From sequence record MH560358: a DNA stretch of 64,000 nucleotides; one strand, 5' to 3'. Positions 1 to 64,000 of the stretch are shown piece by piece; positions within the stretch are counted from its first letter, which is position 1, and every line of letters begins with the position of its first letter. Under the pieces are notes generated by a model that was not told the origin of the DNA, ran no database searches, and saw only the letters and a list, made by a program, of their open reading frames with translations. The stretch is from Escherichia virus KFS-EC. Made by a program: the position numbers and the translations under genes.

Positions 1-20
1 TGATTCATCATCTTTCATAA

Positions 21-353
21 TCAAAATTTACCGAAAATATTCTCTGTCATAATTCTTGCTTCGTCGACTATTTTCGTCATGTTCATGGTGTAGTTATGAT
101 CATTTAGTGCCTTAATGACAACGAGCAAGGAATCTAAAAACACTCGATATCGGGTATATTCTACGCTATTTGTGAATACCGATGTTTTCTCTACTTTATC
201 GATCAGATAGCCTAAAGCCGATAGCGCCTCGTTTACTTCCCTTGTTACTTTATCGGCGCTAAACAACACCGGATAAAGACGCGGTGTGATTAACCGCGCT
301 GCCTCTTTCAATTCGGTCGCTTTCCATGATTCATATTTGTCATAGTTAAACAT
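21..353 (-). CDS. hypothetical protein (110 aa)
   Basis: ATG start with AAGGAG SD; ATGA-type junction with a partial upstream ORF at 1-18. Confidence 0.55.
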   Translation of the reverse strand: MFNYDKYESWKATELKEAARLITPRLYPVLFSADKVTREVNEALSALGYLIDKVEKTSVFTNSVEYTRYRVFLDSLLVVIKALNDHNYTMNMTKIVDEARIMTENIFGKF

Positions 354-365
354 TGTATAGTCTCC

Positions 366-698
366 TTACAGATGAAAACCTGTTACGATCACCGCGTCGA
401 TCATACCGCTAGGAATAAACGGTTCGCCCTCTTTTATTTCAACTTTGAATTGATGCCATTTCGCTAATACTTCTTCCGGTACACCCAGCGATTCGGCGTC
501 TGCTTTAGTTTCATCCATAATCCAACTAGGCTGCATGAGAGCATAGTTTACATAGTCCATTTCTGGGGTCATGTCATCAATGTTAATATATTTGCAGTTG
601 ACGCGTTTCAGAATTTCAAATTCTTTATTATCAACCTGTACCATGTATAATTCAGTAGTTTCTGGAATCAGTTCCCACACAATCAGTACATTTTTCAT
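366..698 (-). CDS. hypothetical protein (110 aa)
   Basis: ATG start preceded by GAGGTGA SD; tightly packed with neighbours. Confidence 0.55.
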   Translation of the reverse strand: MKNVLIVWELIPETTELYMVQVDNKEFEILKRVNCKYINIDDMTPEMDYVNYALMQPSWIMDETKADAESLGVPEEVLAKWHQFKVEIKEGEPFIPSGMIDAVIVTGFHL

Positions 699-706
699 AG
701 TTCACC

Positions 707-1075
707 TCACTTAACAAAGATTTTCTTTAATGCTTTCAGGATCGTTGCTTCCGGCGCTTCTTCCGGTGGAGGAAGCAATTCTACCACTTCCTCTTCCAAC
801 TCGATATAGTCTACCAGATATTCTACATAGAATGCAAGTGCTTCCATGAAATTAGATGCTACATCCGATTCACCACACGCGCCTACATGCATTGTATAAA
901 CATCACTGCGATCAAGTTTGTGGATGCTTCCAAGATAGTTTCGGTTATACCAGACTTCCCACACTTTCAACTTTCCGGTTTTGGTTGCTGTTTTATAATC
1001 GGTTTCGTAATGATGCAATTGACGTTGCAAATCATTGATAATAACACATTTTTCGTAATTGTTTTGAATTTCCAT
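707..1075 (-). CDS. hypothetical protein (122 aa)
   Basis: ATG start with GAGGA SD. Confidence 0.55.
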   Translation of the reverse strand: MEIQNNYEKCVIINDLQRQLHHYETDYKTATKTGKLKVWEVWYNRNYLGSIHKLDRSDVYTMHVGACGESDVASNFMEALAFYVEYLVDYIELEEEVVELLPPPEEAPEATILKALKKIFVK

Positions 1076-1085
1076 GATGTAATCC

Positions 1086-1277
1086 TCACTTATCGTTAAG
1101 AAGTTCTAAAACTTTCTGTCGTACTTTGTCAATATTAGTTGATTCAAAAACTGTACGGTATCCCCAGCTTTGACCGTATGAGCGGTTGCAATCTCCATAT
1201 CCCCATTGTTCAACCTGATAGTATTCAAGGAATGGGTGCTGCCGAACTATGATACCATCGCGATTAAAAATTACCAT
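1086..1277 (-). CDS. hypothetical small protein (63 aa)
   Basis: ATG start with GAGGATTATATT-ATG RBS motif recurrent in this window. Confidence 0.45.
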   Translation of the reverse strand: MVIFNRDGIIVRQHPFLEYYQVEQWGYGDCNRSYGQSWGYRTVFESTNIDKVRQKVLELLNDK

Positions 1278-1300
1278 AATATAATCCTCACGTCAACAAC

Positions 1301-1582
1301 TTATTTTCGGTTGTACTTCTGCCACTTTCGGTAATACTGCTTGTAAAATTGTTTTGCGTTTTCACCATCTTTACTATACATGTTATCTACCATCAAGTCA
1401 ATAAGACCTCCCGGTGTCTGGTAGTTCCCCGCTCGGATAAGTTCTTTAATTAAATTGTCCTGATGATCTTTGTATACTACGTTAATGATGGTCTTTTCTG
1501 CTTTCTTCGTCCCGATCATCCGGTGATTAGCTTTCATCGCATCCCACCAATCTTTTGTGATCTTCATGTTATTGAATTGCAT
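1301..1582 (-). CDS. hypothetical protein (93 aa)
   Basis: ATG start with AAGAGG SD. Confidence 0.5.
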   Translation of the reverse strand: MQFNNMKITKDWWDAMKANHRMIGTKKAEKTIINVVYKDHQDNLIKELIRAGNYQTPGGLIDLMVDNMYSKDGENAKQFYKQYYRKWQKYNRK

Positions 1583-1593
1583 AATTTAACCTC

Positions 1594-2352
1594 TTACTTG
1601 CAAACGTATTGATCTACATCAATTGCGCCACCGAATGTAGGATGACGTTTTTCGAATCGAATAGTTCCGTCGTTTGGTTCGAAAACGGAGTATTCATATA
1701 GATCTTTCTTGCCAACATTCTTATAAAACCCGCCTTTAGTCATAACGGTTTCTTGTACGTTTGCTTTGTGTACGTTGTATTCATCAATGTATACAAAATC
1801 AACCATCTTCCCATTTTTAATTGTTACTTTAAGATCTCCTGGTTGGTTTCCATATTTTGCATACAGTGGGGCTTCTTTAATTTTGGTGGAAATTCCATCT
1901 TTCATACTCCACTCATAACGAACGGTGCATTGATAGGTAAAAGTTTCGACCTTCGGTTCTTCTACAACTTTTGCTTCCTGTTTCGGTTGTTCTTCGTCAA
2001 CCTTCGCAGAAGTCTCTGAATCGCTTTCCGACGCAGTTTCTTCTTTAGGTAATACATTCATCAAGTTTTGAATTTGAGCGTTATATACAGCCTCCAGTGG
2101 CTGAATCTGCCCGATATTGATCATTGTATCACGAACAGTTTTATTCCAGTTGCGTTGCTCTTGTTTAAGCGACAGATCAATCTTAACAGCCTTAACATAT
2201 ACTTCATGAAGTTTAGAATCCAGTGCGGAGATTGACTCATTGGCACAAATAAACTTCTCTGATTTGGTAGTGGCTTTAGCGCAATCAAAGGACGCAGCAT
2301 TAGCACCGAAAGCAGTAGCAGAAAGAACGATAGCAGCGATAATGTTTTTCAT
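1594..2352 (-). CDS. secreted protein with LprI/DUF1311-like N-terminal domain
   Basis: N-terminal signal peptide (MKNIIAAIVLSATAFGANA); motif FDCAKATTKSEKFICANESISALDSKL typical of lysozyme-inhibitor LprI-like domains; acidic linker; early promoter directly upstream. Confidence 0.7.
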   Translation of the reverse strand: MKNIIAAIVLSATAFGANAASFDCAKATTKSEKFICANESISALDSKLHEVYVKAVKIDLSLKQEQRNWNKTVRDTMINIGQIQPLEAVYNAQIQNLMNVLPKEETASESDSETSAKVDEEQPKQEAKVVEEPKVETFTYQCTVRYEWSMKDGISTKIKEAPLYAKYGNQPGDLKVTIKNGKMVDFVYIDEYNVHKANVQETVMTKGGFYKNVGKKDLYEYSVFEPNDGTIRFEKRHPTFGGAIDVDQYVCK

Positions 2353-2386
2353 AATATATTCCTCAATGTTTTGTCTTGATGGGAGT

Positions 2387-2415
2387 ATCTTACTACTCCC
2401 TTAATCCGGTGTCAA
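2387..2415 (-). promoter_or_regulatory. sigma70-type early promoter (TTGACA-17-TAAGAT) with inverted repeat GGGAGTA..TACTCCC over the -10
   Basis: minus-strand -35 TTGACA at 2410-2415, 17-nt spacer, -10 at 2387-2392; A/T-rich UP region; ATG of downstream gene at 2352. Confidence 0.6.
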
Positions 2416-2422
2416 CTACTTT

Positions 2423-2578
2423 TTAAATTTCTTCTACAGTAAAGTCTTCAATGTTGTTGTGCTCGGAGAACGTTGCCAGACCAGCATTCCATGCATCATC
2501 CTCAGAGAAGAATACACCGTAACGTTCATATCCTTTAGCGCCTTCAAATTTAATCATTAATTTGTGAGTATGTTTCAT
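2423..2578 (-). CDS. small early protein (51 aa)
   Basis: internal ATG chosen (AAGGAGAATCAAA-ATG); track ORF N-terminus is translated promoter sequence. Confidence 0.5.
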   Translation of the reverse strand: MKHTHKLMIKFEGAKGYERYGVFFSEDDAWNAGLATFSEHNNIEDFTVEEI

Positions 2579-2609
2579 TTTGATTCTCCTTCGTTGTCTT
2601 GATGGGTTT

Positions 2610-2638
2610 AGTATAGGGGATCGCCGATCCCCTGTCAA
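2610..2638 (-). promoter_or_regulatory. early promoter (TTGACA-17-TATACT); the 17-nt spacer is a perfect palindrome GGGGATCGGCGATCCCC
   Basis: -35 at 2633-2638, -10 at 2610-2615; near-identical copies at 41241-41270 and 50058-50086. Confidence 0.6.
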
Positions 2639-2648
2639 CATCTATTTT

Positions 2649-2861
2649 TTAATTTTTACCCGCTCGTGCATTAATACGCATTTTCTGCATAGCCATGATC
2701 TGGCTTACTGCTTCTTCTTTACGTTCTTGCGTGATAACGTGACCAGATTCCGCAAACTCTCCCGCAACTTCTTCTACGATCTCGCGAACTTGAGAACGTC
2801 CAAAGATGCGGTTTCCTTCGTAGCTCATAAATTCAGTCACTACTTGCTCAATAGATTTCAT
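2649..2861 (-). CDS. small early protein (70 aa)
   Basis: ATG with AAGGAG SD downstream of promoter. Confidence 0.5.
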   Translation of the reverse strand: MKSIEQVVTEFMSYEGNRIFGRSQVREIVEEVAGEFAESGHVITQERKEEAVSQIMAMQKMRINARAGKN

Positions 2862-2890
2862 GTGATTCTCCTTTCGTTTGGTATGGGAGT

Positions 2891-2919
2891 ATAATACTAC
2901 TCCCATTTCTTTACGTCAA
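2891..2919 (-). promoter_or_regulatory. early promoter (TTGACG-17-TATTAT) with inverted repeat GGGAGTA..TACTCCC
   Basis: -35 at 2914-2919, -10 at 2891-2896. Confidence 0.55.
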
Positions 2920-2922
2920 CAA

Positions 2923-3084
2923 CTATTTTAAATTATTTTCGACCTTCACCCATTCCGCGTATTCTTGCGCGGCTACTTTCGGATTTAGTCCGTCTTCGTA
3001 CATTGCATCAAGTAATTCTTTGTCGGTGGGCTTATACCCTAGATAAGCCTCCACCTGATTTTTCCAAATTTTATACCAGTTCAT
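2923..3084 (-). CDS. small protein (53 aa)
   Basis: ATG 5 nt after stop of upstream ORF, GGTGA SD. Confidence 0.4.
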   Translation of the reverse strand: MNWYKIWKNQVEAYLGYKPTDKELLDAMYEDGLNPKVAAQEYAEWVKVENNLK

Positions 3085-3088
3085 ATTA

Positions 3089-3361
3089 TCACCAATCAAG
3101 AGCGCGTGTCTCTGCGTCTTCCCATGCTTGATCCATAACAGCCTTGAAAACATATTCTAGAGTATCATCTTTAGAGAATCCGAAGACTTTAGACGGAATA
3201 TCTTCGATTGCTACTCCCGCAACTTCTGCATTACGCGCTTGGCAATAATGCAACTCTAAGTTATCGAGATAGCGACCGCCTAATTTCTCCATATCATCCC
3301 AGCATTTCCAGTAACCTACTTTATTTGCAATTGCTAACACTTTGCTGTTTTCGTTGCTCAT
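3089..3361 (-). CDS. small early protein (90 aa)
   Basis: ATG with AAGGAGAATCAAAG leader; promoter upstream. Confidence 0.5.
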   Translation of the reverse strand: MSNENSKVLAIANKVGYWKCWDDMEKLGGRYLDNLELHYCQARNAEVAGVAIEDIPSKVFGFSKDDTLEYVFKAVMDQAWEDAETRALDW

Positions 3362-3393
3362 CTTTGATTCTCCTTTTGTTTGGTATGTGTGTA

Positions 3394-3422
3394 TTATGCG
3401 AGGCTGGATTCGTGAAGTCAAC
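3394..3422 (-). promoter_or_regulatory. early promoter (TTGACT-17-CATAAT)
   Basis: -35 at 3417-3422; follows the terminator hairpin at 3441-3461. Confidence 0.55.
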
Positions 3423-3440
3423 AACTTTTTAAAATAAAAA

Positions 3441-3461
3441 AGCCGACCACAAGGATCGGCT
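3441..3461 (-). terminator. rho-independent terminator hairpin
   Basis: stem AGCCGA(T)CC with run of U on minus strand (A-run 3431-3440 on plus). Confidence 0.6.
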
Positions 3462-3471
3462 TAATAATCAG

Positions 3472-3867
3472 TTACTTACTAAATTTCTTTTTGGCTTCGT
3501 CTACCGCATGAGATGCCAGTACCGCAGCCGCATGTGCACTTTTATCTGTGTTGCAGAGAACGCCCAGATAAACATCACGCCAAAGTTTAATCATCTCGTA
3601 GATCATATCAATATCATTTTCTTGTTTGTTGGCGATGCTATTCGTCGTTATCTGGTAAGGTAACGGCTTGATCTGTACTGGTTCCGCCATCGGGCTAATC
3701 GGTTTCGGATCAGTCATAATAGGTGCTGTTGTGGGTGGTGTTTTCCATACATCATTATTCCACGGTTTAATCGTTGTGTCGTAAAGTTTATAAGGATTTT
3801 TGTCTGGGTCAACCATCCATGCATGATGAGTACCCAAACCATTTGAAGTGATGCGTCGTTCAGTCAT
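3472..3867 (-). CDS. hypothetical protein (131 aa), Pro-rich
   Basis: ATG with GGAGGG SD. Confidence 0.5.
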   Translation of the reverse strand: MTERRITSNGLGTHHAWMVDPDKNPYKLYDTTIKPWNNDVWKTPPTTAPIMTDPKPISPMAEPVQIKPLPYQITTNSIANKQENDIDMIYEMIKLWRDVYLGVLCNTDKSAHAAAVLASHAVDEAKKKFSK

Positions 3868-4063
3868 ACTTTCCCTCCAAAAATTCTTTCATCAAATAGT
3901 CTATCGTTGCTCTGTGTTCTGGTGTGTTTGTTATCTCTGCTAACTTATTCAGAGATTCAATAGTGATCCGGTTGGCTTCTTCCATAGTCTCAACGACCAT
4001 TGGCACAATCTTTTTATTGTTGTACACAAATGCAATATAACCGCCTTCTGGATATTCTTTCAT
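3860..4063 (-). CDS. hypothetical protein (67 aa)
   Basis: ATG 2 nt after gp52 stop, AAGAAGGG SD; track start is TTG. Confidence 0.45.
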   Translation of the reverse strand: MKEYPEGGYIAFVYNNKKIVPMVVETMEEANRITIESLNKLAEITNTPEHRATIDYLMKEFLEGKYD

Positions 4064-4065
4064 AA

Positions 4066-5412
4066 TCAACCCTTCTTAAGTTCTTTAAGATCTTTCTTAT
4101 ATTCCTTCATTGCGGTCGTCTTTGTCCAATACTCATATTCACTATGATGTTTATCGGCATCTTTGACCAGTCGATCATACTCTTCTTGAGTAACGCTATA
4201 TAATGGCATAGAAACTAGCTTATCGGCGTATGGACGCAGTTTTTCATGTCCATTTATGGATTGCATTACCTCGGCCTTTTTCTTGCCCTGTAGCTCGATT
4301 TCGCCCTTAATTACGCGATCGATAAATTCGGCTTTAGCCATTGCATAATTGTATGCTTCCAGCGTTTCCGCTTGCATCAATTCAATGCGTTTATCGACAT
4401 ACCCTAATCGGATTTCGACGAATCGACGGATCAGATCGCTCGCTTTCTCGAATACTTCTACTAAACCACGTTCGTTAACTACTACGATATTCTGGGCTAC
4501 TAACTGCGTTAGTTTAAAATCCTTCATGATTTGCTCATGTCGAGCGGATTCATCTTCGCTTTTGAAATAATCGCGTTTCAGTGTTACTTCAAATCTGAAT
4601 CCGTCCTTAGAGCAACGGTCATTATACGATACAATCAGATCTTTTTCTTCCAGTGCATCCAGTACCGCTACATATTCTTCACGGTCGAACTTATAAGGAA
4701 CTTCTGATATTGTCAGTTTAGTCTTGCCGTTTAGTTCATATGTACCCTCAAGAATCACACCATCGCGATCATCTCGCGGGATAACTTTACCTGTGAATTT
4801 CGGGAATTGAACACTAGGTTCTTTATCCAGTTTTCCGGCAAGTGCTAGCTCTGTGCATTCAATAAGGCTTTCCAGTGAATGCGGTAAAATGTCAGTTTTA
4901 TACCCTGTAGCAATACCACTAATACCATTAGCCAATACCATTGGCACAACTGGCAAGTAGAAAGCTGGCGGGATGTGTTCCAGATCTTCGTGCTTAGGTG
5001 CGCAATTCATATCTTTATAGATTTTAAAGAAGTTTTCATGCACACGAGCAAAGATATAACGTGCCGCACCTGCTTTCTGGACTAAACGCGATCCGAAGTT
5101 ACCTTGACCGTCAAGCAGTGGAGTATTATTGCTCCATGTATTCGCCATGAGTGATCCGGCTTCTACGGCATTAGTTTCCCCGTGGTGATAACCCAACTCA
5201 GCAACACCAGATCCAATATCTGCCATCTTACGGAATTTCTTACGGTCGCCTTTACTCTTTTGCAAAGCACATTCCATAACAAAGCGTTGCACTGGTTTAA
5301 GTCCGTCTACCAATTGAGGAATCCCGCGTTCCTCGGCAGAATAGATCGCATATTCCTTAGCTTCATTATGTACAATGCTTTCAAGGCTGCGGTAAGTAAC
5401 TGATTTATTCAT
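4066..5412 (-). CDS. 52: DNA topoisomerase II medium subunit (GyrA-like), gp52
   Basis: strong similarity to T4 gp52 as recalled (PVQRFV, GYHHGE, LLDGQGNFGS motifs); start set at internal ATG, track start is GTG. Confidence 0.9.
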   Translation of the reverse strand: MNKSVTYRSLESIVHNEAKEYAIYSAEERGIPQLVDGLKPVQRFVMECALQKSKGDRKKFRKMADIGSGVAELGYHHGETNAVEAGSLMANTWSNNTPLLDGQGNFGSRLVQKAGAARYIFARVHENFFKIYKDMNCAPKHEDLEHIPPAFYLPVVPMVLANGISGIATGYKTDILPHSLESLIECTELALAGKLDKEPSVQFPKFTGKVIPRDDRDGVILEGTYELNGKTKLTISEVPYKFDREEYVAVLDALEEKDLIVSYNDRCSKDGFRFEVTLKRDYFKSEDESARHEQIMKDFKLTQLVAQNIVVVNERGLVEVFEKASDLIRRFVEIRLGYVDKRIELMQAETLEAYNYAMAKAEFIDRVIKGEIELQGKKKAEVMQSINGHEKLRPYADKLVSMPLYSVTQEEYDRLVKDADKHHSEYEYWTKTTAMKEYKKDLKELKKG

Positions 5413-5419
5413 CTTCACC

Positions 5420-5782
5420 TCATACACGCTTACAAATCACATTCTTTACTTTATCAGATTTATCAGCCCAATCCAATAGCCATTTTAACGGAAGGATTGA
5501 AACAATAAACGGGGCAGCAATCAAAGCAAACATGATACACCGGATAATCAGGAAAGCGCAAGTAACAAAGCTAGCGATACTGATCCCGACAAAACAAAAT
5601 ACCATAGAAAACAGAGTAATGATATAGAAAGGCCAGAATACCCACTCCCGCATCTTAACGCCTTTGTATTCTCTGAATTGCTTAAAATCTACAAACAACT
5701 CTCGGATAGACGCATACAGGACCGAAAAATCATCTTTCATTGCTCTGAATGAGCAATCTTCTATTTTAGAATGACCTAGCAT
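5420..5782 (-). CDS. membrane protein (120 aa)
   Basis: two to three hydrophobic helices in C-terminal half. Confidence 0.5.
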   Translation of the reverse strand: MLGHSKIEDCSFRAMKDDFSVLYASIRELFVDFKQFREYKGVKMREWVFWPFYIITLFSMVFCFVGISIASFVTCAFLIIRCIMFALIAAPFIVSILPLKWLLDWADKSDKVKNVICKRV

Positions 5783-5784
5783 TA

Positions 5785-6078
5785 TTAACCGCCTTTCATC
5801 ATTGATACTGGAATTGTTTTCTGATTTGTGTATAATTGGCCTACTTCAATTTTTTCTTGAATCACCACGACGTTACAATATCCACTGTCTTTAAGTTTTC
5901 TGATAATGACTCGCTTTTGTTCGTCGGTAATAGGATTGACTGTTCTCACCAATTCACCGCAAATAATAGCACCATCTTTACAATTACCAGTAACTTTCAT
6001 GCTACGACCGTGAACAACAACCACGTCACCGTAAATCACATTTTCGTCGTCGTATTTGGTAATAACCGTTACCGTCAT
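5785..6078 (-). CDS. hypothetical protein (97 aa)
   Basis: ATG with AGAGGGAA SD just after terminator. Confidence 0.5.
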   Translation of the reverse strand: MTVTVITKYDDENVIYGDVVVVHGRSMKVTGNCKDGAIICGELVRTVNPITDEQKRVIIRKLKDSGYCNVVVIQEKIEVGQLYTNQKTIPVSMMKGG

Positions 6079-6097
6079 AATGTATTCCCTCTAAGAA

Positions 6098-6116
6098 AGG
6101 CCGCGCAAAGCGGCCT
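6098..6116 (-). terminator. rho-independent terminator hairpin
   Basis: GGCCGC-loop-GCGGCC stem followed by U-rich tract on minus strand. Confidence 0.55.
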
Positions 6117-6123
6117 ATGTTGA

Positions 6124-6450
6124 TTATTGTTCTACAGTATAGCCGTTGTTTTCAAGCCATGCAATAACAATCTTTTCACCAATTTCATCGAGCATTTCAT
6201 CAGCGCCATATTCTTTGATGAAAATCGATGGATCATTATTGCTTACTACGTGCTGGATCACAACATGTTCAGGAATTGCGTCTAGCAGTTCGCTATGATC
6301 ATACTCATTAACGATATCTTCAACACTAACACTATTAACCAAATCAACATCATCCATAGTCACAGTAACGCGACCGGACGGACGAAGTGAATATTGGCTA
6401 CTTTCAACTTCAACATGTGCACTTTCGCAAGTAACTTTCATATCAACCAT
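6124..6450 (-). CDS. acidic hypothetical protein (108 aa)
   Basis: ATG with AGAGGAA SD. Confidence 0.5.
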   Translation of the reverse strand: MVDMKVTCESAHVEVESSQYSLRPSGRVTVTMDDVDLVNSVSVEDIVNEYDHSELLDAIPEHVVIQHVVSNNDPSIFIKEYGADEMLDEIGEKIVIAWLENNGYTVEQ

Positions 6451-6464
6451 AATTAATTCCTCTG

Positions 6465-7457
6465 TTAGTAATGGCTAAAACCTTCGGTTACATCTTCAAC
6501 CACATAGTAACGATGACAGCGCATTTTGGCATTCGCATAATCTTTCGGAATACTTACAACATGACGCGGATCAACTTTACATTTAATGATTCGGCCTCTT
6601 CCACCGCCATAGTGCGGAATATAGTGTTTCGCTGCAACGTGGAGGCCATTAGAGCAAGTGCGATCATCATCTGGGTCCACGTCTTTACGCTTCATTTTAA
6701 CCGTGCGCCCTGGGCTATTATCAAACGTATGCGTAAAGAAATCTTTATAATCAACATCAACACGTTTCCATGCATAGAAACAACCATCTTCCCCGATCTC
6801 AATGTCGTTGTGCTCTAAGAAGTCAAACAGACGATCTACGGCCTTACGGCTAGGGTTTTTCTTGCACTTCTCAAAGAAGTTCAGATAGTGCGTATATGGC
6901 TTATTCTCTTTAATCGACTCCACAACTCGACGAGTCAGATTATTATCAAGAACAATATTATGATAATACACAATACCATTTTCGATACGGAAAGCGCCGT
7001 GATAATATACTTCAACCGCTTTCTTAATGTCAATCAGCGTAATTGCTTTAATAAAATCATTCTGCTTAACCGCTTCCAGTGCTTCATTAAAGTTAACATG
7101 TGATGGATCAGCAGTATAAACAATGTCACCACATGTAATAGTAATAAACTTAGTTGAGGCTATGGCTACGATTTTTGAGGAAGTAGTCACGGGCTTTTTT
7201 GCGCGTTCACCGCCTTTTCCTTTACTGGTTTTACGGCGTGCTTTACGTTTTTCTAGTGCCTTGCGACCTTCCGCTACTGCGTCTTTCTGAATCAGTAATA
7301 CGCGGGAAGCAGTACGACGAGATACACCAAATGCTGCCGCAAGTGCTTCGCGGGTAGTAAACTTACCTTCGCCCCACTGTTTAGCCAGTTTGATTTGTTT
7401 TTCAGAATCCAGGCATTGAACGTTACGGTCAGAGACGGTGATTTTTGCTTTAGTCAT
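6465..7457 (-). CDS. rIIB: RIIB (rapid-lysis / membrane integrity protector B)
   Basis: C-terminal two-thirds closely matches T4 rIIB as recalled (SRLFDFL, TFDNSPG, HPR.VVSIP.DY.DAKMR); N-terminal HTH. Confidence 0.85.
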   Translation of the reverse strand: MTKAKITVSDRNVQCLDSEKQIKLAKQWGEGKFTTREALAAAFGVSRRTASRVLLIQKDAVAEGRKALEKRKARRKTSKGKGGERAKKPVTTSSKIVAIASTKFITITCGDIVYTADPSHVNFNEALEAVKQNDFIKAITLIDIKKAVEVYYHGAFRIENGIVYYHNIVLDNNLTRRVVESIKENKPYTHYLNFFEKCKKNPSRKAVDRLFDFLEHNDIEIGEDGCFYAWKRVDVDYKDFFTHTFDNSPGRTVKMKRKDVDPDDDRTCSNGLHVAAKHYIPHYGGGRGRIIKCKVDPRHVVSIPKDYANAKMRCHRYYVVEDVTEGFSHY

Positions 7458-7519
7458 AGTATTCATTCCTCTATTAGTTGGGCGACTATCGCCGCCCGAT
7501 TCACATCATTATACCAGAA

Positions 7520-7651
7520 TTATTTTGCTTCGACAACCTTGCGGATTGTGCGGTCTGATACATTATAGATTCGTGCCAGTTCGCCTTTAGTCAAGCCGCG
7601 AGCGTATTGTTTACGGATGGTTTCTTTCTGGATAGCGGTCAGTTTAGTCAT
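7520..7651 (-). CDS. 43-aa helix-turn-helix mini-protein resembling the rIIB N-terminal domain
   Basis: hand-translated MTKLTAIQKETIRKQYARGLTKGELARIYNVSDRTIRKVVEAK; AGAGGTGA SD overlapping rIIA stop; not in ORF track (below 60 aa). Confidence 0.45.
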   Translation of the reverse strand: MTKLTAIQKETIRKQYARGLTKGELARIYNVSDRTIRKVVEAK

Positions 7652-7662
7652 AATATCACCTC

Positions 7663-9771
7663 TTAAAATTTAACATTCTTAACCAGTTTCATAAAGTCTT
7701 GTGCGCGTTTGTCATTATGCAGAATACGATACCAGTTATCTACAATATCATACAGTAACGGGCTATTCTCTTTAAACTTCGCACAAACTGCTTTAATTCG
7801 TTCGTTTGCTACCGTGAATTTTTCATCACAAATCTTTTTAGTTTCTTCGTCCATAATCCAACGAGTACGAAGGAGTAACTTGGAAACCTCTTTATTATAA
7901 TGACGACCGTACAGTCTGTCAATAAATTCTGGAACACAGCGTTCTAGTTCATCGTCATGAAACAACATAGTGATCACACCCAGATATTCGCCATACCCCA
8001 GATGATTGGTCTTAACCTTCTTAGCCAGACCAGCCAGCTTACCGCAAACAAATTCTAGCGCACATTCCAATTGTTCGTCAACGAGATATTTTTGTGTCTC
8101 GTTTCGAGTAATAATATACTTTGTTACCCCGAAGTAGTCAAGCGCCGTGTGTAATGTATTTTCACTATGGATCGATTTACGACTACGGCTTTCGAATGCA
8201 TCACCTACGCGGAACATGTGCAAGCCTGATAACTCGCGAATCTCTGCCGCTTTCATGTGATGGCTGGTTTTATGCCAATTGTCACCAATCTTTTCCATAA
8301 TATACACGTTAGGCAGCTTGGGAGTAGCTTCACGTTGTGTACGCTCGGTCTTTTCCGGTTTAACTGCTTTAGCACGCAGATCATCGGCCTCAGACACTTT
8401 AATCACGGTCATTTCAGAATCATCATAATACTGTTTGATGTACTCGAAAGTCTCCATATGTTTTTCGTTGTTCTGACGGAACACCAGTACCTTTTTATTG
8501 ATTCCGTATTCCTGGACCATGCCGTTAAGAGTCAGTGCACGCAGTTTCGGTTTATCTGTATCATCAATAAGACACGTAATATCTTCTTTATGCATCCATA
8601 CAAAATGCGTAATGTTGTATTGACTGCTAACGAAAGCAGGGCGCAATTTACTGATTGTGTGACGAGTACGATACAGAGTATACACCTGACCTTCTACGTC
8701 ATTTGGCGAATCTTTACCAGCATTCACAAACTTATTATAGATTGCTACCGGATCATCCCACTGACCGATCTTACCCATCTTGCTAATAATATTGCGTTGC
8801 GTCGATGAATACTCGCTCATAAATTGAGCAAGTTTACGCTCTGTTTTAATGTTGGCGATCTTTTCTTTAACCTTTTCCAACATCATTTCATTGATTTCTG
8901 CAATGCGTTTTTCGATGTTCGCTTTAGTCTCAATTGACAAGTGAACTTCTTCACGCGATGGCATAAGGTCCAGATCACCCAACTCAAAATTAATGTAAAT
9001 GGTCTGGTGCTGGCGGTTTACAGCTTCTAACCATGTTCCGCGAACATATTCATACGGGATCGGATACTGGATCTTACCCATGATTGCATATACTACATAG
9101 GAATCGTTATCACGCCCATTACAAACATAATAATTATCAAAGCTAGGGAAATAATTAATTTCGATTGCATTGATATTAGGTTTGTGTTCCCCAAAATGAC
9201 GCAGTACAAATTGCGCTTCTCGATGCCATGTCTGAATGTCTTTTTCTTTCACCGGAATAGTGATTTTCAGACCATTGTCTTCATAGGTCGGTTCGTCGAA
9301 AATCTGCACCATTTTCGGCATCGAGTTTTGCACAAATGCCGTAAAGCCATAAGCGCGACCATTGTAATAGTTTACGATTGTAAAGGTGTCGGTATAGCTA
9401 TAAGCAGATTTCGCACCTAAACCAAAAGATCCGATATAATCATTAGTCTGGTCTTTTGTTGATTCAAAGTAAACCGTAAACAGTTGTTCTAATTCTTTCT
9501 TAGACGGAATACCAGTACCATAATCACGCACAGAAAAATACGGTTCGATTGCAGTCGGTAAATGAATATCAAACGGACGATCTAAGGTTCCGGCTTCTTT
9601 GTGAGTGTCGGTAGCATTGCACGAATACTCACGGACGCAAGCACGCTCACAATATTGATAAGTGTTCTTAGAAAGCACCATAAAAGCCTTGCTACTTGCT
9701 TTCAGTGAAAAATCAACCGCACCGCTCAAGTCACTGCCAAATACTTCTTCATTATCAATATGCATTTTCAT
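7663..9771 (-). CDS. rIIA: RIIA (rapid-lysis protector A, GHKL-type ATPase fold)
   Basis: matches T4 rIIA as recalled (DNG.GI, GSFGLGAKS, FELGDLD motifs); 702 aa. Confidence 0.9.
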   Translation of the reverse strand: MKMHIDNEEVFGSDLSGAVDFSLKASSKAFMVLSKNTYQYCERACVREYSCNATDTHKEAGTLDRPFDIHLPTAIEPYFSVRDYGTGIPSKKELEQLFTVYFESTKDQTNDYIGSFGLGAKSAYSYTDTFTIVNYYNGRAYGFTAFVQNSMPKMVQIFDEPTYEDNGLKITIPVKEKDIQTWHREAQFVLRHFGEHKPNINAIEINYFPSFDNYYVCNGRDNDSYVVYAIMGKIQYPIPYEYVRGTWLEAVNRQHQTIYINFELGDLDLMPSREEVHLSIETKANIEKRIAEINEMMLEKVKEKIANIKTERKLAQFMSEYSSTQRNIISKMGKIGQWDDPVAIYNKFVNAGKDSPNDVEGQVYTLYRTRHTISKLRPAFVSSQYNITHFVWMHKEDITCLIDDTDKPKLRALTLNGMVQEYGINKKVLVFRQNNEKHMETFEYIKQYYDDSEMTVIKVSEADDLRAKAVKPEKTERTQREATPKLPNVYIMEKIGDNWHKTSHHMKAAEIRELSGLHMFRVGDAFESRSRKSIHSENTLHTALDYFGVTKYIITRNETQKYLVDEQLECALEFVCGKLAGLAKKVKTNHLGYGEYLGVITMLFHDDELERCVPEFIDRLYGRHYNKEVSKLLLRTRWIMDEETKKICDEKFTVANERIKAVCAKFKENSPLLYDIVDNWYRILHNDKRAQDFMKLVKNVKF

Positions 9772-9785
9772 AATATAATCCTCAC

Positions 9786-10043
9786 TTAATTAAAATCTTC
9801 TTTGTCCATCTCTGCGTAGATTACATCCCACGCCCATAAATCAATAAACGCATTATATGTCACGGTGCAATCGTTGTCAATCACTTCTTTCGCATATTTC
9901 TTGATGTTTTCGTAGGAAACTTGCGGATCAATTTTGTGTTTACGAAGGTGTGCATATTCATACCTCAAACATTTCATAAACAGGTCCATCGATTTCTTTT
10001 CTCGATGACACTTGGCGATCAGAAAATCAAAACTTCGACTCAT
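9786..10043 (-). CDS. hypothetical protein (85 aa), rIIA.1 position
   Basis: ATG with AAGGAG SD; position-based. Confidence 0.5.
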   Translation of the reverse strand: MSRSFDFLIAKCHREKKSMDLFMKCLRYEYAHLRKHKIDPQVSYENIKKYAKEVIDNDCTVTYNAFIDLWAWDVIYAEMDKEDFN

Positions 10044-10053
10044 TTTCTACTCC

Positions 10054-10248
10054 TTATACATTTTCAATCACCCATTGCAGATGGGCTTCTGCGTCAACCA
10101 GTTCAGCGCGGCTTTTCTCTAAACACTTGCTGTATTCTTTACGTTCCCAATCAGCAATTTCGTTTTTCAGGACTTCTTCATAGTAAGCAATTACGCCTTT
10201 CAGGTCTGAAACTTTACGGCTTGCCAGTTCGATGTAATGGTTACGCAT
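10054..10248 (-). CDS. hypothetical small protein (64 aa)
   Basis: ATG with AAGGAGAATCA leader. Confidence 0.45.
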   Translation of the reverse strand: MRNHYIELASRKVSDLKGVIAYYEEVLKNEIADWERKEYSKCLEKSRAELVDAEAHLQWVIENV

Positions 10249-10435
10249 TTTGATTCTCCTTTGTTACTAGATAACGAATTTGGTCTTGCATTGCGATCAG
10301 TTCCCAGCGTGCTACTTTCATCATGGAAACCGACTCTTTGAACATAATATTAGCTTTTTCCTTATTCCCTGTCAAGTAGATTTCTGCAATTTTTTCACAA
10401 AATTTTTGAGTTTCTTCATTCTTAAACGGTTTCAT
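10241..10435 (-). CDS. hypothetical small protein (64 aa)
   Basis: internal ATG downstream of early promoter (-35 near 10489); track start TTG. Confidence 0.45.
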   Translation of the reverse strand: MKPFKNEETQKFCEKIAEIYLTGNKEKANIMFKESVSMMKVARWELIAMQDQIRYLVTKENQNA

Positions 10436-10501
10436 ATAAGTCAACCTTTTGTTTTCGATGGGGACATTATGATATATCCCCGATCCAGTGTCAACAGATT
10501 T

Positions 10502-10801
10502 TTAATCTTTTTTCAGTACATCCATTACTCGCTCTGCGATCAGTTCTCGTAAGCACTGATAACCATGATATTTGATGGCAATGTCACGCAGATCATTAAC
10601 CAGTTCCCGTACTTCATGGTCTTTCAGATCGTCTCTGTATTTCGATTTAACCGTGTCTTTAGGTGGACTGTGGATAACCTGAAAACCTTGTTCTGCAATC
10701 ACTGCGGCTTCTCGCTGGCGTTCATGTTGTACTGTATTTTTGATCAGGTCTGCTTCCATGAACTTTGCCATACTCATCATCATGTTATTCTTTTTGCTCA
10801 T
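10502..10801 (-). CDS. hypothetical protein (100 aa)
   Basis: internal ATG with GAGGA SD downstream of promoter. Confidence 0.45.
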   Translation of the reverse strand: MSKKNNMMMSMAKFMEADLIKNTVQHERQREAAVIAEQGFQVIHSPPKDTVKSKYRDDLKDHEVRELVNDLRDIAIKYHGYQCLRELIAERVMDVLKKD

Positions 10802-10866
10802 TATTAAATCCTCATAAAAGAAAAGGGAGACTCCCATTATAGAGAATCTCCCTTGTATGTCAAGTG

Positions 10867-12690
10867 TTATGATTGCATCCAAATTTTGCGTTGATCTGCA
10901 TCTTCACTATAGAGCAAATCGAATAGCTCTTTATAGTTTTCCGGCAACGTGATGATCTCCATGACAGGATCGTTGATCACGCGATGATAGTCTGATTCTG
11001 TGAGCGATGCTAAACCTTTGATATATCGAATGTTGTAACCTTTGATATTATCTCGGTCGTTCTCGAAATCTTCTAGGTCATAATACCATCGAACATCATC
11101 ACCTTTCTTTGGTTCCGCAATGATAATAGGTGTTTTGATAAACCGGATTCGTCCATCTTCGAACAATTCAGGCCAACGTGCAAAGAAAGAGATCAGACTA
11201 GGTTTAATAGACCCGATGCCGTCAGTATCAGCGTCAGTCATAATCGCAATATTTTTGTATTGCATAACTTCCAATGCATCAACACCAAATTGCAAGCCAG
11301 TGATCGCCATGATGTTAAAAATTTCGGCGTTCTTAACGATCTTTGCCTCCGGTTGTTCCCACGTTGTAAGAGTTTTGCCTCGCAACGGGAAACCGCCATG
11401 TAAATCTTGGTCACGTACAGAGATCAGATAGTTGATCGCGGAATCACCTTCCGTCAAAAACAGGGTAGTTTCTGCGTCAGTTCCAATAAGGTTAGCTTTA
11501 ACGTGTTTTGACACCTTAGCCCGTTTTGCTGCCTTTGCTGCCTTAGTCGCTGCCGCTTTATCTGCTGCCTCTTTGCGTGCCAGGACTACAGCAATAATAG
11601 GCATGATAATGTTTTCTTTCTTCGCAATGACTTTAGCCAGCTTTTTAAAATCAAGATCAATATGACGCTTGATATCACCAGTCGGGTTAGTCAAGCGTTC
11701 TTTTGTCTGTGAATCAAAACGAAGGTTAGGCAATTCACGAACAATAAGAATACAGGTCAATCCAGATTTAACCGCAGCTTTAGTAACATCAACCTTATAT
11801 TCTTTCTTGATTCGTTTTACAATCTCTTCACAAAGATCATCTGTCACATAATCAACGTGTGTTCCCCCGTTTTTGGTAAACAGACCGTTAGCAAAGGATA
11901 CTGATTTAAAACCTTCTCCCTCGACCGCCGGAACTAGGGCAAGTGAAAAGTTTTTATCTTCAATGACAAACGGATCATCATTGTATAGTTTAGCATAATC
12001 CTTGAACTTACTAACAATACGTTTACCATTAAACTTAAACGTGATCTTAGGAAATATTACGCTCAATGATTGCAGACGATCATGAACAATATCTAAAACA
12101 GAGTTGTCCATCATATAACCTTCGAAGTGGTCGAAGTCTGGACAAAATGTAACCTTCGTTCCCTTCAATTTTGATGGTTTTGATGACCATGTGACATTTT
12201 CAGCACCGTTTGTGCATTGAACGGTCATTTCTGTTTCGCCGTCACAGGTCACACCAGTAAACCAATCGCTAAAGAAATTTGATAACGACGACCCAACACC
12301 GTTCATCCCTTGCGTTAATCGATTGGTATCATCAAAGTTAGACCCTGCTTTTGTTCGTGTCCATGCGGCTACAGGTTGCGGAATCTGCGTACCCTCTGGG
12401 GTAGTAACCATATGTTGAGGAATACCGCGACCATTGTCTGTTACCGTAACAATATTGTTTTGGATATCGACGCTAATCACATTGGCAAATTCAAAGTTAG
12501 TGCGGATCGCCTCGTCTACAGAGTTGTCGATGATCTCATCAATGATTTTAACCAGTCCTGGAACATATGAAATTTTTGTCCATTTACCGAACAGGAAACG
12601 TTGATGTTCTTCGTAAGTTGTTGATCCTATATACATTCCTGCACGCTTAAGGACATGTTCACGATCAGATAAAATGCGAAACTCACTCAT
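10867..12690 (-). CDS. 39: DNA topoisomerase II large subunit (GyrB-like), uninterrupted gp39 (39+60 fused)
   Basis: 607 aa; GHKL ATPase and TOPRIM motifs (DNGRGIP, GLTEGDSA, DAD.DG); collinear with T4 gp39+gp60. Confidence 0.9.
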   Translation of the reverse strand: MSEFRILSDREHVLKRAGMYIGSTTYEEHQRFLFGKWTKISYVPGLVKIIDEIIDNSVDEAIRTNFEFANVISVDIQNNIVTVTDNGRGIPQHMVTTPEGTQIPQPVAAWTRTKAGSNFDDTNRLTQGMNGVGSSLSNFFSDWFTGVTCDGETEMTVQCTNGAENVTWSSKPSKLKGTKVTFCPDFDHFEGYMMDNSVLDIVHDRLQSLSVIFPKITFKFNGKRIVSKFKDYAKLYNDDPFVIEDKNFSLALVPAVEGEGFKSVSFANGLFTKNGGTHVDYVTDDLCEEIVKRIKKEYKVDVTKAAVKSGLTCILIVRELPNLRFDSQTKERLTNPTGDIKRHIDLDFKKLAKVIAKKENIIMPIIAVVLARKEAADKAAATKAAKAAKRAKVSKHVKANLIGTDAETTLFLTEGDSAINYLISVRDQDLHGGFPLRGKTLTTWEQPEAKIVKNAEIFNIMAITGLQFGVDALEVMQYKNIAIMTDADTDGIGSIKPSLISFFARWPELFEDGRIRFIKTPIIIAEPKKGDDVRWYYDLEDFENDRDNIKGYNIRYIKGLASLTESDYHRVINDPVMEIITLPENYKELFDLLYSEDADQRKIWMQS

Positions 12691-12789
12691 TATTAAACCT
12701 CTTCATAACATAACCATAACTTACTGCAACCGCCACAAAGACGGCTGCAACAATCATATTAAAAATTGAGTGATTGTCAAGTATATGAC

Positions 12790-12963
12790 TCATGACACGC
12801 GCACATTTTTATCATAGTACCCGCCATTAATCCCGCGCGGGGCAGTTAATCCCTGTTTGCATTCTTTACCACATTCAGGGCATTCTGCCTTTTCACGCTC
12901 GGAAATTTTGCGGATTTTCTGAAATTGACCGTGTTCTTCACAAGAATAATCGTATAATGGCAT
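12790..12963 (-). CDS. FmdB-like zinc-ribbon protein (57 aa)
   Basis: YDYSCEEHG...CPECG pattern; AAGGGGA SD. Confidence 0.5.
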   Translation of the reverse strand: MPLYDYSCEEHGQFQKIRKISEREKAECPECGKECKQGLTAPRGINGGYYDKNVRVS

Positions 12964-12964
12964 A

Positions 12965-13633
12965 TTATCCCCTTTGTTTCTTAACTGAATTTGGATCTGG
13001 ATTTTCTGGTAGGTCTTCCAGACCCATAGCATAACGTTGTGCATAGATTAGCATAAGAATATCGCGAGCGCAATCATGAATTGCATCATGTGCGATAAAA
13101 CCATCTAGCGTACCCATTGGTAACGGACACTCACACATCCCGCGATGCATCAATGTACGCTCAATGGCGGTGCGAACATCTCGGATATTCCAGAATCGCA
13201 CAGGTTCAAGGCTGAACGTCTCTCGTGTATTGTGTGCACGGCGGATCATATCAACTAGTAACGGAATATCAAACGCATTACCGCGTGACCACAATACGGA
13301 TTTAACCGGATCTACTCCTACGGCTTCATAGAATGCGTTAAAACGCGCTAAACCTTCTTTAGTTGATACTTCCGTACCATTTGTGATTAATTGCTTTCTC
13401 ATGCCTTCTGAGGCGGTATTCTTCCACCATTCAACCACACCATGATCAAACACCCTTACACCTTTCTGGGAAGGAATATCAAATTTTACCAGAAAGGAAT
13501 TGTCAACCAGTTCTTTAAATGTAGGTGGATTGTGCGGATCTTCTTTAAATCCGATTGCCGCCATATTGATAACCGCCCCATCAGGCGGATAACCTAAACT
13601 TTCAAAGTCAATCATTAAATCCACTGGAAGCAT
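12965..13633 (-). CDS. dexA: exonuclease A (3'-5' DEDD-type), DexA
   Basis: matches T4 DexA as recalled (IDFE...G, GTLDGF.AHD.IHDCA.DI); start at internal ATG with GGAGGA SD. Confidence 0.85.
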   Translation of the reverse strand: MLPVDLMIDFESLGYPPDGAVINMAAIGFKEDPHNPPTFKELVDNSFLVKFDIPSQKGVRVFDHGVVEWWKNTASEGMRKQLITNGTEVSTKEGLARFNAFYEAVGVDPVKSVLWSRGNAFDIPLLVDMIRRAHNTRETFSLEPVRFWNIRDVRTAIERTLMHRGMCECPLPMGTLDGFIAHDAIHDCARDILMLIYAQRYAMGLEDLPENPDPNSVKKQRG

Positions 13634-13634
13634 T

Positions 13635-13874
13635 TTAAATATCCTCCGCGATGTGCCGGAATAACTCCAGATCATTTTTATCTAACACTAGATTGCATTT
13701 GGTTGACCGATAATTGCAAACATTAATCAGTAAACTTTCCATCGCCTGTACCGACTGTACTTTATGTCGAAAAGACATTACATGTTGTGCATAATCAGCG
13801 TGAATTTTATCACGATGGAATGTTACGATGGCATCTAAACATAACAGTTTATCAATTTCATCAATAATCATCAT
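13635..13874 (-). CDS. hypothetical protein (79 aa)
   Basis: ORF tightly packed between dexA and dda. Confidence 0.45.
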   Translation of the reverse strand: MMIIDEIDKLLCLDAIVTFHRDKIHADYAQHVMSFRHKVQSVQAMESLLINVCNYRSTKCNLVLDKNDLELFRHIAEDI

Positions 13875-13875
13875 A

Positions 13876-14043
13876 TCAGTAACCCCGCTTAGTGAAGTGA
13901 TCTATCATGGAATTAATACAATCGGCCTCGCTGATTCCAGATATACCCCATCCGTAGTTACCCCACCTGAAATGCATGTATACACATTCGCCATGATACG
14001 ATACTTTCACTTCGTCAAATTCTGGGATACTTCGCATAATCAT
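13876..14043 (-). CDS. hypothetical small protein (55 aa)
   Basis: internal ATG with GAGGAA SD; track start TTG. Confidence 0.4.
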   Translation of the reverse strand: MIMRSIPEFDEVKVSYHGECVYMHFRWGNYGWGISGISEADCINSMIDHFTKRGY

Positions 14044-14054
14044 AATAATATTCC

Positions 14055-15446
14055 TCAAATATAGTCTACACGATACCGAGCACGGGTAACACCAACATAT
14101 AATAACTGCATTGCCAATTCAAAGTCAACATTGTCTGTACACATGCAAGGGGTATACAGGAACACGCGGTCTACGCTGATCCCTTGTGACTTATGAATGG
14201 TGCAAGCTGGTAATGCTTTTACATTCAAGAACATACGCCTCATCGTCCAGAAGGAATCCCAATCTGGTTTAAATTTTGGATTCTCTTTCTTCATTTCGCG
14301 ATATTGTCCGGCGACCGTATTCAGATAGATAGAGAAAATGTTCTTCTGACGTTGTTCTGTCAGAATGTTGATTTCTACTAAATCCGGTTTATCTGTAGTG
14401 ATTCCGACTGCATCTAAACCGACTTTCTGATTTAGGATTTCTTTGTCTTCGTCATCATCGACGCTTTCCACTTTCAGAGTATAGCCTAAAACTGGTTGCG
14501 GATCTACCCCCGTGCAACGTAATGTAAATTCGCGCGGGATGACCTCTTTAACTCGGATCATCTCACCATTGTTAAAAATAACATTGGGAATCTTCTTCCC
14601 GCGTTCATCTCGCAGATATTCGATCAACGGTTCCTGAGTAACCAGAATTTCATCTACAATCACTGGTTCATCGGTGTTATAAACGCGCTTACGTACAATT
14701 TCATTGAGTTTTTCGACGCTCTTGTTAGTGTAGGCCAGAATACGGTTTTCTAGAAGGTCTTCCGGCGTTTTAACGGTTTCGAAATAATGCTTCATAAACT
14801 CCGGCAGAGTTGAGCTATGGAATACACCCTCGTTACCGCACTGCTTTTCGAATACCCATTTACCGTTACGGACAGCGGTCGCCACATCAATTATTGGCGC
14901 ATTAGATCGTTTAATCTCTGTAAGTTCTACATTCTGGAACCTTTCATCGGTGAAGAAAGGAGAGATCGACGTTGCACCGCTCGTATCAACTGGTCGTAAC
15001 TGGTACAGATCACCCACAGCAATAATAACAATTCGACCGTTAATACTCTTCATGAGGATATCAAATAGTTTCTTATCGACCATACTCGCTTCATCAACAA
15101 TGATGATCTGAACATCATCAAGTTTAGGAGTATCTTTTTGCTCAAATACTTGAGTGTCTTCATAGTTGGTCGGATTGAGTCGCAGAAGTGCATGTAAGGT
15201 AAACGCTTGACGGCCTACCGCCTTACTCAAAACTTTTTTAGCCTGGTGGGTAGGCGTTGCCAAAACCACACCAGTTACACCACGGCGGACCATTTCCTGA
15301 ACAATGAATTTCATCATTGCGGTTTTACCAGTACCCGCCGCACCACGGACAGTTGTATGCTTCTTTTGTTCAATACGTTTCATTAGAACATCAAAAGCAT
15401 GTTTTTGCCCGTCTGTTAACATATCGAAAGTTAATACTCTGCTCAT
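14055..15446 (-). CDS. dda: Dda SF1 DNA helicase
   Basis: matches T4 Dda as recalled (LT.GQK.AF, G.AGTGKT, IGD..Q..PV); 463 aa. Confidence 0.9.
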   Translation of the reverse strand: MSRVLTFDMLTDGQKHAFDVLMKRIEQKKHTTVRGAAGTGKTAMMKFIVQEMVRRGVTGVVLATPTHQAKKVLSKAVGRQAFTLHALLRLNPTNYEDTQVFEQKDTPKLDDVQIIIVDEASMVDKKLFDILMKSINGRIVIIAVGDLYQLRPVDTSGATSISPFFTDERFQNVELTEIKRSNAPIIDVATAVRNGKWVFEKQCGNEGVFHSSTLPEFMKHYFETVKTPEDLLENRILAYTNKSVEKLNEIVRKRVYNTDEPVIVDEILVTQEPLIEYLRDERGKKIPNVIFNNGEMIRVKEVIPREFTLRCTGVDPQPVLGYTLKVESVDDDEDKEILNQKVGLDAVGITTDKPDLVEINILTEQRQKNIFSIYLNTVAGQYREMKKENPKFKPDWDSFWTMRRMFLNVKALPACTIHKSQGISVDRVFLYTPCMCTDNVDFELAMQLLYVGVTRARYRVDYI

Positions 15447-15760
15447 TATCCTAAAATCCTCACCTTGCGAACACAGATAGTATTGAGTTCTCGCCGTACC
15501 CGTTCTTTTTCATATTCAGGAATTTTATATTCGATACCATCCCGAACAATTTCAGAAGACCGGATTATGCCAAATTTTCGTTTAGGTACAACCTTGTATT
15601 TCGGTTCACCCGCCAATAGACTCTCACAATAATCTATCTGATCACACATTGACGCTAACGCAGCATCATGTGTTTCGCAAGTTAGGACGCGACCCTTCGC
15701 GTCCACTGAGTATTGAAAGAATCCGTCTTTATCACGATAACATATAGCAAATACATGCAT
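15446..15760 (-). CDS. hypothetical protein (104 aa), dda.1 position
   Basis: ATGA coupling with dda. Confidence 0.5.
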   Translation of the reverse strand: MHVFAICYRDKDGFFQYSVDAKGRVLTCETHDAALASMCDQIDYCESLLAGEPKYKVVPKRKFGIIRSSEIVRDGIEYKIPEYEKERVRRELNTICVRKVRILG

Positions 15761-16515
15761 TATAAACCTACCTTCGCTTTCATCAATTCAATCCACGACG
15801 CATCAATCGGAAGCCCGTATTTCACGCGTTCTTTTTGTGCTGGCGTTAAGTTCTCATACTTAGAAAGAGATTCAATCAAAACGCTGGTATATTTTAGCAC
15901 GATTTCGGTATTGTTTGCAATAGCCTTAAGTTTTTCTTCTTTCTTGTTGATTTCGCTAAGGGCTTGCTTGAGATCTGCAATTTTCTGATAACGTTCTTCC
16001 ATACGGAAGAGAGTATTTTTAATCGCTCGCTCGGCTGCCTCTGCTTTCTCCGGTTCGTTGTGCTTTTTGTGGCGCTCGATTGCTAATTTCTTTTCTTCGA
16101 TTGCTATTTCCTGATTTTTGATGCGATTCTCGTTAAGTTCGATCCACTCGATGTACTTCGCACGTAGGGTAATTTCATCATCAGAAAGTTTACCGTTAGT
16201 TCCTAGTTCCTGGATCTCTTTAAGAGATTCGATAGTGTGATTGCCACGGAAAGAATTGTATTTCCGTTTAACCGGAATTACATTGCCATCAACATATCCT
16301 AGATTGCAATCAATGCGCTCTAAGGAGAGTCCATCATCACCTTCACCGAACGCTTCACCTGAATATGCGCAATGAGTCTGACGGTAAATGTTACGCACAG
16401 TGACTAAGCTCATAGAGAAGTCTTTGTTGCGACGTGAAGCGCCAGTCATGATAGAGTTCAGACGGAAAACAACCAGCGCCAATTCTTCGTTAGATTTAAA
16501 AGCAAACAGTTTCAT
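15760..16515 (-). CDS. hypothetical protein (251 aa); Srd-like by position and size only
   Basis: coiled-coil C-terminus; identity not verifiable from sequence alone. Confidence 0.5.
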   Translation of the reverse strand: MKLFAFKSNEELALVVFRLNSIMTGASRRNKDFSMSLVTVRNIYRQTHCAYSGEAFGEGDDGLSLERIDCNLGYVDGNVIPVKRKYNSFRGNHTIESLKEIQELGTNGKLSDDEITLRAKYIEWIELNENRIKNQEIAIEEKKLAIERHKKHNEPEKAEAAERAIKNTLFRMEERYQKIADLKQALSEINKKEEKLKAIANNTEIVLKYTSVLIESLSKYENLTPAQKERVKYGLPIDASWIELMKAKVGL

Positions 16516-16544
16516 AATTGATTCTCCTTAGTTGGTATGTGTGT

Positions 16545-16573
16545 ATTATTGTCTATCTGGTTTGTGCTGTCAA
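16545..16573 (-). promoter_or_regulatory. early promoter (TTGACA-17-AATAAT)
   Basis: -35 at 16568-16573; leader ...AAGGAGAATCAATT-ATG to gene at 16515. Confidence 0.5.
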
Positions 16574-16576
16574 CAC

Positions 16577-17080
16577 TTAAATTAAAGAAAATTTGTAAAT
16601 CTCTATCAGATCGCCATTACACGCGTAAACTTCCTCGATCTCATCAAGGATCATGGTCGTCCCTGTCTTGTATATGCACTCGCGCTCATCTGCCAACATA
16701 GCATACAAAGACAGTCGAGTAGTTGGATTGTCATACTCTTTAGACACCACTCGGTCAATAGCATGTTCGTAATAATTCATGCAAGGCTTGGTAGGTTTTA
16801 TTGCAATAATCTTTCCTGTTGCATAAACATCGGTTGCAAAGTCCTCTGCTGTTGATTGCAGTGGCGTAAAGCTCATAGGACGCTCTACAACGAAAGAATC
16901 ACCCACAATTAAGGTATCCAGCTTACGGCCTTCTCTTTTGCTCACACCGCGATACAAGGCTTCATGATGCACTAACCGCTCAGTCTTTTCGATCAATCCA
17001 TTAAGGATCGACATATCGATATTTTCTTTAGAGTTCATCACTTCATCAATGATGTTAAGTTCTTCTGGTGTAAATTGCAT
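16577..17080 (-). CDS. putative ADP-ribosyltransferase (ModA/ModB-like, R-S-E type)
   Basis: candidate catalytic signature YRG ... QST ... ERE in the order expected for cholera-toxin-like ARTs; lies at the T4 modA/modB position between dda and 56. Confidence 0.45.
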   Translation of the reverse strand: MQFTPEELNIIDEVMNSKENIDMSILNGLIEKTERLVHHEALYRGVSKREGRKLDTLIVGDSFVVERPMSFTPLQSTAEDFATDVYATGKIIAIKPTKPCMNYYEHAIDRVVSKEYDNPTTRLSLYAMLADERECIYKTGTTMILDEIEEVYACNGDLIEIYKFSLI

Positions 17081-17089
17081 AATAAAAAA

Positions 17090-17113
17090 GCCTCCAATCT
17101 TTCGACGGGAGGC
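17090..17113 (-). terminator. stem-loop (GCCUCCC..GGAGGC) followed by U-run; also sequesters SD of downstream gene
   Basis: hairpin immediately after gp56 and its downstream promoter; U6 tract on minus strand. Confidence 0.45.
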
Positions 17114-17142
17114 ATAATAAAACCATTATAGAGTAGTGTCAA
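17114..17142 (-). promoter_or_regulatory. early promoter (TTGACA-17-TATTAT)
   Basis: -35 at 17137-17142. Confidence 0.5.
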
Positions 17143-17149
17143 CTAATTT

Positions 17150-17668
17150 TTAGTAGCCGCGTTCTTGACGGGCGAAGTTTTCAGCATTTTTCAGATAGTA
17201 CAGCTTGAAGATATCCTTAGCGGTTAAACCTAAGCCCAGCATTTTAATCAGCACAAAATGCCAGATATCGATCAATTCCATCGAAATTTCGGTTTTATCG
17301 TCATCTGACAGGTCAGCAAATTTACGCGATCGTGCTTCGCCGTGGTTTTTCTTCCACACTTTAGTAATTGCGCTTGCATCTTTGCCATTTGACATGCCAC
17401 CCAGGGCAACATAAAGTTCTCGTGTCTCGTCGTCGATTGCGTCATCCCACAACTTCATCCAGTCAAGGATTTCTCCACAAGTTTCCAGCTTATCAGGATG
17501 CGGCACCCACTCAAATTTATCAGCTAGTGCGACCTGTAATCCTTTTTGCATATCTAACATTACTTGCAGCGGATCTTTGCCGCTAGTGATTGCCTCGGAA
17601 TACGCAATACCAGCTTTAGACATAGTTTCATCATTAACAAGACCAGCACAAGAATTAAATTCACTCAT
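17150..17668 (-). CDS. 56: dCTPase/dUTPase-like nucleotide pyrophosphatase (MazG-like), gp56
   Basis: MazG-type motif ELIDIWHFVL; T4 gp56 position between modA/B and 61; start at internal ATG with GAGAGG SD. Confidence 0.75.
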   Translation of the reverse strand: MSEFNSCAGLVNDETMSKAGIAYSEAITSGKDPLQVMLDMQKGLQVALADKFEWVPHPDKLETCGEILDWMKLWDDAIDDETRELYVALGGMSNGKDASAITKVWKKNHGEARSRKFADLSDDDKTEISMELIDIWHFVLIKMLGLGLTAKDIFKLYYLKNAENFARQERGY

Positions 17669-17678
17669 AATAAACCTC

Positions 17679-18242
17679 TCAAATAACATTAAACACTGCA
17701 AATTCACCGTGATACTTATACGCATAGTCATTATATACTATTGCGGCGTCTATTTCTAGGTCAAATTGTCCTATATAGACTTTATTTCCTTCATTGTCCC
17801 TTATCTGGGCGACCCATTTACCCGAACGACTATTATAATGCACTCCTTTAAAATTGCTAGTTTTAGTTTGGTTATTTCTTCTCATATTTTGGGTATTCTG
17901 TTTTTGTGTCGCCTCTCTTAAGTTTGGAGGGTCGTTGTTTTCTGGATTCCCGTCAATATGGTCAATGACAGGTGGGCAATACCCATGCTCTAAGAAGAAT
18001 ACTATTCTATGCACAAGCTCAAAATATTGTTTTCCTTCAAAAGAAAACGAGACTTTTAGGTGTCCGGCTGTGACTTTAGATACCTTTACTATATCACCAA
18101 CCTTATAAAACTGGCCTTCTTTCGTCGTTCGGCTTGCTTTGCTGTTTGTTTTATGAATCAATATACCACTTTCGTGTCTATATCTTCGACGTATTTCATC
18201 CTTTAGTTCATCGCTCCATTCTTTGGCTTTCCTTACCCTCAC
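17679..18242 (-). CDS. freestanding HNH homing endonuclease with C-terminal AP2-like DNA-binding domain
   Basis: HNH motif HRIVFFLEHGYCPPVIDHIDGNPENNDPPNLREATQKQN; AP2-like FKGVHYNSRSGKWVAQIRDNEGNKVYIGQF; GTG start with GAGGG SD; inserted between 61 and 56. Confidence 0.75.
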   Translation of the reverse strand: MRVRKAKEWSDELKDEIRRRYRHESGILIHKTNSKASRTTKEGQFYKVGDIVKVSKVTAGHLKVSFSFEGKQYFELVHRIVFFLEHGYCPPVIDHIDGNPENNDPPNLREATQKQNTQNMRRNNQTKTSNFKGVHYNSRSGKWVAQIRDNEGNKVYIGQFDLEIDAAIVYNDYAYKYHGEFAVFNVI

Positions 18243-18259
18243 AATACAACCCTCATTAA

Positions 18260-19288
18260 TTAAAATTTACAATATTTCATAAACCGCATTTTAGCCATCA
18301 GACCTTGTACGGTGTTCTCTTTGATATATTCCATGATCTGGTCGCGTGTAGCGCCCTCGTCCTGAATCATGGCGTTAACGTCTTTAGAATGCCACGGGCA
18401 ACGGTCCCACAATACAATCTTTTCCCCTGCATTGATAAACTTTTCCAGTCGGTGCATTGTATCGGCAGACCGTGGTTCCGCATCAAGTACAAACACTCGC
18501 TGGTCTGGGAAAGGGATTTCATCTAATCCCAAAGTACCGCCAGTAATTGCACACCCGTTATCAATAAACAATGAATCGATCGGACCTTCTAAGAAATACA
18601 CTGGTTTACTCGGATCGGCGCGTTCAAGACCATAGACCTTACTCGCTAACTCGTGAGTTTTAATCGTCATATATTTGGTCTTTCCGTAATCCTTTCTCAA
18701 TGCTCGCCCCTGAATGGATTCTATCTTGTTCTCGCGGTTAAAGATAGGAATCACTAAACGTGGTTCAGGTTGTGGATTCTTGAAAGTATCAGCCTTAATG
18801 TGATTTGCTACCTTTTGCCATTCTCTCGTGAAATACAGAAGATCCCATTTATCGTGAGGGATGCAACGATCACTGACATACTTTATTATAGGATGATTAG
18901 CCGGAAGAGTATCTAATCTCTCGCAGAAAGGCAATGTTTGCACTTTCTTAATCTCCGACTTTTCTACCTTTTTCAGTGGCTTGAACGTGGTGTTCTTGTG
19001 GTCGCCTTGTTCCTTCCGTCGTTCCATAAGCCATTCCCTGAATAGGTCCGGCTTATACTGTTTGAGAAATTCACCTAACGGCTGATTGTAGTTACAGTTG
19101 AAACAGCCGCAACGCAAACTATCCTTATAGGTATAGATACGGAATCGCGCTTGAGTATGATTTTTCTTTGAGTCACCGCAGATCGGACAACTACAGACCA
19201 GCGTAAATGAGCTAGTATGCAACCGTTTAAAATTTCGTTCGCCGTATATGGCTTTTTCCGCTATTTCATAATCTGCGTAGTAAATCAT
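18260..19288 (-). CDS. 61: DNA primase gp61
   Basis: N-terminal zinc ribbon (CSCPICGD...CGCFNC); size 342 aa identical to T4 gp61; synteny with 41. Confidence 0.85.
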   Translation of the reverse strand: MIYYADYEIAEKAIYGERNFKRLHTSSFTLVCSCPICGDSKKNHTQARFRIYTYKDSLRCGCFNCNYNQPLGEFLKQYKPDLFREWLMERRKEQGDHKNTTFKPLKKVEKSEIKKVQTLPFCERLDTLPANHPIIKYVSDRCIPHDKWDLLYFTREWQKVANHIKADTFKNPQPEPRLVIPIFNRENKIESIQGRALRKDYGKTKYMTIKTHELASKVYGLERADPSKPVYFLEGPIDSLFIDNGCAITGGTLGLDEIPFPDQRVFVLDAEPRSADTMHRLEKFINAGEKIVLWDRCPWHSKDVNAMIQDEGATRDQIMEYIKENTVQGLMAKMRFMKYCKF

Positions 19289-19297
19289 AATAACCTC

Positions 19298-19501
19298 TTA
19301 TAGCTCAAATTTCATGAAAGTTCCTACACTTTCATTTTCATTCTCTCCGTTTTCATCTAAGCCAAATTTGTAGACACTACCATCTGGCGATGTGTAAGAG
19401 AATACACGAAAACGGCCTACCGAATCAAGTTCTGTAAATTCATATTCTTTTCCGGCTTCAAAAAGTGCATATGTGCTTTTAAGACATTTCATCGTAATCA
19501 T
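19298..19501 (-). CDS. hypothetical small protein (67 aa), 61.1 position
   Basis: ATG start; coupled to next small ORF. Confidence 0.45.
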   Translation of the reverse strand: MITMKCLKSTYALFEAGKEYEFTELDSVGRFRVFSYTSPDGSVYKFGLDENGENENESVGTFMKFEL

Positions 19502-19641
19502 TTAAGCGCCACCGACAACAGAATGAGAACTACACCAACATACATTGTGATCTCGGATAACTTTTCTGTTTTTGTTTTGTGTCCAGATAATCCGAAAACA
19601 ACAACACCGATAATAGCGGACAGCAAGCCAACGATAAACAT
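19498..19641 (-). CDS. tiny membrane protein (47 aa, two hydrophobic segments)
   Basis: hand-translated MFIVGLLSAIIGVVVFGLSGHKTKTEKLSEITMYVGVVLILLSVALK; ATGA overlap with downstream ORF; weak SD. Confidence 0.3.
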   Translation of the reverse strand: MFIVGLLSAIIGVVVFGLSGHKTKTEKLSEITMYVGVVLILLSVALK

Positions 19642-19648
19642 GATGATA

Positions 19649-19825
19649 CTAAGCACCGTCTTTCTCCTTTTTGCGTTTTTCTTTACCCGCTACACTAGGT
19701 CCACGATTGGTAATAGATCCGCTCGTTTCACCTGCTGCGATCTTCTCAGGATTGCCGCCAGCATCGCCAGTGGTCATATCTTCTTTGAGTTTATTTTCTT
19801 CAACAAACTGTTTAAATCCAATCAT
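19649..19825 (-). CDS. small hydrophilic protein (58 aa)
   Basis: hand-translated; ATGA overlap with stop of ORF 19822-20199. Confidence 0.3.
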   Translation of the reverse strand: MIGFKQFVEENKLKEDMTTGDAGGNPEKIAAGETSGSITNRGPSVAGKEKRKKEKDGA

Positions 19826-20199
19826 AGAATAATCTCTTTCAGTAAGTCAACAATCTGGTCTTTCGTCAGTTTATCCTGATTCTCTACAATCTTGATAACA
19901 CAAGCATTAACATCTTTTCGAGTCACGCGGGAGATCGTTTTAATACGATGAAACGGTTCGTAGAAATATACTGCTTCATTATAGAGCGCAGCAATTTTTC
20001 GACGCATTTGATCTTTATCTGACAAGAAAACAAGTGCTGTTTTATGACCTTCTACACCCGCCACGTTATATAGTTCAGCAACACCCCAGCGACCTTCCGG
20101 TTCAATCATTCCGGCGTGTTTACCGTCGATAAAAATAAGAATATCTCCGTTGAATGCGGTTTTGAATGCTACATCTTCCGGCGTAATCATATTTTTCAT
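19822..20199 (-). CDS. hypothetical protein (125 aa)
   Basis: ATG with AAGGAGA SD. Confidence 0.55.
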   Translation of the reverse strand: MKNMITPEDVAFKTAFNGDILIFIDGKHAGMIEPEGRWGVAELYNVAGVEGHKTALVFLSDKDQMRRKIAALYNEAVYFYEPFHRIKTISRVTRKDVNACVIKIVENQDKLTKDQIVDLLKEIIL

Positions 20200-20229
20200 A
20201 ATATAGTCTCCTTAGAGTTTCATTATAGA

Positions 20230-20865
20230 TCAAGCGAATGTAGAAAGCAAATGTTTTGTTTCTTTCAGTTGTCGTTCAAGATCTTTGCGTTTCTCTTTAA
20301 GTTGCATTTTAGCATTATTTCGCTGTTTTTCAACATCTTTATCAATACTCTTATTCCAGTTATCAATATCAGAATAAGTTGGCATACCCAATTCTAGACC
20401 TAATGCGGTTGGATACAAGGTAACAGTCCATAAACCGCTAATCTTCTTAAATAGGTCGGGGTGTAGTGTACTATCTACATCTTCCGGTGTCAACTCTTTT
20501 TCTTCTTTCAGTGGTGGGATCTCGTCATATGGTTCCAGTGCATTTACTTTAATGTCAGATACCTCATCAAAGAATCCGCGTACATCCGCAGGAAATACAC
20601 AAGCAATTTCCCAACCGTGATCACGCAGAGAAGTAATATTTTTCACTCCCCCACCATGTGTGATGATTGATGTGACATTGCCATCAAGGTCCACCGAATT
20701 TACGAGAAATGGCTTATCGTCTGTCAGATCATTATAAAACTGTGCTTCGGCTGTAGTCATCTCCAGAAACAGATCTCGGATCGGACGACCATCAGGTGCG
20801 TTACCTTCCTTGAGAGTATAAAAGCGACTTACGATCCATTTTGGCGGTAAAGCATTAGCGATCAT
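20230..20865 (-). CDS. hypothetical protein (211 aa), T4 61.2 position
   Basis: ATG with AGGAGA SD; position-based only. Confidence 0.55.
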   Translation of the reverse strand: MIANALPPKWIVSRFYTLKEGNAPDGRPIRDLFLEMTTAEAQFYNDLTDDKPFLVNSVDLDGNVTSIITHGGGVKNITSLRDHGWEIACVFPADVRGFFDEVSDIKVNALEPYDEIPPLKEEKELTPEDVDSTLHPDLFKKISGLWTVTLYPTALGLELGMPTYSDIDNWNKSIDKDVEKQRNNAKMQLKEKRKDLERQLKETKHLLSTFA

Positions 20866-20915
20866 GTTATATCTCCTATCAAATCATTCACCAGCGCCCC
20901 GCAGGGCGCATTTTA

Positions 20916-22328
20916 TTAGAAAGTCATGTTATTTGCTAGCTCGTCGAGTTTTTCTCGTTTCTCGGCTTGCTGTGCGCTTTGTGGTTTAACCTGTGCATTC
21001 TCCTGATCTGCGATCTGGTTTGGGACTTCATACCAACGCTGATTGCCTTTTTTCACACCAACGTTAAACCGTGAATAATAGTTCTTATCACCGTAACGAG
21101 ACTTGATCTGCTTCATGAGTTGGACGCCCATTTTAGCCAGGTCTTCGGTTTCGATAACACCCAACATAAAGTCGGCAGTAGCCGGAAGACCTGCCGATTC
21201 AGCGGTATCACTCATGTTAAGGTCGGAAGCATCCCAACCCGCGCGGGTAGTCTGTGCCGCAGTCCAACCAACAACATCCCACTTAACAAAAAATCCTCGC
21301 AGTTCTTCCGCAATCGCCTTAACTAGTGTGTAACTATTTTCAGAGTATACACGCAAGCGAGACGATGCGCAAATCCCAAGATAGTCAACAATCACAACAT
21401 CAGGTTTAAACTGTTTCTTGAGTCGCAATTCATTCATTAACGCCTCAAAGTGATTGGAGTTCGCGCCACCAGTCGGATACTGCTTGATCATCAATTTTCC
21501 AACCGGACGATCTCCGTTCTTCTTATTCTTAACCCGCTTCATACGTGCGGAATATTCCGCAAAAGAAACATTACCATTATCCAATTCATCTAATGTAATG
21601 TCAAGCAAGTTTGCGTCAATACGTTTGGCTACGACATGCTCTGCCATCTCCATTGAGATATACAATACATCATAACCACATTCCATATAATCCGCAGCAA
21701 GAGAACACAGTCCAAGCGATTTGCCAACGTTTACACCAGCAAGCAACACATTTAGCGTTTTTCTTTCCGCCCCTCCTTTCGTGATTTTATTCAACATCGG
21801 CAGCTTAAATGGGATCTTATTCGCCTTAGTCTGATATAACAGGAATCGTTTTTCAAAGTCATTAAACCAGTCATGACCTACATCAGAATCAAACGTAATG
21901 GATAGTGCTTCCTGCATAATTTCAGGAATAGCGCCCTCACTAGGCAATTTCTTATTCTGTTTCTCTTTTGGTAGTTGTGCGTTCGCCTGAATCTCTAGCG
22001 CCCGTGACATTGCATTGTACATAGCACGGTCACGAATAAATTTTTCGGTTTCCTTCATTAACCAATCAAGGTCTTCCGGTGTATTCTCCAGCGAATCGAG
22101 AAGAGTTTTAGCCCCTTCATATGTTGTCTGATTGCCTCTCTCCTTGTCTAAAGCAATCTGTAATGCAGTTGGCGTAGGAATATTGGAATATTCGTCTACG
22201 TGCTTTTTAATCAGCTTATAAATCAGTTTTTCTTCGTCTTCGGTGAAGTAGTCCGCTTTAAGGTGAGGCCATACATTCGTAAAGAATGCGCCATTGTAAA
22301 TCAACTGTGAAAAGATAGTTTTAATCAT
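20916..22328 (-). CDS. 41: replicative DnaB-like helicase gp41
   Basis: near-collinear match to T4 gp41 as recalled (GAE.GTLNVLMAGVNVGKSLGLCSLAADY, IKQYPTGGA, TAAQ). Confidence 0.9.
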   Translation of the reverse strand: MIKTIFSQLIYNGAFFTNVWPHLKADYFTEDEEKLIYKLIKKHVDEYSNIPTPTALQIALDKERGNQTTYEGAKTLLDSLENTPEDLDWLMKETEKFIRDRAMYNAMSRALEIQANAQLPKEKQNKKLPSEGAIPEIMQEALSITFDSDVGHDWFNDFEKRFLLYQTKANKIPFKLPMLNKITKGGAERKTLNVLLAGVNVGKSLGLCSLAADYMECGYDVLYISMEMAEHVVAKRIDANLLDITLDELDNGNVSFAEYSARMKRVKNKKNGDRPVGKLMIKQYPTGGANSNHFEALMNELRLKKQFKPDVVIVDYLGICASSRLRVYSENSYTLVKAIAEELRGFFVKWDVVGWTAAQTTRAGWDASDLNMSDTAESAGLPATADFMLGVIETEDLAKMGVQLMKQIKSRYGDKNYYSRFNVGVKKGNQRWYEVPNQIADQENAQVKPQSAQQAEKREKLDELANNMTF

Positions 22329-22642
22329 ACGTAGCCCCCAACTACACGCATAACAAAGGTCTTGAGTTTATACCAGAAAGTTTCTTTTTTCAACTTTTCT
22401 TCTGCTTCTTTGATCTGCGCGGTTAACGCCTTAATGACGTGTGGATATACCACATCACGATCTGACGGCGTGGAGTAGTCGACCACAATACCTTTAGTGT
22501 CTGGATCGTATTCAACATTATGAATATAGACAATATGATGTTCTCCCTCTTCATCAACAATTATCAGTTCCTGAATAACTGTCTTCATTGCTTCTTGAAT
22601 CAAGCTGTGTGCTTCTTCTAAACTTGTTGGTTTCTTATCCAT
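22325..22642 (-). CDS. 40: gp40-like protein (head vertex assembly chaperone position)
   Basis: position between uvsX and 41, size 105 aa, ATGA coupling to 41. Confidence 0.5.
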   Translation of the reverse strand: MDKKPTSLEEAHSLIQEAMKTVIQELIIVDEEGEHHIVYIHNVEYDPDTKGIVVDYSTPSDRDVVYPHVIKALTAQIKEAEEKLKKETFWYKLKTFVMRVVGGYV

Positions 22643-22683
22643 AATATAATCCTCTCAGTCAAAATATCATTTTACTACTTTAA

Positions 22684-23433
22684 TTATTCTATGTCAACAA
22701 ATTTCCAATTTGGAAAGTCTGGACTCATACAACGACGCCGAACGGTTCCGCGCTCGTTTCCTAGTACCTTAGATACTTCCGATACAGATTTATAAATCAC
22801 ACCATCAACAAATACAGCCTTTCGGTCTTTCCTGTTTTGGTTTTTGCTCTTTTCTCTTCTGGCTTCTACGTTATCCGAATCATTCCATTGTCTCTTTGCT
22901 GTCTCTCTGGAAGATATTGCCTTTTGTTCTTTAACAATATCTTTAACGAGTTGTTCTTGTCCTGTTATCTTCGCCCACACATTAACAGACTGGATAGCAT
23001 TAGCCTCACTCATTCCCCAGCGTTTGCCGGATATATTCTTACGACGCACGCGTAGAAATTCGTTAAAGACTTCTTCGCATTGGTGCATATAATCACGAAA
23101 TCCATATTTCTTAGCCCATGCCTCTTTAATTGCATCAGACATATTTTCGGCAATACGTCTACGCATCCATGCATACTCCTTATTATTGCGACCGTGACTG
23201 GTCATGCACATCATACGCGAAGCCATAATAAGACCCACATGTTTAGGATACATTTTAGCTAAAAGTAGATGTGCTGTAAAGTGTTCCTCTGGAGTCAATG
23301 GAACGAGATTTTCGTGGTCATCGGTTCCACCCATACAACGTGGTTTAACGTGATGGATCTCTACATATCCGGTCGGCTTCTCGCGGGTTCTTGCTCGTTC
23401 AATCAATTTTTCGTAATGTGCTTTGTAGTTCAT
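22684..23433 (-). CDS. freestanding HNH homing endonuclease
   Basis: HNH motif EIHHVKPRCMGGTDDHENLVPLTPEEH; basic C-terminal DNA-binding region; start at internal ATG with GGAGGA SD right after uvsX terminator. Confidence 0.7.
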   Translation of the reverse strand: MNYKAHYEKLIERARTREKPTGYVEIHHVKPRCMGGTDDHENLVPLTPEEHFTAHLLLAKMYPKHVGLIMASRMMCMTSHGRNNKEYAWMRRRIAENMSDAIKEAWAKKYGFRDYMHQCEEVFNEFLRVRRKNISGKRWGMSEANAIQSVNVWAKITGQEQLVKDIVKEQKAISSRETAKRQWNDSDNVEARREKSKNQNRKDRKAVFVDGVIYKSVSEVSKVLGNERGTVRRRCMSPDFPNWKFVDIE

Positions 23434-23451
23434 GTGATCCTCCATATGAAA

Positions 23452-23470
23452 AAGGGGCATAACGCCCCTT
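23452..23470 (-). terminator. rho-independent terminator after uvsX
   Basis: AAGGGGC-loop-GCCCCTT stem followed by U4. Confidence 0.55.
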
Positions 23471-23484
23471 AACTGTCACTGATA

Positions 23485-24555
23485 TTATGCTAACATATCT
23501 TCGATTTCTTTGTCAACTGCTTCGTCGCTGATAATCTGGCCTAACTGATAATGATCGTTGATTGCTTTCTGGAAGTGCTCATTGGTCAGTAGAGGTTTCC
23601 AGAACTCCACACTGTCAGTGTCTTTTGCACGCACCTTGCGGTCTTCAACTTCCATTTCTCCGGTCTCCTCGTTAAGAATAGCGCGAGAATACCAGCCATT
23701 TGATGGTTTAACTACCCAACCCAACTCCACCGCAAGATCCAGCAATCCAGAATAAGGATCGATGCCACCACTAAACGTTACGCTAATCGGGAACTTTGAT
23801 CCCTCTCTAACCGTTCGTGATTTCTCGGCTTTCAGAATAAAGTCATAACCCGTAACCTCGGTTCCTTCTTTCTGCTGGCGACGCCCAATGATGAAAATTT
23901 CATTGGAAGAGTAAACGCCACCAGTACCGCCACCCATGATATCTTTCGGGTAAAGATCCATTGAGCTATAAACGTGGTTAATCGCAATGCACGGAATATC
24001 ATTCATGGTCAGATACGGCGTAATCATACGGAACAAGCCTTTAAGTGCTTTAGCTCTCGTCATATCCTGCGCCGATTTCTCATTAATCGCGTCTTCAACT
24101 TCTTTTTTACTTGCCAAGTTACCGATTGAGTCAATAAAGATGATCACTTTATCTTCACGGGTAATTTGCTCAAGCTGGTTCATGATCTCAAATTTAAGTT
24201 CTTCGATGTTCTTGATTGGAACGTGCACCACTCGATCAGGATCTACACCCATAGATGACAGATACGCGGAAGTAATGCCAAATTCTGAATCAAAGAACAA
24301 ACAAGCCGCATCTGGATTCTGTTTCATGTATGCACTAACACAAGTTAATCCCATGTTTGATTTAAAGTGCTTAGACGGACCAGCAAAGAAAATCAGACCA
24401 GATTGAAAGCCTTTTTTAAGATCACCAGAAAACGCAATATTCAGCATCGGGTTCTTAGTGCGAGTATTTGTTTTTTCGTTAAAGAAGCTGGATTTAGACA
24501 GTACCGCAGTAGTTTTCAGGGTAGAGTTCTTTTTCAGTTTTTCCAGTACAGACAT
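23485..24555 (-). CDS. uvsX: UvsX recombinase (RecA-like)
   Basis: RecA-fold P-loop (GPSKHFKS) and synteny with 40/41/43; 356 aa. Confidence 0.85.
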   Translation of the reverse strand: MSVLEKLKKNSTLKTTAVLSKSSFFNEKTNTRTKNPMLNIAFSGDLKKGFQSGLIFFAGPSKHFKSNMGLTCVSAYMKQNPDAACLFFDSEFGITSAYLSSMGVDPDRVVHVPIKNIEELKFEIMNQLEQITREDKVIIFIDSIGNLASKKEVEDAINEKSAQDMTRAKALKGLFRMITPYLTMNDIPCIAINHVYSSMDLYPKDIMGGGTGGVYSSNEIFIIGRRQQKEGTEVTGYDFILKAEKSRTVREGSKFPISVTFSGGIDPYSGLLDLAVELGWVVKPSNGWYSRAILNEETGEMEVEDRKVRAKDTDSVEFWKPLLTNEHFQKAINDHYQLGQIISDEAVDKEIEDMLA

Positions 24556-24566
24556 TATTAATACCT

Positions 24567-24755
24567 CTATTCAGTTAATCCGTAATACTTTAATTGCTTC
24601 ATTGTTATTCGATCTTTGTAGTGCTCTTGAATTAACTTTTTCATCACATCAACATCGATCGTCACAAATACTTCGTTGCTGTGATTTCCGTGAACTTTCT
24701 TGAAATGCTCTATGCCTTCCTCACGTTCACGTTTAATCTTTTCAATGTCTCTCAT
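24567..24755 (-). CDS. hypothetical small protein (62 aa)
   Basis: internal ATG; promoter and 5'-UTR hairpin upstream. Confidence 0.4.
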   Translation of the reverse strand: MRDIEKIKREREEGIEHFKKVHGNHSNEVFVTIDVDVMKKLIQEHYKDRITMKQLKYYGLTE

Positions 24756-24799
24756 AATATATTTCTCACATTGGCGGGTATCGTAACCCAACACCCGCC

Positions 24800-24827
24800 A
24801 TTATACACACTTTATCTTAAATGTCAA
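24800..24827 (-). promoter_or_regulatory. early promoter (TTGACA-16-TATAAT) followed by 5'-UTR stem-loop GGCGGGT..ACCCGCC (24773-24799)
   Basis: -35 at 24822-24827 overlapping the 3' end of gene 43. Confidence 0.5.
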
Positions 24828-27495
24828 ACAGGTCCGTAAGCGATGCCACCTTTTCATATTGCAGCTTTGCAGCCGTGGTAATGTTCTCCAGTGGTTTGAC
24901 GAAAGTCTTATTAAACAACAAAGGCCAGTCCAACCACTTCAACACCTCTGATTCAATTTCTGGAGGAATACGAGTACCAGACAACCAACCAAAACAGATT
25001 TCTCCAAACGGATTTCGATCTTTAAGCGGTACAATCATAACCTTCTCGCCTTCACGAATCGGATCTAGTCCGAATTTTCGAGCATTACGATTATAACACA
25101 ATACACTCTTAACCGCATACGGACAACCCTTAATCGGATACCCGTTTGAATCGCTGTATTTCTGTAGGTTGTTTGCAGATGATACCGCAGCAACATCAAG
25201 ATAGTCAAGTTTTCTAAATTCTTGCTCAAAAATACCGTAGTATTCCTGCAATGACTCTTCACCTTCCTGCAACATACGGCGAATACATTCTTTCAGTGAT
25301 TTCTGACATGCTTTAGGGGTGGAGCTACGTTGCGTTTCCAAGCCCATGATTTTTAGCTTAGGTTCAGCAAAGCGCGTTCCTTCCATATCCCAAACATTAA
25401 GAGCATAACGCTTTTTGCCAGTCCAGAATCCACCGATACCCGCAGATTTCAACGGAGGACCAGCAATTGCCTCACGGTCCATAAACATCAAGTGCTCATA
25501 GTTATTCATGTACTCGCATAACTCGCGATATCCCTTGTCGATAATAGGTTCCATCCGATGTTTACCGAAATTATCAAGGAAGTCAACAAGTTTTTCGGTA
25601 TCGTCGAAACGATCTTCCCCGCCAACCTTATCAACAACATTGTTAACCAGCACATAAACGGAGTCAGTATCACAATAACGAACATATGCAAAATCGGTTG
25701 TTCCGCAAAGCTCGTTTAAGTATTCGTTAATCTTACGCTCAATCCACTGAATTGCAAGCTGACCAAACAAGGTGATCGCACTAGCGTTACGGAGATCATA
25801 AAAACGGAATTTAGGATTCCCCAACGCACCATAAAGGGAGTTGATCAAAACTTTTCGAGAAAGCTGGTTTGTATTGCACAAGATCGACTCGTCTTTACAT
25901 TCTTCCAGCAATTTCTCTAAGGCATCTTTACTTAATTCAGAAAGCATCGATTTAAACGCTTCATCAAAGTCGTGACGCACTTCAACGCTATAGCTAATGG
26001 TTCCCCCATAAACATGATTTTCATCGTGTAGAATCGCTTTACAGAGTTCAGCATTGCGATCACATGCCAGCATCATATTTTTGTACTGCTTGCGCTGGTC
26101 GAATACCTTTTTAATCTCAATCGGTACGATACCATGAATATCTTTTCGATACATCCACCCGTTAGGCGAGCAAGAATACTCATCGCTCGGACGCGGGGCA
26201 GTTTTATTGATATACTCGTGCATCGGTGCAGCATCAAAAGATCCAGCGATTGTTTCCGGCGAAATGTTAACCTGACGGATGATTGATGGATACAGACTTG
26301 TTAAGTCAAAGCTCATCATCCAGCGATAAGCATTAGGTACAGGTTCTTTTACAAAAGCACCTGGATAAGTCTGCTTAGGCTGTATCTTGTTCTCCGGTAC
26401 TACTTTACCCTCAGCTTTCAGAGATCCGAAAATAATAGCATCCCATACTTTCATCGGGTTATAAACATGGTTAAATTTAATCTTTGCATAGAAACATAGG
26501 CTATACACCAGATCGATAAATCCGCGCTTTTTATCAATCGCCAGCACACGATCAACGTCGCCGATGTTATAATCGATGTAAAGTTGATGGTTGTCATCAC
26601 GCAATTTCTTTAACGGACCGTCATAATCAACCTTACCGATTCCTGTCTCATATTCAGCAACATAATCTAATGCATATGTTGGTTGAGTCGTAAAGCTAAA
26701 TTTCTTGTACAGGTCAATATAATCAAGGCTTTCGATCCCCATGATCGTAAATGCTTCACGCTCGTTGCCAAAATCATCCTGTGAGATTCGGGATTTAATC
26801 TTACCGCACGGGCTTAGACGGGTAGCGGTTCTACTTCCGAACTTATTACTGATACGCTTAATGATATATGGAATATCGAATGTTTCTGTGTTCCAGCCAG
26901 TGAAACCAACTGGTCGGTTTTCCTCAAAGAATCGGATGTATTCTAACAGCAATTCATCTTCTGTATCATAGACATTATAAACAACGCGCTCTACAATATC
27001 TGGACGAAGAATGGATTTGCTTGCTTCCCAAGATTCACCGTTTTTTCCTTTCAAGTCAAATACAAAGAAACGATCATGTACGGAATCATAATGCGTAATT
27101 GCATCGATAGGATATTTCGCTTCTTCTGGTTTAGGAAATTCCGGTGCAGTGACCTCAATATCAACCCAGGATACACGGATTTTATTTCGGTCATATCGAA
27201 TCTCACCTTTATATGTATCGGACAGATAGGAGATGATAAAATCATCCATCCCTAGTGCCTCCTGCCCCATTTCTCCCATCTTTTTACGCCATTTGTTGGC
27301 CTCGTTCATAGATGGGAATTTTTTAGCAATGCAAGGCTTGCCATAGATATCTTTATAATTCGTAACCATACCAGGCGCGGCATGATGAAATAAAGTTGGC
27401 GTATATTCAACGTAACGCTCTTGTTCTTGTCCAGCATCATCAATATAACGCTCGTAGATCTTATCACCTACTCGCTCACATGACAGAAAATACAT
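24817..27495 (-). CDS. 43: DNA polymerase gp43 (family B)
   Basis: collinear with T4 gp43 as recalled from N-terminus (ERYID, KFPSM, EALGMDDF, DIEVT) through polymerase motifs (YGDTDS); start at ATG with AAGGAG SD. Confidence 0.92.
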   Translation of the reverse strand: MYFLSCERVGDKIYERYIDDAGQEQERYVEYTPTLFHHAAPGMVTNYKDIYGKPCIAKKFPSMNEANKWRKKMGEMGQEALGMDDFIISYLSDTYKGEIRYDRNKIRVSWVDIEVTAPEFPKPEEAKYPIDAITHYDSVHDRFFVFDLKGKNGESWEASKSILRPDIVERVVYNVYDTEDELLLEYIRFFEENRPVGFTGWNTETFDIPYIIKRISNKFGSRTATRLSPCGKIKSRISQDDFGNEREAFTIMGIESLDYIDLYKKFSFTTQPTYALDYVAEYETGIGKVDYDGPLKKLRDDNHQLYIDYNIGDVDRVLAIDKKRGFIDLVYSLCFYAKIKFNHVYNPMKVWDAIIFGSLKAEGKVVPENKIQPKQTYPGAFVKEPVPNAYRWMMSFDLTSLYPSIIRQVNISPETIAGSFDAAPMHEYINKTAPRPSDEYSCSPNGWMYRKDIHGIVPIEIKKVFDQRKQYKNMMLACDRNAELCKAILHDENHVYGGTISYSVEVRHDFDEAFKSMLSELSKDALEKLLEECKDESILCNTNQLSRKVLINSLYGALGNPKFRFYDLRNASAITLFGQLAIQWIERKINEYLNELCGTTDFAYVRYCDTDSVYVLVNNVVDKVGGEDRFDDTEKLVDFLDNFGKHRMEPIIDKGYRELCEYMNNYEHLMFMDREAIAGPPLKSAGIGGFWTGKKRYALNVWDMEGTRFAEPKLKIMGLETQRSSTPKACQKSLKECIRRMLQEGEESLQEYYGIFEQEFRKLDYLDVAAVSSANNLQKYSDSNGYPIKGCPYAVKSVLCYNRNARKFGLDPIREGEKVMIVPLKDRNPFGEICFGWLSGTRIPPEIESEVLKWLDWPLLFNKTFVKPLENITTAAKLQYEKVASLTDLFDI

Positions 27496-27577
27496 AATAT
27501 AAACTCCTTCACTTACGAAAGACACTCATTATAGGGGAATCGACCTAGTTTGTCAATACCCCTATCCCATCAGTATC

Positions 27578-27940
27578 TTATCGCCCGATTTGATATTTCT
27601 CTATCAGTGTCCATTCTTCTTTCTGTTTGAAAGACAGTACACGGAAATTATTAACTTCGGTCGTTTCAAAATCACTATCAATCAGGGTACACAGATTCCA
27701 CTGCGCCAGAAGTTTTGCAATGTTATTGCGGCGTAATTCATCTTCCCACGTCATTTTAACACTACGACCATCTAATTTCAACAACTCCTTGAAATGAACG
27801 ATGTAATAGCGCCCCTTCTTCTGGAGAATATGACAAGACTGATACAGTGTCTTGTCTCGATTGTTGGCAATGCCGCAGCGGGTTAAAGTCTCCTTAATTT
27901 TAAGGAAGTTTTCAGGACTAATCAAATTAATTTCAATCAT
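27578..27940 (-). CDS. regA: RegA translational repressor
   Basis: very high identity to T4 RegA as recalled (MIEI.L..PE.FLK.KETLTR.GIANN.DK.LYQSCHILQKKG.YYIVHFKE). Confidence 0.92.
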   Translation of the reverse strand: MIEINLISPENFLKIKETLTRCGIANNRDKTLYQSCHILQKKGRYYIVHFKELLKLDGRSVKMTWEDELRRNNIAKLLAQWNLCTLIDSDFETTEVNNFRVLSFKQKEEWTLIEKYQIGR

Positions 27941-27941
27941 T

Positions 27942-28520
27942 TTACCACCTTTCTATAATCTTTTTAAGTCGTTTCCTTTCTGTCTGATTCTTAGTAACAC
28001 CCGCCAAAAGTTCATCGGTCGCATACGGTTTAATGTGCTTCAATAACTTGTCCATATATCCCTTTTCATTAGCCAAATCGAGATAAAACCGGGCGTCATC
28101 CATATTTACACAATATGCTTTCGCCACTGCCATTAAAACCAATTTTTGGTCCAATTCTTCTGTTAGTTTAGCCCATTTACCGTATCGTTTCCCCTTAGAA
28201 ATACTCTGTAAGAGATAATCAAAATGCATTTGATCTGGGAGGCCATGACCGATTAAATTCATCACATACGCGCTATATAGGCAATCTGCGTGCTGGGAAA
28301 GAGCGGTGTTAATCCATCTCTGGTTATATGCAGAATTGTTTCCCACATTAACGCGCTGTTTATCTAAGGTGATATGATCCATCAGAGCAAATAATGCATT
28401 GTCGGTTTTCTCGGTGAATGTGTCAGCTAATTCAGACACCTTTTCCCAATCACGAGAGCGCCATGCAATTTCATGCTCGTTTAATTGTGTATCATCTTCA
28501 CCGAAAAATTGACCTAACAT
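27942..28520 (-). CDS. 62: clamp-loader small subunit gp62
   Basis: position between regA and 44; TAATG coupling with 44 stop; 192 aa. Confidence 0.8.
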   Translation of the reverse strand: MLGQFFGEDDTQLNEHEIAWRSRDWEKVSELADTFTEKTDNALFALMDHITLDKQRVNVGNNSAYNQRWINTALSQHADCLYSAYVMNLIGHGLPDQMHFDYLLQSISKGKRYGKWAKLTEELDQKLVLMAVAKAYCVNMDDARFYLDLANEKGYMDKLLKHIKPYATDELLAGVTKNQTERKRLKKIIERW

Positions 28521-29494
28521 TATACGAACTCCAATTCAACCATTAATTGCATTAACAAAAAGACAATGTGAATCTCTTTATCAGCCGCGTGCGCAAACAT
28601 CTGATTATTTTCACCGATAATCTCAGTGAGACGAATAATAGAAGCTGGCTTAACTTGAGTATACAACTCAGTATAAAGTTTCTTGACAAATTGAGCGTAT
28701 GTATTGGTATATCGCGGTGCAAGTTTACGCACATTAGCAAACTGTTTAGTTTTAAGTGCTTCCACCACATCGGTTACTTCGGTATTGCTACTTTCGATAA
28801 CCATGCTCAATACGCCAGCATCAATTTTACCGTGTTTAGCGTAGCGGTCCAAAAGTTTCATTACGCGTCGGAAGTCTGGGAAGTTCTGCTTAACCAGTTC
28901 CGCTAATACGCGCATTTCTTCGACTGGCACACCTTCTTTATCAAGAATTGCTTTACACCGGACGATCATTTCTTTCATCATGCGAAGCTGATCATCTTTA
29001 GTCGGAGATCCAAACGTGATGGGGTCAAATCGAGATCGTAACGCTGGGATAATACCTTCTAGATCGTTTGCTGTGATAATGAATGTCACGTTGTTTGAGT
29101 ATGCCTCAGAGAAACTACGCAAGTGTCTTTGAGCGTCAGCCAACCCAGCTCGGTCATACTCATCGATAATAACAACTTTGCCTTTTTCTCTTTTTTCTTC
29201 ATCGAGTGATACACTCTGCGCAAAGCGTGTAATCTCATCGCGGATAAAATCAATCTTACAATCTGCGCCGTTAACAAACAGATAATCAACACCCACATCT
29301 TCGCAAAGCGCCTTAGCAACGGTTGTTTTACCAGTACCTGGCGATGGGCTATGCAGGATCATAGAAGGGATTCGGCCTTGCTTAACAATCTGCGCGAAGA
29401 TCTTTTTATCTGCTTCCGGCAGAATACATTCAGAAATTGATTTCGGACGGTATTTCTGTTCCCACTGAAACTCATTTTCATTAACACTCAGCAT
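28520..29494 (-). CDS. 44: clamp-loader ATPase gp44 (AAA+)
   Basis: matches T4 gp44 as recalled (EQKYRP, HSPSPGTGKTTVAKALC, IIDE.DR); start at internal ATG with GAGGTG SD. Confidence 0.9.
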   Translation of the reverse strand: MLSVNENEFQWEQKYRPKSISECILPEADKKIFAQIVKQGRIPSMILHSPSPGTGKTTVAKALCEDVGVDYLFVNGADCKIDFIRDEITRFAQSVSLDEEKREKGKVVIIDEYDRAGLADAQRHLRSFSEAYSNNVTFIITANDLEGIIPALRSRFDPITFGSPTKDDQLRMMKEMIVRCKAILDKEGVPVEEMRVLAELVKQNFPDFRRVMKLLDRYAKHGKIDAGVLSMVIESSNTEVTDVVEALKTKQFANVRKLAPRYTNTYAQFVKKLYTELYTQVKPASIIRLTEIIGENNQMFAHAADKEIHIVFLLMQLMVELEFV

Positions 29495-29559
29495 ATAATC
29501 ACCTCTCACAAATTACATCATTAAAACGGGGAGTATTTACACTCCCCACAAACATTATA

Positions 29560-30246
29560 TTAGTCGGTGTAGCTGGAGTCAAGGTCACACGCGATCATAT
29601 AAGATACGGTTTCACTTGCCAGCCATACAGCCTTACGGCGAGTGAAGCTCAGTTTGTAATCGCCGAAGTCAGTAGCAACCAGTTTCATGTTATCTTTACG
29701 AATAAAGAAATGGAAGTCGGCGGTTCCGGCATATTCGCCCATGTCAAGACAAAACATCTCATTAGGATTATTTTTGTCAATCTCTTCCCAACCTTTGATC
29801 ATCAGACGACCATCAATCGGTAGAAATTCAAGGCGATCCACTTTAAGCTGATTGCTCATTTTCATAAGCTGTTTCAGATCGTCGTTGCTCAGTTCGTAAT
29901 CTACATCGCTTGCAGGTGGAGTAACTCGGCCTTTCGGTGATACGATAGCAGCAGAACTAGCACCAGGATAATTAATTTTCAGACGATCATTAGACACACG
30001 AATGTTTCCGGTGCGGTTATCAACCGTAATATCTGCTTCATCGCCCACCAGATTCAGAATGCCCAGGAAAGAGTTAAGATCATAGATCCCGATTTCGTGT
30101 TCCAGTTCTTGATTCAGAGTCGCTTCACCATATACAACGTTTGTCATGTTTTTGGTGATTAGGACGTTTCCTTTTTTCAGGATGATACCTGGGTTAATAG
30201 CGGAAAAGTTTTTCAGGGTAGCAATGGTTTCTTTAGTCAGTTTCAT
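29560..30246 (-). CDS. 45: sliding clamp gp45
   Basis: 228 aa; matches T4 gp45 as recalled (MKL.K.T.A.LKNF..IN.GI.LK.G); track start TTG, ATG one codon in. Confidence 0.88.
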   Translation of the reverse strand: MKLTKETIATLKNFSAINPGIILKKGNVLITKNMTNVVYGEATLNQELEHEIGIYDLNSFLGILNLVGDEADITVDNRTGNIRVSNDRLKINYPGASSAAIVSPKGRVTPPASDVDYELSNDDLKQLMKMSNQLKVDRLEFLPIDGRLMIKGWEEIDKNNPNEMFCLDMGEYAGTADFHFFIRKDNMKLVATDFGDYKLSFTRRKAVWLASETVSYMIACDLDSSYTD

Positions 30247-30276
30247 CAAATCACCTTTATCATGTTAATCAATTAA

Positions 30277-30654
30277 TTACGGGTTTACTTCGTGCTCATT
30301 TTGAATCTTTAGCATTCTTTCGATAAATTTTTTCTCGGCTTCCTTATCGGATGAGTGAGTATACTTCAATCCAATGTAAGCTGTCAAGTATTGTTGCAGA
30401 GCATAGACAGTAACAGGATTCTTTGCGGTCTTTTTTCCGTCGAGATATACCAGATCACCACGAACATCAAACGCAAGTTTACGACGAATCACATTATCAA
30501 CAAATTTATCTAGGACAAAATACCACTCAATACACTCTATCCCGTGACGGTAGTTCATTACATCATTATCTTTGATATAGTCAAACGGAATATGACATAA
30601 TTTACTATTTTGTAGGATGAATAGCATTTGTTCTTTTAAGCTCATACGTTTCAT
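30277..30654 (-). CDS. hypothetical protein (125 aa), rpbA position
   Basis: position-based; internal ATG with GGGAAGTGA SD. Confidence 0.45.
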   Translation of the reverse strand: MKRMSLKEQMLFILQNSKLCHIPFDYIKDNDVMNYRHGIECIEWYFVLDKFVDNVIRRKLAFDVRGDLVYLDGKKTAKNPVTVYALQQYLTAYIGLKYTHSSDKEAEKKFIERMLKIQNEHEVNP

Positions 30655-30658
30655 TCTA

Positions 30659-31036
30659 TCACTTCCCATCAGCAATTGCGATCAGACGAGTTACTACTAC
30701 GCTAGCGGCTTCAATCAGCAGTTCATCAGTGTCAATCTGATAACCCTTTTCGAGAATATCTTTACCTCGAATAGTTTTAGCGCCTTTAGCAATTGAATCA
30801 TCGTAATACTTGCGCATTGCCGCGATCCATTCTTTTTGCACCATATCATCAATATGCGCGTACAGTTCAAAGCGTGCTTGCTGTGGGATAACCTTCATTT
30901 TAGCTTTCTCGCTTTCCGGCATTTGTAGTACCCACGCTTTACGGATCTTGTTCATTGCTCGGTCAAATTCGAGACTGGTTTTCTTGTTCTGAATGTCTGC
31001 TACAGTAATTTTAGCCAGGTTTGCGGAAGTAGTCAT
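30659..31036 (-). CDS. hypothetical protein (125 aa)
   Basis: internal ATG with GGAGA SD. Confidence 0.45.
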   Translation of the reverse strand: MTTSANLAKITVADIQNKKTSLEFDRAMNKIRKAWVLQMPESEKAKMKVIPQQARFELYAHIDDMVQKEWIAAMRKYYDDSIAKGAKTIRGKDILEKGYQIDTDELLIEAASVVVTRLIAIADGK

Positions 31037-31066
31037 AATATTAATCTCCAAAATAAAATCAGTATA

Positions 31067-31297
31067 TCACGTTCTAAAGTTTGTTGCAACCCCAGCATCA
31101 GGGTAATCAAGTTTATCAAAGTTGGGGACCAGCATAAACTCATGATGACGACAAGACAACATTTTTGTTATGTCTTCATCGCTGTATATGCTGTTTTTCA
31201 TATCCCCCATACTAACTACATATTCTTCACCGGAATATAGATTGATTAATGTATACAATTCTAACTCCGGCTGCGTTACTCTGTCAAATGTTAACAT
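31067..31297 (-). CDS. hypothetical small protein (76 aa)
   Basis: ATG overlapping last 14 nt of gene 46; no clear SD. Confidence 0.3.
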   Translation of the reverse strand: MLTFDRVTQPELELYTLINLYSGEEYVVSMGDMKNSIYSDEDITKMLSCRHHEFMLVPNFDKLDYPDAGVATNFRT

Positions 31298-32966
31298 TCA
31301 TTTCAGTGAATCGCCCACGTTTAACCATCTTGAGATGACGGCTAAAATCATCAGGGTTATGGTCACGATGGCTGATAATATACACGTTATCATCTAACTT
31401 GTCAATGATGGAATCAAGTGCTTTTACGCCCTGAACGTCCGTAGCCCCATCATAAATTTCGTCGAGTACCAACAAAGAAATATTAGTACCAGATACTTTA
31501 CCAGCAACATCACGCCATGTAAAGAGCATCGCAAGGTCAATACGTGCCTTTTCGCCTTGACTGAACGATGTATACGAAAACGATTCACGCCCCCGTGATT
31601 TGATTGTTTCGTTAAACTCTTCATCTAGCGTAAAGATATAATCCGCTTCCATGATATCAAGATAATACGCAATCCGATCATTGAAATATGGAATATATTT
31701 CTTGACGATAGACGCCTTAACACCGGAATCCTTCAACATTTCTGTTACAAATCCACGGTGATATTTTTCAAGAACTAGCTTTGATTTTTCATTAGTGATC
31801 TCTACCAGTTCGTGTTCCAGTTTAGCAAGTTCTTCGGAATTGTCAACCCTTTCTTTTTGTAATTCCTGAATTGCTTTCTGGATCTGTTTAGCCCGACCGA
31901 CAGATGCCGTTAAATTCGCTCTCTGTGACTCTATAGCGCGTTTAATTTCCAAGACCTTAGTTTGTGCTGTCTGGAAAGAATTTGCTTTCTCTGCGTATTC
32001 TACGCGTTTCTCGTCAATAAGAGACAGTTTATGTTCCGCTTGTGCTTTTTGTTCGCGTACAGCCTGATCATTACCCTGAATGATCGGTTGTGTGCACGTA
32101 GGACAGATCCCGCCTTTCTCGTGCATATGGATAACACGGTCAAAGTTCTGGATCTGCGCACCAATCTGTGCGATAGCAGTATTAATTTTAGCCAATGCCG
32201 CGCTAGGATCTTCCGGCATAACAACAGCCAATAGCTCATCTGTCAAGCGTGTTTCTTCGGCTTTAAATGCTTTAGCCGATTCTACCTCTTTATCATACAT
32301 ATTCTGTAAACGCTGTAGATTCTCGGCACTCGCCTTGCTAGCGTCTTCGATGTACTTTTTATGAGTATTGATTTGTTGCTGAACGTGATTAGCTTTCATT
32401 TCCTGCATTTGGATATTCTGGGTAATCTCGCGCACATACGCTTTATTCAGTTTATCCATTTCGCCTAGAGTAGCAATATCAAGCAAATCCTCGACCAGTT
32501 TACGGCGACCCGCTGCCGGAAGACTCATAAACGGAACATAACCAGCAGTGCCTAAAACAACGATCTGTTTAAAGCTGGCTAGGTTCATTCCTATGATACC
32601 TTCAAAATATTCCTGAAAGTCTTTGGTGCTTGCGCTCTCGTCGATCTTTTGACCGTCGCGATGCACTTCGAATACTTCCGGTTTTTGACCACGTTTGATA
32701 TAAAACTCTTTCCCGTCCAGATCAAACCAGACTTCGACTAACAGTTTCTTTTTGTTGACGCTGTTAATCAATTGGCCTTTCTTGATACTACGAAACGGTT
32801 TACCGAACAACACAAAGCAAAGCGCCTCGATCATTGTTGATTTACCAGCACCGTTAACACCAGTGATTAGTGTCTTTTTGAATCCGTCTAGCTGAATCTC
32901 AACAGGTTCAGCACCCACGCTCATTATATTTTGATAGCGCAAGGTTTTAAAATTTAACTTTGCCAT
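31284..32966 (-). CDS. 46: recombination endonuclease subunit gp46 (Rad50/SbcC-like)
   Basis: collinear with T4 gp46 as recalled (LITG.NG.GKST, IVVLGTAGY.PFM, YVFTLDEEFNETIKSRGRE.FSY.SFS.GEKARID, LDE); start at ATG with GGAG SD. Confidence 0.92.
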   Translation of the reverse strand: MAKLNFKTLRYQNIMSVGAEPVEIQLDGFKKTLITGVNGAGKSTMIEALCFVLFGKPFRSIKKGQLINSVNKKKLLVEVWFDLDGKEFYIKRGQKPEVFEVHRDGQKIDESASTKDFQEYFEGIIGMNLASFKQIVVLGTAGYVPFMSLPAAGRRKLVEDLLDIATLGEMDKLNKAYVREITQNIQMQEMKANHVQQQINTHKKYIEDASKASAENLQRLQNMYDKEVESAKAFKAEETRLTDELLAVVMPEDPSAALAKINTAIAQIGAQIQNFDRVIHMHEKGGICPTCTQPIIQGNDQAVREQKAQAEHKLSLIDEKRVEYAEKANSFQTAQTKVLEIKRAIESQRANLTASVGRAKQIQKAIQELQKERVDNSEELAKLEHELVEITNEKSKLVLEKYHRGFVTEMLKDSGVKASIVKKYIPYFNDRIAYYLDIMEADYIFTLDEEFNETIKSRGRESFSYTSFSQGEKARIDLAMLFTWRDVAGKVSGTNISLLVLDEIYDGATDVQGVKALDSIIDKLDDNVYIISHRDHNPDDFSRHLKMVKRGRFTEMNVNI

Positions 32967-33210
32967 TAATCCACTCCGCAATCACACATTCCATAATATT
33001 AAATGCTAACACATCTTCATCAATGTTGTAAACACTTGCTGCCTTCACTTTAACTAATGTGTCTCTGCGATCTGGCAGCATGATCACATAATCCAGTGTC
33101 GCAGGATCATATGTCATAAAGGGATCAACATAAATCCCTTTATTCAATGCCAGATATTCGCGAAGACCTTCTATAACCCTGTGTCTAAGGTAGGTCATCG
33201 ATAGAATCAT
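32947..33210 (-). CDS. hypothetical protein (87 aa), 46.1 position
   Basis: ATGA coupling to upstream ORF. Confidence 0.45.
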   Translation of the reverse strand: MILSMTYLRHRVIEGLREYLALNKGIYVDPFMTYDPATLDYVIMLPDRRDTLVKVKAASVYNIDEDVLAFNIMECVIAEWINGKVKF

Positions 33211-33779
33211 TTTAGTTTATGTTCCTCTAAAAATTCTTCAATTTCACCTTGCAGGTCTTCCGCTTGTTGTTCCAGAATATCGCGAAATTCACCTACAGTC
33301 AAGCGATAATCACACTTCACCAGTCGATGTGGGAGAATATACCCTTTATACATTGTCTCTGACGCTTCCAGGAATACCCCACTATGCATGACAGAGATCC
33401 AACCTGTTAACGTCAATGGAGTATTCGGAAAATAATACTTGCTGGATTGTTTCCACTGTACGAAAGCACCATATACAATCGGATTATATTCACCAACCAC
33501 ACTCTTAATAATGGATTCTACTTTGTCTTTTACAAAGTCGCCAATGCCCATAGTCACCATCAATTCTTGTGGGTGAATCACTTTAAGGTAACGACGGTAG
33601 CCGTCATCATACCACAGCTTAACCACTGGCTGACCCCACATTTTAGCAATACGCGCTTTCAGATAACCATAGATCGGATTCTTGTAATATGATTGTTTTA
33701 GTGTGTACGCGTGCACCAATTCAATAAAATATTCCATTGCTATCGAATCAGGATCAGCCGCGACCATAGTCGTATTCAT
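33207..33779 (-). CDS. hypothetical protein (190 aa)
   Basis: internal ATG with GAGGAA SD. Confidence 0.5.
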   Translation of the reverse strand: MNTTMVAADPDSIAMEYFIELVHAYTLKQSYYKNPIYGYLKARIAKMWGQPVVKLWYDDGYRRYLKVIHPQELMVTMGIGDFVKDKVESIIKSVVGEYNPIVYGAFVQWKQSSKYYFPNTPLTLTGWISVMHSGVFLEASETMYKGYILPHRLVKCDYRLTVGEFRDILEQQAEDLQGEIEEFLEEHKLK

Positions 33780-34071
33780 AATATGTTCCTCGTTCAATTT
33801 CATATTGTTTCAGGTCTTCTAAAAGTTCATCCACTGCTTGTTTCAGCACATGACGCAGCGTAAAGTAATAGCTTTCATCAAATTCTATTTCCTCGCGAGG
33901 AATAGAGCGAAACTTGCACTTAACGGTAGTATCAGTGAGTCGCTTTTCGACCATCATCCGAACTTCTTCATGCTCTTTGGAATACCATACATCAACGGAG
34001 ATCCCCTTGCGTCGAGCAAACATAGGCAATGCCGCATTAAATTCCATTACCTTTTGTGCAAGTGTTTTCAT
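33754..34071 (-). CDS. hypothetical protein (105 aa)
   Basis: ATGA coupling with upstream ORF. Confidence 0.5.
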   Translation of the reverse strand: MKTLAQKVMEFNAALPMFARRKGISVDVWYSKEHEEVRMMVEKRLTDTTVKCKFRSIPREEIEFDESYYFTLRHVLKQAVDELLEDLKQYEIERGTYYEYDYGRG

Positions 34072-34319
34072 CGTACAGACTCCATAGACCCACGAGCAAT
34101 AACATTCTGGGTAATATCAGCAACCTTACGGGATACGATGTTTGTTAGCCCCTCTTTGGTGATATTTTCACGATCAAATGGGATTTCGTCATGAGTCCAC
34201 AAACCATAGTTAGACCGAAATGATAGCATATACTGACCATCTCGCACAACCTCAAATACATGAATCTTAGTGAATTTCGATAAACCTTCGTTGATTTCTT
34301 TCAGTGCATTAGTAATCAT
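34068..34319 (-). CDS. hypothetical protein (83 aa)
   Basis: internal ATG with GGAGG SD; early promoter with palindromic spacer upstream (-35 near 34369-34374). Confidence 0.5.
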   Translation of the reverse strand: MITNALKEINEGLSKFTKIHVFEVVRDGQYMLSFRSNYGLWTHDEIPFDRENITKEGLTNIVSRKVADITQNVIARGSMESVR

Positions 34320-34373
34320 AACAACCTCCAATCAATTTTTAGAGAGTATAACGGGGATTTCTCCCCGCGTCAA

Positions 34374-35399
34374 CTAACTTTTTGCGTTATTTACTTCGGC
34401 TAAAAGTTCATCAGAAATACGCTTGACCGCCGCAAGTTCTTCCGGTTCTAGGTTTTGTTCTTCCAGATATTCATAGACCATCTGAATAGTGCTTTTAACT
34501 TCAATAACACCTGTTTCCTGTGATGCGCTACTCTCCAGTTTATGGACCACTTTTAGCTTGTGTACAACGGCCTCTAACGCGCTTTCTAACTTAGTTAATC
34601 CATTATCAGCGACCGTTGCGATAAGACGCACACTAAGCCCTTTAAATCGTTCTACATCGATTTTATCGTCTGACGGGTAAGTGATACGCACATGATAAGT
34701 TTTGTCATTCTGGATAAACTCTTTTTTGTGTGTATCGGTATCGAATACCCAAAAACCACGCGGATCGTTTTCGTCACCCGCCGTTAGTGTGTATGGTGTA
34801 CCAATATACGTTACGTTACCGCCATCACTAATAGTATGAAAATGACCAGAAAACACTTCACGGTATTTCTTGAGGAAGTCCGCGCTATAACCTTCGGATT
34901 TTAGCCCTTTATAGAAATAGTAACCGGACAATTCCCAATGGCCTACACAATATTCGCTGAATGAGTTTTGAATAAACTCTAAAATCTCTGATTTATTGTC
35001 ATCACAAAACCACGGGAACAGATCAAATGATACACCATCAAAGGTAACTGTTTCAGGTTTATCAATGACCTTAATGCAATCATACTGGCTTAACACTTCA
35101 CGCGGTGCGTTAGGCTGGATCTTGTTTCGTTTAAACATATCATGATTCCCGACCGTGGTATAACAAGTAATACCAGCCTCTTCCAGTAACGGGATGACCT
35201 TAGTACGGTTAAATTTCATGGTTTCATGGGTAATTGCTTTTCGGCAATCAAACCAATCCCCTGTTTGAATCCATGTCTTAATATTATGCTCTTTGGAGTA
35301 TTCAACCGCTTTCTTGATGGTATCAAGAATATACTCATGCACCCACGGATCATCGCCACCGATACCAGTATGCAGATCACCTAAAAGCAAAATTTTCAT
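34374..35399 (-). CDS. 47: recombination nuclease subunit gp47 (Mre11-like)
   Basis: collinear with T4 gp47 as recalled (GD.H.G, TWIQ.GD.FD.RKAITH.TM.F, GNHD, GHWEL.G.YFYKG.KS.G, GHFHT). Confidence 0.92.
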   Translation of the reverse strand: MKILLLGDLHTGIGGDDPWVHEYILDTIKKAVEYSKEHNIKTWIQTGDWFDCRKAITHETMKFNRTKVIPLLEEAGITCYTTVGNHDMFKRNKIQPNAPREVLSQYDCIKVIDKPETVTFDGVSFDLFPWFCDDNKSEILEFIQNSFSEYCVGHWELSGYYFYKGLKSEGYSADFLKKYREVFSGHFHTISDGGNVTYIGTPYTLTAGDENDPRGFWVFDTDTHKKEFIQNDKTYHVRITYPSDDKIDVERFKGLSVRLIATVADNGLTKLESALEAVVHKLKVVHKLESSASQETGVIEVKSTIQMVYEYLEEQNLEPEELAAVKRISDELLAEVNNAKS

Positions 35400-35489
35400 A
35401 GTCTCTTCCTCTCTTCGTTTTCGATGCTCTCACTATATCACAGAAAAATAAAAAGGGAAACCCTTTTCAGAGTCTCCCTTATAAAGCCA

Positions 35490-35777
35490 TTACAGCATAC
35501 TTAATACCGTTTGCCGTGTACTAATCCACATAGCAGAAAGCAGTTCTGGCGTGTGTGGCTGTTTGTAGATATCACGTAATTTTCCGATAGCGTAGATATA
35601 CGCATCACGGTTATCATCGATGATAGCTTGTTCAGCCCACCGCTTAAGGCGTGCAATCTCTCGCGAGTTCTTACGCAAGATCTTTTCCGCTTTCTTAGCG
35701 GCTTTAGCCTCTAGTTCTGCTTGTACTTTGTCTACTTCATTCACCGCAATCTGGTCATGCTGTTCATCGTAAGTCAT
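35490..35777 (-). CDS. hypothetical protein (95 aa)
   Basis: ATG with AAGGA SD. Confidence 0.5.
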   Translation of the reverse strand: MTYDEQHDQIAVNEVDKVQAELEAKAAKKAEKILRKNSREIARLKRWAEQAIIDDNRDAYIYAIGKLRDIYKQPHTPELLSAMWISTRQTVLSML

Positions 35778-36013
35778 GTTATTTTTCCTTCTGGGATATA
35801 GTCGATGATTAAAGAAAATTCATCTTCTGATACATTATAGCTATGTGAGATTGTACCCGTCAAGACCTCAAGATCCGGTGATTTGATATTGCACGGATCG
35901 ATAATCACCGGAACGCCGCAATCTCTCAAAAATAATTTGGCGAAATACGGCACGAGGTCAGTTTCAAACTCTGCTTCTTCCAGCAAACGGGAAATGTTAA
36001 TTTTCAATCTCAT
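35774..36013 (-). CDS. hypothetical protein (79 aa)
   Basis: overlaps 3' end of gene 55; weak SD. Confidence 0.4.
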
Positions 36014-36530
36014 AAAATTGGTCCAGGCTAGGCAATTCCTCGGTCAATACATCTTCAACCTTTGGCGCTTTCGGTTTATTGACCGATTCCTCGTAGTTGT
36101 TGATTTTATCGTAAATGTCCTGTATGAATGCCTCATCAGCAATCTGGCACATATCAGCGTCGCGTTCGTCATATACATGATGCACAAAATATTTGTATTT
36201 TGCGGCTGTCGCTGTTCTCTCTTTTTTAATGCGCTGTACAAAAGCATTAAAGCACGCTTGCGTGATGTAAGCATGAGGATTTTTATACTTTGTCTCGTCA
36301 AAATTAATCAAACCCTTGACCGCCGCTTCGATTCCGTCGTCGATCATTTCTTCGCGCCATGTTTGACTATAACCAGAAAAGTTAAAACGACGTGATAGAT
36401 TTTTAGAGATTTGCATAATTGCTAGGCCGATTTGATCGCTCATTGGAACTTGCCGACCTTCTGCTGCAATTTGTTGTTTCCAACGGCAAATTTCTTCGTA
36501 AAGCTCTTTATTGTTTACATAATCAGACAC
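35997..36530 (-). CDS. 55: late-transcription sigma factor gp55
   Basis: matches T4 gp55 as recalled (YVNNKEL, GLAIM.I...[52 protein letters not shown]); GTG start with GAGGG SD. Confidence 0.9.
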
Positions 36531-36570
36531 TTCGCACCCTCGCTATTATTTAGGAAATAACCCTTTCGGG

Positions 36571-38040
36571 CTATTCCCCATTGCCATTATACTTTCTTTG
36601 CTTAGTTATCCACACTCTAACCATCTCTACTGATTCACCGTCAGACGGATCAAGAGTTTTTCCCTTTTTCTTCATGCGGTACTTAAATCCGTTAAATCTT
36701 GCATTCTCTTGCTCGTTAAAATCGAACATCTTTTTAAATGATTTTCGCCCTTTACGCTCACCACATTCTAGCGGAATCATTCGGTCTGTTATTACATTGG
36801 CATTAGGTAGAAACGTTTTTAGATAATCTACCAACGCCCAATCAGGAACATATAGATTAACATTCTCCTTGCTCTCGTTGTCTCTCAGGTTACAACGCAA
36901 ACATAATTGAAATGCTGGTTCCAGATAATCAGACACATGACGCGCTTTCAAAAACTCATTTGTCGGGAGATCACAACTATTAGCAAGACCTTTTAAAATA
37001 TCAATCTCCCATCGTTGAGGGTTAAAGCTGAACATCACAGCAACATTTTTATGATGAATGTAAGAGTTAAGACCATAAGACCCGTAAGGTATCCGCTCGC
37101 CAATACCATTTGTGCACGCTTCACGGTCCCGATTCACGGTATAAATGAAGTCATCACCACATTCATTTTTAACCATATCAACAAGACGTTCAAAGGTATT
37201 GTTTGTTTCTGACTGGTGACGCGACCATCGTTCGGAGTCCGTCATAAGGATGATGTTAACTCTATCTGTATTTTTATACTCTTTGAAATATAGTCTGGAT
37301 TCTAGCGCACTCGGAACAAAATCGCAATTTGCATAGTATCGTAGATACTTCCCGCTATATGTATCAAAGAGATTTGCACATGCTATCGTAACCTTTTTAA
37401 AGTCTCCCCACGTACCGTGTTTGTTATCGTTCAAGAAAACAATTTTCGACCCATTCTTCCGGTGTCCTTCGTTATGTTTTACCATAACGTTGATTTTCTT
37501 CTCTAATAACGCCTCATAAAGCCCTCTAAGAGAAGAATCGATCATATCAGTACCATCCTTTGCACTTTCTATCTTTTCTTTGATAGCGGCCTTCTCAGAG
37601 TCTTTTAGAACTAAGTTCTGTAGGCATTCCGATTCGTCGGCGATTGGTTCGCAATGCTTCGTGATAAGTTCAAGATTAGACTTAAACGGATACTCATTAA
37701 ATTCAACCAGTTGAGGAACTTCATCAATGTAAAGAGCATATTCACCAAACATTTTTGAACGTTCCATATTAGATAACGCTGTATGTGTAATGAATATCAC
37801 ATCAGCACCGTCTTTAACTGATTGCATTATCGACGCTTGCACTGTCTTAAGGCTTCTTAGTCTGGTGCTATCAATCAAGACAGCACGACCGCCCATTCTT
37901 TTAAACTTATTGTAAGATTGTTCACTTAAAACACGAGATGGCGAAGCAATAACCGCTTTTTCTTTTGTCTCTAGGACGTGGGAAAGTATAGCATCAGTTT
38001 TCCCCGCCGCTGGCAATGCGATTAATGTTTCAATCTTCAT
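36571..38040 (-). CDS. uncharacterised P-loop NTPase (489 aa), helicase-like Walker A/B
   Basis: Walker A ALPAAGKTD near N-terminus and Walker B LYIDEV about 95 aa later; no match to a T4 protein I can recall; occupies the alpha-gt locus between 55 and nrdH. Confidence 0.6.
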   Translation of the reverse strand: MKIETLIALPAAGKTDAILSHVLETKEKAVIASPSRVLSEQSYNKFKRMGGRAVLIDSTRLRSLKTVQASIMQSVKDGADVIFITHTALSNMERSKMFGEYALYIDEVPQLVEFNEYPFKSNLELITKHCEPIADESECLQNLVLKDSEKAAIKEKIESAKDGTDMIDSSLRGLYEALLEKKINVMVKHNEGHRKNGSKIVFLNDNKHGTWGDFKKVTIACANLFDTYSGKYLRYYANCDFVPSALESRLYFKEYKNTDRVNIILMTDSERWSRHQSETNNTFERLVDMVKNECGDDFIYTVNRDREACTNGIGERIPYGSYGLNSYIHHKNVAVMFSFNPQRWEIDILKGLANSCDLPTNEFLKARHVSDYLEPAFQLCLRCNLRDNESKENVNLYVPDWALVDYLKTFLPNANVITDRMIPLECGERKGRKSFKKMFDFNEQENARFNGFKYRMKKKGKTLDPSDGESVEMVRVWITKQRKYNGNGE

Positions 38041-38327
38041 TAGAAACCCTTACGTCGTGCTTTCTGGCATTTCTTGATCATTTTATCAGAAATTTCGCGC
38101 TTAGGTGCAATCTCTTTCACACCGAAAGCACTAATGCCAAATTCAGAGAGAATATATTCAACCAACAATTCACGCACACGCGATTTACCGATATTCACGC
38201 CGTTATTTTTCAGATATGTCTGGCCTTCGACTTGCATCAGATCTAAATCTGCGTCGGTAATATTGATTTCTTCCATGCGCCCAAATCGAGAATAAACCAT
38301 GTGTGCGATTGCATTGTGTACTAACAT
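38040..38327 (-). CDS. hypothetical protein (95 aa) translationally coupled to the P-loop NTPase
   Basis: stop overlaps ATG of 36571-38040 (TAATG); internal ATG with GAGGAA SD; track start TTG. Confidence 0.5.
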   Translation of the reverse strand: MLVHNAIAHMVYSRFGRMEEINITDADLDLMQVEGQTYLKNNGVNIGKSRVRELLVEYILSEFGISAFGVKEIAPKREISDKMIKKCQKARRKGF

Positions 38328-38348
38328 AATATATTCCTCACTCAAGAA

Positions 38349-38507
38349 TTACTTAATGATACTTACTTTACCAGATCCATGACAATGAGCGCAACACCCA
38401 TCACCACGCAATCCTGTTCCGTTACAGTGTTTACACTTCTTCAACGGTAAAGTCATTATAGCAAATAAAGCAATAATGAACACCGAAACTAAATTCTCAA
38501 TAATCAT
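38349..38507 (-). CDS. 52-aa membrane-anchored zinc-ribbon mini-protein
   Basis: hand-translated MIIENLVSVFIIALFAIMTLPLKKCKHCNGTGLRGDGCCAHCHGSGKVSIIK; GAGGG SD; overlaps nrdH stop by 11 nt. Confidence 0.45.
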   Translation of the reverse strand: MIIENLVSVFIIALFAIMTLPLKKCKHCNGTGLRGDGCCAHCHGSGKVSIIK

Positions 38508-38766
38508 AAATCGCCCTCAGTTCTTTATAGCCTCCAATGTGCTCGTTGTCAATGAATATCTGGGGGTATACAAACCGGAGGCTCTTTGAGTTTAGCCTCC
38601 CCGCCAGTTCTTCAATCATATCACGGTCGGGAATAATGTCAACCCCGACCTGCTTGAATACTGGTTTAAGTGTATACGGAATACCCAGATCATCCAGTAG
38701 CTTCATTGCACTAATACAACCATAACAATGATAAGCCTCTTTCGGTATACCGTATATCTCGATCAT
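38497..38766 (-). CDS. nrdH: glutaredoxin-like protein (NrdH position)
   Basis: redox motif CYGC in thioredoxin-fold context (IEIYG...CYGC...P.IFID...IGGY..L). Confidence 0.7.
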   Translation of the reverse strand: MIEIYGIPKEAYHCYGCISAMKLLDDLGIPYTLKPVFKQVGVDIIPDRDMIEELAGRLNSKSLRFVYPQIFIDNEHIGGYKELRAIYDY

Positions 38767-39239
38767 TTCTCAGCCTTTAATCTTTCTAGTTCTTCTTCCA
38801 GTTCCTTGATCCGTTGGTCACGTTCAAAGTCACGCTGCAACTTAATGGCGAATACTCGTTTAAACTGATTGTAATCATCGATTTTAAACACTTCTTCTTC
38901 GCCATAGCGACGCACAGAAACTTCGTAGTTATTGAAGAATTGTTGCATCATTGCTTCGGATGATAGCTCTGCTGATACCACTTTAAAATATTGATCTTCT
39001 GTAGGCGAAAACCAATTACAAGCATAAAGATAAACCTTTTCATTGTCTGGACACTGGTAAGCCTTACCATCGATTTCAATCACAGAAACATATTCAGGTA
39101 TACTAGATGAATCAATAGCTAAGACTTTAAACGCACGGTCCCCGATAAACTCGGAGATCACACGATTCGCATCACTGGTTGCAAATGCTTTACGCGCTTG
39201 TTCGTTTTTCCACTGATAGGTCATACCAACAACAAACAT
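38763..39239 (-). CDS. repeat-domain family protein (1 copy of W..GKTY.WKD-type domain + coiled coil)
   Basis: shares domain with 39241-40065, 40078-40542 and 44948-46126; internal ATG with GAGG SD. Confidence 0.55.
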   Translation of the reverse strand: MFVVGMTYQWKNEQARKAFATSDANRVISEFIGDRAFKVLAIDSSSIPEYVSVIEIDGKAYQCPDNEKVYLYACNWFSPTEDQYFKVVSAELSSEAMMQQFFNNYEVSVRRYGEEEVFKIDDYNQFKRVFAIKLQRDFERDQRIKELEEELERLKAEK

Positions 39240-39240
39240 A

Positions 39241-40065
39241 TTACCAACCTCGCTCTTTACCAATCAAAAATTCAACTTCACGACGTTTAATGTCTTCTTG
39301 AAGGTCTTTAATCTTCTGGCGATCTTGCATTATTTCGTCCATCTTGTCAAGTGCTGCGATGAAATCATCGAAACGTTCAAAGGTTTTACCTTCATTTGCT
39401 TCGCCAAATTTAACCATTGTCAGGCCGTAACGACTACTAAACAGACGTTTCAACTGTCCAACGATTTTAGAATCAGTGGTTATAACTTCCAATTCTTCTA
39501 CTTCACGAAAGAATTTTCTATCAGAATCAATAAACCAGCTAGTTCCTTTATGGTCTCTATCTTCGGTTGCGCTCATTAGAGTATGGTCTTTACCATCAAT
39601 TTCAATTACATCAATTTGCCCACATGGACTAACATTTTTAACAGTAAAAGGTCTATAATTTATTGCTCGTGCAATAACATAATTAAGGTTAGATACGTTT
39701 TCAGCATAATGGCAGAAGTCGGTCATAGCATTCGCATCTTTCCAAGTATAAGTTTTACCAACTTCCCATTTCTGGGGAACTTCTTCAACTTCACGAAAGA
39801 ATTTTCTATCGAATGGACTAAAGAAATATGTTGCAGTCCAAATGTCTTTTCCTGTAGCAGTTTTCGCCGTATGATAAACACCGTCTAGCTCTATTGCATT
39901 AATCCAACCGTTGCCATCAATCTCGATGATGGTAAATGGCTTGTCACCAATAGCTGCACTAATATCGCTGTTAAGTGGAGAAAGAACACCTTCTCCGTTA
40001 GTAATAAACTCAGTTTTAGCGTTTTCGTCTTTCCAGGTGTAAGTTTTACCAATTTCCCATTTCAT
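39241..40065 (-). CDS. repeat-domain family protein (2 tandem copies of W.GKTYTWKD domain)
   Basis: internal duplication MKWEIGKTYTWKDENA / QKWEVGKTYTWKDANA, each followed by VIEIDG and DRKFFREVEE. Confidence 0.6.
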   Translation of the reverse strand: MKWEIGKTYTWKDENAKTEFITNGEGVLSPLNSDISAAIGDKPFTIIEIDGNGWINAIELDGVYHTAKTATGKDIWTATYFFSPFDRKFFREVEEVPQKWEVGKTYTWKDANAMTDFCHYAENVSNLNYVIARAINYRPFTVKNVSPCGQIDVIEIDGKDHTLMSATEDRDHKGTSWFIDSDRKFFREVEELEVITTDSKIVGQLKRLFSSRYGLTMVKFGEANEGKTFERFDDFIAALDKMDEIMQDRQKIKDLQEDIKRREVEFLIGKERGW

Positions 40066-40077
40066 AATATATTCCCC

Positions 40078-40542
40078 TTAACCGATTTTATCAAGTTCGT
40101 TTAATGCTTTCTCTGCTTCCTGTATAGCTTGCACCCTTTCCGGCATTTTGTCAAGAAAATCTTTCAACTCTTCAAAACTGGAGATATGACGCAAGGCGTT
40201 AGCACCGATAGCCGCATGTGATTTGCATTCAAAGCGGATTTTATAATTATCCATCGCCAACTTGAGAAGATCAATTAATTTAGATTCTTCTGGAATAATA
40301 ATTTCTTCAAATCTGCTACGGTCATGATCCAGAAACCAACAAGATAGACCTACATCGGTTGAACTCATATAAGTTCCATCATGAAGATAAACAGACCGCA
40401 CGTATCCTTTTTTCGCATCAACCGACGCAACTTTAAACGGTAATCTCAGATATTTCAAATAATCAACATCATACCATTTAAAAAATTGGTTTGCATCTTT
40501 TACATCTTTCCACGCATAGGTCTTACCAGCTTCCCATTCCAT
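40078..40542 (-). CDS. repeat-domain family protein (1 copy)
   Basis: MEWEAGKTYAWKD motif; coiled-coil C-terminus; track start GTG. Confidence 0.55.
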   Translation of the reverse strand: MEWEAGKTYAWKDVKDANQFFKWYDVDYLKYLRLPFKVASVDAKKGYVRSVYLHDGTYMSSTDVGLSCWFLDHDRSRFEEIIIPEESKLIDLLKLAMDNYKIRFECKSHAAIGANALRHISSFEELKDFLDKMPERVQAIQEAEKALNELDKIG

Positions 40543-40552
40543 AATAATCACC

Positions 40553-41056
40553 TCAAATAATTTTCACTGGAATACTATTAACAATCTTGTATTGTACTTG
40601 ATTGTCAGACCCCCGCCACGGCTTCTTCGTTGGCATATCTTTAATATAACGCCCATCGATGAACACGTCAACTGATTCTACAATTTTTCTTTGCTCATCA
40701 TTCAATTGGTCAAGGGTATAACCAGACCATAGCCAAATATCTTTATTTGGCATCCATGATTTTACTTCATCGATGATCCGCTGTACACCCTTTAAATTGC
40801 GTTTATACAGTGGATCGCCACCTAAGAATGTTAGCCCCTGAATAAAATCAGGTCTAAGCAGATCCAGAATCAATCCCATTGTATCATCGGTGAATGGTTC
40901 CCCGTTCTTAGGATTGAGTAGGCTAGCATTAAAGCAACCATCACATGCGTGTGAACATCCGGTAACGTAAAGGGAGACTCTCACTCCCTCACCGTTAACC
41001 ATATCACAATCTTTAATATCGGCATAGCGTAGTTTGCCGTATGTATCAGAACTCAT
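40553..41056 (-). CDS. nrdG: anaerobic ribonucleotide reductase activating enzyme NrdG (radical SAM)
   Basis: CxxxCxxC radical-SAM cluster motif (GCSHACDGC), GGDPL, WRGSDNQ; adjacent to nrdD. Confidence 0.88.
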   Translation of the reverse strand: MSSDTYGKLRYADIKDCDMVNGEGVRVSLYVTGCSHACDGCFNASLLNPKNGEPFTDDTMGLILDLLRPDFIQGLTFLGGDPLYKRNLKGVQRIIDEVKSWMPNKDIWLWSGYTLDQLNDEQRKIVESVDVFIDGRYIKDMPTKKPWRGSDNQVQYKIVNSIPVKII

Positions 41057-41198
41057 ATTCAATTACCCCGAACTCGTTTACAATCTGCGCTTTATAGTAA
41101 CCACCGCGAGATGCCAATAGATAAGCTGGGCTTAGGTATTCGTATTCACGGATTTCTACTTGTGCGTTTTCAGTTTCCCAAATCAGTAAAGTCCACAT
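41046..41198 (-). CDS. small early protein (50 aa)
   Basis: ATG after AGGAGAATCAAAT leader downstream of promoter; track N-terminus is translated promoter. Confidence 0.45.
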   Translation of the reverse strand: MWTLLIWETENAQVEIREYEYLSPAYLLASRGGYYKAQIVNEFGVIEYEF

Positions 41199-41240
41199 AT
41201 TTGATTCTCCTGTAAAGTTGTATCTCGTCTTGATGTGTGT

Positions 41241-41270
41241 AGTATAGGGGATCTCGCGATCCCCGTCAAG
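41241..41270 (-). promoter_or_regulatory. early promoter with palindromic spacer GGGGATCTCGCGATCCCC
   Basis: -35 TTGACG at 41265-41270, -10 TATACT at 41241-41246; near-identical to copies at 2610-2638 and 50058-50086. Confidence 0.55.
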
Positions 41271-41273
41271 CAT

Positions 41274-41834
41274 TTATTTAAATTTTTCGAGAGATTTCAA
41301 CCACAGGCGGCCTGGTAGGTACTCTCCGGCAAACATGAAATTGTCATCTGGATAAGAACGCAGCATATTCAAAATAAACTTCCGGCACTCTTCGTAATCT
41401 TTACGTTTAAGATAAATCACATTCTCGCCAGTACCGATCACACCTTTGCTGTATCCATGCTCTTTACGCACAGACCATTGTACAGTATCCTTTTTAACCC
41501 GAATCACAACAGGTTCCCAATACCCAGCGCATCCGGCTACACCACACGAACAGGTGAGGAAGTATTGACCTTTTGCTTTGTTTTCCTCCCACCCGATATT
41601 AACCGGATGCCATTCGTGAAACAAGGCTAAAGCATCGTGTGTCTCTTCGATCTGTTTATTGTCAATTCTTACCGTAACCATCCATACAGGGATCTTATTT
41701 GTTGGTTCATCATCATAACATGAATCATCATAACATGAATCATCATCAATATGTTCTAATGTCATATCAACATTAATTGATTTTGCGTGTTCCAGGTGTC
41801 GTTGTGCTTTACGTTTACGGTTTAATGATTTCAT
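41274..41834 (-). CDS. hypothetical protein (186 aa), Cys-rich
   Basis: internal ATG with GAGGTGA SD; contains the 15-bp tandem repeat. Confidence 0.55.
   Translation of the reverse strand: MKSLNRKRKAQRHLEHAKSINVDMTLEHIDDDSCYDDSCYDDEPTNKIPVWMVTVRIDNKQIEETHDALALFHEWHPVNIGWEENKAKGQYFLTCSCGVAGCAGYWEPVVIRVKKDTVQWSVRKEHGYSKGVIGTGENVIYLKRKDYEECRKFILNMLRSYPDDNFMFAGEYLPGRLWLKSLEKFK
41711..41750 (-). repeat. 15-bp direct tandem repeat (catcataacatgaat x2 plus partial) inside a coding region
   Basis: encodes DDSCY-DDSCY-DD in ORF 41274-41834. Confidence 0.6.
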
Positions 41835-41851
41835 AGTCACCTCACATTATT

Positions 41852-42391
41852 TCAAAGATCGCGATATTGTACATTATGAAAATGAGAACTTGCATTACCA
41901 ATATTGTAGATAACAAATTCTTCATCCGGCGCTTGCGCTACAAATTGAGTATGAGCAACCGCTACGACTTTAAAAATACGATCCGTGATCTTGTGCTTAA
42001 TTTCTGCCCCTACTTCCATAGGAACATATTCATTTGTTTCTGTTTCAGTCGCAAAACAGCCATCTTCTTCATAAGCACGAACAAATCGGTCGCAATCAGT
42101 ACGCTTAACAAATTCAAGAGTATATAATTCTCGTGAATTGTCGGTATAGACCAATACAGAATTATTATGATAGCGAATCACATACAGGTTATTATCATCG
42201 TCAATTACGCAAAAGCTACGGATTCCTTCGCCTTGACTCCAGCAGATATTAACCACCGTTCCTCTAATAAAAAAACTTTCCTTTAAATTAAAACTAGTCA
42301 ATGTGCTAGCGTGCATTTTAACAACAACACCATCACCAATTTCCAGTTTACGAAGTTTAACTTCTTTGCTCAGTACACAAAACATCATCAT
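41852..42391 (-). CDS. hypothetical protein (179 aa)
   Basis: ATG triplet with AGAGAGGA SD downstream of promoter at 42420-42448. Confidence 0.55.
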   Translation of the reverse strand: MMMFCVLSKEVKLRKLEIGDGVVVKMHASTLTSFNLKESFFIRGTVVNICWSQGEGIRSFCVIDDDNNLYVIRYHNNSVLVYTDNSRELYTLEFVKRTDCDRFVRAYEEDGCFATETETNEYVPMEVGAEIKHKITDRIFKVVAVAHTQFVAQAPDEEFVIYNIGNASSHFHNVQYRDL

Positions 42392-42419
42392 ATTGTCCTC
42401 TCTTTGTTTCGATGTGAGC

Positions 42420-42448
42420 ATTATACATGAGCTAATCATGTTGTCAAC
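42420..42448 (-). promoter_or_regulatory. early promoter (TTGACA-17-TATAAT)
   Basis: -35 at 42443-42448, -10 at 42420-42425; directly follows the nrdD terminator. Confidence 0.6.
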
Positions 42449-42463
42449 ACCCCAAAACGAAAA

Positions 42464-42485
42464 AGCCGACCCTTTCGGATCGGCT
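42464..42485 (-). terminator. rho-independent terminator after nrdD
   Basis: AGCCGAUCC-GAAA-GGGUCGGCU hairpin followed by U-run. Confidence 0.6.
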
Positions 42486-42490
42486 AAAAA

Positions 42491-44353
42491 TTACATGTGC
42501 TTAACGCGGTTTACCATCTCGGAGTGTTTCCCGTGGTTAAATGGACGCAGATCAACAGATCCAAGATATCCACTAACGCGACGGATAACATTCATCTTTT
42601 CCAGATTGTCATTTCCGCAATCAGGGCAAACAAAACCAGACTCGGTCGCTCTCATTTCCTTATTAGATCCGCATACATGACATACATCAGAAGGAGTATT
42701 AACACCGAAGTAGTGCAATTTATCCATTGCATAGTCTACTACAGTTTCAAGACCTTTCAGGTTGTTTTTCATGTCTGGGAACTCAACATAAGAGATCATG
42801 CCACCGGACGCCAGCCAGTGATAATCTTTCTCAAAGTCGATTTTCTCAAATGGAGTGACTTTCCGGTCTACGTCAAGGTGGAATGAGTTGGTGTACCAGT
42901 CTTTATCGGTAGCACCCTTAACAATACCAAATTGCTCTCTGTCCAGTCGATTAAATCGATAGCAAAGGCTCTCGGCTGGCGTACCGTAAAGACTAAACCC
43001 AAGTCCGGTTTCATCCTTCCATTTTTCAGTATAATGACGCAAGATCTTAAGAATATGTTTACCGTATCGCTGCGCATCTTCCGAATCAAACGGATGAACA
43101 CCAAACAGGACGCTCAATACCTCATGTAAACCAATATATCCAATAGAGATACTAGCGCGACCATCTTTCAACACTTCCAAAATTTCATCGTTTTGATGAA
43201 TACGGAAAAATGCACCTTCGGTATACAGTACAGGAGCAACATTGGCTTTAGCGCCTTTTAAAGCGTCTACGCGACTCATGAGCGCATCAAAACAAATAGG
43301 CATACGATTAGCTAGCTCTTGTTCGAATAGCTCAATTCTGCGCATTACAGACGCTTTACCAGCACGACGCGCGGCAATAAGAGCAATACGCGGAAGATTC
43401 AGAGTCACAACACCCAAGTTATTACGTCCGTCTAATACTTCTTCGCCTTTCTCATTATGCCACACACCCAGGAAGCTACGACAACCCATCGGGCTAACCG
43501 GAACACTAGATCCGGTGATACTACGGTTATTCTTCGCAGAGATATAATCAGGGTAAAGACGCTTACTAGAACATTCCAATGCAAGTTGCTTAATGTCGTA
43601 GTTCGGATCTTCCGGTTTAAGGTTTAATCCTTCTTCTAAGAACATCACCAGCTTAGGAAACACCGGAGTGATACCATCTTTACCTAAACCTTTAGTTCGA
43701 ACTTTCAGGATCGCTTTCTGAATCAGTTTTTCTTCCCAGCTAGTCCCCATACCAAATGTTAAAGTCACAAAAGGTGTTTGACCGTTGGTGGAGAACAAAG
43801 TGTTGATTTCATATTCCAACGCTTGATACCCGTCTAGCGTTTCTTTTTCTGTCTTCTCTTGTGCATAGAGAGTATCCGCTTTGATTCCGTAGGTTTCGGC
43901 ATCAGCAAGGTGTTTATGATATGTTTTCTCAACGTATGGCGCTAAAACCTGATCGATGTTTGCAATTGTGGTCCCGCCATATTGATGACTTGCCACCTGT
44001 GCGATAATTTGAGCGGTTACAGCACAAGCAACGCCGATTGATTTCGGACTTTCGATTTGTGCGCTACCCAATTTAAAACCATTCTCTAACATGTCTTTGA
44101 GATTAACAAGACAGCAGTTAGTAAACGGCATAGCGGGTGCATAATCCATATCATGATAATGAATGTCACCGTCTACATGCGCTTTATAGATGTGCTCAGG
44201 TAACACGGTTTTAGCAATCTGTTTAGACACAGCACCAGCAATCAGATCTCGACGTGTCGGGAATGTTCGCGCGTCTTTGTTCGCGTTCTCTTTGCTTACT
44301 TCGTTTTCTTTACCCGTTGCGATCTCTGTAATGTCTTTGATTAGTTTTTCCAT
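42491..44353 (-). CDS. nrdD: anaerobic ribonucleoside-triphosphate reductase NrdD (glycyl radical enzyme)
   Basis: collinear with T4 NrdD as recalled; C-terminal Zn ribbon and glycyl radical motif (CHVCG...CPDCG...IRRVSGYLG). Confidence 0.93.
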   Translation of the reverse strand: MEKLIKDITEIATGKENEVSKENANKDARTFPTRRDLIAGAVSKQIAKTVLPEHIYKAHVDGDIHYHDMDYAPAMPFTNCCLVNLKDMLENGFKLGSAQIESPKSIGVACAVTAQIIAQVASHQYGGTTIANIDQVLAPYVEKTYHKHLADAETYGIKADTLYAQEKTEKETLDGYQALEYEINTLFSTNGQTPFVTLTFGMGTSWEEKLIQKAILKVRTKGLGKDGITPVFPKLVMFLEEGLNLKPEDPNYDIKQLALECSSKRLYPDYISAKNNRSITGSSVPVSPMGCRSFLGVWHNEKGEEVLDGRNNLGVVTLNLPRIALIAARRAGKASVMRRIELFEQELANRMPICFDALMSRVDALKGAKANVAPVLYTEGAFFRIHQNDEILEVLKDGRASISIGYIGLHEVLSVLFGVHPFDSEDAQRYGKHILKILRHYTEKWKDETGLGFSLYGTPAESLCYRFNRLDREQFGIVKGATDKDWYTNSFHLDVDRKVTPFEKIDFEKDYHWLASGGMISYVEFPDMKNNLKGLETVVDYAMDKLHYFGVNTPSDVCHVCGSNKEMRATESGFVCPDCGNDNLEKMNVIRRVSGYLGSVDLRPFNHGKHSEMVNRVKHM

Positions 44354-44370
44354 TGTATCACCTATGAAAA

Positions 44371-44388
44371 AGCGGGATTTCTCCCGCT
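44371..44388 (-). terminator. rho-independent terminator
   Basis: AGCGGGA-loop-UCCCGCU stem followed by U5. Confidence 0.55.
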
Positions 44389-44397
44389 CGTTGATAG

Positions 44398-44892
44398 TTA
44401 TTTTACCAGTTCTGCTAATTCTTTTTCCGCCGCTTCCAGTTCAGCTTTCAGTTGTTTGATCTCTTGTCGCTTCTTATTAGCGGCTTCCTGCTTACTATTT
44501 CGGATAATCTGATCTAGATATGAATCCCACTCCTGAATATTTTTGATAATGTAACCGTCAACATTAATTGGTCGTAGATTCAGTACAGCTTCCAGTTTAG
44601 TCGCAAAAACTTTAATTGCTGGGGTGAAGTATTCATATTCGTTATCTTCAAACCAATAACCTAGACTTGCATTCTCAATACGAAGACGAAGTTTAAGATC
44701 AAGGTCTTTATCTTCGGTGTAAAGATCTTTCACCTGCCCCATCGAGCTAACAACAACTTTAAAACGAATTTTATCTACACCGCCAAAAACATCTTCAAGA
44801 ATATCAGCAATTGAGCTATTAGCGCAAGATTGGTCGCTGAATGCGTCAAGATTTTCTTTAGTTACAGTATACCAAATATCTTGTTTCCACAT
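44398..44892 (-). CDS. hypothetical protein (164 aa) with coiled-coil C-terminus
   Basis: ATG with GAGGA SD; C-terminal heptad-like KQLKAELEAAEKELAELVK. Confidence 0.55.
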   Translation of the reverse strand: MWKQDIWYTVTKENLDAFSDQSCANSSIADILEDVFGGVDKIRFKVVVSSMGQVKDLYTEDKDLDLKLRLRIENASLGYWFEDNEYEYFTPAIKVFATKLEAVLNLRPINVDGYIIKNIQEWDSYLDQIIRNSKQEAANKKRQEIKQLKAELEAAEKELAELVK

Positions 44893-44947
44893 AATATAAT
44901 CCTCTCGTTGTTAAGTTGGGAGTATTATAGCATACTCCCTTCGCATG

Positions 44948-46126
44948 TCAAGCACTAACTTTTTTCTTTACTGCTTTCACCTTCTGGCGAATTGCTCGAA
45001 TCTCTTCGATCTCTTTTTCAGTCTCTTTAACAATTTCTTTGCGATTCTGAATATCTGTATCTAGATTCTCATCGAGTTTAGGAAGCATGTCGATCAAGAA
45101 CTTTTTAAAGTCTTTCAGGTTTCGGATAACAGCACCTTCACCCATTACCGCAACACCCACACCATCCGGCAGATCACCAAACAGCTTAACCAGTTCAGAC
45201 AGATGATCATAGTCTTCTAATGCTTCCTCCGGTTCAGATGGCAGTTCAACAAAGTTATAACGTTCATCATTGCTGATCAAGTGATACCAGCAAAGCCCGA
45301 AAGATTTCGGTGTATATTCTACACCATCAATTTCAACCGCGTCAACACTTCCATAATCATCTACTTTAGTTACCTTAAATCCTTGTCCCAGCTTTTGAAC
45401 AATTTCAACAACATGACTTGATACAGTTTCAGCGGTAAACCAATATGGCAAATTATGCTGATTTGGCTTGTAGCGTTCACCTACTTTAAATCTCTGACCA
45501 TCCGCTTGCATAGCATGAAATTGTTGTTTCGTGATTTCCGCGAAGTATTCAAATTCGCTACCGTCAAACAAGCAATTCCATTGACCACAAAAACGGTCCG
45601 CCTTGACGGTTTCACCTTTCGCGGTGATCATGGTAGCTGATCCGTGCAATTCTTCTTCAACTAAAAAGCCATATTCGACAAAATCAACAAGTTTCATAGC
45701 TTCTTTGTGATCTGGATCATGCTCTCCCCAGAATCTCTTAAATTCTTGCAAACCTTCTGGTGTAAACGAATAACATTTACCTTTTTCAAAGTAAGTCGGC
45801 ATTGCATCCTCTTTCTTGTTCATCGCTTCGTATGCCTCTTTTGATATACGTTTAAAGTATTTGCGCTCATTGTGCATAATCATAGTAGACCAATAATAAA
45901 CGATATCCTCAGCGGAATAAACTACATCTCCAGCTTCAATAGTAATAACATGACCGTGGTCATCTTTTTCTAATACTTTAAAGCCCTTTTCGACGATTTC
46001 AGCAACCCGAATATGACCACGGCGCGAAGCATCGGTCAGAATAATTGAATAGCGAGAAAAGTCTAGAAACTCATCTTTACCGCCTTCACGGAATGCATAG
46101 TAATGACCTTCAAAGAATTTAGCCAT
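44948..46126 (-). CDS. repeat-domain family protein (392 aa, three degenerate domain copies)
   Basis: contains GKCYSF, VGERYKP and EIDGVEYTP variants of the domain seen in 38763-40542; coiled-coil C-terminus. Confidence 0.6.
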   Translation of the reverse strand: MAKFFEGHYYAFREGGKDEFLDFSRYSIILTDASRRGHIRVAEIVEKGFKVLEKDDHGHVITIEAGDVVYSAEDIVYYWSTMIMHNERKYFKRISKEAYEAMNKKEDAMPTYFEKGKCYSFTPEGLQEFKRFWGEHDPDHKEAMKLVDFVEYGFLVEEELHGSATMITAKGETVKADRFCGQWNCLFDGSEFEYFAEITKQQFHAMQADGQRFKVGERYKPNQHNLPYWFTAETVSSHVVEIVQKLGQGFKVTKVDDYGSVDAVEIDGVEYTPKSFGLCWYHLISNDERYNFVELPSEPEEALEDYDHLSELVKLFGDLPDGVGVAVMGEGAVIRNLKDFKKFLIDMLPKLDENLDTDIQNRKEIVKETEKEIEEIRAIRQKVKAVKKKVSA

Positions 46127-46189
46127 AATAGAATCCTCTCGTTGTTTATATGGGAGTATCTTACTACTCCCATTTCATGCTGTCAACTA

Positions 46190-46663
46190 CTATCTTAATC
46201 TTTGTATAAATTGTTTCTTATACTTCTTCGTGATCTCTTCTCTTGTATCAGCGTCACAATAATCGAAACCTTCTGCGTCCATAATAGCAAGCATCTCCGC
46301 GCGTGTCAAGCGTGAAAATCGTTTTACTTTATCAACAGCATATTGAGGATGTAAATGATTGTCGGTGTAGTCTCCTTTGATGTAATTAACATAGTTTGTA
46401 GCCCAAACAACGAAATCAGCACCTAAAGCACCAACACCAAACCGTTTAAAGTCTCCGGTCAACGATCCTTCTAGGCGGTTGCAACACGAATGAAGCAATC
46501 CCCTTACGCGGCCTTGCCCTTTACCATCGAGATCGTGGTCGTGGTCAAGATGGTTTTTGCTCATATCCTCAAAAAGTGGCAATTGACAAAGGGGGCAAAT
46601 GCCCCCCTGTTTTTCGAATAGTTCTTGTTTGTACTCTTTAGCACTCTTAGCAGTCAGTAACAT
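46190..46663 (-). CDS. 49: endonuclease VII (Holliday junction resolvase) gp49
   Basis: matches T4 gp49 as recalled (C.LCQ, NHLDHDH.L.G...G.VRGLL...CN); start at ATG with GGAGGGTGA SD. Confidence 0.88.
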   Translation of the reverse strand: MLLTAKSAKEYKQELFEKQGGICPLCQLPLFEDMSKNHLDHDHDLDGKGQGRVRGLLHSCCNRLEGSLTGDFKRFGVGALGADFVVWATNYVNYIKGDYTDNHLHPQYAVDKVKRFSRLTRAEMLAIMDAEGFDYCDADTREEITKKYKKQFIQRLR

Positions 46664-46687
46664 AAATTCACCCTCCAAAGAAGGTAT

Positions 46688-46969
46688 TTAACCATTAATC
46701 TTGTTTTTGACTACAAAGGATCGGAACTCATCAAAACCACCGATATAATCACCATTATAGAAAATCTGCGGCATGGTGGCAATAACTTCTACCCCTGCGC
46801 GATCCTGAATATCGGCAATGATATAATCAATCTTTACCGGACGACCGTTTTCGTCCACACCATCATTAACCGGAATGTAGATGTAAGGGATCTTACGCGC
46901 TTCACAAAGGCGCTTTGCATTCTGGCAATACTTACAGTTGTAACCTTCAAAACCAAAAATTTCTACCAT
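46688..46969 (-). CDS. nrdC: thioredoxin-like NrdC
   Basis: CKYC redox motif, resembles T4 NrdC as recalled (YG...CKYC.NAKRL...MPQIF...IGGFD); internal ATG with GAGGT SD. Confidence 0.8.
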   Translation of the reverse strand: MVEIFGFEGYNCKYCQNAKRLCEARKIPYIYIPVNDGVDENGRPVKIDYIIADIQDRAGVEVIATMPQIFYNGDYIGGFDEFRSFVVKNKING

Positions 46970-46977
46970 GTTATACC

Positions 46978-47790
46978 TCAATCTACGTTAGTTACATAAA
47001 CTTCTTGCGTATCAGAAGACTTACCACCTGAACGATCTAGGCAATAGGTCTTATTCAACAGGACGCAGTTTAAATCATTCCGCTTGATAAAGTCAAGGAG
47101 ATGATCATTTACCTTTCCCTTATGATGTGTGACATTACTGATACCAAACCGAAAACCACGCTCCATAATAGATTCTACCCACTGATAGAATTTAATCTCT
47201 TCCTCGTCACTCCAGAACTTATTATATTCCGCAGAAGTGATAAGGTACGGCGGGTCCAAATAAACGAAATCACCTGGCAAGATCTCGATCTCGTCATAGC
47301 GACCAGACGTAAAACTGATTCGACCGTCTTTGTTTTCTTCCTTAAAATTCAGGACACGCTCTACCGCGTTTTCGTTAAAAGTCCGGCGACCAAAATTAGC
47401 ATTAAATTCTCCCTTCCTGTTATGGCGGTTAATGTTGCTAAAACTGTGCTGAATCAGAACAAACAGAGATAGCGGATCTGGATTCTCGTTATACTTCTTG
47501 CGGAATGCCATATAAGAATCTTTATCATCACGAGACAAACCATTTTCGGCAATGATACGCTTGATCGTAGAAACCGGATCAGGACACTCGTCAATCTCTT
47601 TGTACGCGTCAATTAAGCGGTGATCATAGTCATTAGCCAGAACATCCCCTTCGACGTACAGAGACACGCTCAAGCCGCCACAAAAGGCATCAACAAAGCG
47701 GTTATAGTGCTTAGGGAAATACTTACTAACACTAGGCAATAACTTTTCCTTATTGCCAGTATAGGGAATTAAACCTAATGCTTTCTTCAT
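46978..47790 (-). CDS. dam: DNA adenine methyltransferase Dam
   Basis: motifs FVD.FCGGLSVSL and DFVYLDPPYLIT..(E/A)YNKFWS(D/E)EEE as in T4 Dam. Confidence 0.88.
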   Translation of the reverse strand: MKKALGLIPYTGNKEKLLPSVSKYFPKHYNRFVDAFCGGLSVSLYVEGDVLANDYDHRLIDAYKEIDECPDPVSTIKRIIAENGLSRDDKDSYMAFRKKYNENPDPLSLFVLIQHSFSNINRHNRKGEFNANFGRRTFNENAVERVLNFKEENKDGRISFTSGRYDEIEILPGDFVYLDPPYLITSAEYNKFWSDEEEIKFYQWVESIMERGFRFGISNVTHHKGKVNDHLLDFIKRNDLNCVLLNKTYCLDRSGGKSSDTQEVYVTNVD

Positions 47791-48221
47791 TATCCCTTCC
47801 TCAAATAAGTTCTCTCGATCTCTACCAGTTCGAAAAATTCTTGCCAATCACACGGAAAATTGCAGTTTCCGAAATGATCCTCTTTGTAAAGTTCTTTACC
47901 GGATGGCAGCTTAATATCTGTTACGCTGTAGTATCCGCAACAATCGCAATCACCATCTGTATATTCTGTTTTAGTCGGAATATCCATCATTGCCAGATAC
48001 AAAGGTACATCGTCTTGCTCAAAGTTCATGTAACCTTCATGGTCGAATGAAACAAAGTTATCATCGCCACCGAAAGGGATATAATGGTCATAATCGGTTA
48101 CAGGTTGACCGTGCAATTCCCATTCTACAATTTTAACATTACCACTAAACTTTATACCCATAATTTCAACAAGAAAATGAGTATCGTCAATGTAAATCTT
48201 ACTAGGGGTTGGATAAACCAT
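47790..48221 (-). CDS. hypothetical Cys-rich protein (143 aa)
   Basis: ATGA coupling to dam. Confidence 0.55.
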   Translation of the reverse strand: MVYPTPSKIYIDDTHFLVEIMGIKFSGNVKIVEWELHGQPVTDYDHYIPFGGDDNFVSFDHEGYMNFEQDDVPLYLAMMDIPTKTEYTDGDCDCCGYYSVTDIKLPSGKELYKEDHFGNCNFPCDWQEFFELVEIERTYLRKG

Positions 48222-48231
48222 TATATAATCC

Positions 48232-48525
48232 TCATATCTCAGAGAATAGAATCTCTGTTAGCTTCACTGACTGCTCTCTGAATGTTAGCGTATACTCGAA
48301 AGGAAAGTCAACACCCAACTTCAAAAGAGAATAGCCTACATCCTCTTTATGCTTATCGGTTAGGGCAATCCTAACCAATTCCCGTTGAATCTCTTTAGGC
48401 GGTGAATGGATAGTAACACGGGTATCATGCAATGTCCAGTCACCATTACGAATCAAGATTAACGGTTTATCGTCATTGAAGATCACCGACCCCTTTCCGG
48501 TCGGTGAGTGTTTTATACTAATCAT
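48232..48525 (-). CDS. hypothetical protein (97 aa)
   Basis: overlap-coupled to upstream ORF. Confidence 0.45.
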   Translation of the reverse strand: MISIKHSPTGKGSVIFNDDKPLILIRNGDWTLHDTRVTIHSPPKEIQRELVRIALTDKHKEDVGYSLLKLGVDFPFEYTLTFREQSVKLTEILFSEI

Positions 48526-48739
48526 CAAATTCTAAGAAATATTCTGGAACGATATACCCGTTAAAGTCATTGCACTTATAAAAACGTGGTGCATTCAATG
48601 CTGAATGAGCATTAGTAAAGAGTTTACCCTCTAGAAACAGAATGTAATTAATAGGTCTAATACCGACAGAATCAGGGTCTAAACCTTTTTCTTTCAGTTC
48701 AGCCAGCGTTAAAACTCGGCCAGATCGTAACTTAGCCAT
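48518..48739 (-). CDS. hypothetical protein (73 aa)
   Basis: ATG with AGGGG SD. Confidence 0.45.
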   Translation of the reverse strand: MAKLRSGRVLTLAELKEKGLDPDSVGIRPINYILFLEGKLFTNAHSALNAPRFYKCNDFNGYIVPEYFLEFDD

Positions 48740-49025
48740 GATTTACCCCTAATTCATCAAGATTATGTCGCAGCATTTCAGAGTATTTTTCTACTTCCTT
48801 GATCTTAGTGTGGATCTCCACGATCTCATCTTCACTATCAGAAAGTTTAATGGCAATTGCTAGCATGCTTTTACCAGCTTTCATAGTCTCTTTCCGTTCA
48901 ACCAATAGATCCGCGTGTTTCAGTAGCAGTTCTTCACGTCGAACATAAGCAACAGTTAGAGCTTCATCAGCGATTTCTAAAGCATTTTCAGCGACACCAA
49001 CAACCATTTTACGAGTAGACAGCAT
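48732..49025 (-). CDS. hypothetical protein (97 aa)
   Basis: ATG with GAGGTGA SD. Confidence 0.5.
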   Translation of the reverse strand: MLSTRKMVVGVAENALEIADEALTVAYVRREELLLKHADLLVERKETMKAGKSMLAIAIKLSDSEDEIVEIHTKIKEVEKYSEMLRHNLDELGVNHG

Positions 49026-49039
49026 AAATTCACCTCACA

Positions 49040-49348
49040 TTATTTCACGTTAACGCCGTCATCAATCCAGCCGACGCTATTTGGTTTAACAGTTTTACCA
49101 TAGGATGCATACTTAATCAAGCATGGTTTAACATCATTATCAAATCTTCCTAAACGTACTCCCAAATCAGGAATATCCATGTATGCGGCTTTATATCCCC
49201 ATGTGCCATATTCAGAATCAATCTCAACCGGACGGCCTTTAAAAGCATACACTACACCGTGACGGTCAACGATAACATAACAATAACCAGCCGGAAGATA
49301 CACAGTTTCGCCGTAAACTTTAACTGGAGTAGCAGAAGAGATAAACAT
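49040..49348 (-). CDS. hypothetical protein (102 aa)
   Basis: ATG with GAGGATTATATT RBS; promoter at about 49381-49420. Confidence 0.5.
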   Translation of the reverse strand: MFISSATPVKVYGETVYLPAGYCYVIVDRHGVVYAFKGRPVEIDSEYGTWGYKAAYMDIPDLGVRLGRFDNDVKPCLIKYASYGKTVKPNSVGWIDDGVNVK

Positions 49349-49417
49349 AATATAATCCTCACATCGTTCATTTGATGCGGTTATTATATGATAACCGCAT
49401 TTTCATGTCAACAGTTT

Positions 49418-49726
49418 TTAAAAATCTTCTTCCGGTTTATATCGACCGTCATCGACTGGTTTTGGACTGAATCCTTTATGCGTGCGCGGCTTCGCTTCCG
49501 GTTTACCAGCAATCATCAAACCAAAACATTTCAGCCCCTTATAACACATAACAATATCAACCACGGTCCACGTTATAGGCCATACGATTGCAGCAATACA
49601 AAATGCTCCTGTATCGACCTCTTTGGTGTCCTTGTCGAATCTGGCGTACAAGCAGAATACTAGATACGAGATCATTGCACCAGTAGTCCAGATATAAAGC
49701 ACATTAACAATATCTTGTGTTGTCAC
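49418..49726 (-). CDS. small membrane protein (102 aa, two TM segments), GTG start
   Basis: AAGGAGGA SD 4 nt before GTG immediately after upstream stop; track ORF N-terminal 38 aa overlap neighbour and are rejected. Confidence 0.45.
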   Translation of the reverse strand: MTTQDIVNVLYIWTTGAMISYLVFCLYARFDKDTKEVDTGAFCIAAIVWPITWTVVDIVMCYKGLKCFGLMIAGKPEAKPRTHKGFSPKPVDDGRYKPEEDF

Positions 49727-49736
49727 ATTATCCTCC

Positions 49737-50015
49737 TTACATGTCTTGCAGTGCATAAAAGCATTTTTCTTCATAGTCATAGAAAATGTCAAAGTATGCT
49801 TTTTCCACATACTCGCCATTAATCCAAGCGGCAGTAACAATCAGAGTGGTCCAGTTAGATCCGCTCTCAACGGTAAAGGTTTTAATACCCAGCTTCGCTG
49901 CCAAGTCGAACGCAAACCGGACGCAACCACGGCAGGAAGTGATATTGGAAGTTTTGATTTTAAAGCCACCGCGAGTTTTAGAAATTTCTACTTTAGCGAA
50001 AGACAGGTTGATCAT
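49737..50015 (-). CDS. small early protein (92 aa)
   Basis: ATG after AAGGAGAATCAAA leader downstream of promoter. Confidence 0.5.
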   Translation of the reverse strand: MINLSFAKVEISKTRGGFKIKTSNITSCRGCVRFAFDLAAKLGIKTFTVESGSNWTTLIVTAAWINGEYVEKAYFDIFYDYEEKCFYALQDM

Positions 50016-50057
50016 TTTGATTCTCCTTAAGAAAGTGTGTTTCGTTTTGATGTGTGT

Positions 50058-50086
50058 AGTATAGGGGATCACCGATCCCCTGTCAA
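50058..50086 (-). promoter_or_regulatory. early promoter with palindromic spacer GGGGATCGGTGATCCCC
   Basis: -35 TTGACA at 50081-50086, -10 TATACT at 50058-50063. Confidence 0.55.
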
Positions 50087-50095
50087 CAACTTTTT

Positions 50096-50359
50096 TTATG
50101 ATTTTAGTGAATTAACCACTACATCAAAATGATGTACAGAGCACACCTTACGAAACACATATTCATCATGTTTCGGAATCGCCCCCAACCGCTTTATTTC
50201 GCTCGCCGACACGATAAACCGTTTATCAGGTGCATTTACCTTATATGCTTCAACAACGCACGGAAAACGCGTTTTAGAGAGTTCGGGATAGTTTTCTGAC
50301 TCCATCAGGACAATGAATACCCTATTACATTGATTGTAGAATCCGGTTTTTGATTTCAT
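50096..50359 (-). CDS. hypothetical protein (87 aa; start uncertain)
   Basis: shortest-overlap ATG chosen; alternative starts at 50401 or GTG 50425. Confidence 0.35.
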   Translation of the reverse strand: MKSKTGFYNQCNRVFIVLMESENYPELSKTRFPCVVEAYKVNAPDKRFIVSASEIKRLGAIPKHDEYVFRKVCSVHHFDVVVNSLKS

Positions 50360-50663
50360 CAAGTTTTCTTCTCTGTGAAATTCGTGCAATCTTCCTTTCA
50401 TGATTTCGTTGGTTCTCGTCTTCACAGTTTACCCACTCAACAAGGTCTTTACCTAACTCGAAAGCCCATTCTCGGTCCTGCTTTACGTTTTGTAGGTATG
50501 GACTTTCCGACACTCGACGAAGTGATCTTGTCGTAACAAGAATGATCCCAGGAATGTTCGGATGTTCCTTTCCATATACAATAGGACGCGAGTCACTATC
50601 AATACCCTGTAAGAAGGTGTATCCCGAATCACTTAGGATCATATACATTTTCATTTCATCCAT
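50325..50663 (-). CDS. hypothetical protein (112 aa)
   Basis: ATGA coupling with upstream paralog gene. Confidence 0.5.
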   Translation of the reverse strand: MDEMKMYMILSDSGYTFLQGIDSDSRPIVYGKEHPNIPGIILVTTRSLRRVSESPYLQNVKQDREWAFELGKDLVEWVNCEDENQRNHERKIARISQRRKLDEIKNRILQSM

Positions 50664-50923
50664 CACAGTTTCCTCAACCAGTTATTAAAGCGAGTAAACC
50701 ATGATGCTTTTCGTGCTTCTTCTTCGGCTTTGCACGCACGCAAACCACTGAAACACCATTCATAATCATCACTGAAACATGATTCAACAGGAACACCCGC
50801 ATTTCGTAGTTCTCTGGTCGTTATCATGAATCCTTGACATAATGGGCGACCTTCAACAATGATAGGAAGTTTAACTTTTTCCATGAAAGTATACCCAGCA
50901 CGGTCAATAATTTCAATCTTCAT
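50663..50923 (-). CDS. small paralogous early protein (86 aa)
   Basis: MKIEIID...KLPIIVEG; tandem paralog of 50942-51139. Confidence 0.55.
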   Translation of the reverse strand: MKIEIIDRAGYTFMEKVKLPIIVEGRPLCQGFMITTRELRNAGVPVESCFSDDYEWCFSGLRACKAEEEARKASWFTRFNNWLRKL

Positions 50924-50941
50924 AATATAATCCTCAATTAG

Positions 50942-51139
50942 TTATACCGCCCAGGCTTCATTTGCACGAAAACACCATTCATACTCAGGAAAATAACCTT
51001 TAATTGGTACGCCAGCTTTTTGTAGTTCCTGCGTTTCTACAAGATAATCAAGCCCATATCGACGACCTTCCACGATGATAGGAAGTTTAACGCCATTCAT
51101 GAAAGAAAATCCACCATCATCAATAATTTCAATTTTCAT
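50942..51139 (-). CDS. small paralogous early protein (65 aa)
   Basis: MKIEIIDDGGFSFMNGVKLPIIVEG...YEWCF; paralog of 50663-50923. Confidence 0.55.
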   Translation of the reverse strand: MKIEIIDDGGFSFMNGVKLPIIVEGRRYGLDYLVETQELQKAGVPIKGYFPEYEWCFRANEAWAV

Positions 51140-51384
51140 TTGACATTATCTCCATAGATCTTTCCATCAATATCAATTTCACCAGCGCGAACATCTAGGA
51201 TAAGATGTGGTAGGTGTATGCAGTTTTCCCACCCTACGCGCTTCATTTCTTCTACGGTAACGTAAGCCCATCCGTTCGCTGTAATAAAGTCTACTTCAAC
51301 CTTGAGAGGAAAGCAAGACTTTTCTATGTCTTCGAATCCGATAATGTGTTTTGTCGTTGAATATGGAATATATCCGGTGATCAT
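51136..51384 (-). CDS. hypothetical protein (82 aa)
   Basis: ATGA coupling; AAGGAGA SD. Confidence 0.5.
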   Translation of the reverse strand: MITGYIPYSTTKHIIGFEDIEKSCFPLKVEVDFITANGWAYVTVEEMKRVGWENCIHLPHLILDVRAGEIDIDGKIYGDNVK

Positions 51385-51815
51385 TTTGTGATCTCCTTAT
51401 ACTCAACACACCATAAGCGGGTAGCCCATGATAAACGCTCATAACGCTGGCAGAAATCGGACCATAGATATTGTGCACCGTTCGGCATAGTTGAAATATG
51501 CGTTTTCTCACCTACTTTCACGAAAGAAGTATTCGATTTTGTGATCTCGACCGGAGTATATCCGAAAGCTGGTTCCAAGTCAACATCTGAACTAAATGCT
51601 AATTTAACAGAATTTGTTTTTCTGACCGCTGTCCTGTTTCCTTCCGGGTATAACACAGCAGGTTTAGCGCCTAAGCGGATAAACTCAGTATTTTTAATGA
51701 ACAGAATATCATGATAACCGTCATATTCCGACACTTCCATAGTAACAGGAAAATCGATATGTGCTAAACCTGGTAGATCTCGCATATCATGAAATGTAGC
51801 CATAAGCTTTTTCAT
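51381..51815 (-). CDS. hypothetical protein (144 aa)
   Basis: internal ATG with GAGGAA SD. Confidence 0.5.
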   Translation of the reverse strand: MKKLMATFHDMRDLPGLAHIDFPVTMEVSEYDGYHDILFIKNTEFIRLGAKPAVLYPEGNRTAVRKTNSVKLAFSSDVDLEPAFGYTPVEITKSNTSFVKVGEKTHISTMPNGAQYLWSDFCQRYERLSWATRLWCVEYKEITK

Positions 51816-51825
51816 TCTATATTCC

Positions 51826-52023
51826 TCACTCTTCTGTTTCATTTCTTTTATATGGTACTATAACAGGATTAATACAGCAAGCACCAATTACGTTATGAGC
51901 ACCACAATTTAAACATTTATAGTCATGGAACTTATTAAGGAATCGACCAAACTCATAGCCGACTAACGCCGCATGTACTTGAGTCTCGATCTCATCCATA
52001 TCAGCCAATGTTTTAACCTTCAT
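51826..52023 (-). CDS. zinc-ribbon small protein (65 aa)
   Basis: CLNCG...CC motif; ATG with GAGGATTATATT RBS. Confidence 0.45.
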   Translation of the reverse strand: MKVKTLADMDEIETQVHAALVGYEFGRFLNKFHDYKCLNCGAHNVIGACCINPVIVPYKRNETEE

Positions 52024-52033
52024 AATATAATCC

Positions 52034-52324
52034 TCAAATTGTAGTTTTGCGAAGATGGTCATTACATGCTTTTAATGCATCGGTCGCGGTGTCATAGCGA
52101 GTATTATCATAGCACCAATAACCATCTGTCAACTGATAAATTAATCCATCCTTTTTAGCTTCGATGAAAGACAATTCTTTGAAAGTTTCTACTTTCTTTG
52201 CTGATACTCCACGGTCACGGCGCTTATAGAGTTTAGCCAAAATGCGTTCAGCTTGTTCCTCTTTATCACCAGACAGATCCCAGATGATGTTTCGGATATG
52301 CTTGATTAATTGTTCAGTGGTCAT
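52034..52324 (-). CDS. hypothetical protein (96 aa)
   Basis: ATG after AAGGAGAATCAAAG leader; promoter at 52351-52378. Confidence 0.5.
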   Translation of the reverse strand: MTTEQLIKHIRNIIWDLSGDKEEQAERILAKLYKRRDRGVSAKKVETFKELSFIEAKKDGLIYQLTDGYWCYDNTRYDTATDALKACNDHLRKTTI

Positions 52325-52350
52325 CTTTGATTCTCCTTAGTTGGTATGCG

Positions 52351-52378
52351 TGCATTATAGCATTGTGATTATCTTTGT
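52351..52378 (-). promoter_or_regulatory. early promoter (TTGACA-16-TATAAT)
   Basis: -35 at 52373-52378; immediately follows the terminator at 52396-52415. Confidence 0.55.
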
Positions 52379-52395
52379 CAACACCCAAAAACAAA

Positions 52396-52415
52396 AAAGG
52401 CTACCCCGAAGGATA
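52396..52415 (-). terminator. rho-independent terminator (UUCG tetraloop hairpin) after gp38-like gene
   Basis: GGCUAUCC-UUCG-GGGUAGCC followed by U-rich tract. Confidence 0.6.
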
Positions 52416-52425
52416 GCCCATAAAA

Positions 52426-53202
52426 TTACACGCGAGCACCGTAGATCGTGCCTACTTTATCCCAGCGTGGAGCATTACCAGTAACGGCTTTACCAGCAGC
52501 ACCACCGTTATATTCTGTACCGTTACCCTGAGTATTACATCTTCCTCCAGCAGCACCAACGTTACCGCCCGCACCGCCTGTATATGCACTAAGAGACCCC
52601 TTACCAACAGATCCTTTACCCGGAGCGGAAATGGAGCCAGCGGTTGCACCAGAACCCATATTAGAGGAAGACCCGGCAGCACCGAATGGGCAACCACCGC
52701 CGCCACCAAATACTAGTCGACCCCTGTTACCGCCGCCACCGCCGCCACCGCCGCCAGCGATAGCACCGTTATTTGTAATTCGTAGACGTGTACCGATAGC
52801 GTTATTGATTGCGTTTCCACCAGCAGCGCCAGCAGCGTTACTACCACCATTACCCCCACGTCCGTAGACAGTCACACCGGAGTTAATGATCAATGTTACA
52901 TATTCGTTTGTTAACGAGCTAGGGAAGTCAAGACAAGGAACGCCAGTAGATTGGGAAACAATATTACCTGTGATAGTAATTACTACCGGAGTAGATCCTT
53001 GTGCTTTCATCCAGTTAATAAGAGTGTCTTTATTGTAAGAGTTACTAGCACCAATGCTATAATGAATCTCTTTAGAGCGTCCGACCATTGCCGACATATA
53101 CGCCGGACGACCTAAGCGTACAGCTTGCATTGCGGCGCTCATCCACCGTTGACCAGTCTCGGACACAGCAGATGATCCTACCCATCCAGAAGATATTGCC
53201 AT
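52426..53202 (-). CDS. glycine-rich gp38-like tail-fibre adhesin homolog located in early region
   Basis: 258 aa; N-terminus MAISSGWVGSSAVSETGQRWMS...GRSKEIHYSIGA and motifs NEYVTLIINSGVTVYGRGGNGGSN, RLRITNNGAIAGGGGGGGGG resemble T2-type gp38 adhesins as recalled; GAGGAA SD; strongly GC-skewed Gly codons. Confidence 0.55.
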   Translation of the reverse strand: MAISSGWVGSSAVSETGQRWMSAAMQAVRLGRPAYMSAMVGRSKEIHYSIGASNSYNKDTLINWMKAQGSTPVVITITGNIVSQSTGVPCLDFPSSLTNEYVTLIINSGVTVYGRGGNGGSNAAGAAGGNAINNAIGTRLRITNNGAIAGGGGGGGGGNRGRLVFGGGGGCPFGAAGSSSNMGSGATAGSISAPGKGSVGKGSLSAYTGGAGGNVGAAGGRCNTQGNGTEYNGGAAGKAVTGNAPRWDKVGTIYGARV

Positions 53203-53222
53203 AAAATTTCCTCATAAGAAAA

Positions 53223-53239
53223 GCCCCAATTAAGGGGGC
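53223..53239 (-). terminator. terminator-like hairpin upstream of gp38-like gene
   Basis: GCCCC-loop-GGGGC followed by UUUUCUU on minus strand. Confidence 0.45.
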
Positions 53240-53257
53240 ATTGATTGATAATATTAC

Positions 53258-53479
53258 TTAGATGACCTCTGCTTCACCATCCAGGAAGAAAGACCATGTT
53301 TTGTTAGGATAGCGAAGCGCCCATGATTCAGCAGTTTTAACACCCGCTTCGAACAATTGACGGCTGGTTACTTTAGCCATACCATCTTCGATGGCAACGT
53401 TTTCAATAATCATCGGGTACTTAGCGCCACGCATGAAACCGAAACCAGCGGAAGATTTGATAATTTTAACAGTTGCCAT
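53258..53479 (-). CDS. small paralogous early protein (73 aa)
   Basis: resembles 50663-50923 family (GFGFMRGAKYPMIIEN...AGV). Confidence 0.5.
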   Translation of the reverse strand: MATVKIIKSSAGFGFMRGAKYPMIIENVAIEDGMAKVTSRQLFEAGVKTAESWALRYPNKTWSFFLDGEAEVI

Positions 53480-53566
53480 TTTTGATTCTCCTAGAAAGTG
53501 TATCTCGTTTCGATGGGTGTATTATGCAATAACACCGGATCGCTGTCAACACTTTCTAAGAAATTT

Positions 53567-53851
53567 TTAAACTAATCGAATATAGCCCAGAATTTCAGCA
53601 CTTTTAGCCAGATCTAAAACTTCCCATTCAAGGTCTCCATAGTCATAATTTGCAACCATCAACTGACCATTTTTCATGCAGCAATCATGAGAGAAAATTT
53701 GCCCCGCATAAACTACGATAGTGATAAACTTTCCTGATTCTGGCGGTGTGGAAGACAAAGCGACCATATGACCATTCAGCTTAGTCACCAGTGATGGAAC
53801 AATAAAATTCGGGCTTACCTTAATACCGTTAAATTCGTTTGTGTCTTTCAT
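53567..53851 (-). CDS. hypothetical protein (94 aa)
   Basis: ATGA coupling. Confidence 0.5.
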   Translation of the reverse strand: MKDTNEFNGIKVSPNFIVPSLVTKLNGHMVALSSTPPESGKFITIVVYAGQIFSHDCCMKNGQLMVANYDYGDLEWEVLDLAKSAEILGYIRLV

Positions 53852-54198
53852 GCCAGACCTCGCAAAATACTAATAGCATAATCATGCTGGTTATTCATAA
53901 TATCAATTGCATTGTGATAACGAGCTAAACCATCAAGGATAAATTCTTGTTTATCCTGTTTCAGTTTGGTATCACGCGCAGCCATAAGAGCATCAAGAAC
54001 AGGTCCAAAGTGATTATCTAATTCATCTTCGGTTGCAATGTTTCCTATTGCCTCGTCGATCCGTGATTCTAATGCTTGCTTTTCGTTGATCACTTGCTGG
54101 GTATATTCCAACACATCAAGAATATCGCGGGTAACGTCGCCATGATAAGGTATTCCCGCATGAAGATGATCAATTAGTCGTTGAATGTCAATGTTCAT
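53848..54198 (-). CDS. hypothetical protein (116 aa)
   Basis: ATG with GGAGGG SD. Confidence 0.5.
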   Translation of the reverse strand: MNIDIQRLIDHLHAGIPYHGDVTRDILDVLEYTQQVINEKQALESRIDEAIGNIATEDELDNHFGPVLDALMAARDTKLKQDKQEFILDGLARYHNAIDIMNNQHDYAISILRGLA

Positions 54199-54533
54199 TT
54201 GTAACCCTCCTCTGAAAGCACATCCCAGATCGTTGAGTCAAGGTGCATTAAATTCCACATAATAGAGTCATAACTACCGAAGCCAGAAGTAAAAATTACA
54301 TCACACTGGCGATATGTCTTATGAAAATCGGTGGCTGTCTCTGCATCAATAGGCATATCGTCACCTGAAAGCACCAGACATTTAAGAATCATAACTCTGT
54401 TAGCCGTTGGCGCTTGCTTAGTCTTTTCAGCATATTTTTCGATGATCCGTTTTGCCTTTTCTTCTTTGATACGTCCAGACCAAATCCGGTTTCTATATTG
54501 ATTCATAATAATTTCAATCACATCATTTTGCAT
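54195..54533 (-). CDS. hypothetical protein (112 aa)
   Basis: overlap-coupled. Confidence 0.45.
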   Translation of the reverse strand: MQNDVIEIIMNQYRNRIWSGRIKEEKAKRIIEKYAEKTKQAPTANRVMILKCLVLSGDDMPIDAETATDFHKTYRQCDVIFTSGFGSYDSIMWNLMHLDSTIWDVLSEEGYK

Positions 54534-54732
54534 TCTTCACGGTCTCCATAATTGTTTTGTAAGCCAGTTTAAGATGGTCACCGAAAAACTTTGCGGTGTT
54601 ACCCTTCGGATCGCGGAGCATGGTTTCTACGATCTCATCGGCAGTAACAATTTCTCCTTTCTTTGCTGCATGTTCTACCATATACTTCAAAGTTTCTTCG
54701 GAAGCAAGTGCTGCGGCTACTGGATTAATCAT
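54523..54732 (-). CDS. hypothetical protein (69 aa)
   Basis: ATG after AAGGAGAATCAAA leader. Confidence 0.5.
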   Translation of the reverse strand: MINPVAAALASEETLKYMVEHAAKKGEIVTADEIVETMLRDPKGNTAKFFGDHLKLAYKTIMETVKNAK

Positions 54733-54762
54733 TTTGATTCTCCTTTGTTGTCGATGTGTGCA

Positions 54763-54790
54763 TTATGCTATACCCTATTCCGGTTGTCAA
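54763..54790 (-). promoter_or_regulatory. early promoter (TTGACA-16-CATAAT)
   Basis: -35 at 54785-54790; follows terminator 54807-54826. Confidence 0.5.
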
Positions 54791-54806
54791 CACCTAAAAA
54801 CGAAAA

Positions 54807-54826
54807 AGCCACCCTTTCGGATGGCT
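54807..54826 (-). terminator. rho-independent terminator (GAAA tetraloop hairpin)
   Basis: GCCAUCC-GAAA-GGGUGGC then U5. Confidence 0.6.
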
Positions 54827-55060
54827 TTTTGATTATATTTTATTCACGTCCATTTGTATAGTAGTGTTTGAATCGACCTTTGCTAAACTAGTTAAACATA
54901 GTAACCAATTCACCATCCCTTTCCAATGATAACACTTCCTCGTCTTAGACGGGTCTTCTGATTCGGCAGTAATTGAACACGCGAAAGTATGAGGAAGCCA
55001 AATAGTTGTGTTGATGCTAGTATTCTTTTACTTCTGGTATGTATCCCAATGTGACTAACA

Positions 55061-55459
55061 TTAAGCCAATCGAGTGAGTTTATAAATTGTTTTAAAGCAT
55101 AGAGCTTTGATATCGTCTAAAACGCTCTGTAACGAGCTATCAACATCATTATAAATCTCACTAGCCATTTGCGTTAACTCTTGCAAATAGGCAATTTCGC
55201 TCATCTCCTTGCGGACGACCAACGTTGGCTGATAACGACCAGTGATCCCAATATTGGTTTCAGTGAAATCATCAACCAATTCTTGCATTTCAAGATAGAA
55301 CTCTTCTAGAGCCTTATGTTTTGCATAAGATCCAGGACCAGTTACTCCAAAATGCGCAGAATGCATATAAGTAACACTCATCAGACATTCACCGATAAAG
55401 CGGTCAACTTTATTAGCTTTCCCCTCTTCGGACGTCTTTAGAAAATCAATGAATTTCAT
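55061..55459 (-). CDS. hypothetical protein (132 aa)
   Basis: internal ATG; overlaps 3' end of the secreted-protein gene. Confidence 0.45.
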   Translation of the reverse strand: MKFIDFLKTSEEGKANKVDRFIGECLMSVTYMHSAHFGVTGPGSYAKHKALEEFYLEMQELVDDFTETNIGITGRYQPTLVVRKEMSEIAYLQELTQMASEIYNDVDSSLQSVLDDIKALCFKTIYKLTRLA

Positions 55460-55748
55460 GTTCTCTATTCTCCATATTATGCAACATAACAAACTGTTGT
55501 GCGGCATATTCCCCCATAATAAAACACTGCTTAGAATCCATACATTTACTACGAGCATACATCTTCATAATATGGGCATGAAATTTCTGGCTGGTTTCAA
55601 TGGAAGGAGATATTTTGTTTACATATACTATCATTGCACCGTCGAAATAATCAGTAAAGTCACCAGTTGGATCATATTGATCAGCACTGACACTTCCGAC
55701 CGCAGTCAAGCATATTGCCGCTGTTAGAGTTTTACGAATAAATGACAT
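55446..55748 (-). CDS. secreted protein (100 aa) with signal peptide
   Basis: MSFIRKTLTAAICLTAVGSVSA signal peptide; GGGGGAA SD; TATAAATA element about 35 nt upstream. Confidence 0.6.
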   Translation of the reverse strand: MSFIRKTLTAAICLTAVGSVSADQYDPTGDFTDYFDGAMIVYVNKISPSIETSQKFHAHIMKMYARSKCMDSKQCFIMGEYAAQQFVMLHNMENREHEIH

Positions 55749-55781
55749 AAGTCATTCCCCCAGATTTAAAATATTCAGTTA

Positions 55782-55789
55782 TATTTATA
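55782..55789 (-). promoter_or_regulatory. T4 late-promoter-like TATAAATA box inside a 9-bp-stem hairpin
   Basis: exact TATAAATA on minus strand, in loop of CCCCAGATT..AATCTGGGG inverted repeat (about 55757-55798). Confidence 0.35.
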
Positions 55790-55816
55790 ATCTGGGGCTT
55801 TATTTATGATTAACTC

Positions 55817-56413
55817 TTAGTTGGTAGTGCCATCAATAAAATGTTTACGGCACACAGAAACATATTTATCCTCTGCACCAACTTCGATTTGAGCACCATC
55901 GCGAATAACATTACCCTCTTTATCTACACGAAGGACCATTGTTGCTTTCTTGCCACAATGACAAATACCCTTCATTTCGACCAGTTTATCAGCAAATGCC
56001 ATCAATGCCGCAGATCCTTCAAATAGATTGCCCTGAAAGTCAGTGCGAAGGCCATAGCACAGTACAGGGATATTTGCATCATCAACAAGCGCACACAAGC
56101 CTAAAACATGCTCTTTAGTCATAAATTGGGCTTCATCTACAAATACAGCATCAGGACGCCAGCGATCTGGTCTACGCTTACCTAACGATTCACGATAAAC
56201 CAAGTCGAAAAGATCATCCGATTCAGTGAAGGTGATCGCTGGAGCACTTAGACCAATTCGGGAAACAACTTCACTTTCTGAATCTCGATTATCAATCGCT
56301 GGCTTAAGAATTAATACTCGCATATCACGTTCGGTATAGTTATAAGCACTTTGTAACAGAGAAGTTGATTTGCCAGCGTTCATAGATGCATAGTAGAAAT
56401 ATAATTGCGCCAT
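55817..56413 (-). CDS. tk: thymidine kinase
   Basis: matches T4 Tk as recalled (Y.AMNAGKS.SLL, VL.LKPAID.RDS, VDEAQF, YGLRTDF.G.LFEGS, CHCGKKA). Confidence 0.92.
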   Translation of the reverse strand: MAQLYFYYASMNAGKSTSLLQSAYNYTERDMRVLILKPAIDNRDSESEVVSRIGLSAPAITFTESDDLFDLVYRESLGKRRPDRWRPDAVFVDEAQFMTKEHVLGLCALVDDANIPVLCYGLRTDFQGNLFEGSAALMAFADKLVEMKGICHCGKKATMVLRVDKEGNVIRDGAQIEVGAEDKYVSVCRKHFIDGTTN

Positions 56414-56706
56414 TAATTAATCTCCAAAAATCCAGCAAGACCTAAACCGATATAAGTCCAGATACCAATAAAAAAGATGTTAATGCTCATGGCAAGGATA
56501 AACCCTTTTAGCGTTTTAGGATATCCAACCCAATATTCCAGACCATCTTCTAACCGGATCAGTTTATTGCCCTGAGAGTCCATATCGACTACAACATGTT
56601 TATTTCGAGATTGCAATAGATATTGTTTTACAATCTCTACACCCGCCATAATAACAATAACGAAAATAAAAGTCCACACAACAAGATTAATGATAGTCTC
56701 AAGCAT
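56413..56706 (-). CDS. membrane protein (97 aa)
   Basis: two hydrophobic helices; ATGA coupling to tk; GGAGGTGA SD. Confidence 0.55.
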   Translation of the reverse strand: MLETIINLVVWTFIFVIVIMAGVEIVKQYLLQSRNKHVVVDMDSQGNKLIRLEDGLEYWVGYPKTLKGFILAMSINIFFIGIWTYIGLGLAGFLEIN

Positions 56707-56917
56707 TTTCTATCACCTCCACCCAATCAGGTGTTTCCTGAAAGACTCCTTCACCTTCATGATGGTCGCAACCTTTATTGCTGCAATACATCCACCAATC
56801 CCACATTCCCCACGGTAAACGCTGCATATCGTCGTTACAGCAAGTGAAGATGATAGGCCAACCACATCTACCACAACGGCAGTTTTCCTTCATGTGAGCG
56901 GTATTAGGCTTCTTCAT
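56699..56917 (-). CDS. Cys-rich zinc-binding small protein (72 aa)
   Basis: CRCGRCG...CC...CSNKGCDHH; internal ATG with GGAG SD. Confidence 0.45.
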   Translation of the reverse strand: MKKPNTAHMKENCRCGRCGWPIIFTCCNDDMQRLPWGMWDWWMYCSNKGCDHHEGEGVFQETPDWVEVIENA

Positions 56918-57108
56918 AGATGACTCCAATATAATCGACATTTACATTTAGGGCAATGCGGTTCTTTAATATAATACCCGTCTGTCTTTGGAACACTAAC
57001 AGGAGCGGTTTTTATATTGTATTCAATGAAACAACGAAAACAAGTTACGTTTTCTACAGACTGACGTTTCACCCAATCACCGGAATATAGATCATTTTTA
57101 TTTGTCAT
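56914..57108 (-). CDS. zinc-ribbon small protein (64 aa)
   Basis: CFRC...CPKCKC; internal ATG. Confidence 0.45.
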   Translation of the reverse strand: MTNKNDLYSGDWVKRQSVENVTCFRCFIEYNIKTAPVSVPKTDGYYIKEPHCPKCKCRLYWSHL

Positions 57109-57553
57109 ATTCAACCACCACAATGTTAATGTCTGGAGTAGCAATATTAATGATCTCTTCTACACATTCCCACTCAAGGCCACCGATACCGCAACCGATT
57201 TTAGGAATATAGAAAGGCTGTATAGCACCCTCAAAAACATCATTGAGAGACTCAAATCCTTTCAGGATAGCACCATATTCAGCATTTGGACCCGGTCGGA
57301 ATTGGGTATAGAGATTCACCCCGCACCAGTTATAACCATTAACTTGATGCGTCCAGACACTAAACCCACCCAGCTTTTCGACCTTACCGCGAGAAGTTTG
57401 CTTGTCAATCTCTAACGCTTGCGGGAACTCTTTCGCGATCTTCGCAGCAATACCAGCGCCCATAGTATGAAAACAATTACAACCATGAATTAAATGACCG
57501 TTTCCTTGTTTAAACAGGGCGATGAGATCGCCCTTTACAGTATCAATAATCAT
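57098..57553 (-). CDS. macro-domain protein (ADP-ribose binding/processing)
   Basis: GDLIALFKQGNGHLIHGCNCFHTMGAGIAAKI and IPKIGCGIGGL align with the macro-domain pattern GDIT...VNAAN...GGGV..AI and ...STGVYG; GAGGT SD. Confidence 0.6.
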   Translation of the reverse strand: MIIDTVKGDLIALFKQGNGHLIHGCNCFHTMGAGIAAKIAKEFPQALEIDKQTSRGKVEKLGGFSVWTHQVNGYNWCGVNLYTQFRPGPNAEYGAILKGFESLNDVFEGAIQPFYIPKIGCGIGGLEWECVEEIINIATPDINIVVVEYDK

Positions 57554-57568
57554 AATATAAACCTCACA

Positions 57569-57928
57569 TTAGTCACGGGAAGACAACCCAGCCATAAAAC
57601 GGCTTAACAGTGTGTCGCGATAAGCAAAGCATAATTGCTTATCAGGGGCAGTATCACACAGGTTACGTTTTGTTTTAGCAAAGCTGGCAATACTCAGATC
57701 CCACGCTCGATTTTTTCGTTTTTCGTCTCGACCTTGTTTGTATGCTTCATCAAGTTCGAGCGCGATAAAATCACTACACATGTTATCATCATCACAGAAA
57801 GTTTTAATGATCTTTTTGTTGATCTCAAATCCTTTGTATTCGAACTTTGGATAAGGGCGCTCATTACTAGCAAGCGCACCAGCAGAGAACATCATAGCAA
57901 TCATAGCAATTATTGTCAACTTTTTCAT
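57569..57928 (-). CDS. secreted protein (119 aa) with signal peptide
   Basis: MKKLTIIAMIAMMFSAGALA signal peptide; four Cys. Confidence 0.55.
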   Translation of the reverse strand: MKKLTIIAMIAMMFSAGALASNERPYPKFEYKGFEINKKIIKTFCDDDNMCSDFIALELDEAYKQGRDEKRKNRAWDLSIASFAKTKRNLCDTAPDKQLCFAYRDTLLSRFMAGLSSRD

Positions 57929-57935
57929 ATATTCC

Positions 57936-58526
57936 TCAATAGCGTTTAGTCTTAAGAATGCCTTTACTCTTTAGATGGTTAGCCTTTTTTAGTACGTCAT
58001 CAGCATAACCTAATCCGGCTTTATAGTTCCATCCAGCATTGTAAGAAGCTAGCGCGAGTCTGATATTACCGTTTCGAATATCCAGCCAGTATGCTAACTC
58101 ATCCATCGCGTAGAATGCAGAAACCTCGCGATTCATGATAAAGTTGATAGTCTGGCGATCACTCATTTTAACACCGCGCTTTGCATTTTTCGCTTTCACC
58201 GTTTTAAGGTAATTTTGAAATAATCCATAAGCATGATGATTTTTCTTTGGTGCTAAGTTTGCACCCGCGCTTGATTCTTGCCATGCGATACCCGCCAGGA
58301 TGTGACCTAAACCCTTTCCGTTATAGCGAATATTCGGATGGTACTTTTTCAACTTACCGCTTTTCTCGAATTGCTCGCCGTATTGATAGGCGAAATGTAA
58401 ATTATCTAGTTGGTGTGCTGTAAAGTTGTCTATCGGCGCTTTTTTGATCGGTGCGCTAGTCGATGCGTGTGTAGCACCAACGGCTAGTGACAGACTCAAT
58501 ACTATCGCTTTTAGAACTTTTAACAT
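57936..58526 (-). CDS. secreted lytic transglycosylase-like protein (SLT domain)
   Basis: signal peptide MLKVLKAIVLSLSLAVGATHA; SLT-like motifs GIAWQESS, AYGLFQ, ASYNAG; AGGAGA SD. Confidence 0.6.
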   Translation of the reverse strand: MLKVLKAIVLSLSLAVGATHASTSAPIKKAPIDNFTAHQLDNLHFAYQYGEQFEKSGKLKKYHPNIRYNGKGLGHILAGIAWQESSAGANLAPKKNHHAYGLFQNYLKTVKAKNAKRGVKMSDRQTINFIMNREVSAFYAMDELAYWLDIRNGNIRLALASYNAGWNYKAGLGYADDVLKKANHLKSKGILKTKRY

Positions 58527-58611
58527 TAATTTCTCCTGTTTGGCTTAACTTTCTGATTCCATAATATAGCCCTATCACCAGAAAGTCAAGCATTAATTTA
58601 ACCAATTTCCA

Positions 58612-59034
58612 TTATTGGTCTACCTTCAAAACAACAGCCGACATTTTACCCGCCAGTCGTTTTGGATTCTCTATAATCATTCGGCAGCATAGACCGTGAT
58701 ATGGCTTACCATCTTCGATTAGATCTACTGTCATCCCGATCCACATGTTACCGTCAGTAATTTCTAATCGATTAGGTCGGTCTTCCATTTTCAGGAAGTC
58801 GAAGATCTCCGGCAAACGAGTTTCTATCTTATTGAATAGTTCCATTGTCTTATGTTCATCGATATGACGATCGGTTAGACGGTCGATCATATGCGGACTA
58901 AAGCGAATGAAAATATACTCACCATAACCATCATTCAAGCACTTTTCTTTGATCTGCGCATTGGTTTTGCGCATTTCGGTTTCGAAGAATCTACGCAGCT
59001 TACTACGGCGAACATGTACGTTAATTGTTTCCAT
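58612..59034 (-). CDS. regB: RegB site-specific endoribonuclease
   Basis: matches T4 RegB as recalled (IRR.KLRR.FE.E, RLEITDGN.W.G.TV, CRM.I.N..RL.GK); start at internal ATG with AAAGGA SD. Confidence 0.85.
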   Translation of the reverse strand: METINVHVRRSKLRRFFETEMRKTNAQIKEKCLNDGYGEYIFIRFSPHMIDRLTDRHIDEHKTMELFNKIETRLPEIFDFLKMEDRPNRLEITDGNMWIGMTVDLIEDGKPYHGLCCRMIIENPKRLAGKMSAVVLKVDQ

Positions 59035-59038
59035 TTTA

Positions 59039-59374
59039 TTATCCTTTCTTAAACAAATTGCGAAGCCAGTATACAAACGGGATTTCTTTAAACTTGAATT
59101 TCTCTATAGTTAATTCTTTAGTAGCAAGATGAATACCATAAGCATCATGTGTCACGATATGCCATTTTCTATAGTCCAAATGTGAACAACCGTCTGGATC
59201 TAGGTTAATAAGAGTTTCTCGCTCACTAGGATTATTTTTCCACAATTTTGTAATAGGATCGCACATAATTCGACCTAGCGTACCATGAATAATCTCACAA
59301 CGGTAAAGTTTTCCAGCAGTGAGATAGGCGCACCCGTCATAGTCGGTATAAACAAACACTTCTTTAACACTCAT
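59039..59374 (-). CDS. DGCSHL-repeat small protein (111 aa)
   Basis: two copies of DG-C-(A/S)-(Y/H)-L motif; paralog of 59677-59871; promoter upstream. Confidence 0.5.
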   Translation of the reverse strand: MSVKEVFVYTDYDGCAYLTAGKLYRCEIIHGTLGRIMCDPITKLWKNNPSERETLINLDPDGCSHLDYRKWHIVTHDAYGIHLATKELTIEKFKFKEIPFVYWLRNLFKKG

Positions 59375-59434
59375 TTTAATAATCCTTTGTTGTTTCGATG
59401 GGGGTATATTACTACCCCCGATCATGTATGTCAA

Positions 59435-59680
59435 CTACTTTTTCAAGATTTTTTTGATTGCATTCCAAAGACCTTTATTTCCAGGTTGTTTTGGTTCTTC
59501 GATCAGTGTCCATGTTCGACCGTCTAAGTGTGCACAATTTTTAAGGCAAATAAAAATCTAGTGTCCCTTATCATCACGGATATAACCACTATTCGCAAAT
59601 CTTTCATGTGGTGTATATTCATACAGTGTATTAGGTGTAATATACTTGCGGTTACTATAAGGTGTCATCACATACATCAT
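59435..59680 (-). pseudogene. paralog of DGCSHL family interrupted by in-frame amber (TAG) codon at 59558-59560
   Basis: hand translation: 40 codons, TAG, then 40 codons (…GYIRDDKGH*IFICLKNCAHLDGRTWTLI…) still aligning with neighbouring paralogs; ATGA-coupled start. Confidence 0.45.
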
Positions 59681-59871
59681 GGTACTAACTCCCAACGATC
59701 ACCGCGAAGATGAGAACATCCACCATCAAGAAGTATTGTAATACGATAACCTATATCATCTTTGATGTAACCGATTGTCGGTGGATTTTCGTCGTCTCGT
59801 GCCGGGGTAAAATCATACATCTTTCCGGGCGTAATATCTTGTCCTTTATTGCTATTTGTATAAACTTGCAT
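59677..59871 (-). CDS. DGCSHL-repeat small protein (64 aa)
   Basis: ATG with AGGAGA SD; LDGGCSHLRGDRW motif. Confidence 0.5.
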   Translation of the reverse strand: MQVYTNSNKGQDITPGKMYDFTPARDDENPPTIGYIKDDIGYRITILLDGGCSHLRGDRWELVP

Positions 59872-59892
59872 TTTCTTAATCTCCTATATTAA

Positions 59893-60591
59893 CTAACCAC
59901 GGGTATAGTGTTCCAGAACAACTGTCAGATGAATATATTCTAATAGATCTTTCCAAAAGTCAACATCTGGTTCTTCCGGCATACCGTTTTTCTTTGCCTC
60001 TTCACGCGCGAGTTTAACACGCTCGTAGAGATCTTTCAATTCTTCCCGCACATTATCAAAGGTTCTTTCTCCTAACTTACACGCTAAAATAGAAGAACGT
60101 CGCTCGAGCGGGAATTGTAGATCACCTGTCTGATAGATTTCAAGTAGCTGATAACCAACACGCAGAGCATGAGAAAGATCTTTCCAGTTACTGAAATACT
60201 TTTCAGATTTAGCTACCTGTTTCTTGAGATAACCAGACAAACCCCACATCCCAACATGATAGAATTTATCGCGATGTGTTCGGATGTATTCCCATTCTCT
60301 GGAGGATTCAATCAACATGTTACTAGGAGCGTGCACCATATCAATAGCGCCGATATCACCTTTACATGCCAGATTGATAAACCGTTTTAGACTGAACATA
60401 TTAACGTCAATGTCGTCTTTGGTGTTCTTGATACCTTGACCGCTAGTGCTTTGGTCATAGTGTTCTTTCATCGATCCTAAGATAATTTCTTTCGCAGTCG
60501 GAACAAAGATACCACGATAATCTTTATCGGAATTTTCAGTATCAAGGCCGTATAAGTGAGATCCGAAAACCATTTTAACCATTGTATGCAT
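59893..60591 (-). CDS. Pol-beta-superfamily nucleotidyltransferase-like protein
   Basis: N-terminal GS...D.D signature (FGSHLYGLDTENSDKDYRG) typical of minimal nucleotidyltransferase fold, followed by helical domain; GAGGG SD. Confidence 0.5.
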   Translation of the reverse strand: MHTMVKMVFGSHLYGLDTENSDKDYRGIFVPTAKEIILGSMKEHYDQSTSGQGIKNTKDDIDVNMFSLKRFINLACKGDIGAIDMVHAPSNMLIESSREWEYIRTHRDKFYHVGMWGLSGYLKKQVAKSEKYFSNWKDLSHALRVGYQLLEIYQTGDLQFPLERRSSILACKLGERTFDNVREELKDLYERVKLAREEAKKNGMPEEPDVDFWKDLLEYIHLTVVLEHYTRG

Positions 60592-60643
60592 AATTAAACC
60601 CTCAGTTGATTAAGAGATTGCATCATATCATCATAAAACGAAA

Positions 60644-60668
60644 AAGCCAACCCTTTTCGGATTGGCTT
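60644..60668 (-). terminator. rho-independent terminator after grcA-like gene
   Basis: AAGCCAA-loop-UUGGCUU hairpin followed by U-rich tract. Confidence 0.55.
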
Positions 60669-60674
60669 AAAAAT

Positions 60675-61091
60675 TTACATTGCTTCCGTAAAGGTGCGCG
60701 AAATAACATCACGTTGTTGGTCTGGAGTCAGACTATTGAATCTTACGGCATATCCGCTAACGCGAATGGTTAGTTGCGGATACTTATCAGGATTAGCAAC
60801 CGCATCAAGAAGAAGATCGCGACTCATCACATTGATATTCGCGTGCTGGCCTCCTTCGACAACCGGAGCACCATTATCTACAATCACCGGACGGAAGCTA
60901 GTTGTGTGCAGTGCCAGCGAATCGACGTCTTCTGCGGTGATCACATGGTCTTCTGCGAAAGTTTTACTAACAATTACTTTAGCGCCGATCAGTGCTTTCG
61001 GTTCGGATACCAGAATCATAGGCGCGAAGTGTCCACCAATAATAGTACCTTTATGCTCACCTTTCATGATTTGAATTGCTTTAAATTCCAT
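60675..61091 (-). CDS. autonomous glycyl radical cofactor (GrcA/YfiD homolog)
   Basis: C-terminus [33 protein letters not shown] nearly identical to the PFL/GrcA glycyl radical motif. Confidence 0.85.
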
Positions 61092-61226
61092 AATTCACCT
61101 CTTATAGATCAGGACGTTCGTCATTAATTTTACCAACCAAAACACCATAGAGTTTATCAGGTTGGATTTTACGATTCTTTTTAATTGTAGCACGAAATCG
61201 ACGAGCTACGCTATCTTTATTTTTCA

Positions 61227-61718
61227 TTAGTTGATACCTAAGCCAATGAAAATAGGTTGGTCTTCTACATTACCCATCCCAACACTAAGTCGATTCAATT
61301 CTAAAAACTGCAATACGCTGTCAGTAAATCCGCGCATGGTAGTATCTAGGATAAAAATTGTTTTGTCAAGACTACGACCTCGCCATGTGATCGGATTCAG
61401 GAAAGTTCGGATAGACGTACAATCTACATTTGAAATATTTACATTTTCACCACGACCGCGATCTCGGATCGTTTTGGCATGTTCCCGCGTTGTTGAAACG
61501 ATAAAGACACTATAGCCTTTTCGCGTATAATGGTCATATAACTTGATTGTAGCGTCTGTATGCCCTGTCTGACGGCCTAAATTGATTGAGACGATGGAAT
61601 CTAGGTCATCAGCAAAATTTCTTCGCTTACGGCGTTCTATGATGCCATTTACGGCAGAAATACACGCAGCATAAATCAAATCTTTACTTTCTAATTCTAA
61701 ATCAATGTCAATATTCAT
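61227..61718 (-). CDS. hypothetical protein (163 aa)
   Basis: ATG with GGAGA SD. Confidence 0.55.
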   Translation of the reverse strand: MNIDIDLELESKDLIYAACISAVNGIIERRKRRNFADDLDSIVSINLGRQTGHTDATIKLYDHYTRKGYSVFIVSTTREHAKTIRDRGRGENVNISNVDCTSIRTFLNPITWRGRSLDKTIFILDTTMRGFTDSVLQFLELNRLSVGMGNVEDQPIFIGLGIN

Positions 61719-61734
61719 GGTAAAGTCTCCAGTG

Positions 61735-61766
61735 AACGGGGAGAGATCCTAGATTGTCTCCCCGTT
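61735..61766 (-). terminator. stem-loop (10-bp stem AACGGGGAGA..TCTCCCCGTT) after peptidase gene
   Basis: strong hairpin; weak U-tract. Confidence 0.4.
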
Positions 61767-61779
61767 GATGGTTAATATT

Positions 61780-62169
61780 TTATTTTGGATCTGGGTATTT
61801 GCTGTGTGGTAGCTGAAAATGAACACCGTCTTTAAACGATACCCAATCCCCACCCCATTCAACAGGAACACCCAATTCTCGACCAGCTTGTTTAAATGCA
61901 TCAGCGATCATGCGGTAGTATTTCATGTTCCATGTATCCTTATCTTTCGGATACGCTACAACGTCAACCGCGAAACCGTGAAGATGACGAGATTTCATAG
62001 TCTTAGATTTACCTTCCGCAACATATTTCTTTTGCGTTTCTAGACTACGCACACCTTCCGTAATGCCAAAATCGACCGGAGTCAGTTCTAATGCACGATG
62101 AACGACTTTTACCAGATCAGGATGCACACCAACAAGCCGATCTTTGCTTCTTTGAGATAATTTAAACAT
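61780..62169 (-). CDS. M15-family peptidoglycan peptidase (L-alanyl-D-glutamate peptidase-like), candidate endolysin
   Basis: zinc-ligand pattern SRHLHGFAVDV ... DGVHFQL typical of VanY/T5-endolysin-type M15 peptidases; AAAGGGGG SD. Confidence 0.65.
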   Translation of the reverse strand: MFKLSQRSKDRLVGVHPDLVKVVHRALELTPVDFGITEGVRSLETQKKYVAEGKSKTMKSRHLHGFAVDVVAYPKDKDTWNMKYYRMIADAFKQAGRELGVPVEWGGDWVSFKDGVHFQLPHSKYPDPK

Positions 62170-62197
62170 TATTCACCCCCTTTGTGAGTGATAATAT

Positions 62198-62389
62198 TTA
62201 GATTCCGGCGATCCTGCATAGAGTTCTTGTATTAGCACCAATCAGGATCGCATTAACGACAACCATTCCCCAATCAACCCACTGATTATTATAAATGCTA
62301 AACCCGTTTGCAAGACCAAATACAAGCATTCCGGTACACATACTCAGAGCAATAATCAACATCACGGTAAAACCAAATGCAAATTTCAT
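62198..62389 (-). CDS. small membrane protein (63 aa)
   Basis: two hydrophobic helices; AAGGA SD. Confidence 0.5.
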   Translation of the reverse strand: MKFAFGFTVMLIIALSMCTGMLVFGLANGFSIYNNQWVDWGMVVVNAILIGANTRTLCRIAGI

Positions 62390-62390
62390 A

Positions 62391-62606
62391 TTATTTTCCT
62401 TTTCTCTGTTTACGTTTATAAAAGTAATACATTACCTCATCACGTCCGGTGATCCAACATGCTATGGCAGTAAACAGGTTTACAATTCCCAACACACCTA
62501 CTGACGCGGCGCTGTCAACAGACATAGGAACAGTAAAGGCCATAGCTAACATAGCAACGCCACAAATGACATTAAGCACCATTATAATAAGACCGAAGAA
62601 AACCAT
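62391..62606 (-). CDS. small membrane protein (71 aa)
   Basis: internal ATG with GGAGGA SD; two hydrophobic helices. Confidence 0.45.
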   Translation of the reverse strand: MVFFGLIIMVLNVICGVAMLAMAFTVPMSVDSAASVGVLGIVNLFTAIACWITGRDEVMYYFYKRKQRKGK

Positions 62607-62608
62607 TG

Positions 62609-62788
62609 TCAATCCTCCGACACAAGAAAACCAACAATCACGCCAGTGATAAGACATGATGCGCCGCTAATCAGACAACCCGCACCAAGTGATTCCCACC
62701 AGATCAGAGAAGCGACAATAACACAGAATCCCCATACTACCGCAATCACAACATAGGCAAGGGTCGCCAAAAACATATATTTGTTCAT
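62609..62788 (-). CDS. small membrane protein (59 aa)
   Basis: ATGA coupling; hydrophobic throughout. Confidence 0.45.
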   Translation of the reverse strand: MNKYMFLATLAYVVIAVVWGFCVIVASLIWWESLGAGCLISGASCLITGVIVGFLVSED

Positions 62789-62973
62789 AATAAATCCCAT
62801 TCACCAATCAAATATGAAAATAGCCAAATAAACAGAAACGAGGCGATTGATCCGGCAAGCAAAATAATATTAGAGAATCCGCTGTTTATCCAGTCAATCA
62901 AACAGAATACACCAGTATAGAAGCATAATCCCATTACAAAGCATACTATAAGCAACCATAGATAAAACGCCAT
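62785..62973 (-). CDS. small membrane protein (62 aa)
   Basis: GGAGGG SD; two hydrophobic helices. Confidence 0.5.
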   Translation of the reverse strand: MAFYLWLLIVCFVMGLCFYTGVFCLIDWINSGFSNIILLAGSIASFLFIWLFSYLIGEWDLL

Positions 62974-63034
62974 AGAAAGCCCTCCAGTGAGCTAATTTAG
63001 TGCGGGTAGTACATTACCCTACCCGCATTGTTAA

Positions 63035-63193
63035 TCATCGCAGAGCGTGTTCTAGCGCGATCCCAAACCATCCACAAACAACGCCCATACAGACAGCTAC
63101 AAGAAGATTCATTCTCTCTTTAGGGATCATTGCAATCATAACAACAACCATACAGAAAGCCATTACCATTGAAGTTAACATTTGTTCAACCAT
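63035..63193 (-). CDS. small membrane protein (52 aa)
   Basis: hand-translated MVEQMLTSMVMAFCMVVVMIAMIPKERMNLLVAVCMGVVCGWFGIALEHALR; AAGGTG SD. Confidence 0.4.
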   Translation of the reverse strand: MVEQMLTSMVMAFCMVVVMIAMIPKERMNLLVAVCMGVVCGWFGIALEHALR

Positions 63194-63195
63194 TA

Positions 63196-63534
63196 TCACA
63201 CCTTTAAAGTCATAGACGCATAAACATTAATGCCAGGCCAGTTAGGATCGCAATTATACTCAACATCCCACAAATAAAGCGGTTTAGATGTATCAGCCAA
63301 GTTTTTAAAATCTTCTACCCACATTTCAAGGCTATATGATGGATAAACTAGGCTATCATATCCGCCGTAACGTTGGCCTACTGGTCGGTCAGTAAAAACT
63401 ACATCAAGATCCGGTAATTCTTTTTCAAGGATAACCGCCAGCGCATAAATCAGACGGTCTTCCTTGTTACGCTGCCGTAGGACCGTTGTCAGTTGGTTTT
63501 TCTGGTTCACTAGCAAGCACCTCCACATTTTCAC
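63196..63534 (-). CDS. hypothetical protein (112 aa; start uncertain, overlaps upstream ORF)
   Basis: GTG/ATG start inside 3' end of 63467-63787; possible frameshift relationship. Confidence 0.35.
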   Translation of the reverse strand: MKMWRCLLVNQKNQLTTVLRQRNKEDRLIYALAVILEKELPDLDVVFTDRPVGQRYGGYDSLVYPSYSLEMWVEDFKNLADTSKPLYLWDVEYNCDPNWPGINVYASMTLKV

Positions 63535-63787
63535 AGAATGAAATTTTCACAGACACAATTTTACCATAAGTGAAGAATGAATATACATTATCGAGATATT
63601 CAACGTCACCTACAATCACATCAAACTGCGGATCAGCCACTGCCGCAACATATTCTACCAGTTCATCAAGAGAATGCAACTTAATTTCATCAATTCGGCT
63701 GTATTTGGTTGCATCTTTGATTTTAAAACCACGTTCTTTCAGCTTATCAATTAGAATTTCACGCGGAGTTTCAAACAGTTTGCTCAT
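63467..63787 (-). CDS. hypothetical protein (106 aa)
   Basis: ATG with GAGGATTATATT RBS. Confidence 0.5.
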   Translation of the reverse strand: MSKLFETPREILIDKLKERGFKIKDATKYSRIDEIKLHSLDELVEYVAAVADPQFDVIVGDVEYLDNVYSFFTYGKIVSVKISFCENVEVLASEPEKPTDNGPTAA

Positions 63788-63808
63788 AATATAATCCTCA
63801 CATTAAAT

Positions 63809-64000
63809 CTAAAATTTGTTAACGACGAATTGCATAATTAGACTAATCACAAACATTGCAAACCAAGTATAAATGCAACAGATAAAAGCTACATACAATT
63901 CAATCTGGTCAGAGAATACACCTGGTAAAAGCATTAGCAAAATAACAACAGTAAAAACGCTAGCGATACCCGCAACAAAACCAATATCATTTTTACTAAT
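63809..64000 (-). CDS. membrane protein, 5'-truncated by window end
   Basis: open frame of hydrophobic residues running from window edge to TAG at 63809-63811. Confidence 0.4.
   Translation of the reverse strand: MSKNDIGFVAGIASVFTVVILLMLLPGVFSDQIELYVAFICCIYTWFAMFVISLIMQFVVNKF

Follow-up and report, generated by a model that had tools for sequence, protein, structure and literature searches.

In phage T4, expression of the e lysozyme is controlled by a late promoter that is embedded in a hairpin occluding the translation-initiation region, and early transcripts yield about 100-fold less lysozyme (PMC3014915). A 2010 review left out RB49 and phi-1, which it lists without gene e ('no apparent gene e') (PMC3014915). 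In RB49, the ortholog of the endolysin discussed here is EndoRB49 (ORF102), with a measured lytic activity of 3205 U/mg (PMC10487532), and the RB49 L-alanyl-D-glutamate peptidase is reported to hydrolyze a synthetic compound that mimics peptidoglycan (PMC8140593). The hyperplastic regions of RB49 and phi1 are presented in passages of PMC2839356 as containing non-essential ORFans that are driven by sigma-70 promoters.

The window analyzed here is a stretch of 64,000 nucleotides from Escherichia virus KFS-EC (MH560358). Its DNA is 97% identical to 57 published genomes and is assigned to Krischvirus (RB49/Phi1/GEC-3S type). All six ORFs of interest, the endolysin gene and five small ORFs designated A to E, were recovered, each on the minus strand (Table 1). 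The gene order in T4 is 1-57A-57B-...-nudE-e-ipIII-ipII-denV-vs.8-vs.7-vs.6 and that in Krischvirus is 1-57A-57B-...-endolysin-vs.8-ORF100-vs.6. Because of this synteny, the endolysin gene is the e-locus gene, which bears out the original prediction of an M15 peptidase at the e-lysozyme position; this placement is already documented in GenBank annotations. The region is the e-locus end of the hyperplastic region of an RB49-like Krischvirus genome. In our overall reading, which we consider reasonably probable, it combines a known endolysin, a late-only leader of the T4 e type and early, genus-restricted small membrane genes that do not serve lysis.

Table 1. Features of the e-locus end of the hyperplastic region in the window (positions count from the first nucleotide of the window).
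Feature	Position	Strand	Description	Basis or remark
Small ORF A (RB49 ORF107)	63035..63193	-	52 aa, 2 TM, conserved IPK(E/D)RMN loop	PHROG 16035
Hairpin between A and B	63002..63026	-	GCGGGTAG / CTACCCGC	Conserved stem, variable loop, no U-tract
Small ORF B (RB49 ORF106)	62785..62973	-	62 aa, 2 TM, zero basic residues	PHROG 19354
Small ORF C (RB49 ORF105)	62609..62788	-	59 aa, 2 TM, conserved WWESLG loop	PHROG 16151
Small ORF D (RB49 ORF104)	62391..62606	-	71 aa, 2 TM and invariant basic tail GRDEVMYYFYKRKQRKGK	PHROG 15232
Small ORF E (RB49 ORF103)	62198..62389	-	63 aa, two hydrophobic segments (one strong, one weak)	PHROG 15016, private family
Late-promoter-like motif	62195..62202	-	TCTAAATA	-33 from ATG, within hairpin 5' arm
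Leader hairpin	62163..62200	-	5' arm 62200-62186 pairs with 3' arm 62178-62163	Predicted translation block on read-through (early) transcripts
Endolysin	61780..62169	-	129-aa EndoRB49-type Zn L-alanoyl-D-glutamate peptidase (MEROPS M15C)	Pfam, structure matches, catalytic residues
Hairpin 3' of endolysin stop	61735..61766	-	Followed by TCACTGGAG, SD of vs.8	Conserved stem, variable loop; dG -19.2, z -2.8
Intrinsic terminator after vs.6	60644..60668	-	10-bp stem and T-run

The endolysin carries the motifs SRHLHGFAVDV and DGVHFQL and matches the Pfam family Peptidase_M15_4 (PF13539) with an E-value of 6.6e-12 (46.3 bits; cut-off 25). All 129 residues are covered by the matches to 8q2g_A (2e-85) and 23ri_A (2.9e-85), two solved EndoRB49-type structures to which the protein is about 98-99% identical, and EndoT5 is matched as well (2mxz_A, 7e-21). 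The Zn ligands H62, D69 and H117, the catalytic D114 and W109 (numbering according to PMC10487532) are all kept, and together with the single-domain organization they are common to EndoRB49, EndoT5 and the window endolysin. Family match, near-identity to solved structures and catalytic residues confirm the T5-endolysin-type M15 zinc peptidase that had been predicted. The protein is a single globular domain from which a signal or SAR sequence is absent. Compared to EndoRB49 it has a few changes near the C-terminus (V110, V116 and F118, corresponding to the ECD7 allele, where RB49 has T, P and L), none of functional note. Judged by its sequence, the ORF is the known and already characterized endolysin of the genus, lytic activity having been measured on the RB49 ortholog.

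The original prediction had named a canonical e lysozyme elsewhere, making this peptidase non-lytic, among the findings that would count against it. A search with T4 e against about 98% of the Phi1 genome and the window gave a sole match, to the gp5 lysozyme domain in Phi1, and none in the window; a free-standing e-like gene was not found. A cytoplasmic L-alanoyl-D-glutamate peptidase has taken the place of the T4 muramidase at the e locus, and would gain access to the cell wall through the canonical T holin.

While the endolysin itself was previously known, the design of its leader is the new element of this analysis. The 3' arm of the leader hairpin contains both the Shine-Dalgarno (SD) sequence of the endolysin (GGGGGUGA) and its AUG (62169-62167). 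The hairpin has a dG of -12.7 kcal/mol (z -2.8), the predicted late RNA only -2.6 to -3.3. The motif TCTAAATA is one mismatch, at position -12, away from the canonical late promoter TATAAATA. Its predicted start site lies near 62189, leaving 4 nt of the 5' arm. In Phi1, the CTAAATA variant likewise precedes the late genes 37, t and 26. The 64-kb window has only two copies on its transcribed strand versus 8.9 expected, both of them just 5' of start codons, namely those of the endolysin gene and gene 55. We infer promoter use and translational occlusion as follows. Transcripts entering from the upstream early promoters would fold the leader, with SD and AUG buried. A gp55-type late promoter within the 5' arm would produce late transcripts that are translatable because the position of the promoter removes that arm. 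Endolysin expression is probably made late-only in this way, by the mechanism of T4 gene e.

The likeness to T4 e extends to several details. The T4 leader has a hairpin that buries SD and AUG, with a promoter motif in the 5' arm at -34 (-33 in the window). The full-length leaders are of similar stability (-15.9 for the endolysin versus -15.1 for T4 e), the predicted late RNA is nearly unstructured in both (-2.8 in T4 e), and in both an upstream stop codon abuts the stem, that of nudE in T4 and that of ORF E in the window. The two differ in that the regulated gene of the window encodes a non-homologous M15 peptidase and not a muramidase, the leader sequences are unrelated, and the endolysin leader has a single promoter motif of the CTAAATA variant, where T4 e has two motifs. 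The modest new point is thus one of regulation: an endolysin not homologous to the T4 enzyme has, at the e locus, a late-promoter-like motif inside a hairpin predicted to occlude its start site, as T4 e does.

Among 18 genomes, the 40-nt leader shows zero base substitutions and just two small indels, and it is unsubstituted in divergent genomes in which the flanking genes are merely 81-91% identical. The hairpin is invariant within the genus and therefore offers no within-genus covariation; its support comes from the analogy to T4 e and from independent designs in other genera. In divergent relatives the hairpin is kept and is stronger (-18.4, z -4.6). An Rfam search of positions 60500-64000 returned zero matches. 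Outside the genus, the M15 endolysin leaders of phages phiP4-3 and KP15 and of contig L060 have different sequences with the same design, while the leader of phage Nando is nearly identical to that of KP15. The design thus recurs on unrelated leaders in at least three other T4-like lineages. That it is shared by different enzymes suggests selection for delayed endolysin translation regardless of the enzyme type.

The UAA stop of ORF E (62200-62198) is the opening triplet of the 5' arm, an arrangement that is invariant in 18 genomes. Ribosomes terminating at this stop might unfold the hairpin, in which case a degree of coupled early translation could occur. A rival explanation builds on this arrangement and sees in it a translational coupling that doses endolysin from read-through mRNA by melting of the hairpin. 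We give it little credence: the nudE stop also abuts the e hairpin in T4, yet early lysozyme is about 100-fold less there (PMC3014915), and early cytoplasmic endolysin would be harmless without a holin, which leaves little selective reason for dosing.

Upstream of the peptidase gene, five small and highly hydrophobic ORFs had been predicted, and these are indeed present (52-71 aa; GRAVY 0.95-1.64). Topology analysis, proposed at the same time, predicts two hydrophobic segments in each of A to E, the second one of E being weak, with loops of 6 to 14 residues. Each ORF is preceded by an SD-like sequence at 4-9 nt, and C starts on the stop codon of B (ATGA). The block is present in the same order in 57 out of 57 Krischvirus records, in which B alone varies, and also in five more divergent metagenomic contigs. 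Within the genus, pN/pS amounts to 0.08 for D, the best conserved of the five, 0.21 for E, 0.22 for C and 0.44 for B; for A, C, D and E, comparison with the divergent contigs gives a dN/dS of 0.14-0.45. ELT4 has a deletion of ORF B, PHB13 a frameshift in it and ECD7 a changed N-terminus, and the ORF is missing from the annotations of W115, E26, JEP8 and PHB13. B is thus dispensable, being deleted or frameshifted in some isolates.

These data bear on the possibility that the small ORFs are nonfunctional filler, having arisen by chance or being genes in decay, in a part of the genome that is plastic. Such a reading would account for the loss or frameshift of B in several isolates and its pN/pS of 0.44, for the four annotations that skip B, and for the lack of homologs of A to E beyond the genus. 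It is nevertheless highly improbable, given that all 18 genomes examined carry intact copies of A, C, D and E, that the substitution ratios range between 0.08 and 0.45, that the polar loop and tail motifs are retained even at dS 0.4-0.7, and that every small ORF has an SD sequence. A to E are real genes: they have good ribosome binding sites, four of them (A, C, D and E) are under purifying selection, and all five occur throughout the genus and in the divergent contigs. Their products are predicted to be genuine, genus-restricted and mostly 2-TM inner-membrane proteins.

The five ORFs do not stand out from their surroundings. Of the 23 RB49 ORFs that lie between 57B and the endolysin gene, 14 encode predicted membrane proteins of 41-74 aa, and A to E account for five of these 14 ORFans. 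This enrichment is absent from the passages of PMC2839356 cited here. Early-type sigma-70 promoters (TTGACA-17-CATAAT) are located upstream of A to E, whereas no late-promoter motif was found between these early promoters and the endolysin leader. The promoters are paired with stem-loop terminators, as in the PeSL regions of RB49 and phi1 described in passages of PMC2839356. Like the PeSL-driven ORFans in those passages, A to E are small, genus-restricted, non-essential-looking and situated in a plastic region between core modules. Unlike them, the A to E block itself contains no PeSL and has an unusually stable order. We infer that A to E are part of a run of 14 ORFans that would be transcribed early from sigma-70 promoters.

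The position of the small ORFs next to the endolysin gene had originally suggested a relocated or alternative lysis cassette. This did not hold up. The T4-type holin t, whose presence elsewhere had been named as a check, was found in 57 out of 57 genomes (Phage_holin_T, Pfam, 4.5e-61). The genus also has an RI antiholin (PF24205, 2e-23), and pseT.3/pseT.2 are annotated as spanins in Phi1 at the T4 positions; therefore no lysis function is missing. Searches of A to E against the holin families of Pfam, PHROGs and NCBIfam gave nothing above noise. A holin-like charged C-terminal tail occurs in D only (KRKQRKGK), while the tails of A, B, C and E are short and neutral or acidic, and this feature is not specific to holins, since T4 Imm has one. 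With 52-71 aa, mostly two TM segments and short loops, A to E do not have a spanin architecture, and no lipobox ([LVI][ASTVI][GAS]C) is present in their sequences. Their assignment as holin, antiholin or spanin components is not supported.

A narrower version would cast at least one of the five, D especially, as a class-II holin, pinholin or antiholin governing the release of the M15 endolysin in an alternative or auxiliary cassette. A to E adjoin the endolysin gene in the same orientation, and their products are small and have two TM segments; the C-terminal tail of D is strongly basic, as is usual for holins, and D gives sub-threshold Pfam matches to two families of holin superfamily III (E 0.029 and 0.92). 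The better of these matches reaches 15 bits where 27 would be required, and the holin-family matches of D fall 12-18 bits under their cut-offs, amid hits to unrelated TM families that are just as weak. Lacking a SAR or signal sequence, the endolysin would not be released by a pinholin, and B is lost in some isolates. In addition, tiny membrane ORFs directly 5' of same-locus M15 endolysin genes were found in none of four other T4-like lineages (Slopekvirus, Pseudotevenvirus, Bragavirus and an IMG/VR T4-like contig). Considering also the complete lysis set elsewhere, the early-type promoters and the absence of a late promoter 5' of A to E, and a leader hairpin predicted to uncouple the endolysin from upstream transcripts, we rejected the lysis-cassette reading and regard such an auxiliary role as quite unlikely.

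Homologs of the small proteins appear to be confined to the genus. Both a word-index search of D against 5.8 billion clusters and an exhaustive HMMER profile search of D against 1.84 billion representatives recovered Krischvirus-type sequences only. A tblastn search with concatenated A to E against 50,697 phage records (E<=1) returned the 57 Krischvirus records and no others, and the family libraries Pfam (searched at E<=10 as well), PHROGs, NCBIfam and PADLOC yielded noise and private PHROGs without an assigned function only. Pairwise comparison of the 14 small membrane ORFs (91 pairs) revealed no paralogy, the best z being 2.7. T4 encodes predicted TM proteins in the same inter-module region, just upstream of nudE-e (e.2, e.3, e.4 and trna.4), which share no similarity with A to E (best E 0.04). 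They are fewer than A to E, and e.2 to e.4 are larger (102-130 aa; trna.4 61 aa).

Membrane immunity factors, the second option of the original prediction, would be the better of the two, since Krischvirus has no detectable homolog of Imm or Sp. When T4 Imm and Sp were compared by blastp with the ORFs of the RB49 region, the best E-value was 1.7, and tblastn against about 98% of Phi1 and the window gave no Imm match and one spurious Sp match inside gene 41. The small ORFs show no similarity to T4 61.4 and imm.1 either. T4 Imm (83 aa, 2 TM, charged C-terminal tail) resembles D and the products of RB49 ORF118 and ORF120 in size, the two TM segments and the charged tail, and early expression is predicted in each case; the sequences show no similarity and the genomic position is different. 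Most likely, A to E each work on their own at the host envelope, ahead of replication; candidate roles are an Imm-like immunity to, or exclusion of, superinfecting phage and an effect on the activity of host membrane proteins. Our best guess is that they are early, dispensable inner-membrane accessory factors, possibly Imm-like, a proposal that draws on architecture, timing and the absence of alternatives.

A bolder and distinctly speculative proposal, which we put forward with considerable doubt, is that the tiny proteins, with D as their core, could constitute the missing immunity or exclusion system of the genus, unrelated early 2-TM proteins standing in functionally for Imm and Sp, and that the endolysin leader could be a portable late-only switch, kept or re-invented at each lysin swap (muramidase versus M15) in T4-type phages. 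The 14 tiny membrane ORFans in one early region, without homologs outside, are in any case compact candidates for phage-host envelope interactions. They belong to a genus that is used in phage therapy, yet has no recognizable Imm or Sp; phi1 was isolated for therapy and GEC-3S has been put forward as a therapeutic candidate.

Further elements accompany the six genes on the same strand. The stem of the hairpin between A and B is nearly invariant, with one base different in W115 (dG -23.2 with flanks, z -3.2), and this hairpin may serve in the processing or stability of the mRNA or else terminate transcription weakly. An internal sigma-70-like site at the C/D junction (62612-62584; 11/12 match) was rejected as probably fortuitous because its -35, spacing and -10 change in divergent relatives. 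The terminator after vs.6 recurs as the same element in RB49, and the annotation of Makalu_003 lists it as a terminator; it likely represents the end of the transcription unit covering the small ORFs and the endolysin gene.

Krischviruses carry a peptidase gene in the place of T4 e. Both the gene (RB49 ORF102) and the five small hydrophobic ORFs of the original prediction (A to E in order of transcription, corresponding to RB49 ORF107 to ORF103) are found on the minus strand, at the predicted coordinates. The 3 kb around them match 57 phage records at 96-98% identity, all of them Krischvirus (RB49, Phi1, JSE, GEC-3S, ECD7, and others). Phi1 and RB49 share the order 3, 1, 57A, 57B, 23 small ORFs (ORF125 to ORF103), ORF102 (endolysin), vs.8, ORF100, vs.6, nrdC.11, regB, vs.1, vs, tk, rI, whereas T4 has the order 1-57A-57B-ipI-tRNAs-e.8..e.2-nudE-e-ipIII-ipII-denV-vs.8-vs.7-vs.6. 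This comparison bears out the predicted e-lysozyme position of the peptidase. The 129-aa product matches Pfam Peptidase_M15_4, as well as ChiX and EndoT5, and its whole length aligns with PDB entries 8q2g_A and 23ri_A (E about 1e-85, 2-3 differences). It has all five residues described for EndoRB49, i.e., the Zn ligands H62, D69, and H117, the catalytic D114, and the conserved W109; lytic activity of EndoRB49 has been reported (PMC10487532). A query with T4 e, run against ~98% of the Phi1 genome and against the window, matched only the gp5 lysozyme domain of Phi1, and RB49 and phi-1 are listed without gene e in a 2010 review of T4 post-transcriptional control (PMC3014915). The enzyme assignment and the locus are correct but were known before, and the region overall is ordinary and for the most part explained.

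The leader between E and the endolysin gene is strongly conserved. Across 18 genomes, positions 62202-62163 (the 28-nt spacer and adjoining bases) show no base substitution and only two small indels, even in contigs with flanking genes that are only 81-91% identical. In the RNA fold, 62200-62186 pairs with 62178-62163 and buries both the SD (GGGGGUGA) and the AUG (dG -12.7 kcal/mol, z -2.8); in the divergent contigs, changes in endolysin codons 3-4 extend the helix (-18.4, z -4.6). The 5' arm contains TCTAAATA (62202-62195) at -33 from the endolysin ATG. A gp55-type start is predicted 6 nt downstream of it, near 62189, and the resulting RNA would keep 4 nt of the 5' arm (-2.6 kcal/mol). T4 e, folded likewise, has TATAAATA at -34 and -21, with -15.1 for the full-length leader and -2.8 for the late RNA, the arrangement behind the T4 e mechanism reviewed in PMC3014915. 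In Phi1, the canonical TATAAATA is found upstream of genes 53, 9, 18, 22, 23, 24, 51, 34, and 36, with the variants TCTAAATA before gene 37, CCTAAATA before holin t, and ACTAAATA before gene 26. In the 64-kb window, exact TATAAATA is depleted (1 observed, upstream of rI, versus 5.8 expected). CTAAATA occurs only twice on the transcribed strand (8.9 +/- 2.9 expected), both times directly upstream of a start codon, namely those of the endolysin and gene 55. Other M15 leaders, of unrelated sequence, share this late-motif-in-stem design: in phiP4-3 and a T4-like contig (L060), an AUG-pairing hairpin has AATAAATA overlapping its 5' arm, while KP15 and Nando place CATAAATA or CGTAAATA inside an outer, SD-pairing stem. 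The promoter role of TCTAAATA and the start-site occlusion are predictions; that a non-homologous endolysin carries a leader of the T4 e type is a minor but testable novelty. The second CTAAATA (36547-36553, minus strand) precedes the GTG start of a 177-aa ORF (35997-36530, minus strand) by 17-23 nt. By position and length, this ORF corresponds to gene 55 (late sigma factor), and the motif may serve late-promoter autoregulation.

The original prediction also suggested that the small ORFs and the endolysin could form a lysis cassette, or else that the small ORFs encode membrane immunity factors. The hydrophilic N-terminus of the peptidase implies the need for a hole-forming holin. Phi1 encodes t after gene 37, besides rI, rIIA/B, and pseT.3/pseT.2, annotated as spanins. 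The t product matches Pfam Phage_holin_T (4.5e-61), the rI product matches the T4-like antiholin family (2e-23), and exactly 57 phage records contain a t homolog with at least 95% identity. The set of lysis functions has no gap for the small ORFs to fill. M15 endolysins are also found at this locus in a 163-kb IMG/VR T4-like contig and in KP15 (Slopekvirus), Nando (Pseudotevenvirus), and phiP4-3 (Bragavirus), with tiny membrane ORFs directly upstream in none of the four; an association limited to one genus counts against a functional unit. Should the leader act like its T4 counterpart, the endolysin would be translationally silent on transcripts bearing A to E, and its late transcript would lack A to E, the opposite of a lysis cassette. 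Ribosomes that terminate on E might melt the hairpin, since the stop codon of E makes up the initial three nucleotides of the 5' arm; T4 e, however, is occluded ~100-fold despite a nudE stop in the same arrangement (PMC3014915). The lysis genes elsewhere, the four lineages without such neighbors and the predicted leader design leave the cassette unsupported.

The small ORFs are real genes. Their products (52, 62, 59, 71, and 63 aa; GRAVY 0.95-1.64) each have two hydrophobic segments, the second one of E being weak. All five ORFs are preceded by an SD-like sequence, B and C overlap in ATGA, and C/D and D/E are separated by 1-2 nt. All 13 isolates that were aligned keep A, C, D, and E intact, and pN/pS is 0.08 (D), 0.21 (E), 0.22 (C), and 0.44 (B). 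This last value, together with a deletion in ELT4, a frameshift in PHB13 and an altered N-terminus in ECD7, indicates that B is dispensable. B is unannotated in several GenBank records. A search with D returned close relatives only, on contigs (L015-L019) of up to 175 kb from more divergent Krischvirus-like phages that keep the A-B-C-D-E-peptidase order. Identity to these contigs is 69-71% (A), 73-81% (C), 79-86% (D), and 84-89% (E); substitutions are hydrophobic and conservative, and the polar motifs IPK(E/D)RMN, WWESLG, CWITGRDEVMYYFYKRKQRKGK, and NGFSIYNNPWVDWG are kept. dN/dS is 0.14-0.45 and dS ranges from 0.1 to 0.9 among adjacent genes, a pattern read as recombinational mosaicism, not as positive selection. 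Concatenated A to E gave no tblastn match (E<=1) beyond the 57 Krischvirus records, a HMMER profile of D, searched exhaustively against 1.84 billion representatives, found no further relatives, and Pfam, NCBIfam, and PADLOC yielded noise only; in PHROGs, each ORF is a separate family of unknown function. Between 57B and the endolysin of RB49, 14 of the 23 ORFs are predicted membrane proteins of 41-74 aa without detectable pairwise similarity, and A to E are not a special set within this region. Predicted membrane ORFs (trna.4, e.4, e.3, e.2) likewise occur in the syntenic part of T4, with no sequence relationship to A to E.

Strong sigma-70 sites (TTGACA-17-CATAAT) precede ORF125, ORF117, ORF116, and ORF113 in RB49, two of the four directly behind stem-loop terminators. 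This layout fits the ‘promoter-early stem-loop’ cassettes with non-essential ORFans that PMC2839356 describes for RB49/phi1 hyperplastic regions. Between 57B and the endolysin leader, the transcribed strand has a single late-type motif (RB49 locus L005, 1873), and transcription from it would not reach the cluster because a terminator intervenes. Given these upstream sigma-70 sites and no late motif reaching the cluster, early transcription is predicted for A to E. From this predicted timing, the hairpin form in the inner membrane, the restriction to one genus, the mosaic exchange, and the loss of B, they are most likely accessory proteins of the inner membrane that act early on the host envelope and can each be dispensed with. 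The most concrete candidate role, proposed by analogy and still rather doubtful, is superinfection immunity or exclusion, since no T4 Imm or Sp homolog is detectable in Krischvirus and D, RB49 ORF118, and RB49 ORF120 share the architecture of T4 Imm (83 aa, 2-TM, charged tail).

Features of the endolysin region and rI (positions in the window)
Feature	Position	Strand	Remarks
rI antiholin	55446-55748	-	33 nt downstream of the sole exact TATAAATA of the window (55782-55789, -)
Intrinsic terminator after vs.6	60668-60644	-	likewise in RB49
Two hairpins	63002-63026 and 61735-61766	-	conserved G+C-rich stems, freely varying loops, without U-tracts
Endolysin	61780-62169	-	M15C, EndoRB49-type
Leader hairpin	62163-62200	-	
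E	62198-62389	-	
D	62391-62606	-	
Sigma-70-like site	62584-62612	-	TTGACA-17-TATTAT, 11/12, straddles D start
C	62609-62788	-	
B	62785-62973	-	
A	63035-63193	-	
RB49 ORF108 and ORF109 equivalents	63196-63534 and 63467-63787	-	conserved soluble ORFs, overlap 44-68 nt
Sixth tiny 2-TM ORF (RB49 ORF110)	63809-64000	-	cut by window end

The sigma-70-like site at D is probably fortuitous, as it is not conserved in divergent relatives. Both hairpins in the table are followed by a TCACTGGAG motif containing the SD of the next gene. Outside the window, RB49 (L005 1873-2160) has TATAAATA where ORF118 ends, and behind it come 280 nt of non-coding sequence with a strong terminator (2031-2052). All Rfam matches there were sub-threshold. 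The element may be a late small RNA, as it lies in an inter-module region whose T4 equivalent has tRNA genes and RNAs C and D.

The ORF108 and ORF109 equivalents evolve far more slowly (98-99% identity) than the neighboring membrane ORFs; in PHB13, the long form has a stop at codon 6, which favors a shorter GTG start at 63510. Further upstream, ORF110, ORF111, and ORF112 form another trio of small membrane ORFs. Shigella phage JK32 (L011 ~1233-1764) carries a perfect 266-bp tandem duplication that runs from the 3' portion of A across the hairpin into the 5' portion of B. It yields a chimeric extra ORF and may have arisen recently or reflect an assembly artefact. JSE (L012 2997-3572) and JK32 (L011) have, at the same place between endolysin and vs.8, an HNH_3 + AP2 homing-endonuclease ORF. 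Their endolysins carry a divergent allele across the last ~26 codons, shared by metagenomic contigs L015-L017 without the endonuclease; in JSE and JK32 it may represent a co-conversion tract.
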